Source: Thermodesulfobacteriota bacterium | Lineage (GTDB): Bacteria; Desulfobacterota; Binatia; Bin18 | Assembly (NCBI GenBank): GCA_964291405.2 | Contig: OZ219926.1 | Span: forward strand, 352,001-416,000 | DNA length: 64,000 nt | Direction: 5' to 3' | In this document: positions 1 through 64,000 of the stretch, one piece after another | How positions within the stretch are numbered: position 1 is the stretch's first letter | Layout of the letters: the number at the start of each line of letters is the position of its first letter | Program-made: the position numbers and the translations under genes | Notes under the pieces: model-generated | Seen by the model: only the letters and a program-made list of their open reading frames with translations | Told to the model about the DNA's origin: nothing | Database searches by the model: none

Positions 1-2
1 CA

Positions 3-998
3 GCCCCAACCCTCGTGCACGACGATATGGACGTCATCCTGCGTATCATTCGCGATGTCTTCACGCCGGATATTAATGAGATCATTATCGATAATGCGAA
101 TGATTACGAACGCATTAATGAATTCATCGCGACCTTCATGCCGCGTTTAACCGGTCGCGTGAAGCTCCACGACAAACAGGCTCCTATCTTTGAGCACTAC
201 AAAATTGAGCAGCAGATTACCAAAGCGCTCGACAGACGCGTCCCCCTCAAATCCGGCGGCCATATCGTGATTGACCACACAGAAGCGCTTACCGCGATTG
301 ATGTGAACACGGGCCGCTTTGTTGGGAAACGGAACCAAGAAGAGACCATGCTGCAGACTAACCTTGAAGCCGCCCAGGTCGTGGTCGAACAGCTACGCCT
401 GCGCAATATTGGGGGTCTCATCATCGTCGACTTTATCGATATGGAGCGAGCGGCCAACCGCACCAAAGTCACAGAAGCCCTTCGCGCGGCCCTGAAGAAA
501 GACAAGACCCGCAGCAATATGCGGAAGATTAGTGAACTCGGACTGGTTCAGATGACGCGCAAACGGACGCGGGAGAGCCTCCAACAGCAACTCTGCGCCC
601 CCTGCGCCGCTTGTGACGGCCGGGGCCATAGACAGTCGGTTCCCACTATCACCTACAATCTCATCCGCCAGTTACACAAAGAAGTGGCGCTTCAGCCGCA
701 CGCCCAAGCCGTCACCGTCTATGCCCATCCAGACGTTCTCGCTTTTTTATACGAGGAGGAAGAAGAATGGCTGGATGCCCTTGAGGCTCAACTCAACACC
801 CGCTTCTTTTTTCGGACCGACTCTGACTTTCATATTGAACAGTATGAAATCGAGATCACCGAAAAACGACCCGCACCCAAGGCAAAACCGAAAAAAGCTC
901 GGCCGAAGAAGAGTGCGACACCCAGAAAGCGGCGCGCCGGAAAACGGGCGACCCAGACTGCTAAACAGGAGCGCAGCGCAGACGCGGTATTGCTCTGA
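3..998 (+). CDS. rng: Ribonuclease G/E family, C-terminal part (5'-truncated by the window edge)
   Basis: Motifs TEALTAIDVNTG, LRLRNIGGLIIVDFIDM, ELGLVQMTRKR and the CAPCAAC Zn-link; the frame is open to the window edge; basic Lys/Arg-rich tail. Confidence 0.93.
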   Translation, partial: APTLVHDDMDVILRIIRDVFTPDINEIIIDNANDYERINEFIATFMPRLTGRVKLHDKQAPIFEHYKIEQQITKALDRRVPLKSGGHIVIDHTEALTAIDVNTGRFVGKRNQEETMLQTNLEAAQVVVEQLRLRNIGGLIIVDFIDMERAANRTKVTEALRAALKKDKTRSNMRKISELGLVQMTRKRTRESLQQQLCAPCAACDGRGHRQSVPTITYNLIRQLHKEVALQPHAQAVTVYAHPDVLAFLYEEEEEWLDALEAQLNTRFFFRTDSDFHIEQYEIEITEKRPAPKAKPKKARPKKSATPRKRRAGKRATQTAKQERSADAVLL

Positions 999-1041
999 TC
1001 ACTGTGTTGGATGTGCTTGGTATGACAAGCAGGGTAGCCCC

Positions 1042-1806
1042 TTACGTCAAGGTGACCCCACCATCAACAATAATATTCTGACCGGTCACAAAATCCGAGG
1101 CTGGAGACGCCAGAAATAGGGCAGCACCGATCAGATCGCGCGGTTCACCCAAACGACGCAACGGAGTCTGACGCAGCATTTCTTTTTCGACCTCAGGCCG
1201 GGTGAGATGCGGCGCCGTCATGCCGGTGCGAATATAGCCGGGGCTAAAACAATTCACATACACGCCGTGTCTCGCCCACCGCATGGCCAGCACCCGGGTG
1301 AGCTGGATAACACCGGCCTTAGCGGTCGAATAGGTCAGCCCCGAGTTGACTACTAGGCCCGAGATAGAGGCTGTGTTTACAATTTTCCCGCCGCCATGGT
1401 CCATCATATAGCGACCTGCGGCCTGGCAACACAGGAACACGCCAGTCAAGTCAACGTTGAGTTCCTCCTGCCAATCGGCTTGGCTGATATCTTCCGGCTT
1501 CCCAAGTTTCAGGATGCCGGCATTGTTAAAGGCAAAGTCCAGTCCACCCAACTCTTCGGTTGTCGTCTGGATCAGCCTTTCAACCTGATCTTTTTGCGAC
1601 ACGTCTATCGCCAGAGAACGGGCTTCCCCATGCTGAGCACAAATCTCTTCCGCCACTTTCCGGGCCGCCTCTTGATTGATATCGCTCACCACAACCGCCG
1701 CGCCGGCCTCGGCCATACCCAGGGCAATAGCGCGCCCCAGTCCCGAGCCGCCGCCGGTGACATACCCTCTCTTGCCGCTGACATCGAATAGACTATGTCC
1801 GCTCAT
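1042..1806 (-). CDS. SDR family oxidoreductase
   Basis: TGGGSGLG, NNAG and YSTAK motifs. The true start is MSGHSLFD at 1806; the 1042..2427 ORF is an antisense extension into the next gene. Confidence 0.9.
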   Translation of the reverse strand: MSGHSLFDVSGKRGYVTGGGSGLGRAIALGMAEAGAAVVVSDINQEAARKVAEEICAQHGEARSLAIDVSQKDQVERLIQTTTEELGGLDFAFNNAGILKLGKPEDISQADWQEELNVDLTGVFLCCQAAGRYMMDHGGGKIVNTASISGLVVNSGLTYSTAKAGVIQLTRVLAMRWARHGVYVNCFSPGYIRTGMTAPHLTRPEVEKEMLRQTPLRRLGEPRDLIGAALFLASPASDFVTGQNIIVDGGVTLT

Positions 1807-1998
1807 AGCCCGTCCTTTCCTTGTCGTTTTTTCGGAGTCTGTTTGTATCGATCTTCTCCAGCCGGAACAAGGCAAGTCGTCCGGCCCAGTCACCCTTCGC
1901 CGTTGAAGAAGTCGCTGGGGTGTGGCATAAGCGCGAAACAGGTCACTAGGAAGCGCTACGAACCGGATTCCATCTAGACACAAGGTAGGACCACCAGC

Positions 1999-3462
1999 AT
2001 GATGACCCAGACCCAAATGTCGAGAGGCCAGGACCGCCGTGTTTGGTTGTCTCTGCTTCTTGTCTTCCCGCTCGTCTTTACCCTTCCATGCCCGGCGGAG
2101 ACCCAGACCATCCCGGACATAGACTGGGCGGCGGTTGAGAAAGAGGCCGGCGAGCTGCTCAGTCAGGTCGTACAAATTGACACGTCCAACCCGCCGGGGA
2201 ACGAGACGGCCGCAGCCCAGTTCTGGCAGAACATCCTCATCCAAGAAGGCATTGAAGCCCAGGTCTACGAGTCGGAGCCGGGCCGGGGCATTATCTACGG
2301 CCGGCTCAAAGGTAACGGCAAGAAAAAGGCGCTCATCCTCCTGCATCATCTCGATGTGGTCCCCGCTGATCCAGTGGAATGGGAGTTCGACCCATTTGGC
2401 GGGGTTATCAAAGATGGCTACGTCCACGGGCGGGGTGCGATCGATTGTAAAGGCGTGAGTGTCGTCCAGTTTCTTGCGCTGGCCTTACTCAAGCGTAGTG
2501 GCCTGAGTTTTGAACGCGACATTATTTTTCTCGGCACAGGGGACGAAGAAGTCGGTGGCAGAAAAGGCGCCGGCTGGTTTGTTGACACGCATTTCGACCT
2601 GATTGCCGACGCAGAGTTTCTCCTGACCGAAGGGGGCGGTATCCGGCAGCGCGAGGGCAAGCGCTCGTATCGCGTTTCAGTGGCGGAAAAGGCACCGTGC
2701 TGGATCGAGCTCAAGGCAACAGGACCGGCAGGACATGGATCGAGCCCAAAGCCGGAGACAGCGGTGAACCGCCTCGTGCGGGCCTTGGATAAAATTCGTC
2801 GCCATGAGACGGCTTTCAAGGTCGTGCCTGCGGTTCAGGCGTATTTCAGTGCCCTGGCCGACTCCGAGGATGGGGAAACGGCGCAACACTACCGAGCGCT
2901 TGAACAGTCCCTCCAAGACGAGACGTTTCGCAAGAAATTCACGGCAAATCCGGGCCATAATGCCCTGGTGCGGAATACCATCTCCCTGACCGTTCTTAAC
3001 GGCAGTCCGAAAACCAATGTTGTGCCGGCCTCGGCGTCCGCCCACCTTGACTGCCGCCTCCTGCCGGGAGAAGACCCGCAACAATTCATCGCAGAACTCA
3101 AACAGGTGGTGGATGATCCGCATGTCCAGTTCTCAACCCTGTTAAACTTCCCTTCCGTTGCCTCGGCCCCGGATACATCCCTCTTCGAGGCGATCCGTTC
3201 CGTTGCCGCACGCAGAGACCCGCACGCCCCGGTTCTCCCCAGCGTCCTGGGTGGCTTCACCGACACGCATTATTTCAGAGAAAAAGGCATTACCAGCTAC
3301 GGCTTTTCAGGCCTCGCACTCGCAGCAGAAGACACCCGTGGAGTACACGGTCTGAACGAGCGGATGCCCCTGGCGGCCTTACGGGATGCCGTGCAGGTGC
3401 TGCTTGAGGTCGTGCTGTCCATCGACGCTCAGCCTGAAGGAGGGAACGCGCATGGCGGTTAG
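1999..3462 (+). CDS. Secreted M20/M25/M40 metallopeptidase (ArgE/DapE-like)
   Basis: Signal peptide; HHLDVV, GRGAIDCKG, DEEVGG, GHGS and HGLNE motifs. Confidence 0.9.
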   Translation: MMTQTQMSRGQDRRVWLSLLLVFPLVFTLPCPAETQTIPDIDWAAVEKEAGELLSQVVQIDTSNPPGNETAAAQFWQNILIQEGIEAQVYESEPGRGIIYGRLKGNGKKKALILLHHLDVVPADPVEWEFDPFGGVIKDGYVHGRGAIDCKGVSVVQFLALALLKRSGLSFERDIIFLGTGDEEVGGRKGAGWFVDTHFDLIADAEFLLTEGGGIRQREGKRSYRVSVAEKAPCWIELKATGPAGHGSSPKPETAVNRLVRALDKIRRHETAFKVVPAVQAYFSALADSEDGETAQHYRALEQSLQDETFRKKFTANPGHNALVRNTISLTVLNGSPKTNVVPASASAHLDCRLLPGEDPQQFIAELKQVVDDPHVQFSTLLNFPSVASAPDTSLFEAIRSVAARRDPHAPVLPSVLGGFTDTHYFREKGITSYGFSGLALAAEDTRGVHGLNERMPLAALRDAVQVLLEVVLSIDAQPEGGNAHGG

Positions 3463-3712
3463 TCAGGAGCTACTGGCTATCCTGGTGTGTCCGGAGACCA
3501 AACAGTCCGTGGCACTGGCCCCGACCGAGCTGGTAGACACACTCAACACCCGTATTCAAAACGGCAGCCTCAAAAACCGGGCGGGCGAGGTCGTCTCCGC
3601 AGCCATGGAGGCGGCCCTGATCCGTGAAGACCAGCACTATTGCTACCCCATTCGAGACGATATCCCGGTCATGTTGATCGACGAAGCCATTCCCCTGCCT
3701 CCGCCCGGATAA
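3452..3712 (+). CDS. Trm112-like family protein
   Basis: MAVSQELLAILVCPETK...YPIRDDIPVMLIDEA; GGAGGG RBS upstream of ATG 3452. Confidence 0.85.
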   Translation: MAVSQELLAILVCPETKQSVALAPTELVDTLNTRIQNGSLKNRAGEVVSAAMEAALIREDQHYCYPIRDDIPVMLIDEAIPLPPPG

Positions 3713-3759
3713 TCGGACTAGGATGTGGGGCGTCGACCCTCCCCTGTCGTGGTATCGCA

Positions 3760-6102
3760 TTAGAACGTTGTCCGCAGGCCGATTGTCACCACCCGTCCGG
3801 GCTCGAACACTTCCCGGCCGGTAAACGGATTCTCTCGGGTGATATGCTCGTTATAGTTCTTGTCGAACAGGTTCTCGACCTGCACCATGAGTTCGTGACG
3901 CCCGAACAAGCGCCAACCAGCCCCGATATCAACCGTCACATGTCCCTGCGTCGCGTCTTCGCCGAATGCGGTATCAATGCGATGCTGGCTCTGAACGAGG
4001 CGCAGCATCGGGCTGAGCCAGAATCCCCGGTGCGGATGCTCGTATCTCAGCCCAAACCGGCCTTCCAAAGGCGGAATCTCGGGCAGCGCCCGGTCGTCTT
4101 CCTCGTTTTCTCCACGCACATAGGCAAAGGAGCCGTGCAGCGACAGGTTTTCGCGCAGTTCATAGCTCAGGCTCAGGTCCGCGCCCAGCAATGTGGCATG
4201 ATCGATATTGCGAAACCCACGCAGGTTGCACGGTCCGTGCGGACACTGGAATGCCCGGTCCAGAATGTATTGCAGAATGTAGTCCTCAATCCGATTGTAG
4301 AAGAGGGCCCCGTCCACGGCCAATCGGCCCCACCTCGTGTGGATACCCGTATCGACCTCAAAGCTCTCTTCCGGGTCTAAACCGGGATTGCCGATATAAA
4401 AACCGCCCGGTCCGGGTCCCAACGCCAAATACCGCTCGGTCGCATCCGCGGTGCGCGCAGCGCGGCCCACCCCGACAAACAGGTCGAGCGCGGATACCGG
4501 CGAGTAGACCAGCCTTGTGTTGGCGCTGACATTCGTCTCGAAGGCGTCCACGGCGTCGGCACCGGCACTGTAATAGGCACGGTACTGCATGCGCTCGGTC
4601 GGGCCCGGATTCGCGCCGGCAGCGACAAAATCGACCCGCGCACCAACGATGAGACGCCACTTCGGAGTCGGCAGATAGACGTACTCGCCAAAGATGCCGC
4701 CGTCCATAATGTGCGTCCCCGGCCAAGCATGGAAATAGCGGGTGGTGCCGACCCTGTCTCCACTGAGAAACGAGAGATGATTGGTACCCTCGCGTTCGAG
4801 TCTGTACACGTCTCCACCAAGAGACAGGCGGCCCCCAAAGCCCGGCAGGATGTCTGCCTGCACCCGTCCGCCGAATGTTCGGGCGTCCAGCGGAAAGACA
4901 ATGCGCCTGACCGGGTGCGCATGTCCGGCATGCTCTCCATGCCCGGTATGTATCATGTCGCCGTGGCCAGTACCTGTCATATGGTGGCCCTCGTTCATCA
5001 TGTCGCCGTGACCATGTCCAGCCATGCTGTCGTGCTGACTATGTTCTTCATTCCTCCGCCCGGCAGGGTGTCCAGAGCCGTCCTGCATACCGGGGCCGGA
5101 GCCGTCCTGCCCTCCTCCGCCGGTGCCACTCCCGGCCCGATGGGGCTTATGGTCATTGTTCATGCGATGATGCACGTAGTTGTAGTAGCCGCTGAATTGC
5201 AGGCTCTCCACAAATGAGAACGGATTGCTGAGGGTGTAGGACACGGAGCCGAGATAGGCGTCATCTTCTTCCAGGTGCAGCGGCAACGCGTCGAAACGGG
5301 TATCCCGGTCGGACTCCCGGCTTATGGACAGCAGAAAACGATGATCGGCGTGCGGTTGCCACAGGAGCGTGCCGGAGACCGATTGGCTCTGAAATCCGGA
5401 CTGTATCCGTTCGCCGTCACCCGAGTCATAGTCCTGATAATCGCGGTAGCTGCCAGCCAGCCGAAACGCCAAGGCGGGCCCACCGGCACTGACCGATGCC
5501 TTGGTGGTAAACCCGTTGTAATTGCTGATGTAGGCTGCTCCAAGCGAACCATGCGCATCCCAGTGTGGTGAAAGTTCCGGTTTCTTGGTGACCAGGTTGA
5601 TCGTTCCACCGATACTGCTCGGACCCCGTGTCACCGAGTACGGTCCCTTGATCACTTCGATGGCTTCCAGCTCATCCACATCCAGCAGCGAGGTCGGCGG
5701 GTCCATGCGAAACGGCCCGCCCCCCCATATCTTCGTGCCATTGGTCATGACACTCAAACGGTCTTCACGCAGCCCGCGGATAACCGGGTCAAGATTGATG
5801 CCGCCACTCCGTTTGCCGGTCACGCCGGGGACCCTGCTTTTCAGGGCTTCGGCGACATCCTTGGCCTGAGATGCCCGGATCTGCTCGGCCGTTACCAGAG
5901 CGGTCGATGCCCCGCTGACAGGGGTAATACGCTCAACCGAGACGAGTATGTCTTCAAGTTCAATCGCTTCCGCTTCTCCGGAGCCCGAAGTCTCTTTTTG
6001 GGCTTGCGCCAAGCTCGTCCGTTCTCCGATAGTTACGGACAGGCTCAGAACAATCAGGCTCCAGACGCATCTTCTCCAGATGCCCGAGTACAGTGCTAAC
6101 AT
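3760..6102 (-). CDS. TonB-dependent receptor, OprC/NosA (copper receptor)-like, with a His/Met-rich loop
   Basis: Plug motifs DPVIRGL, RMDPPTS and EVIKGPYS; HHRM; C-terminal NLFDKNY...EPGR...F; start at ATG 6102 (GGAG RBS, then a signal peptide). Confidence 0.9.
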   Translation of the reverse strand: MLALYSGIWRRCVWSLIVLSLSVTIGERTSLAQAQKETSGSGEAEAIELEDILVSVERITPVSGASTALVTAEQIRASQAKDVAEALKSRVPGVTGKRSGGINLDPVIRGLREDRLSVMTNGTKIWGGGPFRMDPPTSLLDVDELEAIEVIKGPYSVTRGPSSIGGTINLVTKKPELSPHWDAHGSLGAAYISNYNGFTTKASVSAGGPALAFRLAGSYRDYQDYDSGDGERIQSGFQSQSVSGTLLWQPHADHRFLLSISRESDRDTRFDALPLHLEEDDAYLGSVSYTLSNPFSFVESLQFSGYYNYVHHRMNNDHKPHRAGSGTGGGGQDGSGPGMQDGSGHPAGRRNEEHSQHDSMAGHGHGDMMNEGHHMTGTGHGDMIHTGHGEHAGHAHPVRRIVFPLDARTFGGRVQADILPGFGGRLSLGGDVYRLEREGTNHLSFLSGDRVGTTRYFHAWPGTHIMDGGIFGEYVYLPTPKWRLIVGARVDFVAAGANPGPTERMQYRAYYSAGADAVDAFETNVSANTRLVYSPVSALDLFVGVGRAARTADATERYLALGPGPGGFYIGNPGLDPEESFEVDTGIHTRWGRLAVDGALFYNRIEDYILQYILDRAFQCPHGPCNLRGFRNIDHATLLGADLSLSYELRENLSLHGSFAYVRGENEEDDRALPEIPPLEGRFGLRYEHPHRGFWLSPMLRLVQSQHRIDTAFGEDATQGHVTVDIGAGWRLFGRHELMVQVENLFDKNYNEHITRENPFTGREVFEPGRVVTIGLRTTF

Positions 6103-6126
6103 CGTGTTGTTCTCCACTTTCAGTCG

Positions 6127-6147
6127 GCCGGACGCGAGTCGTCCGGC
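6127..6147 (-). promoter_or_regulatory. Perfect 8-bp hairpin in the leader between the DUF2946-like ORF and the receptor RBS
   Basis: GCCGGACG-cgagt-CGTCCGGC, about 25 nt upstream of the receptor start. Confidence 0.45.
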
Positions 6148-6237
6148 ACTTCGCCCCGCCCGTGTGACAGTATTCTCGCCACGAAGAGCGGGTGGTCCTT
6201 TAACGCGCACTGTCTGATAAGACCGCGCGAATGATGC

Positions 6238-6663
6238 TTACACGAACCGTGGAGAACGTGGCGGGGGCGTGGGGGGTACAATAGCCAACTCGGCATAGCG
6301 GAGCGGCTGTGAAAAATAGAAACGTCGCTCAGGCTGAAGGCCGGGCAGTCCGACGCTCTGCGTCAGCACGAATCGCAGGGCCTGCGCTGACACCACTCCA
6401 TCCGGCCCGGACGGATGGCATGTTTGCAAAGCACACTGAAAGCTGGTCCGTGGCTTCTGGTGTGCATGCGGGCAATTCGGGCTATGAGAGGAATGCGTAC
6501 GAGTCTTCTTTCCGTATGAGATGGGACAGTGCTGTTTCGTTTCACAGCAGGCATGCTGGTTTGCAAAGAGGAGCAACTGGAGTCCCTGCCCGATTCGGCC
6601 CTGGCCCAGAAAGGCGAGAGCGAGTAGCAGAACGAGACAACGAATGATAGAGGGCCGCTTCAA
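6238..6663 (-). CDS. DUF2946/CruR-like Cys/His-rich leader protein with a C-terminal polyproline motif
   Basis: N-terminal hydrophobic segment; HACC, HCP, CPHAH and CxxxxCH; ends ...PPTPPPRSPRFV; lies 135 nt upstream of the TonB receptor; TTG start with GGGAG. Confidence 0.6.
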   Translation of the reverse strand: MKRPSIIRCLVLLLALAFLGQGRIGQGLQLLLFANQHACCETKQHCPISYGKKTRTHSSHSPNCPHAHQKPRTSFQCALQTCHPSGPDGVVSAQALRFVLTQSVGLPGLQPERRFYFSQPLRYAELAIVPPTPPPRSPRFV

Positions 6664-6815
6664 TACAAATCTCCCAGCCCCCCTGTACTATAAGACGCCA
6701 CCCCCAGGAGCAAGACACACCCTTACCTGTACGAGTCCTCGACTGCAAAAGTATGGTACACTTTCACAGGAGTCGGAAACGGAATCGCACAATAGACCAG
6801 AGTAAGGAGTCATTC

Positions 6816-7307
6816 ATGGACGCATATAAGAAGCTCGATACTACCCCCGCCGAGCAGCCCTCAATCAAACGCCGCGATGTCCTGCTGGGTGTGTCGGGCG
6901 CTACCCTGGCCGGGCTAGTGGCCTCTCCAGCTCTGGCCGCCCATCACGAGCAGGCTGAGCATGCACATGACGACGCCCCCAAATACCGTCCGCTCGTCCT
7001 AGCGGCCCAAGCCTGCGTAGGGATCGGAGCGATGTGCCTGAAGCATTGTCTGAATCTGTTTGCGGCAGGTGACACATCACTGTCTGCCTGCGCTGCGCGC
7101 ATTCAAGAGATGAACGCGGTGAGTGAAGCACTGGGGGTGCTCGCCGCAGCGGATTCCGCTCAGCTCAAAGCCTTTATCCCTGTCTGCATAGCTGTTCACG
7201 ACGCATGTGAAGAGGAATGTCGCAAGCATACCCACCATCCGCTCTGCATAGAGACCGCCGAGGCATGCGCTAAAGTCACGGCGGAATGCAAAAAAGTGGT
7301 GGCCTGA
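6816..7307 (+). CDS. Tat-exported four-helix-bundle copper storage protein (Csp1/2-like)
   Basis: KRRDVL twin-arginine signal; periodic Cys pattern (CLKHC, CEEEC); AAGGAG RBS. Confidence 0.85.
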   Translation: MDAYKKLDTTPAEQPSIKRRDVLLGVSGATLAGLVASPALAAHHEQAEHAHDDAPKYRPLVLAAQACVGIGAMCLKHCLNLFAAGDTSLSACAARIQEMNAVSEALGVLAAADSAQLKAFIPVCIAVHDACEEECRKHTHHPLCIETAEACAKVTAECKKVVA

Positions 7308-7336
7308 GAAGGACCGTACTTCTTACCTCTCTCCAT

Positions 7337-8206
7337 CTAATCAACCCGACGCTGCCGGGACGGCCGCTTCCCGACAGCTTTCCGTGAACGCGCACTTCTT
7401 GAACCTGCTGTGCGTTTGCGTGGCTTTGGACGGTCAAACGCATAGTCGTAATCGATACGCAACGGCGCATGATCGGAAAAGCGTTCTTCCTTGTAGATCG
7501 CGGTCTGCGTTGCCAGTTTGGCTAAACCCGGTGTGACCACCTGGTAATCGATCCGCCAGCCAACGTTTTTCGCCCAGGCCCGGCCACGAAACGACCACCA
7601 GGTATATTCTTCCGCTTCCGGGTTGACCCGTCGAAACGCATCCACCAGACCGACTTCATCAAATATCTGCGTCATCCAGGCGCGCTCTTCGGGGAGAAAG
7701 CCGGAGTTCTTCTGATTACCTCGCCAGTTTCTTATGTCCTTCTTGGTATGGGCGATATTCCAGTCCCCACACAGGACAACATGACGACGGCTGGCTCGCA
7801 GCGCCTTCAGCTCCGGCAAGAGTTGGTCCATGAAGCGATATTTCACCCGCTGCCGTCCCTCGGAGCTCGAACCGGACGGCAGGTACATCGAAATCACCGC
7901 AAGCCGGCCAAAGTCCGCCCGCAGATAGCGTCCTTCGCGGTTCGCGTCAGGCCAGCCCCAGCCAACCCGAACCCTATCCGGTTGCCGTCGGGCATAGATG
8001 CCCACGCCGGAATAGCCCGGCTTTTCCGCGTAATGAAAAGTCCCGGTCAGGGCTCCGACTTCCTGGTAGGTGGGGATGACATCTTTTTCCTGGGCTTTGA
8101 GCTCTTGGACACACACCACGTCGGCGTTTTGTTTTTCCAGCCAGGCAAAAAACCCTTTGCTCGCCACCGACCGAATGCCGTTCAGGTTACAGGTAATAAT
8201 CCGCAT
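7337..8206 (-). CDS. xth: Exodeoxyribonuclease III
   Basis: MRIITCNLNGIRS, QELK, GDWNIAH, YTWWSFR, GWRIDY and SDHAP motifs. Confidence 0.95.
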   Translation of the reverse strand: MRIITCNLNGIRSVASKGFFAWLEKQNADVVCVQELKAQEKDVIPTYQEVGALTGTFHYAEKPGYSGVGIYARRQPDRVRVGWGWPDANREGRYLRADFGRLAVISMYLPSGSSSEGRQRVKYRFMDQLLPELKALRASRRHVVLCGDWNIAHTKKDIRNWRGNQKNSGFLPEERAWMTQIFDEVGLVDAFRRVNPEAEEYTWWSFRGRAWAKNVGWRIDYQVVTPGLAKLATQTAIYKEERFSDHAPLRIDYDYAFDRPKPRKRTAGSRSARSRKAVGKRPSRQRRVD

Positions 8207-8349
8207 CGCCGTGTTCCTCCCCACGCAGCTTGAGCGCCACCTTGCCCCACCGACGGTAGGCGGTCAACAACCCGCTCTCCCCTACAAGACAGCCGCCTTT
8301 GGCCACGATATAATATGGTTCCTATCTCTTGTGAGTCGGAGGAGAAGAT

Positions 8350-8829
8350 ATGACACGATTACACGTCGAAGGTGAAGTCCGGTCACCCCAGGCCTTTAGT
8401 TTTGCCGAGCTACGTACACTCGCGGATCAGATTGAGGACGTGAGCCAGCTTGTTCCTGGCCGAGAGGGCAGCGCCGTCCGCCTGCAAACGGTATTGGAGC
8501 AGGTCGGGCCAAAAGAAGCCGTCCGCTATATCACCCTGGAGTCCACAGACGGAAAATTCTCCGCTAGCGTACCGCTGGAAGCCGTACAAGAGGGGATTAT
8601 TGCCTATCGTTTCAACGATACGGCCCTACCGGAGAACAAAGGCGGGCCGTATCGCTTTTTTATTCCAAACGTTTCAGAGTGCCATGTGGGTGAGGTTGAC
8701 GCCTGCGCCAATGTCAAATTTCTGGGCCGCATCTGCCTGAGCCACGAGAAAGGCCGGGATGTCCGACCGACCAGTCCACAGGCGCATGAGGAGCATCATC
8801 AAAAGCCCGGCCACGAGCATCTGACCTGA
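8350..8829 (+). CDS. Small molybdopterin-oxidoreductase (sulfite oxidase fold)-like protein with a His-rich tail
   Basis: LHVEGEV, STDGKFSASVPL, L(P)ENKGGPYR and NVKFL resemble the Oxidored_molyb domain. Confidence 0.6.
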   Translation: MTRLHVEGEVRSPQAFSFAELRTLADQIEDVSQLVPGREGSAVRLQTVLEQVGPKEAVRYITLESTDGKFSASVPLEAVQEGIIAYRFNDTALPENKGGPYRFFIPNVSECHVGEVDACANVKFLGRICLSHEKGRDVRPTSPQAHEEHHQKPGHEHLT

Positions 8830-8861
8830 AGGAAGGGGGCAGACGACTGCCCCCTTCCTTC
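8828..8861. terminator. Bidirectional terminator-like hairpin between convergent genes
   Basis: Perfect 15-bp stem GAAGGAAGGGGGCAG-acga-CTGCCCCCTTCCTTC. Confidence 0.7.
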
Positions 8862-8884
8862 ACAAACTCGGTGAAAAGCCACGC

Positions 8885-9826
8885 CTAGCGCGTGAAATTC
8901 AGCTTCAGGCCCGGACGCGGCCAGTCCATGGCCACCAGCTTGCCCGTTCCCGACAGCGTGATATAGGCGGTTTTCAGATCCGGTCCACCAAAACAGATAT
9001 TGGTCACTACCGGGTCACCGGGCACGGGAACATGCTCGACCGATGAGCCGTCCGGCGCAAACACGGTAATACCACCATTTAAGATAGTCGCCACACACAC
9101 GTTGCCGTTGGCCTCAACCGCTAATGAATCCAGCAGTTGATAGCCCGGCAAACCGGCCACCAGGACGCCACCACCCGGACCGGCCAAGAGCGGACCACCC
9201 GCCCCTTCCACGCGTTCCAACTCACCCGGACCGGTCACGTTCCAGCCCCACACCCGCGCTTCAAACGTCTGGGCCGCATACAAGGTGGCATCGCCAGGGG
9301 CCAAGCCGATGCCGTTCGGTCCCTGGATCGGATAGACGACTTCCTTAATGAGCGAACCGTCCGGCTTGGCATAGTAGAGACCGCACACGTCGCGGTCACG
9401 GTCGCGGATCTTGCCGAAGTCGCTGAACCACATGCCGCCTTGGGCATCAAACACTATATCGTTCGGTCCGCACAGCTTATTGCCGTCGCACTCGGTATAG
9501 ATCGTTTCCACCACCCCAGTGTCGATATCGGCCCGTTGGATATAGCCGTTGGTATAGCTTTCAGGGATACCGTGCGGCACGGTCAACCCCCCTGCCTCTA
9601 TCCACTCAAAGCCGCCGTTATTACACACGTAGCATTTGCCGTCCGGCCCGATGGCCGCGCCGTTCGGCCCACCGCCGGTCTCGACCACGACCTCCTTGGT
9701 CCCATCAGGCTTGACCCGCGTCAGCGTACCGCGCTTGATCTCCGTCAGGATGACGCTGCCGTCATCCATGGCAATCGGGCCTTCGGGGAATTCCAGGCCG
9801 GAGGTTATTTCACGTATTTCTGCCAT
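8885..9826 (-). CDS. SMP-30/gluconolactonase/LRE family protein
   Basis: FPEGP, GPND, GPNGIGL and TNICFGGPDL motifs. Confidence 0.9.
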   Translation of the reverse strand: MAEIREITSGLEFPEGPIAMDDGSVILTEIKRGTLTRVKPDGTKEVVVETGGGPNGAAIGPDGKCYVCNNGGFEWIEAGGLTVPHGIPESYTNGYIQRADIDTGVVETIYTECDGNKLCGPNDIVFDAQGGMWFSDFGKIRDRDRDVCGLYYAKPDGSLIKEVVYPIQGPNGIGLAPGDATLYAAQTFEARVWGWNVTGPGELERVEGAGGPLLAGPGGGVLVAGLPGYQLLDSLAVEANGNVCVATILNGGITVFAPDGSSVEHVPVPGDPVVTNICFGGPDLKTAYITLSGTGKLVAMDWPRPGLKLNFTR

Positions 9827-9901
9827 ATATGCTCTCCTTTCATTTTTCCTCCGGCTGTATGTAGCATGCTCCGGCGGGGGGTGTCAGGTAGCCTCGTCTT
9901 C

Positions 9902-9985
9902 GGGTCTTTTGGGTTTCTTGGGTCTCAAAGACTCAATGGACTCAATAGACCCTGACTCAATAGACTCAATGGACTCAACAGACTC
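9902..9985. repeat. 9-bp tandem repeats (GACTCAATR) preceded by an inverted GGGTCT-type arm
   Basis: gggtctttt gggtttctt gggtct ... gactcaatg gactcaata gaccct gactcaata gactcaatg gactcaaca. Confidence 0.7.
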
Positions 9986-11109
9986 TATTCTCCTTTATGC
10001 GAAACGGACAGCCCAGCTCCTGTCCATCCGAGCATGCCGCCGGACAGAACCATGAGAGAAGAGAAGCCGTTTTGCTCTAACAAGTCCGCCGCTCTGACTG
10101 AGCGACGTTCTGTCTTTCATACAAGGACGACCGTTTGGGAACGACTAGGGGCCAGCTCGTTCATTCGTTTGTCTAAATCGGAGACCGGTATCAAGTGAGC
10201 CCCTTCAATATGACCAAGCTCGCCGGTAAATTCATCCAGGTCTCGCACGTCGAGTAGATAGGGTGGATTTTCTTCTCCCAGCATTTCGCTGAGCTGAAGG
10301 GGGGAGATGTCTTTCCACGTTTTCTCCAGGGGAATACGAGTCTGAAAGGGGAGGAGCAACAACTGCCCGAGGTGAAACGCATCTCGATAATATGACAGTC
10401 CGATCTCAAGGCCCAGTTGCCCTAAAGCCGGCTCGGCCCGGTAGGTTCCGCACAGCCGATCCCACCATGGGATAGAAAAGCCGAAGTTTGCATTGGTTTC
10501 CACCGTTCGTGTGGAATGATGAATCCGATGCATGTCTGGCGTAACCAGGAACCAACGTAGACGCCGGTCAAGCCTTTCAGGAAGATTGACATTACTGTGG
10601 TTAAAAACAGACGTGGCGTTCAGGATGATTTCAAAGGCGATAGCGGCCCAAGCAGGTGCCCCCAGCGCAATAATGACAACCGCTTTGTAGGCGAGAGAGA
10701 GAAAGACCTCGATGGGATGAAAACGGAGGCCGGTCGTGGCATCGACTCCAAGATCAGCATGATGGACCTGATGCACACGCCACACAAGGGGGACGGCATG
10801 GAAGAGGCGGTGCTGGATGTAGAGGGCGAAGTCGAGGACCAGGAGGGTGACCGGGACGGCGAACCAGAAAGGCGCTGACAGCCAATGCAGCAGTCCAATC
10901 TGGTGTTCCGCCGCAAAGGTGGCCGCCATATATGCCACGGCACCGACCAGAGCCCATACCAAAACCGCATTGAGCAGAGTAAGCCCCAAGTTCGTAGGCC
11001 AGCGTTCCTCTCTTCTTTGAGCAAGAATACGGCGCGGGGAGAGAAATTCCCAGGTTACCATTATGGAAAAGACCGCGAGAAAGGGCCAAAAGCGCATCCA
11101 CATTTCCAT
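9985..11109 (-). CDS. Sterol desaturase/fatty-acid hydroxylase fused to a rhodanese domain; putative selenoprotein (Sec331, UGA at 10117-10119)
   Basis: His boxes HRLFH, HQVHH, FNHSN and HRIHH. The rhodanese (LLDVRD, GHIEGA) reads through the TGA as VVLV-U-KTERRSVRAADLLEQNGFSSLMVLSGGMLGW to TAG at 9985. Confidence 0.85.
10087..10107 (-). promoter_or_regulatory. Putative bacterial SECIS hairpin
   Basis: mRNA UGA-9 nt-CGUCGCUC-AGUCA-GAGCGGCG: an 8-bp stem with G at the second loop position. Confidence 0.65.
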
Positions 11110-11235
11110 AACGAATACTCCTCGAAAAACGGTCGGATTCGCCCCTACCTTTTCCACCCTACGTTGGCTTTGTCTCCGGTTATGCAGTTGAGAGTTTTCT
11201 TGTGAAAGCCATAAATTCATGGCATAGCATATGTC

Positions 11236-11505
11236 ATGTCAACATCGTTCCACAATATGCACGTTCCCCTTTCGACCGATATCCATACTCGTCTCAAAGC
11301 AGAAGCAAAACGCTCCGGGCGGCCCGCAACTGTCCTGGTCCGGGAAGCTATTGAAACATGGCTTGAGGAACGGGAAAGAGCGGCGCTGCATCACGCTATT
11401 GCCCACTACGCCCAGGCGGTTGCCGGTACTTCCGACGACCTGGATGCGGATGTGGAAAAAGCTGCCGCCGAACATCTTCTTGCTAGTGAACGAGGCGAGG
11501 TGTGA
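11236..11505 (+). CDS. Ribbon-helix-helix (CopG-like) antitoxin
   Basis: HNMHVPL...LVREAIETWL; overlaps the MazF-like gene (GTGA). Confidence 0.75.
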   Translation: MSTSFHNMHVPLSTDIHTRLKAEAKRSGRPATVLVREAIETWLEERERAALHHAIAHYAQAVAGTSDDLDADVEKAAAEHLLASERGEV

Positions 11506-11849
11506 GACGTGGTGAGGTCTACTGGGCACATTTAACGCCTCGCTCCGGCTCGGAGCAGAGGGGTCGCTGGCCCGTTGTCATCGTGTCCCATGATGGATTC
11601 AATCAGGTACACGGCTGGCGTTCCGTCATTATCGTACCGCTCTCAACATCTCCTTCGCAACGGCAGCGCGGTCCGACAGCCGTTGCCCTGCCCAAAGGCG
11701 CAGCGGGGTTGAGTAAGGACGGCATCGCGTTATGCCATCAAGTCACGACGCTTGACCGGACGAAGTTGTCGCGCCGTATCGGTACGCTGCCAACGAACAT
11801 TATGGACACGATAGACGCCAGCCTCAAAGCTGCGTTGTCGCTGTGGTAA
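11502..11849 (+). CDS. MazF/PemK family toxin
   Basis: RRGEVYWA, GSEQRGRWPVVIVS and QVTTLDR motifs. Confidence 0.9.
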   Translation: MRRGEVYWAHLTPRSGSEQRGRWPVVIVSHDGFNQVHGWRSVIIVPLSTSPSQRQRGPTAVALPKGAAGLSKDGIALCHQVTTLDRTKLSRRIGTLPTNIMDTIDASLKAALSLW

Positions 11850-11885
11850 GCCCACCGACAGGGGAAGAGGTATGATGACAGTTTC

Positions 11886-12090
11886 CTAGCCCTGCTCGTC
11901 TCCGTCCACGCTTGACTTGACCGCGCGATAGAATGCGAGGCTGCCATGCGCGGTCGCCAGGGAACCCTGAATGGTCACCTTGGCAAACCCGCCCTGTCGG
12001 AAGAGCTGCGGCAGGAGGCCGGCCACATTGTCCCGGGTGCGTGAAAAACCATCGAGAAGTTGTATCGGCCAGAACAACCAACGCATCAGG
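11886..12090 (-). pseudogene. Probable remnant of the C-terminus of a class I SAM methyltransferase
   Basis: LMRWLFWPIQLLDGFSRTRDNVAGLLPQLFRQGGF...GSLAFYRAVK resembles methyltransferase C-termini; no N-terminal SAM motif is present. Confidence 0.4.
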
Positions 12091-12372
12091 CATTCATGTA
12101 TCTCCAGAAACAACGGACTTATCCTGTGTTTGTGGGAGGTTCACGATCCAGTTCGGGTATTCTCTTGATTTACTCCGGCTAAAGTGTTTGATGAGATGAA
12201 AGGCCATCATGTAGGCGGGAATCTTCCATCTAACGCCAGCCCCGTAGATTCTTTTCCAGATGACGTTCGGCTTTTCTATAACGTTAGACCGCCTTCCTTC
12301 TTCCATGTGGCAGCAGCCAGACTATTGGCTCCGGCAGGCATTCTTTATTGGGCGACCCAAGGTGCCAGCCCC

Positions 12373-12402
12373 GTAAGTCGGCTTAGCGGAGCATAAGCCG
12401 AC
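12373..12402 (+). repeat. REP-like palindrome (GTAG family)
   Basis: GTAAGTCGGCTTA-gcggagca-TAAGCCGAC; related to 13029-13060 and 63675-63697. Confidence 0.6.
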
Positions 12403-12414
12403 AACCCTCTCGGA

Positions 12415-12741
12415 TCATATTTCCGGCTCACCCATCCAGGTCGGGAGGTCGCGCTGGCTATGGAGCACACGCCACACATCAATGTGGTCGTCCCGCTCGA
12501 CATAGAACACCAAGTAGGGGTAGCGCTTCAACGGCCAGGCGCGTAGGCCCGGCAAATCCAACTCCTGAGCGTAACGGGGTGCCCCCGACGCGGGATGCCG
12601 AGCGATATGCCGGTACGCCTTTTCCAGCGCGTCAATAAAGCCCAATCCGACCCGCTCTCCGCCCTCGTCCAGATAGTGATCGAGGGCTTGGTCAATATCG
12701 CGGTTGGCCAACGCCCGAGGAATGACCGGCTTGACGCTCAC
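12415..12741 (-). CDS. ParE/RelE family toxin
   Basis: ANRDIDQALDHY, RYPYLVFY and VWRVLHSQRD motifs. Confidence 0.88.
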   Translation of the reverse strand: MSVKPVIPRALANRDIDQALDHYLDEGGERVGLGFIDALEKAYRHIARHPASGAPRYAQELDLPGLRAWPLKRYPYLVFYVERDDHIDVWRVLHSQRDLPTWMGEPEI

Positions 12742-12989
12742 CCTTGCCGCCGTTGCTCCGCTCTTTTATGGAGCGTCTTGCGTAGCGTGTCGAAATAGGC
12801 CGCATCGGCAACGGACGATGGCTCAGACGCGGCTCCTGCGAGCAACAGAGCGCGTAAGTGCTGCCGGTCCTGGTCTTTGCGGATCAACTCACGGACATAC
12901 TCGCTACTGCTCCCGTAGCCGCGCTGCGCGACCTGCTCGTCTACAAAGGACTTGAGAGAGACTGGCAGGGAAATGTTCATAGTGCTCAT
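12738..12989 (-). CDS. ParD-like (CC2985) antitoxin
   Basis: MSTMNISLP...GYGSSSEYVRELIR; 4-nt overlap with the toxin gene. Confidence 0.88.
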   Translation of the reverse strand: MSTMNISLPVSLKSFVDEQVAQRGYGSSSEYVRELIRKDQDRQHLRALLLAGAASEPSSVADAAYFDTLRKTLHKRAEQRRQG

Positions 12990-13028
12990 CTGCCCAAGAT
13001 AGATTGTTTGGCAAAAATTGGCAAACTC

Positions 13029-13060
13029 GTAGGTCAGGTTAGTGAAGCGTAACCTGACCT
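13029..13060 (+). repeat. REP-like palindrome (GTAG family)
   Basis: GTAGGTCAGGTTA-gtgaagcg-TAACCTGACCT. Confidence 0.65.
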
Positions 13061-13073
13061 CCCCAGCCACGGC

Positions 13074-13370
13074 TTAGCGTTTCCGTGATGCTCTTGCCAG
13101 GCGGCGGGCCGTATCCTGATAGATGCTTGCACGTGAGCCTATGGCACTCACTTCGAGAACCGTTCGGGTTGTCCGGTAAATAATCCGAACGCGCCCAACC
13201 CGGAAACTCCACCACCCGGAGAGTTCACGCCGTAACGGCTTTCCTGCCGATGGATGTTCCCGAAGGATGTCTAAAGCTGCCCGAATGCGTTGCTTGAGTG
13301 CCGGGTGCATGGCTCGGATGGCCGCCTGGACTTCGCGCGGGAGTCGGACCCGGCGCACGCTATGCCTCAT
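13074..13370 (-). CDS. RelE family toxin
   Basis: GKPLRRELSGWWSFRVGRVRIIY and IGSRASIY motifs. Confidence 0.85.
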   Translation of the reverse strand: MRHSVRRVRLPREVQAAIRAMHPALKQRIRAALDILREHPSAGKPLRRELSGWWSFRVGRVRIIYRTTRTVLEVSAIGSRASIYQDTARRLARASRKR

Positions 13371-13638
13371 CAGAAAAGAGCTGGTCGAGGTCGGTATCCG
13401 TCAACGGCTTATCGCGGCCCTGTTTAAGCTGCTGCATTCCGGTGTGGATCTCTTTGACCAACTCCTGGTCCGACAGAACAGCGAGGGTCTCCTGCCAGCT
13501 CTCAAACTCCTCGTAGCTCACGAGGACGGCGGTCGCCTGACCGTTTTTGGTAATCGTAACCTCTTCGTCGGTAGTCGCAATGTCGGCCACGAGTTGACTC
13601 AGCTTGGCCTTTACCTCAGCTAACGGCAGGATACGCAT
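13360..13638 (-). CDS. Phd/YefM family antitoxin
   Basis: AEVKAKLSQLV, ITKNGQATAVLVS and ETLAVL motifs. Confidence 0.9.
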   Translation of the reverse strand: MRILPLAEVKAKLSQLVADIATTDEEVTITKNGQATAVLVSYEEFESWQETLAVLSDQELVKEIHTGMQQLKQGRDKPLTDTDLDQLFSDEA

Positions 13639-13731
13639 ACAGCCCTCCAGTAGTCTGAATTCGGACTACTTTAGCTCAGGGCTAGCTGGTTCGCAATCAA
13701 TATGGAAGGGGCACATTGGGAACCGGAGTCA

Positions 13732-14541
13732 TCAAACCGGCTGAGCCGCCAGCCACGCCTGAGCTGCCGCTGCAATCAAGCGCAAGGCGGCGCGACTGCC
13801 TGCCCCTTCACCCTTTTCAAAATCGCCCTCGACTTGGCCCATCTGGTTGGTGACATGGGCGAAGCACACGACCGCCTTGTCCCGTGCCTGGGCGAAGGCG
13901 TACAGGGCGGCGGCCTCCATTTCGACGGCAAGAATCCCGCGCTGTTCCGCGTGCCGAATCGCTTCTTGTGTTTCTCGGAACGGGGCGTCGGTTGTCCAGG
14001 TTGCTCCACGATAGACCGGAGGGTCTCCGTCTGAGAGAGCACTGGCAAACAGGTCCAGCAGGTCCGGCTTCAAGAACGAGAAATCGGACGGCGGCAGATA
14101 ATGATAGCTCGTGCCTTCGTCGCGCAGAGCTTTTTCGACCAGGATAAAAAACGGCGGCTCTTCTTTGTGGGCAATTTGCCCGGAGGACGTGACGTGGATG
14201 AGCAACTGACAGCCGGAGGCAAATAATTCCTCGGCTACCAAAACGGCGAACGGTGCACCCACCACATGCCGGATAATACCGATCTCAATCCCGCTGAGCG
14301 TGAACCGATGTAATGTCGTGTGGTAACAGGCCCAGGTGTCGTGTTCGTGCGCCTCGCCACGGCCCAGCAGACTGGCGACAATATCCCCGTCCGGGTCAAG
14401 TACGCAGATACTCGGCACTTGGCCTTCTGGCAGGCCCATTTGACGCCGCGCTTCGCGCAACAGATTTTCCGGGACGAATTGCGATGGCCGGTCGTAGGCT
14501 TTGTGTTGGAGAACGGGGGGAGATGAGCGGGTGTCGGCCAT
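13732..14541 (-). CDS. Nucleoside phosphorylase (PNP/UDP family)
   Basis: ALRDEGTSYHY, WTTDAPFRET and VEMEAAA motifs. Confidence 0.85.
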   Translation of the reverse strand: MADTRSSPPVLQHKAYDRPSQFVPENLLREARRQMGLPEGQVPSICVLDPDGDIVASLLGRGEAHEHDTWACYHTTLHRFTLSGIEIGIIRHVVGAPFAVLVAEELFASGCQLLIHVTSSGQIAHKEEPPFFILVEKALRDEGTSYHYLPPSDFSFLKPDLLDLFASALSDGDPPVYRGATWTTDAPFRETQEAIRHAEQRGILAVEMEAAALYAFAQARDKAVVCFAHVTNQMGQVEGDFEKGEGAGSRAALRLIAAAAQAWLAAQPV

Positions 14542-14568
14542 GTTCGCAGGAGAACGTCACACCGCGCC

Positions 14569-15222
14569 TTACAAGCGCTGCAACGCGAAGACGGCGGTGG
14601 TGGCGCGTAGGTTTTTATAGCGCAGACTCTGCAAACGCCGGCTGCGGGATAGATAGATCTCTTCCAGTATGCCGAAGCCCAAATGGTGACAGAAGTCGCA
14701 AAAGTCAGCCACGGTAAACGCCTGCCAGCGCGGCGCTTCGTACCAGCGTTCGGCCAGATCAAAGACTTGTGGAATGCGACCGGCAACGAGCATTTCGAGC
14801 CGACAGCGCCAAAAGCCCCAGTTCGGAAAACTGACGATCGCACGGCTGCCAACCCGGAGCATCTCGCTCAGGATCATGGCCGGATCGTTCAAAAAGGGCA
14901 ACGTCTGGCTCAAAATCACCGAGTCAAAACTCGCATCCGGGTAATCGGCCAAGCCCTCTTCCAGATTTCCCTGGCGTACACTCAGCCCGCGCCGGACACA
15001 GGCCAGCATGCCCTCTTCGCTGCGTTCTACGCCCCGTCCCGTCACCTGCTTGCTATGCACCAGATATTCGAGCAGAGCCCCGTCACCACAGCCCAGGTCC
15101 AACACTCGCGATCCGGCTGGGACCATATCGGCAATGGCAAGCAGGTCTGACCGCAGCAGGACCGGACTCCCGCTCGATAGAGCCGGACGCGGAGGCGCAG
15201 ACGGTTCAACCTCACCACTCAT
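14569..15222 (-). CDS. metW: Methionine biosynthesis protein MetW
   Basis: VLDLGCGDG, ILSQTL and VSFPNWG motifs; coupled to metX. Confidence 0.88.
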   Translation of the reverse strand: MSGEVEPSAPPRPALSSGSPVLLRSDLLAIADMVPAGSRVLDLGCGDGALLEYLVHSKQVTGRGVERSEEGMLACVRRGLSVRQGNLEEGLADYPDASFDSVILSQTLPFLNDPAMILSEMLRVGSRAIVSFPNWGFWRCRLEMLVAGRIPQVFDLAERWYEAPRWQAFTVADFCDFCHHLGFGILEEIYLSRSRRLQSLRYKNLRATTAVFALQRL

Positions 15223-16433
15223 GCCGCGGCCTCGGTCTTTGTCTGCTCCTTTGGTGGGACGGGTGGCGGGAAACCGGGCGGGATGGCCACCCGCTCCGAT
15301 TGGACCAAGCGCTCCAGAAAGCCGCTGAGCAGCTTGGTCATGGTTTCGACCTCAAGCAGAAACGCATCATGTCCCCATGAGCTTTGGACGTCCAAATAGG
15401 TCACATCGGCACCGGCCGCAGTAAGCGCACTGACCAACTCCTTGCTGTGATAGCTGGGGTAAAGCCAATCGCTAGTAAAACTCAGCACCAGGTAGCGCAG
15501 GTCGGCCGAGTTGGCAAAGGCGGCCGCCACTGAGCCGGTCTCTGCGCTCAGATCAAAATAGTCCATCGCCTTGGTCACATACAGATAGCTGTTAGCGTCA
15601 AACCGGCGCGTAAAATTATGACCTTTGTATTTGAGGTAGCTCTCGACCTGAAACTCGGAACGAAACTCATAGCCGTACCGAACCTGGTCCTGGAGCCGCC
15701 GCCCGAACTTCTGCTGCATGGATTCTTCGCTCAGATAGGTAATATGGCCGACCATGCGGGCGACCGCCAGGCCGGCATCGGGTTTGAGGCCCGCGTCGTA
15801 ATAGTCCCCATTATTCCAGGCCGGATCAGCATAAATCGCCTGCCGTCCCACTTCGCTCAGGGCAATCAGCATGGGGCTGTGATGGGCGGTGGTCGCAATG
15901 GGAATGGCGGCTTTCAGCCGCTTCGGATAATGTGCTGCCCACTCAAGCGCCTGCATCCCACCCATTGAGCCGCCAGCCACGCACAGCAGGCTGTCGATGC
16001 CCAGATGATCGATCAGCCGAACCTGGGCGCGCACCATGTCCCCAATGGTCACGACCGGAAAGTGCATGCCGTACGGTTTACCGGTCGCCGGGTCGGGGTC
16101 CGACGGTCCGGTCGAGCCGTAGCAGCCGCCCAGGACATTACTGCAAATAATAAAGAATTTATTGGTATCAAAGGCTTTGCCCGGTCCGATACAGTCGTCC
16201 CACCAGCCGGCTTTGGCTTCGTCCGGCTGGTGGTAGCCAGCCGCATGCGCGCTGCCGCTCAGGGCGTGCGTAATAAGAATGGCATTGGTCCGGTCGGCGT
16301 TGAGTTGACCATAGGTTTCATACGCCACGGTCACCGGCCCCAGGGTGGCCCCGCTGTCCAACTGAAAGGACTCGTCCTCAGCAAAGGTCAGCCGCTGCGG
16401 CTGAACGAGCCCGACTGAGCCATTCGTGCTCAT
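15219..16433 (-). CDS. metX: Homoserine O-acyltransferase
   Basis: HALSG, GGSMGGM, DWLY and GHDAFL motifs. Confidence 0.95.
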   Translation of the reverse strand: MSTNGSVGLVQPQRLTFAEDESFQLDSGATLGPVTVAYETYGQLNADRTNAILITHALSGSAHAAGYHQPDEAKAGWWDDCIGPGKAFDTNKFFIICSNVLGGCYGSTGPSDPDPATGKPYGMHFPVVTIGDMVRAQVRLIDHLGIDSLLCVAGGSMGGMQALEWAAHYPKRLKAAIPIATTAHHSPMLIALSEVGRQAIYADPAWNNGDYYDAGLKPDAGLAVARMVGHITYLSEESMQQKFGRRLQDQVRYGYEFRSEFQVESYLKYKGHNFTRRFDANSYLYVTKAMDYFDLSAETGSVAAAFANSADLRYLVLSFTSDWLYPSYHSKELVSALTAAGADVTYLDVQSSWGHDAFLLEVETMTKLLSGFLERLVQSERVAIPPGFPPPVPPKEQTKTEAAA

Positions 16434-16455
16434 GCTCTATCCCGTCACTCCTCAG

Positions 16456-16546
16456 AACCCACCCCGCTGCTTCGCAGCACCCCTCCCAAGAGGGGATTAT
16501 TTTCTTTTCCCCTCCTCGGAGGGGTGGCCGAAGGCCGGGGTGGGTT
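16456..16546. repeat. Paired REP-like palindromes (CCCCTCCnnGGAGGGG...GGGGTGGGT family)
   Basis: The same element occurs at 17962-18063 and 38188-38230. Confidence 0.7.
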
Positions 16547-16577
16547 CCATATTAAAACGCATTCCGACTCGACTAGC

Positions 16578-17876
16578 CTACCCGGTCGCTGCGTGCAGGG
16601 CTTGTTCCAGATCCCAGATGATGTCGTCAATATCTTCCAAGCCAACACTCAGCCGGACAAAATCCACTGTTGCACCAGCACTGATCAACTCGTCTTCATT
16701 GAGCTGGCTGTGGGTCGTACTGGCTGGGTGAATCGCCAGACTCTTGGCATCTCCGACATTGGCGACATGGCTGTGCAGCTTGAGACTGTTAATGAATTTC
16801 TCACCCGCGGCCCGGCCACCCTTGATCTGAAAGCCCATGATCGAGCCGGGTCCGAGCGGCAAATACTTCTTGGCCTTTTCATGGTCCGGGCTGTTGGGCA
16901 GCCCAGGGAAAGCGACGGCGTTCACGCCGGCATGGCTCTCCAGAAACTCGGCGACCTGCTGGGCGTTGGCCACGTGGCGTTCCATGCGCAGGCTTAGCGT
17001 CTCGATCCCGAGCAGGGTCGTAAAGCTGTCAAACGGTGCCTGGCAGCCGCCCACATCACGCAGGATTTGCACGCGCGATTTGAGTATCATGGCCGGGGCG
17101 CCGAGGTTGGCGTATACCAGGCCGTGATACGATGGGTCCGGTTCGGTAAAGTTTGGAAAGCGTCCGCTGGTCCAATCGAAATTGCCGCCATCCACAATCA
17201 TGCCACCAATGGCCGTTCCGTGGCCACTCAGGAACTTGGTCGTGCTATGCGTCACAATATGTGCGCCCCACTCAAACGGCCGACACAGATACGGCGTAGC
17301 AAACGTATTGTCTATCATTACCGGGATATGATGCGCCTCGGAAATGGCCGACACTTCCTCGAAAGGGAAAACCGTAATATCCGGGTTGCCCAAGGTCTCG
17401 CCGTAGATAATTTTGGTATTGGGCTGGATGGCCTTTTCAAATTCTTCCGGCTTGGTCGGGTCTACAAAGGTCGAGCTAATGCCCATGCGCGGGAAGGTAT
17501 GCGCGAACTGATTAAACGTGCCGCCATACAGCCGACTGCTGGTCACAATATGGTCGCCCTGGCCACACAGCGCCATGATGGCCATCATCTGCGCCGCGTG
17601 CCCGCTGCTGGCCGCTAACGATCCGACCCCACCCTCAAGGGCGGCAACCCGTTGCTCCAACACATCATTGGTCGGGTTCATGATGCGCGTATAGATATTG
17701 CCGGGTTCGCTCAGCGCGAACAGATTGGCCGCGTGCTCGGTATTCTTAAACTGATAACTCGTGGTGTGGTAAATCGGGACGGCTCGGCTGCCCGTCGTCG
17801 GGTCGGGGTTTTGTCCTGCGTGCAACTGACGCGTATTAAAGCCGTATTTGCGTTCGTTAGTGTCGTCTGCGCCCAT
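16578..17876 (-). CDS. metY: O-acetylhomoserine aminocarboxypropyltransferase (thiol-lyase)
   Basis: YTRIMNPT, HSTTKFLSGHG (PLP Lys) and ANVGDAKSL motifs; GGAAAGAGGAG RBS before ATG 17876. Confidence 0.93.
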   Translation of the reverse strand: MGADDTNERKYGFNTRQLHAGQNPDPTTGSRAVPIYHTTSYQFKNTEHAANLFALSEPGNIYTRIMNPTNDVLEQRVAALEGGVGSLAASSGHAAQMMAIMALCGQGDHIVTSSRLYGGTFNQFAHTFPRMGISSTFVDPTKPEEFEKAIQPNTKIIYGETLGNPDITVFPFEEVSAISEAHHIPVMIDNTFATPYLCRPFEWGAHIVTHSTTKFLSGHGTAIGGMIVDGGNFDWTSGRFPNFTEPDPSYHGLVYANLGAPAMILKSRVQILRDVGGCQAPFDSFTTLLGIETLSLRMERHVANAQQVAEFLESHAGVNAVAFPGLPNSPDHEKAKKYLPLGPGSIMGFQIKGGRAAGEKFINSLKLHSHVANVGDAKSLAIHPASTTHSQLNEDELISAGATVDFVRLSVGLEDIDDIIWDLEQALHAATG

Positions 17877-17961
17877 GCGATTCTCCTCTTCCTTTCGTGG
17901 CTCCCACAGTCTTAGCCGATTCCGGCGCATAGGGCTATAACACAGCTTCCGCTTGTCCCTA

Positions 17962-18063
17962 TCCCCTCTCGGGAGGGGTGCCGAAGGCGGGGTGGGTTCC
18001 CTCCTGCCGGGCGCGAGGCAGCACCCACCCCGGCCCTTCAGGCCATCCCTCCGAGGAGGGGGT
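17962..18063. repeat. Paired REP-like palindromes (second copy)
   Basis: tcccctctcgggagggg...ggggtgggtt / cacccaccccggcc...ccctccgaggagggg. Confidence 0.7.
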
Positions 18064-18158
18064 TTCACTCTGCTCGGTCGAGCGTTGTTGTCTCAGTCAG
18101 CGTCTCTGGCTATGATGTTCGCGCTCGACAAAGCAAGGACGGCAAAGGAGTACACGTT

Positions 18159-18521
18159 ATGGCAGGACAATTCTGTGTCTCACTAACTCACTCAAAGGAT
18201 AATACCGACAAGGCAACCGTCGCCTTTGTGATTGCCAATGCCGCGGTGGGTTCGGACCAGGACACCCTGGTCTTCCTCAGCACCGAGGGCGTACGTCTGG
18301 CCGTCAACGGCTACGCCGACGATATTCATGAGGACGGCTTTGCTCCGCTCAAAGAACTGATGACCAATTTTGCCGAAGCCGGCGGCACGATATACGTGTG
18401 CTCGCCCTGCTTTAAGAAACGCGGCCTGGATGAGAACAACCTCGTGCCGGGGGCCAATATTGTCGGTGGTGCCAAGCTGGTCGAGTTCCTGGCCGGAGGG
18501 ACGCCGAGCGTGTCGTATTAG
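18159..18521 (+). CDS. DsrE family protein
   Basis: DKATVAFVIANAA, VFLSTEGV and YVCSPC motifs. Confidence 0.85.
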   Translation: MAGQFCVSLTHSKDNTDKATVAFVIANAAVGSDQDTLVFLSTEGVRLAVNGYADDIHEDGFAPLKELMTNFAEAGGTIYVCSPCFKKRGLDENNLVPGANIVGGAKLVEFLAGGTPSVSY

Positions 18522-18586
18522 GGCCTACTCTCACCCTAGCCCTCTCCCAGTAAGGAAAGGGAAGCGGAGCACGGGAATAGGAAAGC

Positions 18587-20173
18587 ATGGATTCCGATAC
18601 TCAGACGCACCCGTACCAGCCGACGGACAGTTTTGACGGCGGAGACCTCGACTGTGGCAATGGTTTGTTGTTGCTGATCCGCAAGCATATTGATCCCCTT
18701 ACCCCAGGCCAACTGCTCGAAATCCTGTCCACCGAAACCTCGGTGGTCGAAGACCTGCCGGCCTGGTGCCGTCTGACCGGAAACGACTTGGTCTCCCACA
18801 TCAGCCGGGGCAAGCAGAACAGCTTCCTGGTTTCAAAAGGTCCGGCTCCGGACCTCCGCTCCGCTGAGCCTGAGCTAGCGACTCCCTCAAAAAAGAACAA
18901 GAAGAAGACGAAACACCGTTCAGCACGCGAAAAGGAATACGCGCCGATTACCCAGCCCATCGCCGAGGTCGTGATTCCCGACCACCTGCCGCAGCCTGCC
19001 CCGGCTCCGAGCGTTGCCCCGCTGTCTGTCATGGGCGTCGGCAGTTGGCCGCGACCACCCTGGCTGCTGCGTGCCCTCAACGATCATCTCGAAGGCCGCA
19101 TGTCGGCCGAAGAATTTGACCAGACCGCCGATGATGCCGTGCGACTGACGGTGGCCGCCCAGCAGCGTGCCGGTGTCGATGTTCTCACCGACGGCGAGCA
19201 GCGTCGGGATAACTACGCCAGCTTCGTCGGCGGGCTGCTCGATAACTGCCAGCTGATTCCCATTACCGACCTCCTGCCGTATGTCGACGATCCCGAAGAG
19301 TTCGAGCGCGAGTTGCGTGCCTTGGACGTCCCGGCCGGCAAGGTACGCCATCCGGCCGTTTTCGGACCGTTGGGCAGAAGCCGTTCGCTAACCGTTCACG
19401 AGGCAAATTTTCTTACCAGCCTGACCGACCGGCCACTCAAGGTTGCCCTGCCCGGTCCCTATCTGTTGACCCGCACAATGTGGATGGAGTGCATCTCCGA
19501 CCGAGCCTATGACACGCGGGAAGAACTCGCCATAGATGTCGTCCGGGTCTTACGCGAGGAACTCCACTACTTGCTCGCTGCTGGCGTCTCGCTGGTTCAA
19601 CTGGACGAACCCGTTCTGACCGAGGTCGTCTTCAGCGGCACCTCAAACAATCGCACCTTTATGTGTGGTGCGCTGGGAGAGAAGCGCGAGGCCGCTGCGG
19701 AGTTGGCCTTTGCCGAATCGCTCATTAATCAGACGGTCGCCAATCTGCCCCAAGAACGACTGGCGCTGCATATCTGTCGCGGCAACTGGACGCCGGATGA
19801 AAGCGTGGCCCTGGCCGGCGACTATGAGCCCCTTCTACCCCTATTGAAGAAAGTCGCAGTAGGCACGCTCATGCTGGAGCTCTGCACGCCTCGGGCTGGA
19901 GATGAGGCCGTTTTGCGCGGCCTGCCGGACGACCGGCGCGTCGGCGTTGGGGTTGTGAATCAGAAGACGCAAAGCCTTGAGACAGTAGACCAGATTGTCA
20001 CAAAGGCGGAGAAGGCCATTCGTCTTTTTGGGGCCGAGCGTCTCCTCCTGACCCCCGACTGCGGCTTTGCCACGTTTGCGGATAATCCTATCGCGTCAGC
20101 CACGCTTGCCGAACAAAAACTGACGGCCATCACTCAGGCTGCGACCATCCTTCGCGACCGGCACGGCCTATAG
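18587..20173 (+). CDS. TusA-like sulfurtransferase domain fused to a catalytic-barrel-only cobalamin-independent methionine synthase (MetE-like)
   Basis: N-terminal DGGDLDCG...EDLPAWC; C-terminal GSWPRP, TDGEQRR, QLDEP, HICRGN and TPDCGF Zn-ligand motifs. Confidence 0.85.
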   Translation: MDSDTQTHPYQPTDSFDGGDLDCGNGLLLLIRKHIDPLTPGQLLEILSTETSVVEDLPAWCRLTGNDLVSHISRGKQNSFLVSKGPAPDLRSAEPELATPSKKNKKKTKHRSAREKEYAPITQPIAEVVIPDHLPQPAPAPSVAPLSVMGVGSWPRPPWLLRALNDHLEGRMSAEEFDQTADDAVRLTVAAQQRAGVDVLTDGEQRRDNYASFVGGLLDNCQLIPITDLLPYVDDPEEFERELRALDVPAGKVRHPAVFGPLGRSRSLTVHEANFLTSLTDRPLKVALPGPYLLTRTMWMECISDRAYDTREELAIDVVRVLREELHYLLAAGVSLVQLDEPVLTEVVFSGTSNNRTFMCGALGEKREAAAELAFAESLINQTVANLPQERLALHICRGNWTPDESVALAGDYEPLLPLLKKVAVGTLMLELCTPRAGDEAVLRGLPDDRRVGVGVVNQKTQSLETVDQIVTKAEKAIRLFGAERLLLTPDCGFATFADNPIASATLAEQKLTAITQAATILRDRHGL

Positions 20174-20292
20174 GTCTGTGGTTGCCGGCCCACCCCGCCC
20201 GGAAGAACGCCGGACAGCCCCTACACACGTCGGTTTGAGCCATCCCTGAATCCTGGCTCCTCGCCTATCCAGTCTGGTGTGGAGCAATACTC

Positions 20293-20309
20293 TTACAACC
20301 CAATTGCAA
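20293..20309. promoter_or_regulatory. Putative Fur/Zur operator, copy 1
   Basis: TTACAA-CCCAA-TTGCAA upstream of the His-rich gene. Confidence 0.6.
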
Positions 20310-20386
20310 ATACATTAAACCCTTGATATTAGACTCCCGTCCATCAAGAGAGAAAAGCTCCCTTGTGAGAAAAGGAAGTAAGAATC

Positions 20387-23300
20387 ATGCGCGATAAGAG
20401 TATTATATCCCTCCAGAGCTTCATCATCCGCTGGAGTGTCGCTTTCCTCCTGCTGTTCGTCTGGGCACTGCCGGCCCTGGCCCAAGACGATGGGCAGCTC
20501 ATCGTCGCCGACCCGGCAGCAGAGAAGCTCTACGTCTATGAACTCCCGTCACTCACCCTAAAGGCGGAGTTCGATAACATACGCATGGCTCCACAGGCGG
20601 GTTTTCTTCCCCTCAAAGGAGAACGGCTCATTTTTATCAATGAAGAGGCCGCTCCGCAGGACGAGCACGGCCATCAGGACGAGCACGGCCATCAGGATGA
20701 GCACGGCCATCAGGATGAGCACGGCCACGCTGACACCCACAGCGAGACCATTCCGAGCGGCGAGATGATCATGCTCAAGATGAATCTCAGAGGGGAGCCG
20801 GCCATCATTGGCCGTGTAGTCGTGAGCTGGACGGGTGGAGTCGGCCAGATTGCCGTGCATCCAAAGATGGAATTTGCCGCAGTTGCTTCGGGCGCAGTCT
20901 CCACTGAGGAAGGTGACCACGAAGACGAACACGGTCACGAAGACGAACACGGCCACGAAGACGAACACGGCCATGAAGACGAACATGGTCACGAAGACGA
21001 ACACGGCCATGAAGACGAACACGGTCACGAAGACGAACACGGCCATGAAGACGAACACGGCCATGAGCACGGCACGGGCGGCGGGTCAGTCTCCGTGATC
21101 GATTTACGTTGGTGGACTTCCTCGTCCTACAGCACCATTGCAACGAACCCGATTGAGAGTGAAGCGCCCGGTATAGCCATCGCCAGAAGCCCCGACATGC
21201 TTTTGCAGAGCCTCGGAAGCGAGCTGCCTTTTGCGTATAGCGCTCAGGCTCATGATGAGGCGGGTGAAGACGAACATGAGCATGATCACGAGGGCGAAGA
21301 CGATCACGAGGGCGAAGACGACCACGAGGGCGAAGACGACCACGAGGACGACCACGAAGGCGACCACGAGGGCGAAGACGACCACGAGGGCGAAGACGAC
21401 CACGCGCATGAGGACGAGCAGCCAATCGGCCGTCTGCTCGTCGGCGACGGAGATACGGGCGCCCTTTCGGTCATTGACTTGGAGCACGGCGATGTCGAGC
21501 AGGACGCCTTCGACATGGGATCGCGCGCCGGACGCATATACGCCACCAAGAGCGGGCGTTTCGCCATCGCCGTGGCCACCGATGCCAACAACGTCCATGT
21601 CTTCGACGGCGGCATATACGAGGAGGAGCACGGCGACCATTTCGACTTGATCAATAATCCGGTGCAGAGGCTGGACCTCGATTTATCCGGCGACCGCCCG
21701 GCGCATCTGTCCGTGGGCGGCGAGTGGGCCGCTATCTTTTATGACGGCTCCGGCAATGTCGTGCTGCTCAACGAACGTGAGCTGGAAGAGGAAGGCGCAG
21801 ATTACTCGCCGCCAGTCTTCAATATCGGCCCTCAGCATGGGGGGGCGGTTCCGCTGTATGACGGACTGATAGCCACCACGACCCAGCACCCGGATTACGA
21901 TTCCTCCCCCGCTGATTACCGCCTCCCTGTCGGCGCCGACATCCGCGACCTCGCCGGTAACGTGCTGTACAGCGCCACTGGTTGCGACGGCCTGCACGGC
22001 GACGCCGGCAACGGCCATGTCGCCGTCTTCGGCTGCATCGGCGGGGTATTGGCAATCGAGGCACACGACGGTCAGTATGGACACGTATTCATACCTCCCC
22101 CAGCGGGCGAACCTGACGATTTCCGTCTGACTTCAGTATGGGGATACGCCGGCTTGGACCACTTCTTTGCCCTCGGCTCTGCAGTGGGGCTGTATGTGGT
22201 GGAGCCGGAAGAAGGAAGCATGACGCAACTCATCCCGGCCAGCGAAGAGCTCCGGCCGATAAACGTCGCCATCAGCCACGACGGCCATGCCCTGCTGGTG
22301 ATGATGGGCGACGGTGAACTGCGGATGTACGACGCCAAAGACCTCGATCTGCTGGCATCGGCGACCGGCTTCCTGACCACTCCAGTGGAGAGCGGCTTCT
22401 GGGGCCGTCCGCATATCGCCACCGCTCCCGGTGCGGTCTTCGTCACCGACTCGGTGGGCGACAAGGTACTGCAACTCGATTCCCACGACCTCGACGTAGT
22501 GCGGCATTGGGATGTCACCGGCAACCCCACCAAGGTCGCCTTCGTCGGCATCAAGGGAGAACCCGACACTCACGGCCATGACCACGAGGGCGAGGACGAC
22601 CATGAGGGTGAGGACGACCACGACCACGAAGGCGAGGACGACCACGAAGGCGAGGACGACCACGAGGGCGAGGACGACCACGAAGGCGAGGACGACCATG
22701 AGGGTGAGGACGACCACGACCACGAAGGCGAGGACGACCACGAAGGCGAGGACGACCACGGACATCACGAAGAAGGTATTCATGAAGCCTTTCGTCTCAG
22801 TCGCCTCATCAGCAACGAAGAGGCATTCCTCAGCGATGTTGAATTAGGTTCCCGGCCTCAGGGCGATGTGATCAGCCATAAGCTGAAAGTCTATTGCTCA
22901 GCGACTGACATGGGCATTGAGTGCTCAGACATCGATGGCGGTAATCTGACGCCTGGTATCACCTTGCCCTATGACACTGCTGAGCGCAGTGGAGGGCGCG
23001 CGGTGTATGTGCGCCTTGCCGATGACCAGCGGACGGTTTTCTCCTTTATTCGGGATGATGCTGCGGACCCAGACGACTGGACCACATGGTCAAACGACGC
23101 CTATATCGGCAACCTCGAAACTGGAGATGTCACCCGAGTCGCTCTTGGTCCGGGACTACTGCATCGCTTTGCCCTGTCCGAAACCGTGGCGCTCTACATC
23201 CTGCAAGGCCCGCAGGGCGACCGCGCATTCCTGCTTGATGCCGATCCCCAGTCTCCCACATTCACGCAGATTAGGGCCACGATTGCGCTTCCGGCCTTAC

Positions 23301-23542
23301 AGGAGCCACTTGATCCGGACTTATCGCCATTTGCAGCGGGACAGCAGTTGCGACTGCCAGCACTGACTCCAGACGGGCAATGGGGGTTTGTCACACACGG
23401 CGGAGATGGCCTGATCTCGGTCATCAATACGGCTCAGGCAGAAATCATCCAACAGCTTGAGGTTCCCACACCGCTGGGCGGTGGAGGCTATGTCACTGCC
23501 GTCCAGAAAAAAATGAAGCTGTCAGATACGATTGGACGCTAG
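20387..23542 (+). CDS. Secreted His/Asp/Glu-repeat beta-propeller protein containing an AztD-like zinc metallochaperone domain
   Basis: Signal peptide ending ALA-Q; four 18-bp-unit His tracts; central domain with HGDH, PAH, CDGLHG and FGC motifs. Confidence 0.75.
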   Translation: MRDKSIISLQSFIIRWSVAFLLLFVWALPALAQDDGQLIVADPAAEKLYVYELPSLTLKAEFDNIRMAPQAGFLPLKGERLIFINEEAAPQDEHGHQDEHGHQDEHGHQDEHGHADTHSETIPSGEMIMLKMNLRGEPAIIGRVVVSWTGGVGQIAVHPKMEFAAVASGAVSTEEGDHEDEHGHEDEHGHEDEHGHEDEHGHEDEHGHEDEHGHEDEHGHEDEHGHEHGTGGGSVSVIDLRWWTSSSYSTIATNPIESEAPGIAIARSPDMLLQSLGSELPFAYSAQAHDEAGEDEHEHDHEGEDDHEGEDDHEGEDDHEDDHEGDHEGEDDHEGEDDHAHEDEQPIGRLLVGDGDTGALSVIDLEHGDVEQDAFDMGSRAGRIYATKSGRFAIAVATDANNVHVFDGGIYEEEHGDHFDLINNPVQRLDLDLSGDRPAHLSVGGEWAAIFYDGSGNVVLLNERELEEEGADYSPPVFNIGPQHGGAVPLYDGLIATTTQHPDYDSSPADYRLPVGADIRDLAGNVLYSATGCDGLHGDAGNGHVAVFGCIGGVLAIEAHDGQYGHVFIPPPAGEPDDFRLTSVWGYAGLDHFFALGSAVGLYVVEPEEGSMTQLIPASEELRPINVAISHDGHALLVMMGDGELRMYDAKDLDLLASATGFLTTPVESGFWGRPHIATAPGAVFVTDSVGDKVLQLDSHDLDVVRHWDVTGNPTKVAFVGIKGEPDTHGHDHEGEDDHEGEDDHDHEGEDDHEGEDDHEGEDDHEGEDDHEGEDDHDHEGEDDHEGEDDHGHHEEGIHEAFRLSRLISNEEAFLSDVELGSRPQGDVISHKLKVYCSATDMGIECSDIDGGNLTPGITLPYDTAERSGGRAVYVRLADDQRTVFSFIRDDAADPDDWTTWSNDAYIGNLETGDVTRVALGPGLLHRFALSETVALYILQGPQGDRAFLLDADPQSPTFTQIRATIALPALQEPLDPDLSPFAAGQQLRLPALTPDGQWGFVTHGGDGLISVINTAQAEIIQQLEVPTPLGGGGYVTAVQKKMKLSDTIGR
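20657..20728 (+). repeat. Coding 18-bp tandem repeat (QDEHGH)x4
   Basis: CAGGAYGAGCACGGCCAY x4. Confidence 0.9.
20918..21073 (+). repeat. Coding 18-bp tandem repeat (HEDEHG)x8
   Basis: CAYGAAGACGAACAYGGY units. Confidence 0.9.
21287..21403 (+). repeat. Coding tandem repeat (HEGEDD)n, left of the AztD-like domain
   Basis: CACGAGGGCGAAGACGAY units. Confidence 0.88.
22582..22770 (+). repeat. Coding tandem repeat (HEGEDD)n, right of the AztD-like domain
   Basis: CAYGARGGYGAGGACGAC units. Confidence 0.88.
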
Positions 23543-23715
23543 AGCAAATCACGATGTTGTGGAGTGCGGGCTTCCAGCCCGCATGGCGGCCAGGATGGCC
23601 GCCCTCCCAGGAGGGGGCCTTCTCGGCGAGCGCGGACTGTGACTACAACGTATCGTGAAACGCCCTAGGGTTGCGGGCCCTCGCCTCTGAGCGCGGGCCG
23701 GGCTACCGTCCGCGT

Positions 23716-24162
23716 CTAGGCCGCACAACGATCGCACCGGCCGGTGAGTTGCACTTCAAAATGGTGATTTCTGATCGCACGAGGCGTACGGTCTGGTGCA
23801 GATACCTCGATGTTCGTATCGGGCAGACACTCGACCTCGCCACAGTCAATACAGGTAAAATGAGGATGTTGTTCGGTCTGGCCGTGCGCCTTGTCACGTA
23901 ATTCAAAACGCCAGACGTGATCGCCATGATCCGTTCGCGACAAGAGGCCGGCGTCAGTCAGGTCAATGAGATTCCGGTAGAGCGTCGCCCGGTCCAATCC
24001 CGCCGGCTCCAGGGCTTCAGCGATCTCCGCATGACTCATAGGAGTAATTGCCTGCTGAAGCCGCTGCAACACAGCAACACGGGGACCTGTGCTCCGTAGC
24101 CCAGTGGATCGAACCAGGGCACGGAGTTCTGCGATTGATCGAACGATCCTTTCTTTTTTCAT
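23716..24162 (-). CDS. Fur family transcriptional regulator (probably Zur-like)
   Basis: GLRSTGPR, ATLYRNL, HPHFTCIDC and C-terminal CDRC motifs; the start is uncertain. Confidence 0.88.
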   Translation of the reverse strand: MKKERIVRSIAELRALVRSTGLRSTGPRVAVLQRLQQAITPMSHAEIAEALEPAGLDRATLYRNLIDLTDAGLLSRTDHGDHVWRFELRDKAHGQTEQHPHFTCIDCGEVECLPDTNIEVSAPDRTPRAIRNHHFEVQLTGRCDRCAA

Positions 24163-24307
24163 AGCGTCACCTATCCTACCGATTTCTGTAGCCTCCGGCA
24201 AGAAAAAATTGCCGCAGGTCTGCCGCTTACAACCGACAGCGGAAGGCCACGTGCCTCCCCACTCCACACTTCTCCCTCTATATGAAACCTTCGTCATAAT
24301 AATCTTT

Positions 24308-24324
24308 TTACAATATAGTTGCAA
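24308..24324. promoter_or_regulatory. Putative Fur/Zur operator, copy 2
   Basis: TTACAA-TATAG-TTGCAA between fur and the COG0523 gene. Confidence 0.6.
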
Positions 24325-24526
24325 ATACATCAAATACTTGATATTAGAGACCCCGTGATGGACCGCATTTCGTTTTCCCAGGGTTCACCGTCTCTCAATC
24401 CCTCTCCGGGCAGAGGAGAGAGGGTGCTATGAGCGCCTGCCTTCCTTGCCCGGCCCCCCGACAGAGTTTCCCTCCTGTTACTCTGTTGGGGGTGCCTTTT
24501 TGTCTCACTCGGCTGTCTTTTGCGTT

Positions 24527-25465
24527 ATGCTGTCTGTAAAAACGCTATTCGAGCACGCTCCCAGCATCCCCATCTACGTCATTTCCGGTTTCCTGGGGAG
24601 CGGCAAGACAACCTTCCTGCGGGGCCTCCTGGCTTATACCGCGTCACAGGGTCTCAAGCCGGCGGTTCTGATTAACGATTATGGAGACGTGAGCACCGAT
24701 GGTGAACGCCTCCGGGGGCAAGGCTATCCGACCAAAACGTTTGCCGATGGTTGTATTTGCTGTACGCTGCGGCCGGATCTGAACTCCGCCCTCACGGCTC
24801 TCATCACCCAGCAGCCCGATGTCATCTTTATCGAAGCAACCGGGCTGGCCGATCCTGTCCGCCTGTTGGATCAACTCACACAGATAGAGATGCTGTCACG
24901 CGCGTTTGTTGCCGCGATGATTGCCGTTATCGACGTGCGGGGCTCATCCCAACAGATGGCAGGCTATGGCATGCATTCATTTACTGAGACGGCAGACTTC
25001 GTCTTGATTAACAAATGTGACCTCGCCCATTGGATGCAGCTCGCAAGAACGGCTCAAGAAGTCCAACGCAAAAACTCCCGAGCCAAAATTCTCCTGACCA
25101 CCTACGCCGAGGTGGACTTTTCTGAGGTGCTGAGTCAGCAGGGGACTCGGACGGCCCCCACCACTGCTCGCGCACCTCAGCATGACCATTTCCATACACT
25201 GACCTATCGCGCTCCGTGTTCCTTTATACCGGAGCCCTTCGCCGAAGTGATGCAAGCACTACCCGACGAAGTCTGGCGGGCGAAGGGCTTCGTTCGCTTT
25301 CACGACTCCTCAAAACAGTGGGAATTACAGTTTACTGGAAAAGAGTTTTTTATCGGACAGGTAGCCCTGACCCCACAACCTCAGGATCATCTGGTGTTTA
25401 TTGGCGCGGCGTTTGACCGCTCGGCGCTTCTTGCCGCGCTCGATTCATGTCTCGTACCGCACTAG
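24527..25465 (+). CDS. COG0523/CobW-family G3E metallochaperone GTPase
   Basis: GFLGSGKTT, GCICC, IEATGLADP, INKCD and WRAKG motifs; the start is uncertain. Confidence 0.9.
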   Translation: MLSVKTLFEHAPSIPIYVISGFLGSGKTTFLRGLLAYTASQGLKPAVLINDYGDVSTDGERLRGQGYPTKTFADGCICCTLRPDLNSALTALITQQPDVIFIEATGLADPVRLLDQLTQIEMLSRAFVAAMIAVIDVRGSSQQMAGYGMHSFTETADFVLINKCDLAHWMQLARTAQEVQRKNSRAKILLTTYAEVDFSEVLSQQGTRTAPTTARAPQHDHFHTLTYRAPCSFIPEPFAEVMQALPDEVWRAKGFVRFHDSSKQWELQFTGKEFFIGQVALTPQPQDHLVFIGAAFDRSALLAALDSCLVPH

Positions 25466-25487
25466 GACCATGGCAATCCCGGTCGGC

Positions 25488-25540
25488 TTGACAATCTCTG
25501 GTCGTTCTTTAATGATGTTTCTATTACAACTATTATGCAA
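25488..25540 (+). promoter_or_regulatory. Sigma70-like promoter with Fur/Zur operator copy 3
   Basis: TTGACA (25488), 17 nt, AATGAT, then TTACAA-CTATT-ATGCAA (25524-25540) just before the RBS. Confidence 0.6.
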
Positions 25541-25552
25541 CAAGGAATCCCC

Positions 25553-27199
25553 ATGCGCACAACACTCGTGATCGCTCTCATATCGGCCACCTCCATCCTT
25601 TTGTCCCCGCCGGGCGCCAGCGCCCAGGCCGGCGACCCGGCCGAGGTCCAAGCCCTGCGCAGTCAGGTTGACCGTCTTGAGCAAACTGTCGAGCAACTCC
25701 AGCAAACCATTTTGCAAATGCAGAAGGACTCGACCTCACGAGATCAAGTACTCAAGCAACAAGTCGAGGCACAAGAAGCGCAAGTCCAGGCAATACAGCG
25801 GCAGCAAGTTGATCGTATGGCCGCCCAAGTTGACTCTCCGTTAGACCAGGCGCTGGATGAACTCGGCGTCCCGGATTTTGAGCCAGCAGCACCGGACCGG
25901 CGGGCGCTCTGGTCACAGCCGCTGGGCGGGGGCGCGCAATTGCGCTTGATTGACATTGCGGCCGATGTGCTGTTCTTCGCCGGCGGCTCCAGCGAGCGAG
26001 ACGCCGCGATTTCAACGCTCCAGGGTGGTAGCCACGACCCGAAACAGCGCGGCTTCACCCTGGGTCAGGCCGAGTTTTCCCTGTCCGGCGCGGTTGACCC
26101 CTACTTTACCGGCGATGCGCATATTCTCACCTCGGTCAACCCAAGCACCGGCGAGACCACGCTTGAGCTTGAAGAGGCATTTCTCACCTCGTCGGCCCTG
26201 CCCTATGACCTTCAGCTTGAGGTCGGCCATTTTCTGACCGAGTTCGGTCAGATCAACCCGCAACACCCCCACTTCTGGGATTGGATCGATCAACCGGTGG
26301 TCAACTCTCGTATGTTCGGCGGAGACGGCATGCGGCAGGCCGGTTTTCGGGCTTCGTGGCTTCCTCCCACACCGTGGTTCTCCGAGTTTCACTTCGGCAT
26401 GCAGAACGCCAATGGCGTGACCATGGCCAGCTTCCTGGGCGGAGAACTGGCCCATGCCCATGGGGGCGGCGGCCACGGCGGTGAAGACGAACACGGCCAC
26501 GGCGGTGAAGACGAACACGGCCACGCTCAGGAGCCGACCGGCGGCATTCATGGTGACGGCATCGCCGGCCGGCCGATTGTTGCCCAGGACGTGCGCGGCT
26601 TTGGAGATTTCCTCTATCTGACTCGTTTGGAAAACTCGTTCAACTTTACCGACGACGTGACCGCGGTGTTCGGCCTGTCCGGTCTGTACGGGCCAAACTC
26701 GACCGGGCGGGATGCCGACACCTGGCTATATGGGCTGGACATGAAGTGGCGCTGGCAGCCGCCCAGCAATTTCGGCTATCCGTTCCTGACCTGGCAGACC
26801 GAGATCATGAAGCGCGACTATCACGTGGCCCGCTATACTCAGGAAACCGAGACCGGCGATCTCGCCACCCTGCCGGGCCGCACCCTCAAGGACTGGGGTC
26901 TGTACACCCAGCTTTTGTACGGGTTTCAGACCAATTGGGCCGCCGGCCTGCGCTATGAGTACGCCGGCGGGAGTGGGCAGAGCATCGGCGGACGTAAGAA
27001 CGACCCGTTCCGTGATGACCGCCACCGCCTCTCTCCGTTGCTGGTCTGGCGGCCGACCGAGTTCTCGCGCATCCGGCTCCAGTACAACTACGATATCGCC
27101 AGCCACCTCAATGACGACGCGCATACCATCTGGCTCGGCTTCGAGTGGCTGTACGGGCCCACGCCGCGCACAACTTCTAAGCCAACAGCAGGAGAATAA
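25553..27199 (+). CDS. Outer-membrane beta-barrel/porin with an N-terminal coiled coil and a His-rich loop; probable 1-nt frameshift near the C-terminus (corrected stop 27180)
   Basis: Signal peptide, coiled coil, GAVDPYF, LEEAF, NPQHPHFW and EFSRIRLQYNY motifs. Confidence 0.75.
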   Translation: MRTTLVIALISATSILLSPPGASAQAGDPAEVQALRSQVDRLEQTVEQLQQTILQMQKDSTSRDQVLKQQVEAQEAQVQAIQRQQVDRMAAQVDSPLDQALDELGVPDFEPAAPDRRALWSQPLGGGAQLRLIDIAADVLFFAGGSSERDAAISTLQGGSHDPKQRGFTLGQAEFSLSGAVDPYFTGDAHILTSVNPSTGETTLELEEAFLTSSALPYDLQLEVGHFLTEFGQINPQHPHFWDWIDQPVVNSRMFGGDGMRQAGFRASWLPPTPWFSEFHFGMQNANGVTMASFLGGELAHAHGGGGHGGEDEHGHGGEDEHGHAQEPTGGIHGDGIAGRPIVAQDVRGFGDFLYLTRLENSFNFTDDVTAVFGLSGLYGPNSTGRDADTWLYGLDMKWRWQPPSNFGYPFLTWQTEIMKRDYHVARYTQETETGDLATLPGRTLKDWGLYTQLLYGFQTNWAAGLRYEYAGGSGQSIGGRKNDPFRDDRHRLSPLLVWRPTEFSRIRLQYNYDIASHLNDDAHTIWLGFEWLYGPTPRTTSKPTAGE

Positions 27200-27203
27200 G
27201 CCC

Positions 27204-28253
27204 ATGTTGAGCATCCGTTTTCTTATCTCTGTCATAACACTCGCAAGTCTGGTGACCGGCTTGTGGCTGACCCCGTTCGCTCAGGCACAGCCGCTCAAAG
27301 TCTGTGCCACGGTGCCCGACCTCGGCAGCCTGGTCCAGGAGATTGGTGGCGAGCAGACGACGCTGACGGTCTTTGCCAAAGGGACGGAAAACGCCCACTT
27401 CGTGGTACCCAAGCCGAGCTTCATCAAGGCCCTGAGTACTTGCGATATGTACGTCCAGATCGGTCTGGACCTGGAAATTGGCTGGGCGCCGCCCCTGCTG
27501 CAAAATGCCCGGAACGGCGCTATTCTCCCTGGCGGCCAGGGCTATATCGATGCGTCCACGGTCATCGCTCCGCTTGAGGTTCCCAGCACTCCGGTCGACC
27601 GCTCCATGGGAGATGTGCATCCATCCGGCAACCCACACTATCTGCTCGACCCCATGAACGGCCTGCGTGTCGCACGGCTGCTGCGGGACCGGCTGAGCGC
27701 TCTCCGACCGGCCAATGCCCCGTATTTCGCCGAGCGCTATGCCGACTTCCGGCGGCGTTTGGGCGTGGCTCTGGTCGGCGAAGCTCTGGCCGACGCCTAT
27801 GACTTCGAGAAGCTGATAGTGTTGGCCCGACACGGACGGTTGGACAGTTTTCTCAAGAGTCAGGGCCAGGAGGCTCTGCTAGGCGGCTGGCTCGGCAGCC
27901 TGCGGCCCCATGCGGGCAACAAGCTCGTCGGCGACCATAACGCCTGGGTGTATTTTGCCCAACTCTTCGGGTTCGACATGGTTGCCTATCTCGAACCCCT
28001 GCCGGGTATGCTCCCAACCACGAAACATATGGGCGCGGTGATCGAGTTGATGAAGACGAACAGGGTGAAAGCCGTTCTGAACGCGGCCTATTACGATCCC
28101 CGCTATGCCCAATTCGTCTCCGAGAACTCTGGCGCGACCGTCGTCCCCATGGCCGAACAAGCCGACTCTCGCCCTGGTACGGCACACTACCTCGATATGT
28201 TGGATTACAACGTGAAGCAGCTCTCAGCGGTGTTAGGAGGAACACCAGAGTAG
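27204..28253 (+). CDS. Metal ABC transporter substrate-binding protein (ZnuA/TroA-like)
   Basis: NAHF, GDVHPSGNPHYLLDP and EPLPG motifs; GGAG RBS before ATG 27204. Confidence 0.9.
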   Translation: MLSIRFLISVITLASLVTGLWLTPFAQAQPLKVCATVPDLGSLVQEIGGEQTTLTVFAKGTENAHFVVPKPSFIKALSTCDMYVQIGLDLEIGWAPPLLQNARNGAILPGGQGYIDASTVIAPLEVPSTPVDRSMGDVHPSGNPHYLLDPMNGLRVARLLRDRLSALRPANAPYFAERYADFRRRLGVALVGEALADAYDFEKLIVLARHGRLDSFLKSQGQEALLGGWLGSLRPHAGNKLVGDHNAWVYFAQLFGFDMVAYLEPLPGMLPTTKHMGAVIELMKTNRVKAVLNAAYYDPRYAQFVSENSGATVVPMAEQADSRPGTAHYLDMLDYNVKQLSAVLGGTPE

Positions 28254-28271
28254 AGTCGTCGGGGGAAACGC

Positions 28272-29462
28272 ATGCTTTCACATCCAACTCTCGCCCTTTT
28301 TCCTAAGCCAGGTCCAGCCCCTCTGTGGATTGACCAGGTCGGGGCGGGACTGTCGCTGGCCTGCGCTGCTCATTGCATGGCGGCTCCCCTGCTCCTCTCT
28401 CTGCTCCCGTTCGTAGGGCTCGGCTTTTTTGCTGACGAATCGGTGGAAACCCTGCTTCTGGGTACCTCACTCGTACTGGCCGTGGGGAGCCTGTGCTGGG
28501 GATTGCGCATTCACCACCAACGCCGTACTCTGCTGCTGCTCGGGGCGGCGCTCCTGCTCATCGTCGGTGGACGCCTTTCTTCCGAAGAGACGACCGAGGT
28601 CGTGGGTGTCGTGCTCGGAGCCGTGCTGCTGGCGTGCGGGCATCTGCTGAACCGGCATCTCTGTAAGACCTGTTTGCAGTGCCAGGCCGATGAAGTACAG
28701 TCCGGTCCCATGGACAGCGAGATTGTTTTGCAAACGACCAATCTGTCGGTCGGGTATGGCAACTTTGTTGTGCTCGGACGCGTGAATCTGGCGATTCGGG
28801 CCGGCGAATTGTGGTTCGTGCTGGGCCGGAACGGGAGCGGCAAGACCACCCTGCTTCAGGCCTTGCTCGGACTGCTCAAGCCGCAGACTGGTCTCCTTCG
28901 CCGGCAGGTAGCCAACGGGGTCGGATTCGTGCCGCAGCGCTGTGACATCAATCCCACGCTGCCGATTACGATTCGCGAGTTTGTCGGCCTGGGTCTGGTC
29001 GGTACCGGCCTGAACCGGGCGGCACAACGGGAGTATCTGGACCGGGCCCTGGGCACATTTGATCTGGCCCAACTGAAGCACAAGAACTACTGGACGCTGT
29101 CGGGCGGCCAGCGCCAGCGCGCGCTGGTTGCCCGAGCAATGGTGAGACGCCCCGCCCTGTTGATTCTGGACGAGCCGACGAACAACCTGGACCTGGCCGC
29201 GGAAGGCGACTTCCTGCAAACCTTGACCGATATTCACAAGCGGGAGCACAACACCTGTCTGTTTGTCACCCATAATCTTGGCATTGCCGAACGCTACGCC
29301 ACCCATATCGGCCTGGTTGCGCAGGGGACTGTTATTGCCGGTCCCAAAGCCCAGGTGCTGAATGAGTCCAACCTGGACCGCGTCTATGGTCGCGGCCAGC
29401 GTATTCATCTGCACGTCTCACCAGAGGATTCGTCCGACCTGCACTCCCAGGCTCCGGAATGA
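28272..29462 (+). CDS. MerC-like membrane domain fused in frame to a ZnuC-like ABC ATPase
   Basis: N-terminal DQVGAGLSLACAAHC with 4 TM segments and CKTCLQC; C-terminal GRNGSGKTT, LSGGQRQR, LDEP and VTH. Confidence 0.8.
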   Translation: MLSHPTLALFPKPGPAPLWIDQVGAGLSLACAAHCMAAPLLLSLLPFVGLGFFADESVETLLLGTSLVLAVGSLCWGLRIHHQRRTLLLLGAALLLIVGGRLSSEETTEVVGVVLGAVLLACGHLLNRHLCKTCLQCQADEVQSGPMDSEIVLQTTNLSVGYGNFVVLGRVNLAIRAGELWFVLGRNGSGKTTLLQALLGLLKPQTGLLRRQVANGVGFVPQRCDINPTLPITIREFVGLGLVGTGLNRAAQREYLDRALGTFDLAQLKHKNYWTLSGGQRQRALVARAMVRRPALLILDEPTNNLDLAAEGDFLQTLTDIHKREHNTCLFVTHNLGIAERYATHIGLVAQGTVIAGPKAQVLNESNLDRVYGRGQRIHLHVSPEDSSDLHSQAPE

Positions 29463-30310
29463 TCGACAGCTTCGTGAGTTCGTGGCCGCTCTTCCAGAAC
29501 GCCTATCTGTCCGGCTGGTTGATTGGCATTCTGCTGTCACTTATCGGGGTGGTGGTGGTCGCCCGCGATCAGATCTTCATCGGCGCGGCGGTTTCGCAAG
29601 CGTCGTTGTTGGGCATCGCCCTAGGCATCTGGTCCGGCAGCCTGCTCGGTCCGGATTCCTGGTGGAATTCCGATCTGGTCCACTCCTTTATGGGCGGGCT
29701 GTTTGCCGTGCTGGCCGCCTTTCTCACCACGGGCGGCGGACGGCGGGCCAGCCAGGAAACGCACGAAGCCATCACCGGCTGGGTCTTTCTGTTCTCTGTG
29801 AGCGCCTCCATTCTGCTGCTCTCCCACAGTCCACACGGCATGGAGGAAGTCAACCGCCTGTTGTCCAGCACGATCATTGGGGCGCGGACCGAAGATGTCT
29901 GGATTTTTGCTGGTATGACGCTGCTGACCGGCTCGGCCCTGGTTGTGTATTACCGCTCCATCCTGCTGATCACCCTTGACCCGGTCATGGCCCGTGCGGC
30001 CGGTCTGAGAACCGGGCTCTGGAACGGCTTGCTCTCGACCTGGCTCGGTCTGACCGTCGGGTTTTCCATCCGTATTTCCGGCGTCGTATTTGCTTTTGCG
30101 AGCCTGGTGCTGCCGGCCCTGGTTGCCAAGAGCCTGGGCCGGACGGCCGGCAGCCTGTTCATCCTGGCTCCGCTGGTCTCTCTCGGCATGAGTGTCTTCG
30201 CCTTTATTGTGGCGAATGCGTACGATTACCCCCCCGGTCAGATGGCCGCCGCCTGCCTCGCCCTGCTGTTGGCTGCGGCCTGGCTCTTTCGCGCAATGCG
30301 ACCGCGTTAG
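29459..30310 (+). CDS. Metal ABC transporter permease (ZnuB-like)
   Basis: Polytopic; FIGAAVSQ and LDPVMARAAG; ATGA overlap with the ATPase gene. Confidence 0.88.
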   Translation: MIDSFVSSWPLFQNAYLSGWLIGILLSLIGVVVVARDQIFIGAAVSQASLLGIALGIWSGSLLGPDSWWNSDLVHSFMGGLFAVLAAFLTTGGGRRASQETHEAITGWVFLFSVSASILLLSHSPHGMEEVNRLLSSTIIGARTEDVWIFAGMTLLTGSALVVYYRSILLITLDPVMARAAGLRTGLWNGLLSTWLGLTVGFSIRISGVVFAFASLVLPALVAKSLGRTAGSLFILAPLVSLGMSVFAFIVANAYDYPPGQMAAACLALLLAAAWLFRAMRPR

Positions 30311-30391
30311 ATGCCCTTCCCTTTCGTCGAGTTTTTCTTTCTTCTCCGTCCATGAAAAGATATGGGGACGGAGGCAGAGGGAGGGCGACGG

Positions 30392-31054
30392 ATGGAGAAA
30401 GCACGGGGCTCCCCGTACTGGCTGCGGGTAGGAATCATCCTGGTTGTCACCACCATGCTCTATAACGTGGTGGAGGCAGTTATTGCGCTATGGGCCGGCG
30501 TTGAGGCGGCGAGTATCGCCCTGATTGAATTTGGCTCCAACAGTGTCATCGAACTCGTGGCCGCCAGTGTCCTCATCTGGCGGCTGCGCCTTGAGGCGCG
30601 CGGGGCGGATTCTGACCGGGTCGCCCGCGCGGACCTGGTAGTCCATCGCTTTGTGGGTCTGTCTTTTATTGCTCTCGCCCTGTATGTCCTGATCCAGTCC
30701 GTTTGGATGCTGTGGCATCGAGAGGTGCCAAGCGCGAGTACTATCGGCATGCTGCTGGCCACAGCCTCCCTCATTATTATGCCGCTGGTCTCGTTCGGGA
30801 AGTTGCGGGCAGCAACGGAGGTCGGCAGCCGGGCGCTACGGGCCGAGGCCAAAGAGACGCTGGCCTGCTCCTATCTGTCGTTTACCCTCTTGCTTGGACT
30901 CGGAGCAAACGCGGCGCTGAGCTGGTGGTGGGCCGACCCGGTCGCCGCACTGCTGATGATTCCCTGGCTGGTGAAAGAGGGGCTGGAGGGCCTGTCGGGC
31001 AATGAGCATGAAGCCGAGTCACGAGTCGCCCAGGCGTCCGTCAATTCTTCATGA
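30392..31054 (+). CDS. CDF-like cation transporter (TM domain only)
   Basis: YNVVEAVIA, SVIE, AEAKETLAC and WWWADPVAAL motifs. Confidence 0.8.
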   Translation: MEKARGSPYWLRVGIILVVTTMLYNVVEAVIALWAGVEAASIALIEFGSNSVIELVAASVLIWRLRLEARGADSDRVARADLVVHRFVGLSFIALALYVLIQSVWMLWHREVPSASTIGMLLATASLIIMPLVSFGKLRAATEVGSRALRAEAKETLACSYLSFTLLLGLGANAALSWWWADPVAALLMIPWLVKEGLEGLSGNEHEAESRVAQASVNSS

Positions 31055-31218
31055 AGTGTCGCTACGCGGGTAAACCGCCTCAGCTTTACAACAGTACAGC
31101 CACTGCATCTAACTTGTATTGGCAACTCTGAAGGGATAGTGCCGCGTGCTCCAAATTGGTAGGCTGACCTAGCCCGGTCAGAGGATGCTTCGAGCACGGC
31201 TTTCGGCGGAACGCGATT

Positions 31219-31959
31219 ATGATAGCATTTTGGGTAGCTGGAGCGACTTTTGTCCTGACCCTTTGTGGCGGGCTGCTCGTTTTACGCCTCCAGGTCTATC
31301 AGGGCGTGGTTTTTGCCTTTTGCGCGGGCGTATTGATTGCCGGGGCGTTGATGGAGGTGATCCCAGAGTCGCTGGAATTGCTCTCAACCACCGGCTCGAC
31401 CTTCCATCATCATCATATCTTATTGTCCTGTGCTTTGGGGTTTCTGTGTTTTTATCTCGTCGAACATCTCACCCATCAGCGAGAGACACCCGCCGAGCAA
31501 GCCGCACACCATGCCCACGCCCCGCACGCTGGCATCTGGGGCGCAACCGGCATTCTGGTGCATAGTCTTTTTGATGGGTTTGCCATAGGTCAGGGCTTTC
31601 ATGCTGGCGAGCATGTGGGCTGGGCGATTGCCCTGGGTATTACGCTTCACAAAATAGCGGACGGTGCGAGTATTGCCGGCGTCATGCTCGGTACGCAGCA
31701 GACCGTTCGGGCCACCAGAATCATGCTCGTTCTTACCGCGCTGGCACCACTTGTCGGCGTCTATGCCCAGTCGTTTGTAACCTTTCAAACAGCATTACTC
31801 GCCCTGCTGCTGGCGTGGTTTGGTGGGGTCTTTCTCTATCTGGGAGCCGGGAGTCTCCTCCCCGCAGCGCATGACGCCAGTCACTCACGCCAGCTCCCGG
31901 TAGCAACCCTTGCGGGCGTACTGTTTGTCTACGGAGCGCAGATCCTGGCACATCATTGA
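31219..31959 (+). CDS. ZIP family metal transporter
   Basis: HSLFDG and HKIADG signature helices; His-rich loop. Confidence 0.88.
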   Translation: MIAFWVAGATFVLTLCGGLLVLRLQVYQGVVFAFCAGVLIAGALMEVIPESLELLSTTGSTFHHHHILLSCALGFLCFYLVEHLTHQRETPAEQAAHHAHAPHAGIWGATGILVHSLFDGFAIGQGFHAGEHVGWAIALGITLHKIADGASIAGVMLGTQQTVRATRIMLVLTALAPLVGVYAQSFVTFQTALLALLLAWFGGVFLYLGAGSLLPAAHDASHSRQLPVATLAGVLFVYGAQILAHH

Positions 31960-33158
31960 GGAGAGTCAGATCGCGTCGCTATGACTCCGGCTTTTTCCAA
32001 TTCCTGGATTTCAGCCTGCGTACAGCCAATCTCAGCTAGCACCTCGGCGGTATGCTCCCCGTACAACGGAGAACGGCGAGCCAACCGTACCGGCGTCTCG
32101 GACAGTTTCGCCGCCGGGCCCAGCACCTGTACGGTCCCTCCAACCGGATGTTCCATCTCCTGCACCATGCCGCGTGCTTGAATATGCGGGTCGGCAAAAA
32201 CCTCGGCGTAATTTGAGATCGGCCCGCACGGGACGCCTATTTCTTCGAGCACGGCGAGCCAGTGCGAGCGCGGCTGTTGTATCGTGACGGATTCTATTTC
32301 TTGCGTGAGTTGATGCCGATTTTGGACGCGGAGACCATCTTCCGCGTATTCGGACCGGTCTAGCAATTCGGGGCGTCCAATGGCGTAGGCAAACTTCTCC
32401 CACGTGCGGGTATTGGCCGCACCCAGATTGATATAGCCGTCTGCACAGCGAATCGCCTGATACGGGGCTGACATACGATGGGCCGAACCCATAGGCTCAG
32501 GGATACCTCCGGTTGAGAAATACTGAGTCGATTCCCAGACAGACAGGGCGACCCCGGCTTCCAGCAGCGACGTATCAATATATTGGCCCTCGCCTGTTTT
32601 GAGCCGATGGATGTAGGCGGCAAGAATGGCTTGTTCGGCAAAGAGACCGGCCCCAAGGTCGGTCACGGGAATCCCACATTTGACCGGCGGCCTGCCTTCT
32701 TCGCCCGTCACCGACATAATGCCTGACATGCCCTGGGCCACGAGATCAAATCCCCCCTTGTGCGCGTACGGGCCGGTTGAACCAAAGCCGGATACCGAGG
32801 CGTAGATGAGGCTGGGCTGCTCCTGCTTCAGACTGTCATAGTCCAAGCCGAATCCGGCCATCACACCCGGACGATAATTCTCCACCACCACGTCAGCCTG
32901 TCGCGCGAGTGTCTGTACAAGATCCTGGGCGCGGCGGTCTTTGAGATTGAGCACAATCCCGCGTTTGTTCCGGTTGACCGCCCAATAGCCGGTACTCTCC
33001 ATCCCCTGCCGTTGCCCCATACGCCGGGTGGTATCGCCGCCCGGCGGCTCGACCTTAATGACATCGGCCCCCAAGTCCCCAAGGAGCATGGCGCAAAACG
33101 GCCCGGCCATGACCTGGGTAAATTCCAGGACGCGAACTCCCGCGAGTGCCTGTTTCAT
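31953..33158 (-). CDS. CaiB/BaiF family III CoA-transferase
   Basis: AGPF, LGADVIKVE, NRNKR and ENYRPG motifs. Confidence 0.93.
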   Translation of the reverse strand: MKQALAGVRVLEFTQVMAGPFCAMLLGDLGADVIKVEPPGGDTTRRMGQRQGMESTGYWAVNRNKRGIVLNLKDRRAQDLVQTLARQADVVVENYRPGVMAGFGLDYDSLKQEQPSLIYASVSGFGSTGPYAHKGGFDLVAQGMSGIMSVTGEEGRPPVKCGIPVTDLGAGLFAEQAILAAYIHRLKTGEGQYIDTSLLEAGVALSVWESTQYFSTGGIPEPMGSAHRMSAPYQAIRCADGYINLGAANTRTWEKFAYAIGRPELLDRSEYAEDGLRVQNRHQLTQEIESVTIQQPRSHWLAVLEEIGVPCGPISNYAEVFADPHIQARGMVQEMEHPVGGTVQVLGPAAKLSETPVRLARRSPLYGEHTAEVLAEIGCTQAEIQELEKAGVIATRSDSPQ

Positions 33159-33323
33159 ATCTTCCCCTCATTTCTCATAGGCTCAGCGTTCTCATACCAA
33201 GGCTGGCCGGAACAAAACAAGCCAGGACCTGCGGCGTATGAGCGTTCACCCAAGAGCGATATGCACTGGAGAGAACAGGGAGAAAAAAGACAGGGAAAAG
33301 GATGGGCCGACCGGGAGTCGTCC

Positions 33324-33524
33324 TTACGAGCGACGATGTTCGTGGAGACGTTTTGATTCGTTCTCCCCGTAGTGAACAACCCCTTTGTCAATCCGAATAG
33401 TAAAACAACAGGCGGGATTCGTACACGCCCAGACTTTGAAGTCGAGATCTGATCCTCGCGGACCGTAATCGGACAAAGGGACAAGCACTCCTTTTGGACA
33501 TTTTCGACACCGAGGAAGATCCAC
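33324..33524 (-). CDS. Small (66 aa) Cys-rich zinc-ribbon-like protein
   Basis: GTG start with GGAGG RBS; CRKC...PLSDYG...WACTNPAC. Confidence 0.65.
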   Translation of the reverse strand: MDLPRCRKCPKGVLVPLSDYGPRGSDLDFKVWACTNPACCFTIRIDKGVVHYGENESKRLHEHRRS

Positions 33525-33742
33525 GCCAACCACCTCCAAGGGTAACCAATTAAACCTATACCTATAGTATGCCAGAGAAAAGGTTTGAGAGACAAGAATT
33601 TTTTTCAAAACGTTATGCCTGCCGAGAAGGATCAATCTTCTCCCGTGGGTCCGGCTCAGGGGTTTTGGCTATCTAATAAAGGTGGTATGCATCCCTATGG
33701 AGTACACGGACCAACATCAAGCGGATCAAAAGGTGGACAACA

Positions 33743-34066
33743 ATGGATGTTTTTAAGCAGGTCGCCGCCCAGATCGCTTTTTCGTCCGAGAAGATGAAAA
33801 AGGTCAATCTGTTTACGACCGACCGCATGTTCTGCGATGTGTACTGCTTTGAACCCGGACAAGAACAGACACCCCACACCCATACCGGCTCCGACAAAAT
33901 CTATTATGTACTGAACGGACGGGCCACGGTCCGGATTGGACAGGAAACCAGGGAACTCGGGGCTGGCGACATTGCGATGGCTCCGTCCGGGGCCGAGCAC
34001 GGCGTCAGCAATACCAGCACCGAGCAACTGACCCTCCTGGTTTTCATGGCCCCGAAACCATCATAG
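33743..34066 (+). CDS. Cupin domain protein
   Basis: PGQEQTPHTH...DKIYY...GAEHGVSN. Confidence 0.85.
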   Translation: MDVFKQVAAQIAFSSEKMKKVNLFTTDRMFCDVYCFEPGQEQTPHTHTGSDKIYYVLNGRATVRIGQETRELGAGDIAMAPSGAEHGVSNTSTEQLTLLVFMAPKPS

Positions 34067-34075
34067 GGAAGGCAT

Positions 34076-34492
34076 ATGGAAGAACGCGACGCTGTCACCG
34101 CGGCAAACCAAGCCTTTTACCGCGCCTTTGAAACGCTGAACATCAAAGAGATGGAAAAGGTCTGGCTGCAAGCCAGCCACATCAAATGCGTCCATCCGGG
34201 ATGGCCGCTCCTGGCAGGCTGGGGGCCGGTTATGGCGAGTTGGGAACGGATTTTCACCAATACGGAATCCATGCGGTTCGATTTGACCGATATCCGTGTC
34301 GAAGTGTCCGGAAGCCTGGGCTGGGTGGTCCTCATCGAAAACCTCGAATCGGGTGGACCGGACGGTACCTCTCGGTCGCGGATTTTGACGACGAATCTGT
34401 TTGAAAAGCGGGATGGCCAGTGGTTCATTGTGCATCACCATGGCTCGCCGATTTTCGCACCATCAACTCCGGCCGCAGATCAACTGCATTAG
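34076..34492 (+). CDS. NTF2/SnoaL-like protein
   Basis: ANQAFYRAFE, CVHPGW and HHHGSP motifs. Confidence 0.85.
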   Translation: MEERDAVTAANQAFYRAFETLNIKEMEKVWLQASHIKCVHPGWPLLAGWGPVMASWERIFTNTESMRFDLTDIRVEVSGSLGWVVLIENLESGGPDGTSRSRILTTNLFEKRDGQWFIVHHHGSPIFAPSTPAADQLH

Positions 34493-34575
34493 CGCGACTC
34501 GCCTTGCCCGCTTTGCCGGGCCAATGGTAGAGTAACACGACTGAAAATAACCACGAACAGGAGGATGTAGGACGG

Positions 34576-35139
34576 ATGCTCATACCAGCGACTCAGCTGC
34601 GCGTGGGGGCGCTTGTTATCTATCAGAACGATCTCCATCGCATCATGGATTTGATACACGTCACTCCCGGCAATAAGCGCGGCTTTGTACAAACCAAACT
34701 TCGCAATCTGCGGAGCGGCTTACAAACAGAGCATAAATTCAGCTCGAACGACAAAGTTGACCGGGTCACGCTCGAACAGCGGGAAATGGAATATCTGTAC
34801 GAATCCGGCGATGAATACTGCTTCATGAACTCCAAGGATTACGAGCAGATTACCTTGTCGAAAGACCTGCTCGGCGGCTCGGTGCACTACCTTGTCCCCA
34901 ATATGAAGATTACCCTCGATCTGTACGAAGAAAATCCGGTCGGCATCAGCCTACCGAAGACGGTTGATCTCACCGTGACCGACACCCCACCCGCCATGAA
35001 GGGGGCAACCGTCACCAACGAGTTGAAGCCGGCTACCATGGAAACCGGCCTGGTCGTCCGCGTTCCTGGCTTTATCGACATCGGCGAATCCGTTCGGGTA
35101 GACACCGAAACCGGGGAATATGTCTCCCGGGCCAAATAG
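34576..35139 (+). CDS. efp: Translation elongation factor P (TPGNKRG loop)
   Basis: KOW plus OB architecture; KPATMETG, VPGFI and DTETGEYVSRA motifs. Confidence 0.95.
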   Translation: MLIPATQLRVGALVIYQNDLHRIMDLIHVTPGNKRGFVQTKLRNLRSGLQTEHKFSSNDKVDRVTLEQREMEYLYESGDEYCFMNSKDYEQITLSKDLLGGSVHYLVPNMKITLDLYEENPVGISLPKTVDLTVTDTPPAMKGATVTNELKPATMETGLVVRVPGFIDIGESVRVDTETGEYVSRAK

Positions 35140-35169
35140 GCCGAACAGCGACACGAGAAAGCGCCGGGC

Positions 35170-35565
35170 ATGAAACGTTTTTTCCTGGGGCTGGGTGTCG
35201 GATTGATGCTGGCGCTGGGCGGCCTCGGAGCCGGCCTTGCAGTTCTGGTCTACACGCCTGCGAGCGCCGTCGGCACGACGGTCAAACCGATCCTGCTTAT
35301 CGACCACGAGCGCATCGCCGTCTGGAAACTCGTGCTGGAGCCCGGTCAGTCCACCAGGCAGCATACACACGAGTTTGACGAGGTTGTGATTTGCCTTGAG
35401 GGCTCAAAGCTCAGGGCAACACTCGCCGGGCCGGAGCCCGAACGCCAGACGCACTACCCTGAGGCTGGCCAAGTCATTATGCCCCAAGTCAAAGGCGTGA
35501 CCCACACGCTGACCAACGTCGGCGACACACGCTACAGCCAGATTTCCATCGAGTTAAAGGAGTAG
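35170..35565 (+). CDS. Membrane-anchored/secreted cupin-like protein
   Basis: N-terminal TM; PGQSTRQHTH and THTLTNVG motifs. Confidence 0.7.
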   Translation: MKRFFLGLGVGLMLALGGLGAGLAVLVYTPASAVGTTVKPILLIDHERIAVWKLVLEPGQSTRQHTHEFDEVVICLEGSKLRATLAGPEPERQTHYPEAGQVIMPQVKGVTHTLTNVGDTRYSQISIELKE

Positions 35566-35603
35566 CTACCGAGAGTCTGGTGGAGTGGGAGAGCGGGAGC
35601 AGC

Positions 35604-35635
35604 CTGGCCCTTCCTCCCGTGAGGGGAAGGGCCAG
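35604..35635. terminator. Hairpin between convergent genes
   Basis: CTGGCCCTTCC...GGAAGGGCCAG. Confidence 0.6.
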
Positions 35636-35649
35636 ATTCGGTACCGTGC

Positions 35650-36624
35650 CTATCCCCCAAAGTAGTTTTTGGGATTTTCGACCGTCATGGTATGGATAGT
35701 GCCCTCGCTTACCCCCGCTCGGCTCAGTTGCGGAATGATATTTTTCAGGATGTGCGAATAGTTCCAGTTCGGACAGGCCTCAAGGAACTGTTCCCACGCC
35801 TTGCTCGGGCGGCCCATCATGCAGTGCACGGCATCATGCGACAGCATAATCCGGTCATACCCAACAGCCAGGAGGCCGATGAGGGAGGCCAGGCGCATTT
35901 TATCGGAGGCGATGGTTTCGACTCCAAAGCGGTCAAAACCGATCCACGCGCCCCGCTCAAGTACGTCAAAGTAGTAGCGCATATCACCCACACCACACGC
36001 GTGGCCGATCATCACCCGGTTAAAATCAACCCCTTCGTCTTCAAAGACGTCTAAGGTTTCCCGTCCGAACGGACCCAACTCATCGTTGTGGCATAGAATG
36101 GGCATACCTGTGGCCTTATGCGTCCGCGCCGCGGCCCGCAAACACGTCTCTTCGTGTTTCCCAATACTCGTCGCCGTCTCGGTCATGCCCGGAATGCCAC
36201 CGGTTGCGGTTTTAATGATACCCGCCTTAATCCCGGTATTCCCGATCCCTTCAGTGATCTCACGCACATAGACCTCGGCGATATCGTCCGCCCCCAGACT
36301 CCGGAAGTGTGGCGGGATACCCAAGACTTCGTTGTACAAGCCAGTGGCAATGATGACATTCAGCCCAGACCGCTCGGCGCATTCGGCGGCGAACTCCGGG
36401 TCGCGGCCTAATTCCATGGGACAGGGGTCAACAAACGAGGTCACCCCCAGCTCTTTGATCTCTTTGAGCTTTTCTACCGCACTATCGACCTCTTTCTTAC
36501 GATCAAAACTGGTATTGTCCCATTCATAGCCGGGGAAGCCGGCCGTCAGATGCTCATGTACGAGCGTGAACCCCAACTGGTCCGAGGTAGTGTCGCCAAG
36601 AACGGTTTGTACCTTTGCCATCAC
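35650..36624 (-). CDS. Phosphotriesterase-related amidohydrolase
   Basis: HEHL, GRD, GIIK, IGHA, FDRFG and SHD motifs. Confidence 0.88.
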   Translation of the reverse strand: MMAKVQTVLGDTTSDQLGFTLVHEHLTAGFPGYEWDNTSFDRKKEVDSAVEKLKEIKELGVTSFVDPCPMELGRDPEFAAECAERSGLNVIIATGLYNEVLGIPPHFRSLGADDIAEVYVREITEGIGNTGIKAGIIKTATGGIPGMTETATSIGKHEETCLRAAARTHKATGMPILCHNDELGPFGRETLDVFEDEGVDFNRVMIGHACGVGDMRYYFDVLERGAWIGFDRFGVETIASDKMRLASLIGLLAVGYDRIMLSHDAVHCMMGRPSKAWEQFLEACPNWNYSHILKNIIPQLSRAGVSEGTIHTMTVENPKNYFGG

Positions 36625-36692
36625 ATTCCCTCCTCTATGATGTTGTTCGTTTTTCCCTATCTCAGCCGAAAAAGGATGTATAGGCGTATCGA

Positions 36693-37733
36693 TTAGGCCG
36701 CGGCCGGCTGCCAGGTCTGGCGTATGATCTGCAAGGCCTCGTCTATGTCCGCTTGTGATATGCCGTAGTGCGTCACCGCACGGAAGCGTTCGCCACCGAT
36801 ATCGCCGATTTTAACGCCGGCCTGTCCGAGCACCTCGGCAAAAGAACCGCCGTTGATGTGGGGTGTCGGCACGGAAAAGATCACAAGATTGGTCTGGACC
36901 GTCTCCAGATCAATATGCACACCGGGCAGTTCAGCCAGGCCCTCAGCCAGCCGCCGGGCAGTCTGGTGGTCTTCGGCCAGACGTTCGACCATCTGGTTCA
37001 AGGCCACGATTCCCGCCGCGGCAATGATACCCGCCTGGCGCATCCCGCCGCCGACCATTTTCCGATAACGCCGAGCCCGCCGGATAAACTCTTGACTCCC
37101 ACACACGAGAGAGCCGACCGGAGCGGACAGTCCTTTGGACAGGCAAAATTGGACCGAATCGACAGGCTGGGTTAAGGCAGGCACCTCACAGCCCAAAGCC
37201 ACTGCGGCATTAAAGATACGCGAGCCGTCAAGATGTACCGGCACGCCGACTGTATCGGCCAGCTTCCGGACAGAGCGAAGATACTCGACCGGCAGGACCG
37301 TCCCTCCGCAACGATTATGCGTGTTCTCCAAACAGATCAGACCCGGTGGGGCGTAGTGCTCATCAGGGGGATATATGGCCCGTTTGATATCCGGCAGGGC
37401 GAGTTCTCCCAAACGGCCCGTGGGCACGGTGTGAAAGGCCAGCCCGCCCAGAGCCGACGCTCCCCCGGCTTCGTATTTGAAAATATGGCACTGGTCGCCA
37501 AGAATGACGTCCTGTCCCCGGGTGCAGTGGCTCAGCAGGGAGACCAGATTTCCCATAGTTCCACTGGTCACCAGCACAGCGGCCTCTTTACCCATCTTTT
37601 CCGCGGCAAGCTCTTCCAGCCGATTGACAGTCGGGTCTTCGCCCATGACATCGTCACCCAGCTCGGCACGCGCAATGGCGTCGCGCATGGCAGGGCTTGG
37701 CAAGGTTACCGTATCGCTCCGAAGATCAATCAT
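36693..37733 (-). CDS. ltaE: Low-specificity L-threonine aldolase
   Basis: DLRSDTVT, ENTHN, CLSKGL and GGGMRQAG motifs. Confidence 0.93.
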   Translation of the reverse strand: MIDLRSDTVTLPSPAMRDAIARAELGDDVMGEDPTVNRLEELAAEKMGKEAAVLVTSGTMGNLVSLLSHCTRGQDVILGDQCHIFKYEAGGASALGGLAFHTVPTGRLGELALPDIKRAIYPPDEHYAPPGLICLENTHNRCGGTVLPVEYLRSVRKLADTVGVPVHLDGSRIFNAAVALGCEVPALTQPVDSVQFCLSKGLSAPVGSLVCGSQEFIRRARRYRKMVGGGMRQAGIIAAAGIVALNQMVERLAEDHQTARRLAEGLAELPGVHIDLETVQTNLVIFSVPTPHINGGSFAEVLGQAGVKIGDIGGERFRAVTHYGISQADIDEALQIIRQTWQPAAA

Positions 37734-37766
37734 CGTATATTCCTCACGTCCTCGGTCCACATTCGT

Positions 37767-38180
37767 TCATCGTCTGTGTAACCATTCAGTCTCACGGCGC
37801 TCACGCTTGGTCGGACGCCCACTGCCCCGTGACCGGAAAGACGGCTGGGCAAGGAAATCAAAGTCCGCGTCTTGCTGCGGCGAATGGTCCTCATACAGTA
37901 AGCGGGCTGCAGTTGCCGGGCCTCGCTTATCAGAGACCGCCAGTACCTTGAGCTTCTTGAGTCCATGCGGATGGGGGAACTCAATCATATCATCCACTCG
38001 AACCAGCTTATGCGGCTTTGCCGTATGCCCGTTGACCTCAACCTTCCCTCCCCCACAGGCTTCGGCCGCCAGCGAGCGGCTCTTATAAAACCGTGCGGCC
38101 CACAGCCAGCGGTCGGCCCGCACCGCAAGATCGCTAGGGTCAGGTGTCGAGTTTGTCGCTTTGTTTCCTTTTTTCTTCAT
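37767..38180 (-). CDS. hslR: S4-domain heat shock protein Hsp15
   Basis: RADRWLWAARFYKSRSLA and GRPTKRERR motifs. Confidence 0.9.
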   Translation of the reverse strand: MKKKGNKATNSTPDPSDLAVRADRWLWAARFYKSRSLAAEACGGGKVEVNGHTAKPHKLVRVDDMIEFPHPHGLKKLKVLAVSDKRGPATAARLLYEDHSPQQDADFDFLAQPSFRSRGSGRPTKRERRETEWLHRR

Positions 38181-38237
38181 ACAGACATTCCCCTCCTTGG
38201 AGGGGTGGCACGAAGCGTCGGGGTGGGTTCTTATCCC

Positions 38238-39209
38238 CTATCCGCCAAACGCATCCAGAACCGCGTTGACGCCCCGCTCATAATCGCCGTCAATCGCGGT
38301 CGGATACAGTATCACATATGACGCTCCAGCCCGCTCAAACTCGTCAAGCTTTTTCTGACAATCCTGCGGAGTACCCAGAGCGGCAACCTGTTCCGCCATT
38401 TCTTCGGATACAGCTTCGGCCGCCGCAGCCATGTCGTTCTTTTGGGCCGCCGCCATAATACCGGCAGCTTCTTTCTCAAAGCCCTGGCGAACAAAGAGCC
38501 GGTTGTAGTACGGCATGCGTCCGTAAAAAGACAAAGTTTGTCGCACGGAGCGGAGCGCAACCGCTTTATCTTCACACACACAACAGTGCATGATGAGCCC
38601 GATTTGGACATCCGTAGGTGAACGCCCAGCCTCTTGCGCGCCGGTCGCAATCCCCTCCACCACTTCGTGCAGCCCGTGCGGCGCGTAATTCAGCGGCAGG
38701 CTGCCATCGGCCAGCTCGCCGGTGAGGTGAATACTCTTGGGCGAAATACCGGCCAGATAAATGGGAATCTTGTTATCGGCTTTCATCGACGGCAGCCCAA
38801 GCGCCGCCGCAGCCTCATCTTTCCCGTCAAAGATGTTCCGCACCGCCTGTACATATTCCCGCAGGGCGGTCAAGGGTTTAGCCATATCTATACCGAACAT
38901 GCTGTTTAACGGGACATGACTGGTGCCCAGGCCGAGCAAGAGACGTCCCGGAGCAAGACGATCTACGGTCATGGCGTGCAGGGCCGCAATGAGCGGGTTA
39001 CGCAAATAGAGGTTGGTAATACCCGTGCCGACCTGGATTTCCGAGGTCACGGACGCCAGGTGCTGGGCGAGCGCCAAAGAGTCGGTAAACGATTCCGTCA
39101 CCAGAAAATTGCGCAGGCCACGCTCCTCTGCCTTTTTGACATAGGCGGTGTACTGATCCAAAGAACCTGGAGCCATATTGCTCATTATCAACATACCGGG
39201 AGTTGCCAT
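38238..39209 (-). CDS. Luciferase-like (LLM) flavin/F420-dependent oxidoreductase
   Basis: GRLLLGLG, PIYLAG and GELADG motifs. Confidence 0.88.
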   Translation of the reverse strand: MATPGMLIMSNMAPGSLDQYTAYVKKAEERGLRNFLVTESFTDSLALAQHLASVTSEIQVGTGITNLYLRNPLIAALHAMTVDRLAPGRLLLGLGTSHVPLNSMFGIDMAKPLTALREYVQAVRNIFDGKDEAAAALGLPSMKADNKIPIYLAGISPKSIHLTGELADGSLPLNYAPHGLHEVVEGIATGAQEAGRSPTDVQIGLIMHCCVCEDKAVALRSVRQTLSFYGRMPYYNRLFVRQGFEKEAAGIMAAAQKNDMAAAAEAVSEEMAEQVAALGTPQDCQKKLDEFERAGASYVILYPTAIDGDYERGVNAVLDAFGG

Positions 39210-39277
39210 ACCGAGTCCTCCTAAGGTGGGATCAACCCTTCAAATCACAAGCTATCGGGAGCCGCAATGGAATACGA

Positions 39278-40075
39278 CTATTCGTCAGAAAGGAGAGGCG
39301 GAGCGTTTTGCGCCAGCACGCCTAACTCTTCTTTGACCGCAACCCCACTCAGTTGTGCCCGCCGCATGAGTTCCGCCAGGCGCAGGATACGGTCTGCGGC
39401 TTCCTCAACCGCCACACCACGGGCATGAATGTTTGAGATCAGATTTCGCTCGGCGTCAGTATGGCCGCTCCGGGGACGATAGGCCATATATGCCGAGAGG
39501 CTCTCTGCGGTCAGCAGTCCCGGTCGTTCTCCAATGAGAAGAACCAGGACGGTTGGAGCAAGCAACTCGCCAATATCGTTCAGCACCCCGACGCGGCAGT
39601 AGCGGACAGCAAAGGGCCGCCCAAGGCGCCAGCCCCGTTTTTCCGCACCGGCATGGAGCAACGGCAATAGGGCGGGCACCTGTCTGACAACGGCAGCGAC
39701 CGAGAGTCCGTCACCGATCACAACCTGGAGATCGGCACCAACAGCGCAACGATTCATGATCTCCGCCTGGTCGTGCTCACTGATTCGGCGACCCAGGTCG
39801 GGTCGCATCAGGTATTCGGCTTTATTCCGCGCTTGGCTGGAGACGGTAAACATATCCCAGGCTTGTAGAAAGTCCAGCCCAAGACCTCGTTCCCAATCGA
39901 TATCGGTCTGCACCGCGTCCCTGGCTGAGGCATGGTCCGAACGCAGGCTGAGCTGCGTTTGCGTCCGATAAGCCGACCCGGACCGACCGGCAAATATCCG
40001 GGCTGGAGTCCGCGTCCGGATTGTAGCCAACGGGTCGTGAGTGTCCGATATTGCAGGTGTCTTCATTATTCTCAC
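39278..40075 (-). CDS. eutC: Ethanolamine ammonia-lyase small subunit
   Basis: TPARI, RPDLGR, DGLS, IGERPGL and RNLISNIH motifs. Confidence 0.93.
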   Translation of the reverse strand: MRIMKTPAISDTHDPLATIRTRTPARIFAGRSGSAYRTQTQLSLRSDHASARDAVQTDIDWERGLGLDFLQAWDMFTVSSQARNKAEYLMRPDLGRRISEHDQAEIMNRCAVGADLQVVIGDGLSVAAVVRQVPALLPLLHAGAEKRGWRLGRPFAVRYCRVGVLNDIGELLAPTVLVLLIGERPGLLTAESLSAYMAYRPRSGHTDAERNLISNIHARGVAVEEAADRILRLAELMRRAQLSGVAVKEELGVLAQNAPPLLSDE

Positions 40076-40077
40076 GG

Positions 40078-41478
40078 CTACGCAATCAGCTTGACCGTTT
40101 CTTCGAGACGTTGCCGAGCGGGACTCTCCGATGTCACCAGATTCCCGTTCCGCACGATGTCCATCCGCTCCAACCAGGCCAAAAATTCCGGGGCCGGCTG
40201 TAAACCAAAGAGTTGACGGGCGCCGAGTGCGTCGTGAAAACTGGTGGACTGATAGCTCAGCATCACATCATCAGCACACGGCACCCCCATAAAATAATTG
40301 CAGCCAGCCGCGGTTAATAGCAGCAGGAGATTATCCGCCGAGTTCTGGTCAGCCTGAGCGTGGTTGGTGTAACACACGTCACAACCCATGGGCAGTCCGA
40401 GCAGCTTACCCATGAAATGATCTTCCAAACCGGCCCGAACGATCTGGCGTTCATCATATAAGTACTCGGGGCCGATAAAGCCCACGACGGTATTGACAAG
40501 GAAGGGTGCAAACGCGCGGGCTACGCCGTAGGTTCGGGCTTCGAGCGTAAGTTGATCCACGCCGTGATGGGCATTGGCCGACAACGCACTCCCCTGCCCG
40601 GTTTCAAAATACATGACCGCATCACCCGCCCAGGCGACCTCACGACTTCGATGATGTTCGAGGACACGCTCACGGCCCTCACGCAGAATATTCAGATTGA
40701 TCCCAAAGCTCGTATTGGCGGCCTCCGTCCCGGCAAGAGACTGAAACAGCAGGTCCACGGGCGCGCCATGCTCAAGGCTGTCGAGCTGCGTGCTGATATG
40801 TGCCAGGCAGCACGATTGGGTTGGGATGTCATAGGCTTCAATCAGATGCTGAAGACCGTGCAGAATCTGGCTGACCGTTTCTACAGACTCGGTCGCCGGG
40901 TTCACGCCGATGACGGCATCTCCACACCCAAACAGCAAGCCATCAACCGCGGACAGGAGGATCCCACCGATATCATCGGCCGGATGATTGGGCTGCACCC
41001 GAATACCCAGGACGCCGGGCTGACCCATGGTATTGCGACAGCGCGTGATGTTACGGATTTTGCTGGCAGCCACAACCAAGTCTTTATTGCTCATCAGCTT
41101 TGTGACAGCCGCAGCGACCTCCGGGATAATGGCCCAGTGGAGCGCACCCAAACGAGCACCGTCCTGATCCTCGTCCAGCACATACTCGCGGAACTCGCCG
41201 ACCGTCAGATGGGCAAGCGGACGGAACGCCTCCTGGTCATGGGTCTCAAGAATCAGACGGCTCACTTCGTCTTGGACGGGCCCTATGAGGGGATTCGCCA
41301 CGATGTCCGACAACGGAATATCGGCCAACACCAGCTTGGCCGCAACCCGTTCCTGCTCGGAGGTGGCGGCAATCCCGGCTAACCGATCGCCCGACTTGTC
41401 TTCATTGGCCTTGGCAAGGACTTCACGCAGATCAGCAAAAGAAAAACGCTGGCCGCGAACGGTAGTAGAGTAGCTCAT
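40078..41478 (-). CDS. eutB: Ethanolamine ammonia-lyase large subunit
   Basis: QPNHP, YFETGQGS, VVGFIGPEYL and DVCYTNH motifs. Confidence 0.95.
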   Translation of the reverse strand: MSYSTTVRGQRFSFADLREVLAKANEDKSGDRLAGIAATSEQERVAAKLVLADIPLSDIVANPLIGPVQDEVSRLILETHDQEAFRPLAHLTVGEFREYVLDEDQDGARLGALHWAIIPEVAAAVTKLMSNKDLVVAASKIRNITRCRNTMGQPGVLGIRVQPNHPADDIGGILLSAVDGLLFGCGDAVIGVNPATESVETVSQILHGLQHLIEAYDIPTQSCCLAHISTQLDSLEHGAPVDLLFQSLAGTEAANTSFGINLNILREGRERVLEHHRSREVAWAGDAVMYFETGQGSALSANAHHGVDQLTLEARTYGVARAFAPFLVNTVVGFIGPEYLYDERQIVRAGLEDHFMGKLLGLPMGCDVCYTNHAQADQNSADNLLLLLTAAGCNYFMGVPCADDVMLSYQSTSFHDALGARQLFGLQPAPEFLAWLERMDIVRNGNLVTSESPARQRLEETVKLIA

Positions 41479-41498
41479 ACGACCCTACGTCCGACGTC

Positions 41499-43778
41499 TC
41501 ACACGACGGACTCTCCCAAGCGCATCGTCCGCAATCGTAGGGAATTCGTCAACACCGAGACCGAACTCAAGGCCATGGCGGACGCGGCAACCATGGGGTC
41601 GAGCAGAATGCCAAAGAACGGATAGAGCAGTCCGGCGGCAAGCGGAATACCCGCGGTATTATAGGCAAACGCCCAGAATAGATTCTGCCGAATGACCTGG
41701 ACGGTTCGCTGCGACAGGGCAATTGCCGTTGCCACGCCGCTTAATTCGCCACGCATTAGCGTAATATCGGCAGCCTCAAGGGCAATATCCGTCCCGGTAC
41801 CCACGGCAATACCAACCGTCGCTTGGGCCAGGGCTGGGGCGTCGTTGATTCCATCGCCGACCATGGCGACGGCAGCGCTGTTTTCTTGGAGGCGCGCAAT
41901 CTCGGCCGCCTTATCCCCGGGCAAGACTTCGGCCAATACCCGTGTAATACCGGCCTGGCGGGCAATTGCCTGGGCGGTGTGGCGGTTGTCTCCGGTCAGC
42001 ATGACCGTTTCGAGCCCCATCTGTTGAAGTCGGTGGACAGCCTCGGCAGCCTGAGGCTTGAGCGTATCGGCGACCGCAATCAGCCCGACGACGCGCCGGT
42101 TGACCGCCACATAGAGCGGTGTCTTCCCCTCACGCGAGAGGCGCTCGCCGTGTTCCAGCATATCGTCAGACTGGATACCACGCTGGGCGAGGAGCCGTCG
42201 GCTGCCCACCAGGACGAGTTTCCCATCGATCCGGGCTTCGACGCCGTGTCCGGCCAGCGCCACAAACGACTCGACCGGCCCGAGCGTCACCCCCTGCGCC
42301 TTGGCCTGTTGTACAACGGCCTGTCCCAGCGGATGCTCGCTGTGCCATTCCGCACGCGCGGCCACACACAGGACCTCTTTGCTGCTCAGCGTTGCCCGCT
42401 CGGGCAGCGTCTCGGACGGAACAACCTCAGTCACCGCGGGCTTTCCAGTCGTCAGGGTACCGGTTTTGTCAAAGACCACGGTGGTCAGGGTATGCGCCCG
42501 CTCCAATATCTCTCCGCCTTTAATGAGCACGCCGTACTCGGCCCCACGCCCGGTGCCAACCATGATGGCGGTCGGAGTGGCCAAGCCCAGCGAACATGGA
42601 CAGGCAATAATCAACACGGCCACAAAGGTCATGAGGGCAAAGGTGAGAGACGGGTTCGGTCCGAACATCAGCCAGAGACAAAACGTGACAACGGCAGTCG
42701 CAATAACCGCTGGCACAAAGTAGGCTGCAATTGTGTCGGCCAGGCGTTGAATCGGCGCTTTTGAGCCCTGGGCCTGACGGACGAGATCAATGATTCGAGC
42801 CAGGGCAGTCTCTTTGCCGACCTTGGTCGCCAGTACAGTCAGCGCTCCCATTGTGTTGAGCGTCGCCCCCGTCACGCTGTCTCCGGGCTCCTTTTCAACC
42901 GGCAGGCTTTCGCCGGTCAGCATGGATTCGTCAACCGCAGACGAGCCCGCTTGGACGATACCGTCGACAGGAAGGGACTCACCAGGCCGGACAAGAATCT
43001 GATCGCCAACCTGGACCTGCTCGACCGGAACGGTTTCTTGCTCCCCCTCCCCACGCAACACTGTCGCCGTTTTGGGTTGCAATTGGGCAAGCCGCCGAAC
43101 GGCTTCGGTCGCTCTTCTCTTCGCACGCGCTTCCAGCAAACGACCCAACAGGATCAGGGTAATAATCACCGCGGCAGTATCGAAATACATCTGGGGCTGC
43201 TGTCCGACTGCCACAAAAAAACCGGGAGCAAACACCGCCACCGTACTGTAGAGATAGGCCGCCGAGGTCCCGACCGCGATCAGGGTATTCATATCGCTGG
43301 AACCGTGCCGCGCCCTGGCCCAGGCATTTCGATAAAACTGTCCGCCGACCCAGAATTGGACAGGGGTGGTGAGGACGAACAGCCACAGAGGAGCGCCGAA
43401 TGGCAGGAAAGATAACAGCGGTGTCATGCTTCCCATCAGGATCACCACCGTCAACACGGCGCTGACGATCAGCTTCTTTTTCAGCAGGAGGTAGTCCTCC
43501 CGGTGCTGGCGCTCGATCTCCCCTTCGGCTATCTCCCCGCGTTCGACCATTTCAAAGCCGGTTGAGGCAACCGCCACGCCAATACCAGGCAGGCTGACTT
43601 GCCCGGGCAGATATTCCACCACGGCTTCTTCACTTGCCAGGTTGACACTCGCCCGTACGACACCCGGCGTTTGGGACAGAGCCCGTTCGACTTTGGCAAC
43701 GCACGCGGCACAGTGCATGCCGCGAATGCCGATACGAGTCAAAGTCGGGCTTTGTGTGGATTCAGCAACAGCCTCCAT
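41499..43778 (-). CDS. copA: Cu(I)-type P1B ATPase
   Basis: GMHCAAC HMA, CPC, DKTGT, SEHPL, GDGIND, YN and MALSS motifs. Confidence 0.93.
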
Positions 43779-44189
43779 TCACTCGCCTTCCAGAGCATGC
43801 AAAATAGGACAGCCGTCGATTGAGCCCTTACCCTCACACAGGGCAGTCACGTGTGCCAAAGCGTCTCGCATTTCCGTAAGATGCTGAATCTTTGCCTCAA
43901 TGTCTTCTAATTTCGCCTCTGCCCGGGCTTTAATCGACGCGCGGCTCGTCTTAGGATTTTTACGGAGGAAGAGCAAGTCTGAAATCTCATTCAGCGAAAA
44001 ACCGAGCCTTTGGGCACGTTTAATAAAACGGACCTGTTGGATTGCCGTCTCAGGGTAGCGGCGATAGTTCGTCCTACTCCGCGGCGGTTTGGGTAGAATT
44101 CCTCGCCGTTCATAATAGCGCAGGGTTTCGATATTCACCTCCGCCTACTTTGCCACCTCACCTGTAGTTAATCCATTGATACCAGGCAT
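43779..44189 (-). pseudogene. MerR-family metal sensor (CueR/MerR-like) with an in-frame TAG at codon 15
   Basis: MPGINGLTTGEVAK*AEVNIETLRYYERRG...CEGKGSIDGCPIL; TAG at 44145-44147. Confidence 0.8.
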
Positions 44190-44211
44190 ACGGTCTCCTA
44201 TCTGTACAATA

Positions 44212-44243
44212 ACTATACACCCCGGATCCAGGTACGGAGTCAA
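44212..44243 (-). promoter_or_regulatory. MerR-type promoter/operator with a long spacer
   Basis: TTGACT-CCGTACCTGGATCCGGGGTG (20 bp)-TATAGT; the left arm TTGACTCCGTAC matches the classic mer operator-promoter. Confidence 0.75.
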
Positions 44244-44350
44244 GAGCGATTTTCGTTTCCTGCTGGACGCCAGATACGCCGGTGTGTTAGGGCGAAGAGA
44301 ATCCTCACCCCAGCCCTCGCTCTTGGGGAGAGGGAAATAAGGAGAACAGT

Positions 44351-45532
44351 ATGAATGCGAAGGCCGGCGCGCAGGAACGATTTACGCAAGCTCAAGATGA
44401 CCTGATTGCTCTGAGCCATCGTATTCACGCTCATCCAGAGCTCGGTTTTGAGGAGGAGAAAGCGTGTGCCTGGATTGCAGAAACGCTCAGCGACGCCGGC
44501 TTTCGCGTAGAAACCGGCATTTGTGGCCTGCCGACCGCTTTTGTGGCACGCGCCGGCAGCGGACCGTTGCATATTACCATCTGCGCTGAATACGACTGCT
44601 TGCCCGGTATCGGCCATGCCTGCGGTCATAATATTATCGCCGCATCCGCGGTGGGCGCCGGGATTGCCGCGGCTCAGGTGGCGGACGAGGTAGGGCTGAC
44701 CGTGAGTGTGCTCGGGACACCCGCCGAAGAAGCGGGAGACGCTGGGGGAAAGATTCTCCTCTTGGAACGGGAGGCATTCACAGATGCTCATGCCGCCATG
44801 ATGGTCCACCCGGCTCCTATGGATGTGGTTGATCCAGCCATTATCGCCTGCTCCATGTTTCACGTGCATTATACGGGCAAGGCGGCCCACGCTTCTGCTT
44901 TTCCCGAACACGGCATCAATGCGGCTGACGCCTTAACAGTGGCACAAACGGCCATTGGTCTTCTGCGGCAGCACATCCGCTCAACGGATCGCATTCACGG
45001 TATTATCACCCAGGGTGGAGACGCTCCCAACATCATTCCCGCTCATACCGAGGCCAAGTATATTGTCCGGGCCAAGACCCTGGACGATCTGGATACTATC
45101 AAAGAAAAAGTTCAGCGCTGTTTTGAAGCGGGTGCCCTGGCAACCGGCGCAACGCTCGAAATCGTTGGCGGAGACAAGCCCTATGCGGAGCACCGCTCCG
45201 ATATGGAGATCGCGAATCTGTACGAACGGAACGCGGAAGCGCTCGGGCGCGTTTTTCCAGAACGCGGTCCGGCAATTGAACGCGCGGCGGGTTCAACGGA
45301 TATGGGCAATGTGTCTCTGGCCCTCCCCTCGATCCATCCATTTATCGGGATTGACTCGTTGCCGGCGGTGAATCACCAACCCGAATTCACTGCGCACTGC
45401 GTAACCCAGGCTGCGGACAAAGCCTTAATCGACGGAGCCCTGTCCATGGCCTGGACGGCCATTGATATGGCGACAGATGAGCGGATACGTGACCGACTGA
45501 TACAGCGAAAAGCCGCTGAGGCGACCGCCTAG
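44351..45532 (+). CDS. M20D amidohydrolase, paralog 1
   Basis: PELGFEE, GHACGHN, GTPAEE, AHAS and GSTDMGNVS motifs. Confidence 0.9.
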   Translation: MNAKAGAQERFTQAQDDLIALSHRIHAHPELGFEEEKACAWIAETLSDAGFRVETGICGLPTAFVARAGSGPLHITICAEYDCLPGIGHACGHNIIAASAVGAGIAAAQVADEVGLTVSVLGTPAEEAGDAGGKILLLEREAFTDAHAAMMVHPAPMDVVDPAIIACSMFHVHYTGKAAHASAFPEHGINAADALTVAQTAIGLLRQHIRSTDRIHGIITQGGDAPNIIPAHTEAKYIVRAKTLDDLDTIKEKVQRCFEAGALATGATLEIVGGDKPYAEHRSDMEIANLYERNAEALGRVFPERGPAIERAAGSTDMGNVSLALPSIHPFIGIDSLPAVNHQPEFTAHCVTQAADKALIDGALSMAWTAIDMATDERIRDRLIQRKAAEATA

Positions 45533-45536
45533 GGTA

Positions 45537-45929
45537 TTATCCTCCCAAGATGGCAAAGCCCAGCAGCGCCACGGCGAAGTAGGCGGCGATCACTGCCGCA
45601 CCAGCGTAATCTTGGGCCAAGCGTTGACCGAAGAACAGGCACAGCAACGAGACGGTTGAGAATACCAGTCCCAACACGGCCAGGCTCGTTCCCATACCGA
45701 GCAGGATCATCAGCGCGCCAAGGCCGCTCAATACGCCGGCCAGCGATTCGAGGACCGTGATGGTCCAGAACATCGCCGGAACCATGGCGGCCAGCGGACT
45801 ATTGGAAAAATGGCCGCTGAAAAACTCGATATTCCCCGCGCGATCCAGCCACTTATCGGCTGCCGATTGTAAAAAAGCGATGGCAAAAAAGACCGAAACA
45901 GCGAGTTGTCCACACCAGACGGTATCCAT
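45537..45929 (-). CDS. DoxX-like membrane protein
   Basis: FLQSAADK and LFFGQRLAQDYAGA motifs. Confidence 0.8.
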   Translation of the reverse strand: MDTVWCGQLAVSVFFAIAFLQSAADKWLDRAGNIEFFSGHFSNSPLAAMVPAMFWTITVLESLAGVLSGLGALMILLGMGTSLAVLGLVFSTVSLLCLFFGQRLAQDYAGAAVIAAYFAVALLGFAILGG

Positions 45930-46068
45930 ACAATCCTCCTTCTTCTTTCTCGCTTTCACAGACGCCCTGCCTTCATGTACCACGTTCTTTCGTCGATTTG
46001 GAAGGATATTTTCTCCTGGACGCCGCGGCAGGACGTGTGGTAAGGCAGGAAGGGAAAAAGGAGTGCCC

Positions 46069-47244
46069 ATGGATGCCAAGGCTGGAGCCCAGGAACGATT
46101 TGACCAGGCACGAGACGATCTCATTGCCCTGAGTCACCGGATTCACGCCAACCCCGAGTTGGGCTTTGAAGAAGAAAAGGCGGCCCACTGGCTGTCAGAA
46201 ACGCTGGTCGACGCGGGATTCTCGGTTGAAACGGGCATCTGCGATCTTCCGACCGCGTTCATAGCCCGGGCCGGAAGCGGACCGCTGCATATCGGCCTCT
46301 GTGCGGAATATGACAGCCTACCTGGGATCGGCCATGCCTGTGGTCATAATATTATTGCCGCAGCGTCGGTTGGGGCCGGAATTGCTGCGGCAAAAATTGC
46401 GGATGAGGTAGGTCTGACCGTAAGCGTGATCGGCACTCCGGCAGAAGAAGTATGTGATGCCGGAGGGAAAATCCTCTTGCTCGAACGCGGCGCGTTCGAG
46501 GGCATGCACGCGGCGATGATGGTCCATCCCGCGCCAAAGGACGTGGTTGAATTCCCCATTATTGCCGCCTCCATGTTTGAGGTATGCTATCACGGTAAAG
46601 AAGCGCACGCCTCAGCCTTTCCCGAACGCGGCATTAATGCTGCGGATGCCCTGACTGTCGCCCAAACGGCCATTGGTCTACTCCGCCAACACATCCACTC
46701 TACGGATCGGATTCATGGCATGATTACCAAAGGGGGTGACGCGCCCAACATCATCCCCGCCCACACGGTGGCGAAGTATATTGTCCGGGCGAACACCCTG
46801 GCAGACCTTGATGAGATCAAACAGAAGGTTGTCAGGTGCTTTGAAGCGGGCGCGCTGGCAACCGGCTCCAAGCTCGAAATCCACGGCGGTGAAAAACCGT
46901 ATGCGGAGATGTTGCACGACCCGGATATAGCCGCGGCCTATCGTCAGAATGCCGAAGCGCTGGGCCGGGTTTTTCCAACCCTTGATCCGTCCCTCAAACG
47001 CGCGGCGGGCTCAACGGATATGGGCAATGTCTCCCTTGCCATGCCCGCCATTCACCCCGCCATTGGTATTGATTCGCTGCCCGCCGTCAACCATCAGCCC
47101 GAGTTTACCGCTCACTGCGTAACCGAAGCTGCGGATAAGGCCATTATTGACGGAGCCCTGTCACTGGCCTGGACCGCAGTTGATATGGCGATAAATGTGG
47201 AGGTCCGAGATCGGCTCTTAGACCGCGTTATGAAGGTCGAGTGA
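46069..47244 (+). CDS. M20D amidohydrolase, paralog 2
   Basis: Closely similar to 44351..45532; AAGGAG RBS before ATG 46069. Confidence 0.9.
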   Translation: MDAKAGAQERFDQARDDLIALSHRIHANPELGFEEEKAAHWLSETLVDAGFSVETGICDLPTAFIARAGSGPLHIGLCAEYDSLPGIGHACGHNIIAAASVGAGIAAAKIADEVGLTVSVIGTPAEEVCDAGGKILLLERGAFEGMHAAMMVHPAPKDVVEFPIIAASMFEVCYHGKEAHASAFPERGINAADALTVAQTAIGLLRQHIHSTDRIHGMITKGGDAPNIIPAHTVAKYIVRANTLADLDEIKQKVVRCFEAGALATGSKLEIHGGEKPYAEMLHDPDIAAAYRQNAEALGRVFPTLDPSLKRAAGSTDMGNVSLAMPAIHPAIGIDSLPAVNHQPEFTAHCVTEAADKAIIDGALSLAWTAVDMAINVEVRDRLLDRVMKVE

Positions 47245-47275
47245 GGTCGCCGGCCTGAGGCCCCTGCCCTACGCG

Positions 47276-48106
47276 CTAAATATTTGCCGGTGTCACCGCC
47301 AGACCGGGGGTATCCACCCGGGTACGAAAAATCGTTCCCTTCCGGTCCGGGTCTTCGGTATTATCCGCCGTCACAATATACAGATCGCGCCGGTCCGCGC
47401 CGCCAAAACATAAACTCGTGACCGCCTTGGCCGGCACCTCAACCTTCCGGTCTTCCTTACCCTCAGGCGTGTAGCGCAGGGCACAGCTACCACCATAGAC
47501 AGCGACCCACACGCAGCCGTCCTCATCAACCGCCAAGCCATCAGGCACCCAATCAGCAGGCAGACTGGCCAGAACGCGGCGGTTCGTCATCGACCCGTCA
47601 GCCGCAACATCGTGCAGGATAATATGCCGTGGCACGCTGTCCGAATGGTAGAGTCTGCTCCCGTCCGGCGAGAAGCCAATGCCGTTGGTGATACCAACAT
47701 CGCCGTACAGTTCAACCGCCGAATCCTCACCCGCCAGCCGCCACAACTCGCCGGGGACCTGAACCTTGAGCTTGAAGGGATCGGAGCGCAGTGAGCCGAC
47801 CAGGACCCGGCCTTGGGAATCCGTGAAGAGATCGTTAAAGCCGGGAATATCGTCGCGCTGGAACAGGATGCGCGTCGTACCGTCTTTGACATGACACACG
47901 TTCTTGCCGGAGATGACCAAGCCACCAGCCGCATGCAGGGCGATGCCACCAACCCCACGCCGGCGCGGCACAACAGTCGAGATCTCTCCGCCTGGTGCGC
48001 GGCAGTACACCCCGCCGTTGGTCACATCACTGAAGTATAAATTGTCCGCGTCGTCTACTCGTGGACCTTCAAGCAGTCCATATCCGGAAGCAATGGTTTC
48101 AAGCAT
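47276..48106 (-). CDS. SMP-30/gluconolactonase/LRE family protein
   Basis: LEGP, FND, NGIGFSPDG, PDGLAVD and CFGG motifs. Confidence 0.88.
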   Translation of the reverse strand: MLETIASGYGLLEGPRVDDADNLYFSDVTNGGVYCRAPGGEISTVVPRRRGVGGIALHAAGGLVISGKNVCHVKDGTTRILFQRDDIPGFNDLFTDSQGRVLVGSLRSDPFKLKVQVPGELWRLAGEDSAVELYGDVGITNGIGFSPDGSRLYHSDSVPRHIILHDVAADGSMTNRRVLASLPADWVPDGLAVDEDGCVWVAVYGGSCALRYTPEGKEDRKVEVPAKAVTSLCFGGADRRDLYIVTADNTEDPDRKGTIFRTRVDTPGLAVTPANI

Positions 48107-48139
48107 GCTCTCCCCTTTTCCTTGACGCTGATGCAGCCA

Positions 48140-49306
48140 TCAATCCAGTCCGTAGACTTTCGCAACGCTGTCGCCCAGCAAATTCTTTCGAGCCGTATCT
48201 GACAGAGGGCTGACCAGATTGTGCAGCGCCTCAATATAATTGCCCGGATGATCAAAATGCGGGTAGTCCGTGGCCCAGAAGAAACGATCGTTGCCCACAT
48301 GCTCCACGATGTGCGCCAGTGCGGTCTCGTCCGGGTCGCCCGATATCCAACACTGGCGCTGAAAATAAAAACTCGGATTTTCTTTGAGGCGAACGCTATG
48401 CCCGAGGGCGGTCCCATAGGTGGCATCCATGCGGTCAAGCACGGCCCCTATCCAGCCGGCCCCCGACTCCAGGAGCACGATCTTGAGGCACGGGAATCTG
48501 TCGAACAAGCCGTACTGAAACAAGATGTAAAAAGCCTGCTGCGGCCCCTGGGCACCAAGCATGGTCTGATACCAGTCCGCCCACTTGATATCCGTAAAGC
48601 GCTGATACACGCGTTTACTGGGATGCTCGGCCATGGGGTGGATACCAACCGGGACATCCAAATCCTGCGCGGCGGCCCAAAACGGATCGTAGTCCGGGTG
48701 GGCATGGGCTTTTGTGGTAATCGTGAACGGCGCAATAAACGCGCCCTTGCAGCCGGCTTTGACCGCCCGTTCCAGTTCGGTGGCTGCCTGCTCGCCACTC
48801 GTCAACGTAATATGCGCAATGGGCACTAGCCGGCCGTGCGTGTCGGAACAGAAGTCAACAATCCAGCGATTGTAGGCACGGGCATAGGCGTCGGCTAAGG
48901 CCGGGTCTTCCGTTTCGCACTCCCAGACCAGGCCGATGCTGGGGTAGAGAATCGTTGCCCGCAGTCCTTCTTGATCCAATAAAGCAACCCGCTCTTTCGG
49001 GTCCATCGCGCCAAAGGGCGCCGCTTCGGCATAGGTCTGGGTTTTAATGGATGTAACGATATCAGACGCGCTACGGCCCATTCCACCGAGTGAGGCAAAC
49101 GCCTTGATGTTGAAGAAGCGCGACGGACGGCCGTCGAGTTCGAGGTATTCCTTGCCGTCAGTGTTCAGACGGATGCGGAGCGCTCGCTCCCGAAAGGTCG
49201 GATCGATGTATTTTTCCCATACATCAGGCGGCTCCAAAACATGCCCGTCCGCGTCGATAATGTTGTCGTGACCAAGTAATTCCGAGGCCATCATCGGTTC
49301 AGCCAT
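48140..49306 (-). CDS. Amidohydrolase_2 family protein
   Basis: IDADGHVLEP, ESGAGW and TDYPHFD motifs. Confidence 0.88.
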   Translation of the reverse strand: MAEPMMASELLGHDNIIDADGHVLEPPDVWEKYIDPTFRERALRIRLNTDGKEYLELDGRPSRFFNIKAFASLGGMGRSASDIVTSIKTQTYAEAAPFGAMDPKERVALLDQEGLRATILYPSIGLVWECETEDPALADAYARAYNRWIVDFCSDTHGRLVPIAHITLTSGEQAATELERAVKAGCKGAFIAPFTITTKAHAHPDYDPFWAAAQDLDVPVGIHPMAEHPSKRVYQRFTDIKWADWYQTMLGAQGPQQAFYILFQYGLFDRFPCLKIVLLESGAGWIGAVLDRMDATYGTALGHSVRLKENPSFYFQRQCWISGDPDETALAHIVEHVGNDRFFWATDYPHFDHPGNYIEALHNLVSPLSDTARKNLLGDSVAKVYGLD

Positions 49307-49473
49307 AATCCTCTACTTTCCGGCCCATCTACCCGGAGTCGCCCACAAGCTACAAGATGGCCCTCGACTGTCAAGGGTGAAGGCCAGGGTACAAGCTTGC
49401 ACGGAGTCGTCCGACAAGACTATAGAGCATATACTTGCCTTGCCACTATTTCTTTACCACGAAGGAGGGGACT

Positions 49474-51159
49474 ATGGCGTTCAATCCCAAACACTCCAGC
49501 CACATCATTACCGAGGGCCGCGACCGCGCCGGGGCGCGCTCCATGTTCAAGGCTATCGGCTTTACGGACGACGATCTGGCCAAACCGCTGGTCGGTGTGG
49601 CGCACACCTGGATTGAGACCATGCCGTGCAACTTCAATCAGCGTCGGCTGGCCGAAAAGGTCAAGCAGGGCGTGCGGGAGGCCGGCGGCACACCCATGGA
49701 AATCAACACCGTCTCCATCAGTGACGCCGTGACCATGGGGACGGAGGGCATGAAAGCCTCCCTCGTCAGCCGCGAAGTCATTGCCGACTCGATTGAGCTG
49801 GTCGGTCGGGGCTATATGTTTGACGCCATGGTCGTTATCGTGGGATGTGACAAGACCATTCCCGCCGGGGCGCTCGCCCTGGCCCGCCTCAATGTTCCAG
49901 GGCTGCTGTTGTATGGCGGTTCGATCGCACCCGGCCGCTTTCAGGACAAAGACGTGACCATTCAGGACGTGTTCGAGGCCATTGGTGCCAATGCCGCAGG
50001 ACGCATGAGCGACACTGACCTCAAACATATCGAGGACTTCGCCTGTCCGGGAGCCGGAGCCTGTGGCGGACAGTATACTGCCAACACCATGGCCACCGTT
50101 ATGGAATTCATCGGCCTGTCGCCCATGGGCACGGGCAGCGTTCCGGCGACCGCTACGCGCAAAGACGCGGTCGCGGTCGAGTGCGGGCAGCGCGTGATGG
50201 ATCTGCTCAACAAAAATATCCGACCGCTGGACATCTTGACCCGTCAGGCGTTTGAGAACGCCATTGCCTGTGTGGCCGCAACCGGCGGGTCAACCAACGC
50301 GGTGTTGCATTTACTGGCAATGGCGCGGGAAGCCAGTATTCCGCTCGATATTGACGATTTCGATACGGTCAGTCGCCGCACCCCGCTCATCGCCGACCTC
50401 AAACCCGGCGGGAAATACGTGGCGACGGATGTGGACAGAGCCGGCGGTATCCAACTGATTGCCCAGCGCCTGGTTGACGGCGGGCTGGTTGACGGCGAGC
50501 AACTGAACGCCAGCGGGGAAACCCTTGCGGTTGAGGCGGCAAGGGCCGTTGAAACCCCGGGTCAGGATGTCATTCTGCCGCTAGCGCGGCCTCTCAAAGA
50601 TACCGGCGGGCTGGTCATTCTGCGAGGCAATCTCGCGCCTGACGGCTGTGTCATCAAAGTCGCCGGGCATGAGCGCCCGTATCATCGCGGGCCGGCCCGT
50701 CTCTTCGAGTGTGAAGAAGACGCCATGGCAGCGGTCACGCAACGCCACATCAAAGGGGGCGATGTCGTGGTCATTCGCTACGAAGGCCCGAGGGGCGGGC
50801 CGGGCATGCGAGAGATGTTAGGCGTGACCGCTGCCATCGTGGGCGAAGGGCTCGGCGACTCCGTGTCCTTAATCACGGACGGACGCTTTAGCGGGGCGAC
50901 GCGCGGCCTCATGGCCGGTCATATTGCGCCGGAAGCCGCAGTTGGCGGCCCTATCGCGATTCTCCGGGAAGGCGACGTGGTGGTGATCGACATTGAAAAC
51001 CGTCAGCTCAATGTTGAGTTGAGCGATGCCGAAATACAAACCCGCCTGGCCGACTGGCAACCACCGACCCCGCGTTACACCTCCGGCGTGTTCGCCAAAT
51101 ACGCGGCCCAGGTCACCTCCGCCTCCGAGGGCGCGGTTACCCAGCCGGGTAGTATCTAG
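49474..51159 (+). CDS. ilvD: Dihydroxy-acid dehydratase
   Basis: PCN, GCDKT, GACGGQYTANTM, GGPGMREM and TDGRFSG motifs. Confidence 0.95.
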   Translation: MAFNPKHSSHIITEGRDRAGARSMFKAIGFTDDDLAKPLVGVAHTWIETMPCNFNQRRLAEKVKQGVREAGGTPMEINTVSISDAVTMGTEGMKASLVSREVIADSIELVGRGYMFDAMVVIVGCDKTIPAGALALARLNVPGLLLYGGSIAPGRFQDKDVTIQDVFEAIGANAAGRMSDTDLKHIEDFACPGAGACGGQYTANTMATVMEFIGLSPMGTGSVPATATRKDAVAVECGQRVMDLLNKNIRPLDILTRQAFENAIACVAATGGSTNAVLHLLAMAREASIPLDIDDFDTVSRRTPLIADLKPGGKYVATDVDRAGGIQLIAQRLVDGGLVDGEQLNASGETLAVEAARAVETPGQDVILPLARPLKDTGGLVILRGNLAPDGCVIKVAGHERPYHRGPARLFECEEDAMAAVTQRHIKGGDVVVIRYEGPRGGPGMREMLGVTAAIVGEGLGDSVSLITDGRFSGATRGLMAGHIAPEAAVGGPIAILREGDVVVIDIENRQLNVELSDAEIQTRLADWQPPTPRYTSGVFAKYAAQVTSASEGAVTQPGSI

Positions 51160-51321
51160 ATGCCCTATATGAAAGGGCCCTGGCCTAGCAACGGCAGAGT
51201 CGGAAATTGATTAGATATGCCCCGCATCGCTTCGCTTGCGAAGCCTCAGACAGGTGGGCTATAAGGGGGCATCTTACTCTGATCGGCATCGGTGCGACGA
51301 TGCACAGCAAAGGAGGTCCGT

Positions 51322-51711
51322 ATGAGTGACGCGAGTAAAGGTGTTGTCCTAGGGTTCTTTGAGAATTTTTCCGCCGGGAATTTTGACGCCGCACTGGACC
51401 TGATGACCGACGACGCCACGTGGTGGGTGGCCGGCAAGTTCGAGTTGTCCGGCACCAAGACCAAAGCGGAGTTCGGCGAACTGGTCAAAGGCATTGGCGC
51501 GGCTATGCCGAACGGCCTGAAAATCACGCCCAAAGGTGTGATTGCCGAGGGAGACCGGGTTGCGGTTGAAGCCGAGTCGTATGGCGAGTTGGCCAACGGC
51601 AAGGTCTATAACAACCAGTATCACTTTCTGATTGAATTATCGGACGGCAAAATCAAAGCCGTGCGGGAATACCTGGATACGATCCACGCCAAAGAAATTC
51701 TGGTTGGCTAA
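51322..51711 (+). CDS. NTF2/SnoaL-like protein
   Basis: IAEGDRVAVE, YNNQY and VREYLDT motifs; AAGGAGG RBS. Confidence 0.85.
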   Translation: MSDASKGVVLGFFENFSAGNFDAALDLMTDDATWWVAGKFELSGTKTKAEFGELVKGIGAAMPNGLKITPKGVIAEGDRVAVEAESYGELANGKVYNNQYHFLIELSDGKIKAVREYLDTIHAKEILVG

Positions 51712-51718
51712 TATCTCA

Positions 51719-51744
51719 TGAGGGCGGCGGGAACGTCGCCCTCA
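51719..51744. terminator. Hairpin between convergent genes
   Basis: TGAGGGCGGCG-ggaa-CGTCGCCCTCA. Confidence 0.55.
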
Positions 51745-53415
51745 TTCTGGAAACGCATACCCACCCAGTAATCTGGAGCTGGAACCCGGACCTACCTGCT
51801 CCCGGAACACGAGGCTGGTCCACTGTAAATAAGGTGCATCCTCCACCTTTTCGACGGCGTCGGCTTTAATCCCACTGATCTCAGACTCGCCATCCTGTGT
51901 TCTTTTAATGAGAAACACACCGGTGACTTTACAAATCTGACCCTGCTCACACGGGGAAGTGCCCGGAATGAAAATCGGGATCGTACCGCTGCTGTCCGTG
52001 AGCTTGAACTTCTGGTACGTCCGTGCCCCATAGCGGGTGGTCAGGCTCGTCACTTGTCCGGTCACACTCACGAAGCGCCGATCAAACTGCGTCTGATCGG
52101 CGAGGAGCGCACGCACCGCGTAGACCGGAGCCGTGTAGGCGGGGGCTTCCGCCGGCTCGTCGACCGGAGCCTCGGCCACCGATACGGACGCGGGTTCCGG
52201 TTCGACGGGTTCAACCGTGCTGGCCACGATACCGCTCACCTCGCCTGTGCCGTCATTGGTCGGCTTTACCAGGAAAACGCCATCGACTTCATACGACTCA
52301 CCTTCAGTCAGCGATCTGGCTCCATTCATAAACACCGGGATCTCGCCACTGACATCGTGCAGTTTGAACTTGGTGGAGGGATGGTCTCCATCTGTGACTC
52401 TCAGGGTCGTGACTTCGCCCGCAAGGCTGATAGCCAGCCGATCAAACGCAGCCGGGTCCTCTAACAGGTCAGCCACCAAGAGACCTATGGGGTCATCCAG
52501 AGCCGTCTCTTCAGATTCTGCCAGCTCATCCTCCAGTTCTTGCAACTCGAACTCCTCAGCCGTTTCGTCCTCCGCGAACTCCAGGGGCTCTTCCGCCAGG
52601 GGTCTCTCCTCCAGAGGAAGAACAGTCTGGCCTACAATCCCACTGACCTGCGTCGATCCGTCGCTAGCCGGTTTGACCAGGAACACTCCGCCAACCTCAT
52701 AGGTCTCGCCCTCGGTCAGTACCTGGACGCCGCGCATAAAGACCGGAATCTCACCACTGGGATCGTGTAGCTTAAACTTTGTGGAAGGAGTGTCTCCCTC
52801 TATGACTCTCAGGCTCGTGACTTCACCCGCCAGGCTGACGACCTGCCGATCAAACGCCTCTGGGTCCTCTAACAAGTCGGCCACCAAGAGACCTATGGGG
52901 TCATCCGGAGCCGTCTCTTCAGATTCTGCCAGCTCGTCCTCCAGTTCTTGCGGCTCGAACTCCTCAGCCGTTTCGTCTTCCGCAAGCTCCAGAGGTTCTT
53001 CCGCCAGGGGAAGAACGGTCTGGCCCACAATCCCGCTGACCCGCGTCGATCCGTCTCTGGTCGGTTTGACCAGAAACATCCCGCCAACCTTATACGTCTC
53101 GCCCTCGGTCAGTGCCTGGACGCCGCGCATAAAGACCGGGACCGTCCCGTCCGCGTCACCGAGCTTAAATTTGGTGTACGGTTTTTCGCCTTCCTCAATG
53201 ATAAGGCTTATGACCTGACCGGTCACTGTGACCTCTTGCCTGTCAAAGGCTGTCGGGTCGGAGAGCAGCTCGTCAACGCTTTGGGGCCAGGTCGGCACGG
53301 GCAAGAGCAGGACGAGTAGCACCACCAGACCCCCAGCGCTTCGACGAAAAAGGCAGCCCCCTGGGGCTGCCCCTACTCTTGTGTCTGGAAGGGTTGTCAA
53401 CCAACGTATTCGCAA
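51742..53415 (-). CDS. Secreted protein with four tandem OB-fold-like repeats and acidic linkers
   Basis: Four units LLxDPxxFDRxxV-GxV...KFKLxD..G.(I/V)P(V/I)F...G.FL(V/I)K; 408-bp DNA periodicity; TTG start with AAGGAG. Confidence 0.7.
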   Translation of the reverse strand: MRIRWLTTLPDTRVGAAPGGCLFRRSAGGLVVLLVLLLPVPTWPQSVDELLSDPTAFDRQEVTVTGQVISLIIEEGEKPYTKFKLGDADGTVPVFMRGVQALTEGETYKVGGMFLVKPTRDGSTRVSGIVGQTVLPLAEEPLELAEDETAEEFEPQELEDELAESEETAPDDPIGLLVADLLEDPEAFDRQVVSLAGEVTSLRVIEGDTPSTKFKLHDPSGEIPVFMRGVQVLTEGETYEVGGVFLVKPASDGSTQVSGIVGQTVLPLEERPLAEEPLEFAEDETAEEFELQELEDELAESEETALDDPIGLLVADLLEDPAAFDRLAISLAGEVTTLRVTDGDHPSTKFKLHDVSGEIPVFMNGARSLTEGESYEVDGVFLVKPTNDGTGEVSGIVASTVEPVEPEPASVSVAEAPVDEPAEAPAYTAPVYAVRALLADQTQFDRRFVSVTGQVTSLTTRYGARTYQKFKLTDSSGTIPIFIPGTSPCEQGQICKVTGVFLIKRTQDGESEISGIKADAVEKVEDAPYLQWTSLVFREQVGPGSSSRLLGGYAFPE

Positions 53416-53440
53416 TGTTTCTCCTTCGGGCCGATCTGGC

Positions 53441-54754
53441 CTAGGGCCAGAACATTTTCTTTGCCGCGCGTTTCAACTCGGGCTGAAAGTCGGGATGCGC
53501 GATGCTGATCAGGGCCTCGGCGCGCTGGCGTTGCGTCTTGCCTTGAAGATTCACCATGCCGAACTCGGTCACCACATAGTCCGTGTACTGGCGTGGCGTG
53601 GTCAGGGTGCTCCCCGGCTCCAGCATGGGAACAATGCGGGACAGCGAGCCTCGGCGCGCCGTGGACGGCAGCACCATGATGGATCGCCCTCCCTCCGAAT
53701 ACATCGAGCCCATCATAAATGTCATCTGCCCGCCGATACCGGAGTACATTTGCGGGCCGATCGACTCGGCCGCGGCCTGCCCGGTCAGGTCGATTGATAA
53801 AGTGCTATTCACCGCGACCTGACTCTTCTGGGCGGCGATGGTCAGCAGGGAGTTCGTATACAATACGCTGTACAACTCAAAGGCCGGGTTGTTATTGACG
53901 AATTCCAGGTCCGCGCCGCCCACGACCATAGCTGCGACCGCCTTGCCCCTGTGCATCGATTTATATTTACCGGTCGCCACGCCACGCTTGACCAGTTCAA
54001 CATGGCTGGCGGTCATGATTTCGCTATGAATCCCCAGATCGTTCCGGTCCATCAGAAACAGACCAATAGCTTCGGAGATCGCGCCAATGCCCATTTGGAC
54101 GGTGTCGCCGTCCTTGATCAGGGTTGAGGCGAATTCCCCAATAACCTCTAAGGTGCCCTGTTCCTCGTCCGGCGGTGGGGGGGTCCCAAGCGGAAAAGGC
54201 TTGGTCTCTTCGACCAGATAGTCGATCTCAGACACATGGATCCAGTTGTCGCCGTGGGTCCGAATGCAAGCCGGGTCAACTTCCGCAACAAAACACTTGG
54301 CCGCCCTGGCCACGTCCTTGTTATACCAGAGGGCGTTACCGAAGCTGCAATAGCCTTTTTCATCCGGCGGTGAGACCACGCCAAAGAAAATATCGGAGTT
54401 CCAGGTATTGGTCCGACCCTGTTCGGCCTGCTTGGCGTACTGGGGATAATCCAGCGGCATGAAATCCACATAGTGCTTTTTCATGCCCTCCCGGCAGCCG
54501 GCCCCGACATAATCAACGATTCGAGTGAACGAGGCGTCATAGACGGCGTCGTTCCAGATGGGGTGCTCGTACAGTGGATAACACTGGATAAGGGTCACCT
54601 GTTCCAGCTCTCTATTCCGCGCCGCCAAGGCGTCCAGAATGGGGATGGGCGGTTTGCCGATATGCAGCCGGACTAAGCTGTCCGATTTGACAAGGCTGGC
54701 GGCCTGTTCGGCTGAGATGAGCTTATCCTTATACGTATGCTGCCAGGGTGCCAT
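53441..54754 (-). CDS. Acetyl-CoA hydrolase/4-hydroxybutyrate CoA-transferase family
   Basis: QMGIG, GIHSE, SGIGGQ, VVTEFG and IAHPDF motifs. Confidence 0.88.
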   Translation of the reverse strand: MAPWQHTYKDKLISAEQAASLVKSDSLVRLHIGKPPIPILDALAARNRELEQVTLIQCYPLYEHPIWNDAVYDASFTRIVDYVGAGCREGMKKHYVDFMPLDYPQYAKQAEQGRTNTWNSDIFFGVVSPPDEKGYCSFGNALWYNKDVARAAKCFVAEVDPACIRTHGDNWIHVSEIDYLVEETKPFPLGTPPPPDEEQGTLEVIGEFASTLIKDGDTVQMGIGAISEAIGLFLMDRNDLGIHSEIMTASHVELVKRGVATGKYKSMHRGKAVAAMVVGGADLEFVNNNPAFELYSVLYTNSLLTIAAQKSQVAVNSTLSIDLTGQAAAESIGPQMYSGIGGQMTFMMGSMYSEGGRSIMVLPSTARRGSLSRIVPMLEPGSTLTTPRQYTDYVVTEFGMVNLQGKTQRQRAEALISIAHPDFQPELKRAAKKMFWP

Positions 54755-54781
54755 ACTTTACCTCCCGGTTTCTGTCTCCCA

Positions 54782-55549
54782 TTACCCAACCAAACTATGC
54801 CCGCCATCAACGAAGAGCGTCGTGCCGGTCATGAAGGTATTGGCGTCTGAGGCCAGAAAGATAATCGCCGGTTTGAGCTCCTTGGGGTCACCAACCCGCT
54901 GCATCGGGATCTTGCCTATGATCCCCTTCCCGCCTTTGGTCTCCCAAAATTCGTGGTTCATCGGCGTGTCAAAATAGCCCGGACACAGGGCGTTCACCCG
55001 GATATTATCCCGAGCCCATTCGAGCGCCAGAGTACGGGTGAAAGACACCAAGGCCGCTTTGGTCGCCCCGTAGGCGGCCATATAACGTGCGACAATTTTC
55101 GAGAACAGGGAAGACACGTTAATAATATTACCCTGCCTGCGTTTGGCCATCTCAACCCCAACATGCTTGGAACATAGAACCGGACCCTTGAGGTTGAGGT
55201 TCATAAAACGGTCCCACTCTTCTTCGCTCAGATTGTGCACCGGAGTCGTCCCTCCGATACCGGCGTTGTTAACCAAAACATCGATCTGCCCGAACTCGGC
55301 CATGACCGCTTGCACCATGGCCTGAATCTCAGTGTCTTTGGTGACATCCGCGGCAACGCCAATCACCCGGCGCCCGGTGGCTGCATGGATAGCGGACGAA
55401 ACGGTATCGAGGTCGGCCTGGGTGCGGCTGACGAGCGCCACATCGGCTCCGGATTCAGCTAGAGCGTAGGCCATCTGTTCACCCAGGCCCTTACTGCCTC
55501 CGGTGATAATGGCCTTTTTTCCGGAAAGATCGAAATATGGAGAAGTCAT
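54782..55549 (-). CDS. SDR family oxidoreductase
   Basis: TGGSKGLG, NNAG and YGATK motifs. Confidence 0.9.
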   Translation of the reverse strand: MTSPYFDLSGKKAIITGGSKGLGEQMAYALAESGADVALVSRTQADLDTVSSAIHAATGRRVIGVAADVTKDTEIQAMVQAVMAEFGQIDVLVNNAGIGGTTPVHNLSEEEWDRFMNLNLKGPVLCSKHVGVEMAKRRQGNIINVSSLFSKIVARYMAAYGATKAALVSFTRTLALEWARDNIRVNALCPGYFDTPMNHEFWETKGGKGIIGKIPMQRVGDPKELKPAIIFLASDANTFMTGTTLFVDGGHSLVG

Positions 55550-55561
55550 GGTCGTCCTTTA

Positions 55562-55617
55562 GGGGCTGGGGATTGGGGGTTAGGGAGCCAATCCCCAACC
55601 CCCAATCCCTAATCCCA
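55562..55617. repeat. Inverted heptamer tandem repeats (STRR-like)
   Basis: ggggctg gggattg ggggtta ggg ... ccccaac ccccaat ccctaat ccc. Confidence 0.65.
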
Positions 55618-55621
55618 ATTC

Positions 55622-56770
55622 TCAGCAGCCCAACTGGCGGGCAATCACCATGCGCTGCACTTCGCTGGTTCCTTCACCAATAGTGAGAATCTTTGAGTCC
55701 AGATAGAAACGGGAGACGGGCGATTCGCGCATGTAGCCATACCCACCGTGAATCTGGACAGCTTCCTCTGCCGTCTTCACCGCGATTTCAGACGAGGCCA
55801 GCTTGGCCATAGCCGCCTCTTTGGCATAAGGTTTACCTTCGTCGCGGAGTGTGGCGGCACGGTAAATCATCAGCCGTGCCATCTCGGCCTGGGTCGCCAT
55901 ATCGGCCAGTTTGAACTGGATAGCCTGATGAGAGGCCAGGGGCTGGCCAAAGGTTTCGCGCTCCAAGGCATGCCTGAGCGACAAATCCAGGCAGGCTTCG
56001 GCCAGCGACAGGCCGAGCGTGGCGACTGAGATGCGCCCGCATTCGAGCGTCTTCAAAAACGCCCGAAAGCCCGAGCCCTGCTCACCCAGGAGATGGTCAC
56101 GCGGCACGCGGACGTTCTCAAAAATCTGCTCTCGCGTATCAACCGTATGCCAGCCTATTTTTTTATACCGCTGGCCAACCGTATAGCCGGGTGTATCTTT
56201 GGGAATAATCAGCGCGCTGTATTGTTTTTTGCCGTTGTCGCTAGTGCCATTCGTGGTAAGCGCAACCAGGCCGTAACTCAGCGGCGTCCCTGCGTTGGAG
56301 ATAAAACTCTTGGTGCCGTTCACCACCCAGGAATCGCCCTCAAGACGGGACGTGGTCATAATATTGGCGGCATCCGAACCGGCCTGGGGTTCGGTCAGAC
56401 CGAAGGCTCCGAGGTGTTTCCCTTTGGCCAGGGGAGTCAGCCATTTTTTCTTTTGTTCGTCCGTACCAAAATGCAAATACGGCAGCGAGCCTATGGTCAG
56501 ATGGGCCTGGAGCGTTGTGGCAATCGACTGATCGACCTTACCCAACTCCTCAATCGCCATGACCATGCTCATGGTGCCGGCGTTGGAGCCTCCGTACTCC
56601 TCGGGGATGAGCAGCCCCATCAACTGCAACTCGGCGAGCTTGTGAAAAATCTCAGTGGGGAAATACTCCACGGCGGACCACTCGTCCGCGTACGGAGCGA
56701 TCTCTTTTCTGGCGAAATCACGACACAGGTCGCGGATCATTGTCTGTTCTTGCGTCAGTTCAAAATCCAT
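55622..56770 (-). CDS. Acyl-CoA dehydrogenase
   Basis: LTEPQAGSDA, GTKSFISN, QIHGGYGY and GEGTSEVQR motifs. Confidence 0.93.
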   Translation of the reverse strand: MDFELTQEQTMIRDLCRDFARKEIAPYADEWSAVEYFPTEIFHKLAELQLMGLLIPEEYGGSNAGTMSMVMAIEELGKVDQSIATTLQAHLTIGSLPYLHFGTDEQKKKWLTPLAKGKHLGAFGLTEPQAGSDAANIMTTSRLEGDSWVVNGTKSFISNAGTPLSYGLVALTTNGTSDNGKKQYSALIIPKDTPGYTVGQRYKKIGWHTVDTREQIFENVRVPRDHLLGEQGSGFRAFLKTLECGRISVATLGLSLAEACLDLSLRHALERETFGQPLASHQAIQFKLADMATQAEMARLMIYRAATLRDEGKPYAKEAAMAKLASSEIAVKTAEEAVQIHGGYGYMRESPVSRFYLDSKILTIGEGTSEVQRMVIARQLGC

Positions 56771-56981
56771 AGCCGTCTTACTCCAACACCGTCGGACAAG
56801 ATTGGACCCATCTGCTTGGCGTCTCGGACGTTCTTGGCATCTTGGCTGTGGTCCTCATGATTGTCAAGGTAAAACCCCGTAGCGCCACGGCAATAGACGG
56901 CACGCGATCGAGACGATAATAAGCCTCTTGGAGAGACAATACCGAGTCAACCACACGCCCTGACGACGAGAGGAGAACACC

Positions 56982-57926
56982 ATGGCCCGTCCCATTCAAT
57001 TTGGTCTGTTTCAGCCCCAGATCGGCCTACCGTTTCCATTGCTCAAAGAACGGGCCCTGGCCTGCGAGGAGTACGGTTTCCACTCCATCTGGTTTACCGA
57101 TCACATGTGGCCGCGCGGGCTGACCCAGGCCGATTTCCTGGAGGGCTGGACGGTCATGTCGTCCATGGCCATGGTCACCACCACGATCCGCGTCGGCGGT
57201 CTGGTGCTGTGCAACTCCTATCGCAACCCCGCCTTTCTGGCCAAGATGGCGGCCAGCCTGGACAACATCAGCGAAGGCCGGGTTGAAATCGGTCTGGGAG
57301 CCGGCTGGATGAATGAGGAATATGAGGCCTACGGCTACCCCTTTCCGTCCGGTGGTACCCGAGCGGACCAGATGAGAGAAGGCGTCGTCATCATGAAGAA
57401 GATGTTTACCGAAGACGCCGCCTCGTATGCAGGCGAACACTACACCATCGCGGAGGCCCACTGTAATCCCAAACCAATTCAGAAGCCCTACCCGCCCATT
57501 ACGATCGGGGCCATGGCCGAACGCAAGGGGCTCAAGATTGTTGCCGAACACGCCGACCGCTGGAACTGTCCGGCGGCCGCGGCCCATAGAATCGAGCAGA
57601 AGTGGGCGGTGATTACCGACCACTGCAAAACCATCGACCGCAACCCGGACGAGATTGAAATCTCCGAACAGACGCTGGTTGTCCTGGGGAAAGACAAACA
57701 GGATTTTGACAAGAAATACCCGCTGGCCAAAAAGACCCTGGGTCGGCTGGCCAACCTCGACAAATGCGGCGTATGCGGCGATCCGAACGGCGTCATTCAG
57801 GCCTTGCAGGAGAAAAATAAGAAAGGTGTGACGCTGTTTACCATGATATTCAGCGATATGGCGCAGGACGATTTCCTGGCCACGCTCAAAATCTTTGCCA
57901 ACGAAGTCATGCCCGCCTTCCGGTAA
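56982..57926 (+). CDS. LLM class (probably F420-dependent) oxidoreductase
   Basis: WFTDH, NSYRNPA, GLGAGW, PKPIQ and ADRWN motifs. Confidence 0.88.
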   Translation: MARPIQFGLFQPQIGLPFPLLKERALACEEYGFHSIWFTDHMWPRGLTQADFLEGWTVMSSMAMVTTTIRVGGLVLCNSYRNPAFLAKMAASLDNISEGRVEIGLGAGWMNEEYEAYGYPFPSGGTRADQMREGVVIMKKMFTEDAASYAGEHYTIAEAHCNPKPIQKPYPPITIGAMAERKGLKIVAEHADRWNCPAAAAHRIEQKWAVITDHCKTIDRNPDEIEISEQTLVVLGKDKQDFDKKYPLAKKTLGRLANLDKCGVCGDPNGVIQALQEKNKKGVTLFTMIFSDMAQDDFLATLKIFANEVMPAFR

Positions 57927-57932
57927 GCAGCC

Positions 57933-58370
57933 ATGCAGCCGCAGCCAAAATCCTTTGACGACGTAGAGATCGGCGACGAGATCGGACCGGTCTGGAAAAC
58001 CCCGACAAAAGAGACGGTGCTCCGCTATGCGGATGCGGTCCAGATCACCGGCCTTAAATTCTTCTTTCACCAGAAGGACGCCGAGCAGGCCGGGCTGACC
58101 AAGCCGATTATTCCCGGTCCTTTGAGCACCACGTATCTCTGTCAAATGCTCAAGGACTTTTTTGTGGGCTGGCGGCTGCGCAGCCTGAGCACCACGTTTC
58201 GCACGCCCGTGCGCCACGGCGACACGATTGCGCTGTGGGGCATGATTACCGAGAAAAACGAGGAAGACGGCGTGCCAACCGTGTACTGCGACTTGGTCGT
58301 TGAGAACGAGCACGGCGAACGTACCATTACCGGCACGGCCGTACTGGTTCCGTACACTCCGCAGCAATAG
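57933..58370 (+). CDS. MaoC-like hot-dog fold dehydratase
   Basis: FDDVEIGDE, PIIPGPL and FRTPVRHGD motifs. Confidence 0.75.
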   Translation: MQPQPKSFDDVEIGDEIGPVWKTPTKETVLRYADAVQITGLKFFFHQKDAEQAGLTKPIIPGPLSTTYLCQMLKDFFVGWRLRSLSTTFRTPVRHGDTIALWGMITEKNEEDGVPTVYCDLVVENEHGERTITGTAVLVPYTPQQ

Positions 58371-58392
58371 AGCCGGTTTTCCTCGCAATCTA

Positions 58393-59460
58393 CTATTTCA
58401 TCCTGCGAATCACGGCCCGGGCAAAGGCGTCGATGGTCGTACGGGCGTCCGTCACTGGCTGGATCGCGACCTGTTTGATGCCGGCTTTCTTCATGGCCTT
58501 GACCGATTCCAACACTTCTTCCTTGGTGCCGGTCAGCGTGGTGGCCCGAATCATCTTCTCCGTGACCAGCGGCTCGTGCTCCTTCTTAAAGCCTTGCAGA
58601 TAATCGGCGTAGAGCTTGAGGTGACGAGTTTCGATTGAACCCTCGGGGGCGCGATAGGCATTCTTGAAAGCCATCAGGTCGTCCCGCACATCAGCCGGCA
58701 GGTCCTTCGGGTTGGGACAGGAAAAGGCAAAGATATTGCTGGAGGACGAGACAAACGGACCGACGGCGCTACGGACTTTCGAGGTTTCGAGCGACTCGCC
58801 CTTATTGGTGAGATGGAAGGCGGTCATGCACAGGGTGTAAATCCGCTTCGGGTTGCGCCCGGCCCGCTCGGCTCCGGTCCGGATGTGATTCATTACGAAC
58901 TCAATCAGGCTGGGGCTGACGGCGCCAAACAGAATAATGCCGTCGGCGATTTCGCCCGCCAGCTCCAAGGTCTTGGGACCGCTCGCCGCCACATAAATCG
59001 GCACTTTTTTCCTGATGTTGATCCAGCCGCCCTTGGGGTTGAGGAACTTCACCATGCGGCGACGGTGGCCCTCCTGGTAGGGCGTGGTCTTGCCCGCCAA
59101 CAGGTCGCGGCAGGTCTCGACGTGCTCGCGCATGTCTATCAGCCGGGCCGCCGGCATGCCCAGGGTCCGCCGGGCCGTATTCCCCGTTCCAATCCCGAGG
59201 ATGGTCCGGCCGGGCGCCAGTTCGTTGATGGACGCAATCGCGCCGGCCGTGACCGGGGCGATGCGCGAGGCCGGATTGGTCACTCCAGGTCCCAGCTTGA
59301 TCTTTTTGGTGTTCACCGCGCACAGGGCCAGGGAGGCATAGACATCGCTGAACAACATCTGGGAATCATACAGCCAGGCGTGCGTATAGCCGCGCTTTTC
59401 CGCCAGCATGACGTCTTTATAGACATGCACTCCGCCAGGAAACACATAACCATAGTCCAT
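58393..59460 (-). CDS. LLM class oxidoreductase (Mer-like)
   Basis: GPGVTNP, GRTILGIGTG and AGEIADG motifs. Confidence 0.88.
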   Translation of the reverse strand: MDYGYVFPGGVHVYKDVMLAEKRGYTHAWLYDSQMLFSDVYASLALCAVNTKKIKLGPGVTNPASRIAPVTAGAIASINELAPGRTILGIGTGNTARRTLGMPAARLIDMREHVETCRDLLAGKTTPYQEGHRRRMVKFLNPKGGWINIRKKVPIYVAASGPKTLELAGEIADGIILFGAVSPSLIEFVMNHIRTGAERAGRNPKRIYTLCMTAFHLTNKGESLETSKVRSAVGPFVSSSSNIFAFSCPNPKDLPADVRDDLMAFKNAYRAPEGSIETRHLKLYADYLQGFKKEHEPLVTEKMIRATTLTGTKEEVLESVKAMKKAGIKQVAIQPVTDARTTIDAFARAVIRRMK

Positions 59461-59493
59461 TCTTCACTCCTCCAGTACGACGTTCGCTTTCGA

Positions 59494-60867
59494 TTACAGT
59501 CCTTGGGTCACATTGCGCAGATCGGATGCGGCTTCAAGCGCCCGGACCGCCTCGCACACCTGGTTGGCGCGTGCGTCCGTCCAGACCGCGGTCGCGAGAT
59601 CGGTGTATTTCGCCGTCAGCTCATCCCACGACAACGGGTTTTCCGGGTCGCCTTTTGGGAAACGCACCTGAGCGGAGACTTCCTGCCCGGTATCCAGAGC
59701 GACGCGCGCCCAGGCCGGCCATTCCTTGGGATAGTTTTTTTCCAGTTCCGGGTCACGCTCGTACCCGACCTTGGCCATGAGAGCGCCGACTGCGGCATCC
59801 TCCAGCATGGCGTCGGAGAACTCATCCAGCCCGGCTCGCCGCTTGACCAACGCCACCGCAACACCAAAGGGCAGACTGAACTGGGCCTCAACCACATTCG
59901 TGGGACGATACTTGCGCTCGGCCGGCTCGCAGATGACCGGGATGCCGGTTTCGAGCATGCCGATGGTAACCCGCTCGACCTGCTCGGGTTGCAGGTCGTG
60001 TTCCTGCACGATGCTGAGCACCGCGTCGATCGGGGCCTGTGTGTAACGGCAGCAGGCGTGCGGTTTGACCGCGGTTTGCAGAATCTGAAAATCCTCGCCC
60101 AACCCCTGGCTGATTTTGCTTGGCTCGGGCCGCACCCCATACGCCTTGAGAAAGCCGTCCCGCCCTTCGAGGATCGTCTGTGGGCCAATGAATCCTTCCT
60201 TGGCTAACAGAGCGGCGTGGATACCACTGAACGCGGCCCAGCCCGGATGGAAGCGCTTTGTCCAGGCCCCCTCGGCCAGGAACTCCATCGACCCGGCAGA
60301 TTGACTGCCGGCAATACCGAGGGCGGACAGTAGTTGGGCCTCACTCAAGCCCAGCAACTTGGCCGCGCTGGCCGTAGCGCCAAAGGTGCCACAGGTCGCC
60401 GTGGGATGAAACCCGCGACCGTAGTGCTCGGTCGGTTTGAGGGCCATAGCCAGCCGGGACGCGACCTCAAAGCCGACCACGCTGGCGGTGAGAAAATCCT
60501 TGCCGCTCGCGCCCACTTGCTCTGCCACGGCGAGCGCCGCGGAAAAGACCGACACGCCCAGATGAATCGACCCGGCCTGATGGGTGTCGTCCAGTTCCAG
60601 GCTGTGGGCGGAGGTGCCGTTGGCCAGGGCTGCATACGGGAAGTTCGCCTTCTCCGTCCGGCCCAGGACCGTTCCCTGCCCGGCCGAGGCCAGGCTATCT
60701 GCCAGACGGTAGAGCGGCTGACTCGAATCGGACAGCGAACCGCGTACCGCAACGCCCAGATAGTCGAGAAAGAAGTATTTGGCCCGATCGACCACCTCGG
60801 CCGGCAGGCTGTCATATTCGAGCCGGGTACAGAATGCGGCCAGATGTTGAGTCAGCGGAATTTCCAT
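59494..60867 (-). CDS. MmgE/PrpD family protein
   Basis: HSLELDDTH, GFHPT, KPHACC, AQFS and KGDPENP motifs. Confidence 0.9.
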   Translation of the reverse strand: MEIPLTQHLAAFCTRLEYDSLPAEVVDRAKYFFLDYLGVAVRGSLSDSSQPLYRLADSLASAGQGTVLGRTEKANFPYAALANGTSAHSLELDDTHQAGSIHLGVSVFSAALAVAEQVGASGKDFLTASVVGFEVASRLAMALKPTEHYGRGFHPTATCGTFGATASAAKLLGLSEAQLLSALGIAGSQSAGSMEFLAEGAWTKRFHPGWAAFSGIHAALLAKEGFIGPQTILEGRDGFLKAYGVRPEPSKISQGLGEDFQILQTAVKPHACCRYTQAPIDAVLSIVQEHDLQPEQVERVTIGMLETGIPVICEPAERKYRPTNVVEAQFSLPFGVAVALVKRRAGLDEFSDAMLEDAAVGALMAKVGYERDPELEKNYPKEWPAWARVALDTGQEVSAQVRFPKGDPENPLSWDELTAKYTDLATAVWTDARANQVCEAVRALEAASDLRNVTQGL

Positions 60868-60927
60868 ATACCGCCCTCCCCCTCTCCCCCTAGGGTCGGG
60901 GCGAGGGTCACTGAAAAAGAAACGCCC

Positions 60928-61941
60928 TTACAACTTCGGAATCACTTTTTCGCCAAAGGTGCGTATCGCTTGCAACGTATTCTCGTGCGACGGACCGCCC
61001 GGCTGTCGAAAGCGCATGATCAAATAATCCGGCTGAATTGCCTCTTTCCACATCTGGAGTTGCTCCAGGCAGTCTTCGGGCGAGCCTACAATCAGCCGCT
61101 CCTTGGCGGCTATGCCAAAGCTCAGCTCCTCGGGCGTCTTGACATCCTTGATGTGTTCATCCTGGACATAGGCGTCATACTGAAAGTAGAAGCGGTGGGT
61201 ATACATGGTCGGCCCACTCGCGGCTTCGGCGTCGGCCATGCTGTCGGCCAGCACGGCATCGCGCATCAGGCAGATATACGGCTTCCGGCCCGCCTTTTCC
61301 GCAGCTGCCCGGTAGCGGGTGGCATAGTCCTTAATGACCCCGAGGCTCTGCACCGGGTCGGCGATCCAGCCGTCCGCCAGCCGACCCGCCCGGCGCAGCC
61401 CGACCGGCGTCCACGATGCCATCCAGATCGGCGGACCGGATTGTTGGCTCGGACCGGGCGTAATCAGGGTGTCCTGATAGTGAAAATGCTTACCCTCAAA
61501 AGAGAAGCGCTCCCCGGTCCAGCTCTTGCGGATAATATCGATGGCTTCTTCGGTCCGGGTGGCCCGCTCGGTGATCGGAATCTCGAACGCGTCGAAATCG
61601 TGCTGCTGATACCCCACGCCGAGACTCAAAACGAGACGCCCCTTGGTCGCCTGGTCAATCACGGCGCAGTCTTCCGCAACATGAACGGGATGGTGGAGCG
61701 GCATCAACAGCACGCACGTGCCGACCTTGATGCGTTCGGTCTTCATCCCAACCAGGCCGGCCAGCAGCAACGGGTTGGGCAGATAGCCGTCCTCCTGCTG
61801 GTGGTGCTCGGTCAGAAAGCAGCCGTCCCAGCCACTGGCCTCCGCGGCCTGGGCTTCGGCAATAATTTCATCAATCACCCGTCCCATATTCGTCCCGGAC
61901 GGGGGGTCTTGAGTGCAGGGAAGATAGCCAACTGGCAGCAT
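60928..61941 (-). CDS. LLM class oxidoreductase (LuxA-like)
   Basis: TEHH, HPVHVAED and LGVGY motifs. Confidence 0.88.
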   Translation of the reverse strand: MLPVGYLPCTQDPPSGTNMGRVIDEIIAEAQAAEASGWDGCFLTEHHQQEDGYLPNPLLLAGLVGMKTERIKVGTCVLLMPLHHPVHVAEDCAVIDQATKGRLVLSLGVGYQQHDFDAFEIPITERATRTEEAIDIIRKSWTGERFSFEGKHFHYQDTLITPGPSQQSGPPIWMASWTPVGLRRAGRLADGWIADPVQSLGVIKDYATRYRAAAEKAGRKPYICLMRDAVLADSMADAEAASGPTMYTHRFYFQYDAYVQDEHIKDVKTPEELSFGIAAKERLIVGSPEDCLEQLQMWKEAIQPDYLIMRFRQPGGPSHENTLQAIRTFGEKVIPKL

Positions 61942-62021
61942 ACGCGTTCTCCTTTTGGGTTCGTAGTAGGGACTGCCTAGGAAAACAAAAACTCCCGCGC
62001 TTGTCTATCGCCGGGGCGCGG

Positions 62022-62050
62022 GGCCGGAGGTAGTGTAACTACTTCCGGCC
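62022..62050. other. Strong hairpin near the boundary of the AT-richer region
   Basis: GGCCGGAGGTAGT-gta-ACTACTTCCGGCC. Confidence 0.5.
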
Positions 62051-62252
62051 ACTACCCGCAGCAGGAAGCGCCGGTCTATGTCGCCACGGTCATCAACCGA
62101 TTTTTGCAGAAGCAGTTTTGAGGGAGGGGAGCAGATCGTCAGTTTGGAGATTTTATATGTCGCAAGGGTATAACACCGATTCGAGAGTTACGATCTGATC
62201 TACTCACTCTGATCTTCCATGATATTCGGAGCTACAGTCTTTCTAGCTCTCT

Positions 62253-63464
62253 TTAGCCCACGGCGATCAAATTCAGCTTCGGCGATCCCTGGTCTCCCAG
62301 CCTGAATTTTGTTGCTTCACCTAGAAATGTTGACAAGATATCTTCGGTCGGATGACGTACATCGTCCTTGCTTCTAGCTTCTCTGAACAGGTTGCGGGTC
62401 AGGCGATCAATCAGTTCCTGGGGGATCTCTGTTCCTTTTTCTTCCTTCCACTCTAGAGCCATCTCTACTACCCAACTCGCACGGTCGATATCTACATCAA
62501 GCTGCTTAAGCCGCAACTCTTCATCAATGTGACGTTGCGACCAGCTATCAAGCCAGCGGATGTAAAAAATTGCCATCCCGACAAGGGCAACTAGACTTAT
62601 TGGAAGGCGGGCACGATCATACCAGTCCGCTGTTGAAGACAGACTACCCTCGATCGCCCCAACCGCAGAGAAAATTAGAGCGATAAAAATTGCTATAAAG
62701 ACAGCGTGAATTGGGACGCGTTTTTTTACGGTTGAGTCCGAAAGAGAATAATCTGTGGTCCGCTCAGCTATCAGTTTTTTAAAATCTTCTCTCAATGTCC
62801 TCCGAGCTTGTTGGTTATCTTTTTCGTCAAAGATCTTTTGTTTTTCAATTATCTCCTGTTCACGTTGATGCAACGATTTTTCTTTCTTCTCGTATTTCGC
62901 CTCAAGTTCCTGAAATACTTTCTCTTCTAATTGCTGTTGCAAATTATCCGTCTTCGCATCTAGCTCTCTCCGATATGCCTTTGACTCTATAAGCTTCTGT
63001 GAAACCCCTTCTAGTCTGAGTAGCGCCTCTTCCCGCTTAGCATAGAACTCTGTGAGTTCAGGACCCAGAAGGGTATCTAACTCCGGCGTCCGTACGAAAG
63101 GTCGAAGGTGCTTTTGAGTGACGCCTAATAATCGGGCGACTTGGCCTTGGTCCGAGTTATCATTGAAACTAACCCTGGCCTGATCGAAACCATTGCTTCT
63201 CTCAACGTTTACTAACGCACCAAGAAATTGTCCTATTTCAAGGCTCACTCTCCATATGAGACTTCCATTCCAATCCCTCAGCTGCTTTATGAGAGGGTCG
63301 TTATCTATCTCATCAATTGAGATTTTGCTTCTAGCATTCCCATTGGCAAGATCAATAATTAATCTCCCTGAAGGTGAAATGTCTAACTCGGTATGAATCT
63401 TTAATAACGACTCAATGAGTTCTCGGTCGGGCACCTTGAAAATTTGAAAGTTCGTGTCGGGCAC
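62253..63464 (-). CDS. Hypothetical coiled-coil protein with two TM helices (AT-richer, likely horizontally acquired); possible C-terminal frameshift
   Basis: Long E/K/Q-rich helix, two hydrophobic segments and a DIDRASWVVE segment. Confidence 0.7.
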   Translation of the reverse strand: MPDTNFQIFKVPDRELIESLLKIHTELDISPSGRLIIDLANGNARSKISIDEIDNDPLIKQLRDWNGSLIWRVSLEIGQFLGALVNVERSNGFDQARVSFNDNSDQGQVARLLGVTQKHLRPFVRTPELDTLLGPELTEFYAKREEALLRLEGVSQKLIESKAYRRELDAKTDNLQQQLEEKVFQELEAKYEKKEKSLHQREQEIIEKQKIFDEKDNQQARRTLREDFKKLIAERTTDYSLSDSTVKKRVPIHAVFIAIFIALIFSAVGAIEGSLSSTADWYDRARLPISLVALVGMAIFYIRWLDSWSQRHIDEELRLKQLDVDIDRASWVVEMALEWKEEKGTEIPQELIDRLTRNLFREARSKDDVRHPTEDILSTFLGEATKFRLGDQGSPKLNLIAVG

Positions 63465-63713
63465 GATTTACCCCATACAGTTAATCCTAACCCACTATGT
63501 AACGGCTCTGGTTGACATGCAAAAGGGGGAACAAGATGCAGTGAACTCTTGGATGGACGCCCCTGAGCTAAACTCACGAGGACGGATACTTACTGTGGAC
63601 GAAATAAGGTCATTCGTACATCTGTAAAAATGTGAAGGAGCCCAGTATGAAACCTGAGTTTTGTTGCCTCACCTAGGTTAGCGAAGCGTAACCTGACATC
63701 TTGCAATAATCCG

Positions 63714-64000
63714 TCACTCGCCCTGCGTCAGATTCAGTTCCAGCAGTTCGCGCAACGCTTCATCGTCAGAAATATCCGTGTCCCAGCCGTAAACCGCCGC
63801 CACAGCGGCATCGAGACTTGCATGTGCGTCGGCCAGCCATTGCGGACGGGTATTATACAGGTTGGTCAGGGTGCGTTTCTTGAGTTCTTTCGCTGCGTCC
63901 TCGCTACGGGGCATCGGGCGCTTGGGATAGCCGGGGACCGGCTCGTCTACCCACTCCACCCATTCGGGCGGGTTGAGCCAGCGGTCGCGCAGTTCGACCA
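63714..64000 (-). CDS. C-terminus of an MmeI-like/type IIG DNA methyltransferase (truncated by the window edge)
   Basis: RDRWLNPPEW...KKRTLTNLYN.RPQWL..AH..LDAAVAA.YGW. Confidence 0.8.
   Translation of the reverse strand, partial: VELRDRWLNPPEWVEWVDEPVPGYPKRPMPRSEDAAKELKKRTLTNLYNTRPQWLADAHASLDAAVAAVYGWDTDISDDEALRELLELNLTQGE

Follow-up and report, generated by a model that had tools for sequence, protein, structure and literature searches.

The locus examined here raises the question of whether a TGA codon that takes the place of the catalytic residue in a rhodanese domain terminates translation or is decoded as selenocysteine (Sec), and what the complete product would do. On the minus strand of the window (the whole stretch of 64,000 nucleotides (nt) that was analysed), the open reading frame recognized under translation table 11 terminates at this TGA after ...QTVVLV, and beyond it the same frame runs on for 43 further codons (KTERRSVRAADLLEQNGFSSLMVLSGGMLGWTGAGLSVSHKGE) to a TAG, giving a read-through product of 374 residues as opposed to 330 if the TGA terminates. 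Re-reading of the sequence placed the gene, the TGA, the 43-codon extension, the TAG and a downstream hairpin where a preliminary description had put them (Table 1). A longer open reading frame call from 11220 is unsupported, as the MEMW/MEIL start of the homologues corresponds to position 11109. The frames of close relatives all finish a few codons at most from the TAG of the window, though not in every case at an identical codon, several of them having ...HKADTT followed by TGA. TGA is otherwise a normal stop in this genome, terminating 454 of 1242 long open reading frames. The best overall explanation, to which we assign a probability of roughly 0.88, is that the gene encodes a genuine 374-residue selenoprotein with the architecture described below; the function proposed for it there is held with much lower confidence.

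Table 1. Features of the proposed selenoprotein gene and its surroundings, in window positions
Feature	Position	Strand	Details
Whole gene	11109..9985	minus	ATG 11109-11107 to TAG 9987-9985; 374 codons, one of them an in-frame UGA (putative Sec331)
Shine-Dalgarno-like GAGGAG	11123-11118	minus	8 nt upstream of the ATG
FA_hydroxylase (membrane di-iron, His-box) domain	10444..10851	minus	residues 87-222; Pfam PF04116
Rhodanese domain	10018..10302	minus	residues 270-364; Pfam PF00581, UGA within the match; PDB rhodanese matches
UGA, putative Sec (U331)	10119-10117	minus	rhodanese loop U-K-T-E-R-R-S; catalytic-Cys position
SECIS-like hairpin	10107..10087	minus	8-bp stem, 5-nt loop; starts 9 nt after the UGA
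True stop TAG	9987-9985	minus	third-position-biased conservation stops there

Whether homologues carry Cys or UGA at this position had been put forward as a check, and alignment of 42 related loci, covering 32–100% identity in the rhodanese part, gave a clear answer: the catalytic column holds TGA in 35, and Cys in the others (TGC in 5 and TGT in 2), with no TAA or TAG. Five of the seven TGC/TGT loci are true FA_hydroxylase-linked counterparts (TGC in L164, L173, L157 and L178, TGT in L105), and all five are VTT–rhodanese genes that adjoin an FA_hydroxylase gene. In 13 of 13 close Binatia genomes the TGA is followed by an open and conserved KTERRS... read-through frame of full length. The decoding part of our explanation is supported by this comparative evidence, on which the TGA is most likely read as Sec; selenium incorporation was not measured, and there are no RNA or protein data.

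The genome contains the machinery that such decoding requires, and its absence would have refuted the proposal. All four genes were found: selA (524.7 bits), selB (a 645-aa frame whose SelB winged-helix domain scores 79.9 bits), selD (308.1 bits, cut-off 125) and the tRNA-Sec gene selC, with anticodon tca, approximately 250 nt from the selA match. selA is also present in 5 of 5 other genomes with Sec forms and in 3 of 4 genomes with Cys forms; a capacity for Sec therefore does not by itself determine whether Sec is used here. The same genome encodes a second Sec-rhodanese candidate, in which the hairpin after the UGA has an identical 9-nt spacer and 8-bp stem. Formate dehydrogenase alpha homologues were found to have no in-frame stop and thus offered no reference SECIS.

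Pfam analysis of the 374-residue read-through detected only two domains, FA_hydroxylase (103.2 bits, cut-off 31; E 1.9e-29) and Rhodanese (55.2 bits, cut-off 22.2; E 1e-14), with no match to Lactamase_B. Ten histidines are invariant in 16 sequences, forming the boxes HxxxH (H100/H104), HxxHH (H113/H116/H117) and HxxHH (H194/H197/H198) with H131 and H171 in addition. Searching the PDB by sequence (E up to 0.01) yielded no solved relative of the N-terminal domain, and the rhodanese domain matched persulfide dioxygenase (PDO)–rhodanese fusions (3tp9, 5ve3), YgaP and 1yt8. The AlphaFold2 model has a mean pLDDT of 93.3 and a pTM of 0.78; from its helices and the positive-inside rule, without a topology computation, the His boxes and the rhodanese are predicted to lie on the same, cytoplasmic side. 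The six-residue active-site loop begins at U331. C220 in the oxygenase domain was considered as a resolving Cys and dropped: all 35 Sec loci have Cys there and all 5 Cys loci have L/F, but since Cys also occupies the position in 65 of 150 loci without a rhodanese nearby, it represents a clade feature and not evidence. Together with the conserved TGA, the coding constraint downstream of it and the Sec machinery, the Pfam domains support the earlier claim of a 374-aa Sec enzyme that joins an FA_hydroxylase domain to a Sec-rhodanese.

On the basis of these features, we propose that when the ribosome reaches the UGA at codon 331, SelB and Sec-tRNA(Sec), guided by the hairpin 9 nt downstream, would insert Sec rather than terminate, and translation would proceed for 43 more codons to the TAG. 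The product would combine an N-terminal membrane FA_hydroxylase fold bearing the full set of iron-binding His boxes with a C-terminal single-domain rhodanese in which Sec is the putative nucleophile. This Sec (Cys in other lineages) may take up sulfane sulfur or selenium, forming a Se–S intermediate on the inner side of the membrane, and function together with the di-iron oxygenase domain as one unit, in which case the protein would be a membrane-bound analogue of the soluble persulfide dioxygenase–rhodanese fusions; in many relatives the gene adjoins what is probably a persulfide-sensing ArsR–rhodanese regulator. The functional part of this proposal, a sulfane-sulfur acceptor working with an oxygenase, rests on inference from the chemistry of the domains and from the gene context, and we hold it with low confidence.

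Inspection of the gene neighbourhoods revealed the same rhodanese in three arrangements: fused to FA_hydroxylase, encoded downstream on a VTT-domain membrane protein, or attached to a single transmembrane helix. The rhodanese and this FA_hydroxylase subfamily thus form a recurrent module, either as a fusion or with a VTT membrane domain separating the two, a finding that is new here. In 29 of 190 loci, among them one fused form (L038), the neighbour of the FA_hydroxylase gene encodes a regulator consisting of an ArsR-type HTH and a rhodanese, and DsrE is encoded nearby in 11 loci. Because these genes often adjoin the module, we infer that its context points to handling of sulfane sulfur or persulfide at the membrane and not to ordinary lipid hydroxylation, nor to the lipid sulfuration or selenation or the redox coupling that the preliminary description had put forward as possible chemistry. 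Against this inference, none of ArsR–rhodanese, VTT or DsrE is found beside the gene in the window or in its 13 close relatives, and most of the 160 FA_hydroxylase relatives sampled have no rhodanese nearby. A wider and more speculative extension, which we consider less likely still than the functional proposal itself, is that the FA_hydroxylase subfamily is the O2-reactive core of an unrecognised membrane sulfane-sulfur/selenium system and not a lipid hydroxylase. A Sec or Cys rhodanese, fused or borne on VTT/DedA, would deliver sulfur or selenium to the di-iron site, under the control of the ArsR–rhodanese persulfide sensor and fed by DsrE-type carriers, and the same domain, coupled to histidine-kinase and diguanylate-cyclase outputs, would act as a redox/sulfide sensor in the membrane. 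On that view the protein of the window would be the first case of a selenoenzyme partnered with a membrane di-iron oxygenase.

The explanation that competes most seriously accepts the selenoprotein but takes its N-terminal domain for an ordinary lipid hydroxylase or desaturase of the OlsE type, with the Sec-rhodanese as a regulatory or reductant-delivering appendage that takes no part in sulfur trafficking. This is possible, if not what we would expect: residues 10-256 have the ornithine lipid hydroxylase OlsE as their best curated match (E 6.2e-23), lipid enzymes dominate the Pfam family, and the partner of the unfused forms is a VTT/DedA-type membrane domain, a family linked to lipid transport. 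However, the OlsE score of 81.6 bits falls far below the cut-off of 475, the recurrent neighbours are the ArsR–rhodanese and DsrE genes described above and not genes of lipid synthesis, and rhodaneses are not known to serve as electron donors to di-iron enzymes. Rather less plausible, again for a real selenoprotein, is that the FA_hydroxylase fold is not an enzyme and instead senses O2, iron, redox state or sulfide at the membrane, the rhodanese being one of its alternative output or partner modules. Among relatives with 42–47% identity over residues 4-260, the same domain is followed by PAS and HisKA/HATPase in five (P0131, P0138, P0142, P0147 and P0151) and by PAS and GGDEF in two (P0136 and P0155), fusions that place it at the usual input position. 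Against such a sensor, every iron-ligand histidine is retained, as would be expected if the domain were catalytic, rhodaneses are not signalling outputs, and no sensor of this kind is described in the literature searched.

The remaining explanations deny the selenocysteine itself, and the first of them could appeal to existing gene predictions. As had been anticipated, standard pipelines truncate the protein: 35 of the best 120 database homologues are predicted to stop exactly at residue 330, these 35 being all of the direct-fusion homologues among the 120, and the sole full-coverage cluster representative among 1.84 billion representatives stops at that residue too. If the TGA is a real stop, the product, as table 11 has it, is an FA_hydroxylase of 330 residues that ends in half a rhodanese without function, and the 43 codons are the decaying remnant of a nonsense mutation. 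It could also be held in favour of a real stop that the hairpin lacks compensatory support, a point to which we return below. We nevertheless consider this very improbable, given that the stop is TGA in 35 of 35 cases across lineages down to about 45% identity and sits exactly on the catalytic residue, where other lineages have Cys. Moreover, the downstream frame is open and its variation is biased to third positions, whereas a remnant would collect stops and frameshifts. Across 14 close genomes, variable columns at the first, second and third codon positions number 8, 2 and 18 in codons 332-370 and 73, 51 and 177 upstream of the TGA, and the synonymous share of codon differences is 68% downstream and 60% upstream. 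That the TGA is merely a sequencing or assembly error for TGC or TGT, the weakest explanation and one for which we see next to no room, is contradicted by its presence at the same place in independent assemblies of 13 Binatia genomes and in 21 more remote loci and by contigs from three runs (of three studies) that span 10084-10129 and list no change at 10117-10119, so that the possibility raised earlier of a miscalled Cys codon can be set aside. The same contigs show a neighbouring synonymous change, 10120 T>C; this comparison was made at the level of contigs, not reads, the single raw-read run (X21) having no reads on the locus, with 34 further differences not displayed, and one of the runs (X2) is possibly the source sample. 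Near-identical contigs are present in two sponge-metagenome runs, and the gene belongs to Candidatus Binatia bacteria.

Returning to the selenoprotein, we examined how much the putative SECIS adds to the case for Sec. Bacterial SECIS elements are described in PMC1088965 as stem-loops that directly follow the UGA and have a G in a small apical loop. The hairpin of the window consists of the arm CGUCGCUC (10107-10100), the loop AGUCA (10099-10095) and the arm GAGCGGCG (10094-10087) and belongs to the minimum-free-energy fold, the 76-nt stretch overall barely beating its shuffles (z −1.26, with 20 of 200 shuffles equally good). An equal hairpin, defined by a stem of at least 8 bp and the same position and loop-G requirements, follows only 18 of the 1398 TGA-terminated open reading frames of at least 200 aa in the genome (1.3%). 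Both rhodanese candidates are among these 18 matches, and four others with long downstream frames did not, on translation, look like coding read-through, the scan not being a selenoproteome survey. A strict hairpin rule, its numeric limits set from general background knowledge, was met by 28 of 34 Sec forms, failed by the other six, and met by none of the five Cys forms.

Alignment of 31 distinct hairpin sequences showed 87.1% of cells paired, compared with 29–54% in slid controls; in the same 31 sequences none of the eight pairs underwent compensatory (two-sided) changes, and the covariation score lay under the shuffle mean. The stem overlaps the conserved R-S-V-R-A-A codons, and synonymous recoding of the same peptide gave stems as long as those observed in 7%, 7% and 1.6% of trials and matched the observed folding energy in 5–88%. 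Much of the hairpin could therefore derive from the conserved Arg/Ala-rich peptide. Folding energy was dropped as evidence in favour of the positional hairpin rule, as it failed to tell Sec forms from Cys forms: recodings attained the observed energy in a fraction of 0.05 for the window, 0.09–0.88 for nine other Sec forms and 0.06–0.98 for Cys forms. An Rfam search over 9950-10250 (E up to 10) returned no family match, only two chance-level hits to unrelated families. The hairpin invoked in the preliminary description is thus present and conserved, as most Sec forms keep it, but its independent weight is less than had been implied: with no compensatory changes and an overlap with conserved codons, it serves as supporting evidence only.

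If the overall explanation holds, public databases contain a whole set of proteins cut at the catalytic residue, so that surveys based on domains miss the rhodanese in them. For selenium biology it would add a selenoprotein architecture not found in the 2026 inventory, as far as the accessible portion of PMC13188914 extends. The finding ties the membrane di-iron oxygenase fold to a sulfur relay of rhodanese, DsrE and ArsR-type persulfide regulators, and the natural Sec/Cys and fused/split versions constitute a ready experimental series.

Sec-rhodaneses as such are known, as had been stated at the outset: a 2026 review (PMC13188914) lists forms 1-5 in its Table 1, and sulfurtransferase selenoproteins of COG0607/COG2897 were reported from the Sargasso Sea and GOS surveys (PMC1088965, PMC2398784). 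Like them, the protein of the window has Sec in place of the catalytic Cys, Cys homologues and, after the UGA, a hairpin with a G in its small apical loop. The motifs given in that review are UxxS, UxxG, CxU, UxxG and UxxxxU, whereas here the motif is U-[KNRS]-x-E-x-R-S (UKTE/UNKE), and NF041203, the model for form 3, scores 34.5 bits and does not reach its cut-off of 115. As far as its Table 1 goes, none of forms 1-5 is described as a fusion to FA_hydroxylase or VTT. By motif and model only, without comparison to representative sequences, the protein does not match forms 1-5. The FA_hydroxylase–rhodanese architecture does not appear in the review's inventory of 119 prokaryotic families (main text and first third of the tables, supplements excluded), the terms 'desaturase' and 'fatty acid hydroxylase' are absent from its main text, and no description of an FA_hydroxylase member with a rhodanese or Sec was found in the literature searched, again without supplements. 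With the FA_hydroxylase superfamily (PF04116, including OlsE) the protein has the fold family and the His-box set in common, and the OlsE equivalog NF052566 is the best NCBIfam match of its N-terminal domain, although it stays below its cut-off.

Two further systems resemble the C-terminal half. YgaP of E. coli also has a rhodanese at the inner membrane, matched by the rhodanese domain of the window (2moi and 5hbl, E about 1e-5), and the ArsR-family regulator that adjoins the gene in many relatives recalls YgaV, the ArsR-type partner of YgaP, ygaV and ygaP being paired genes. YgaP, however, has a simple C-terminal membrane anchor and Cys, without an oxygenase or VTT domain, and the regulator of the relatives, unlike YgaV, bears a rhodanese domain of its own. 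The persulfide dioxygenase–rhodanese fusions (PRFs; BpPRF of Burkholderia phytofirmans, PDB 5ve3/5ve4, and 3tp9) likewise join an iron oxygenase to a C-terminal single-domain rhodanese. Foldseek aligned the rhodanese with that of BpPRF at 37% identity over 89 columns (E 1.5e-10 by sequence) with no gap in the active-site loop, U331-KTERR-S corresponding to C-RAGGR-S and U331 to the Cys of ...VTVCRAGGRS..., which we infer, without counting the position, to be C314, the site of the inactivating mutation in the PDB entry titles. That the two proteins work alike is a hypothesis, the resemblance being confined to the rhodanese part: the oxygenase of the PRFs has a soluble metallo-beta-lactamase fold and their nucleophile is Cys, whereas the protein of the window has a membrane His-box di-iron fold and, as predicted here, Sec.

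The subject gene lies on the minus strand, and translation of its frame across an in-frame TGA at codon 331 yields a product of 374 residues in which a membrane di-iron FA_hydroxylase domain precedes a rhodanese domain. The TGA, the continued frame, the second half of the rhodanese and the hairpin claimed in the preliminary description are all present where it placed them. Around its active-site loop, the rhodanese part aligned gap-free with single-domain rhodaneses of known structure, U331 replacing their catalytic Cys in the six-residue loop. Every His-box histidine is conserved in the oxygenase part; sequence search found no solved relative for it, and its best curated relative, OlsE, scored far under the cut-off. 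The AlphaFold2 model, built on a 48-row alignment, was confident (pLDDT 93.3, pTM 0.78). A longer ORF call from 11220 was unsupported, as relatives all start at the MEMW/MEIL position. Between the TAG and the next gene lie two imperfect 9-nt tandem repeat arrays (9897-9985; units TCTTGGGTC and CTCAATAGA, 3.2 and 7.3 copies); contigs from other runs differ in this stretch by a deletion of 15 nt and an insertion of 3 nt.

Features of the probable Sec-rhodanese gene, its upstream flank and related loci of the source genome (G000, contig C3, on which the window is C3:352001-416000; L003 is a source-genome locus); plain positions are those of the window
Feature	Position	Strand	Remarks
ATG start	11109	-	GAGGAG 8 nt upstream
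In-frame TGA	10119-10117	-	ends 330-codon ORF
TAG, end of read-through frame	9987-9985	-	43 codons beyond TGA, same frame
FA_hydroxylase	residues 87-222		Pfam, E 1.9e-29
Rhodanese	residues 270-364		Pfam, E 1e-14; match encloses TGA position
Hairpin CGUCGCUC / loop AGUCA / GAGCGGCG	10107-10087	-	starts 9 nt past TGA; in minimum-free-energy fold
PemK/MazF toxin + small upstream ORF (type II)	11236-11849	+	directly upstream of gene
ParE + ParD (type II)	12415-13070	-	upstream of gene
Second candidate Sec-rhodanese, two-domain sulfurtransferase	G000:C3 about 3329123-3329872 (site about 3329221)	-	TGA at catalytic position
selD fusion	L003:262-2529 = G000:C3 about 38325-40592		

The catalytic codon was compared across 160 loci from metagenome/genome collections and 30 from a phylum sample, using residues 263-374 as the query. 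At the catalytic column 42 loci align, with TGA in 35, TGC in five and TGT in two; neither TAA nor TAG occurs. Of the seven Cys codons, two lie in unrelated rhodaneses (an ArsR-rhodanese regulator, L130, and an opposite-strand gene, L160); the other five are true Cys counterparts adjoining an FA_hydroxylase gene (L164, L173, L105, L157 and L178). Poor quality affects two of the loci with TGA, namely L044 (extra stop, 32% identity) and the frameshifted L138. The selA gene of G404, the genome of L138, is split into four adjacent pieces, which together with the frameshift looks like assembly indel errors and not biology. The TGA followed by KTERRS... is retained in every one of the 13 genomes that bear the title Candidatus Binatia (85-95% identity). 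When these are aligned with the window, variable columns are distributed over the codon positions as 8/2/18 in codons 332-370 versus 73/51/177 upstream; beyond the stop codon all compared columns are variable. The site is spanned by contigs from three runs, one per study, and no change at 10117-10119 is among the differences listed for them (34 further are unlisted); the synonymous neighbouring change 10120 T>C is recorded. One covering run, X2, may be the source sample. In the phylum sample, frames from three genomes that belong to a single family (G279:C1:680434-681531, G129:C48:110-1222 and G221:C60:52307-53431; 553-578 aa, 2-3 in-frame stops) match residues about 4-366 at 36-38% identity and may be more distant Sec-containing fusions.

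Truncation by standard annotation, as had been predicted, is evident in protein databases: of the best 120 homologues from 5.8 billion clusters, 35 stop precisely at the residue that matches position 330, another 83 consist of FA_hydroxylase alone (about 272-278 aa), and P0047 and P0050 diverge earlier in a frameshift-like manner. No FA_hydroxylase protein continues beyond residue 330 among the best 150 of 1.84 billion cluster representatives, and therefore no direct FA_hydroxylase-rhodanese fusion with Cys was found there; we infer that a full-length Cys fusion homologue, if one exists, would rank within these 150.

Global reassignment of TGA is excluded, because the codon is an ordinary stop in the source genome, ending 454 of 1242 ORFs of at least 400 aa. 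This genome (4.95 Mb, 3 contigs) contains each component of the Sec machinery that the preliminary description had proposed to look for: selA, a tRNA-Sec gene ~250 nt from the selA match, a SelB-specific winged-helix domain within a 645-aa frame, and selD, preceded within one 755-aa ORF without in-frame stop by a fused pyridine nucleotide-disulfide oxidoreductase domain. selA also occurs in all five further Sec-form genomes and in three of four Cys-form genomes. Formate dehydrogenase is the usual flagship selenoprotein; all four alpha-subunit homologues found on contig C3 (L197-L200) are without in-frame stop, and the enzyme seems to be of the Cys type here, in a genome that decodes Sec. At the level of sequence, the codon, conservation and machinery evidence together forms the pattern classically associated with a Sec/Cys pair. 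We place the probability that the TGA is decoded as Sec at about 0.9, and the initial interpretation is supported, with the chemistry suggested in it still a proposal.

The hairpin is plausibly the SECIS element, but is not independent proof of Sec. Across 31 distinct sequences 87.1% of pair cells are paired, versus 29-54% with the partner slid. A positional rule (contiguous stem of at least 6 bp; loop of 3-7 nt with G in the first two places; loop start 12-25 nt past the UGA) is satisfied by 28 of 34 Sec forms and none of five Cys forms, and of 1398 ordinary TGA stops only 18 are followed by a stem of 8 bp or longer under the same rule. Most Sec forms use AGA for the stem-closing Arg, a codon that makes up 4.2% of Arg codons in the source genome; shared ancestry weakens this evidence. 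These last three comparisons favour a role for the hairpin. The SECIS-like hairpin first described is present and conserved, but the 31 sequences contain no two-sided pair changes and the stem is encoded by codons of a conserved R-S-V-R-A-A peptide. Under synonymous recoding with source-genome codon usage, stems as long as the observed one arose in 7%, 7% and 1.6% of trials for three lineages, and folding energy alone did not discriminate in this test. No Rfam family matched; the hairpin's structure agrees with the small, G-containing apical loop of bacterial SECIS elements described in PMC1088965. The second candidate reads ...VVTY-U-QGGIRA... and has a hairpin with the same 9-nt spacer, an 8-bp stem and a GGC loop.

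The same rhodanese occurs in three arrangements. It is fused to FA_hydroxylase in the window and in the 13 Binatia genomes, likewise in L038, L039 and L043; it forms the end of a distinct VTT/DedA-type membrane protein whose gene lies immediately downstream (Sec in L131 and L133; Cys in L164, L173 and L105); or it is reduced to the domain with a single helix (L042, L134). In P0022 a single chain contains both FA_hydroxylase and VTT. Because the linker RRWRRPGK is common to the VTT form, after the last helix, and to fused L038, before the rhodanese, the sequences suggest that the fusion arose through VTT domain loss. Cys220 (WWDRLCGTYR; 10450-10452) is Cys in 35/35 Sec loci and Leu/Phe in 5/5 Cys-form loci, and also Cys in 65 of 150 loci without a nearby rhodanese; this residue probably marks a clade. 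Of 190 loci, 29 encode a protein with ArsR-HTH and rhodanese domains next to the FA_hydroxylase gene (13 Sec, 2 Cys, 14 without nearby rhodanese partner), and DsrE is nearby in 11; both neighbours are of sulfur-relay/persulfide-sensor types. Downstream of one VTT-Sec-rhodanese gene, L131:4379-5596 encodes another regulator of the ArsR family, the second at this locus, together with a SAM methyltransferase (Methyltransf_31). The window gene is flanked downstream by an SMP-30/gluconolactonase-like gene and upstream by the two toxin-antitoxin pairs, then methionine-synthesis genes; the upstream flank is variable, since the 95%-identical relative L117 encodes different proteins there, one with DUF4238 and one a SAM methyltransferase, the latter preceding the fused gene.

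Our best functional reading, held with low confidence, is that the Sec/Cys rhodanese carries sulfane sulfur (or selenium) at the inner membrane face and works with the di-iron oxygenase. Against it count the absence of ArsR-rhodanese, DsrE and VTT genes from the window's own neighbourhood, the lack of a nearby rhodanese in most oxygenase relatives, and fusions of the same domain to PAS combined with either a histidine kinase or GGDEF (P0131, P0134, P0136, P0138, P0142, P0147, P0151 and P0155; 42-47% identity over residues 4-260). Such fusions suggest that the membrane di-iron domain could serve as a signalling input, so a sensor reading stays possible. In P0146 the rhodanese is N-terminal of FA_hydroxylase.

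We found no literature link between FA_hydroxylase or sterol-desaturase-family proteins and Sec or rhodanese. The sulfane-sulfur reading would make the protein a membrane analogue of persulfide dioxygenase (PDO)-rhodanese fusions, domains of which (3tp9, 5ve3/5ve4) are the closest solved rhodaneses, followed by 6mxv, 1yt8 and YgaP, a membrane protein. Reports of Sec-rhodaneses go back to 2005, with five forms among 119 families in the accessible portion of a 2026 review (PMC13188914). NF041203, the only curated Sec-rhodanese model matched, scored under its cut-off. The UxxG motif of the second candidate agrees with published forms, whereas the U-x-x-E motif and architecture of the window protein set it apart from the five, as far as that portion of the review describes them.
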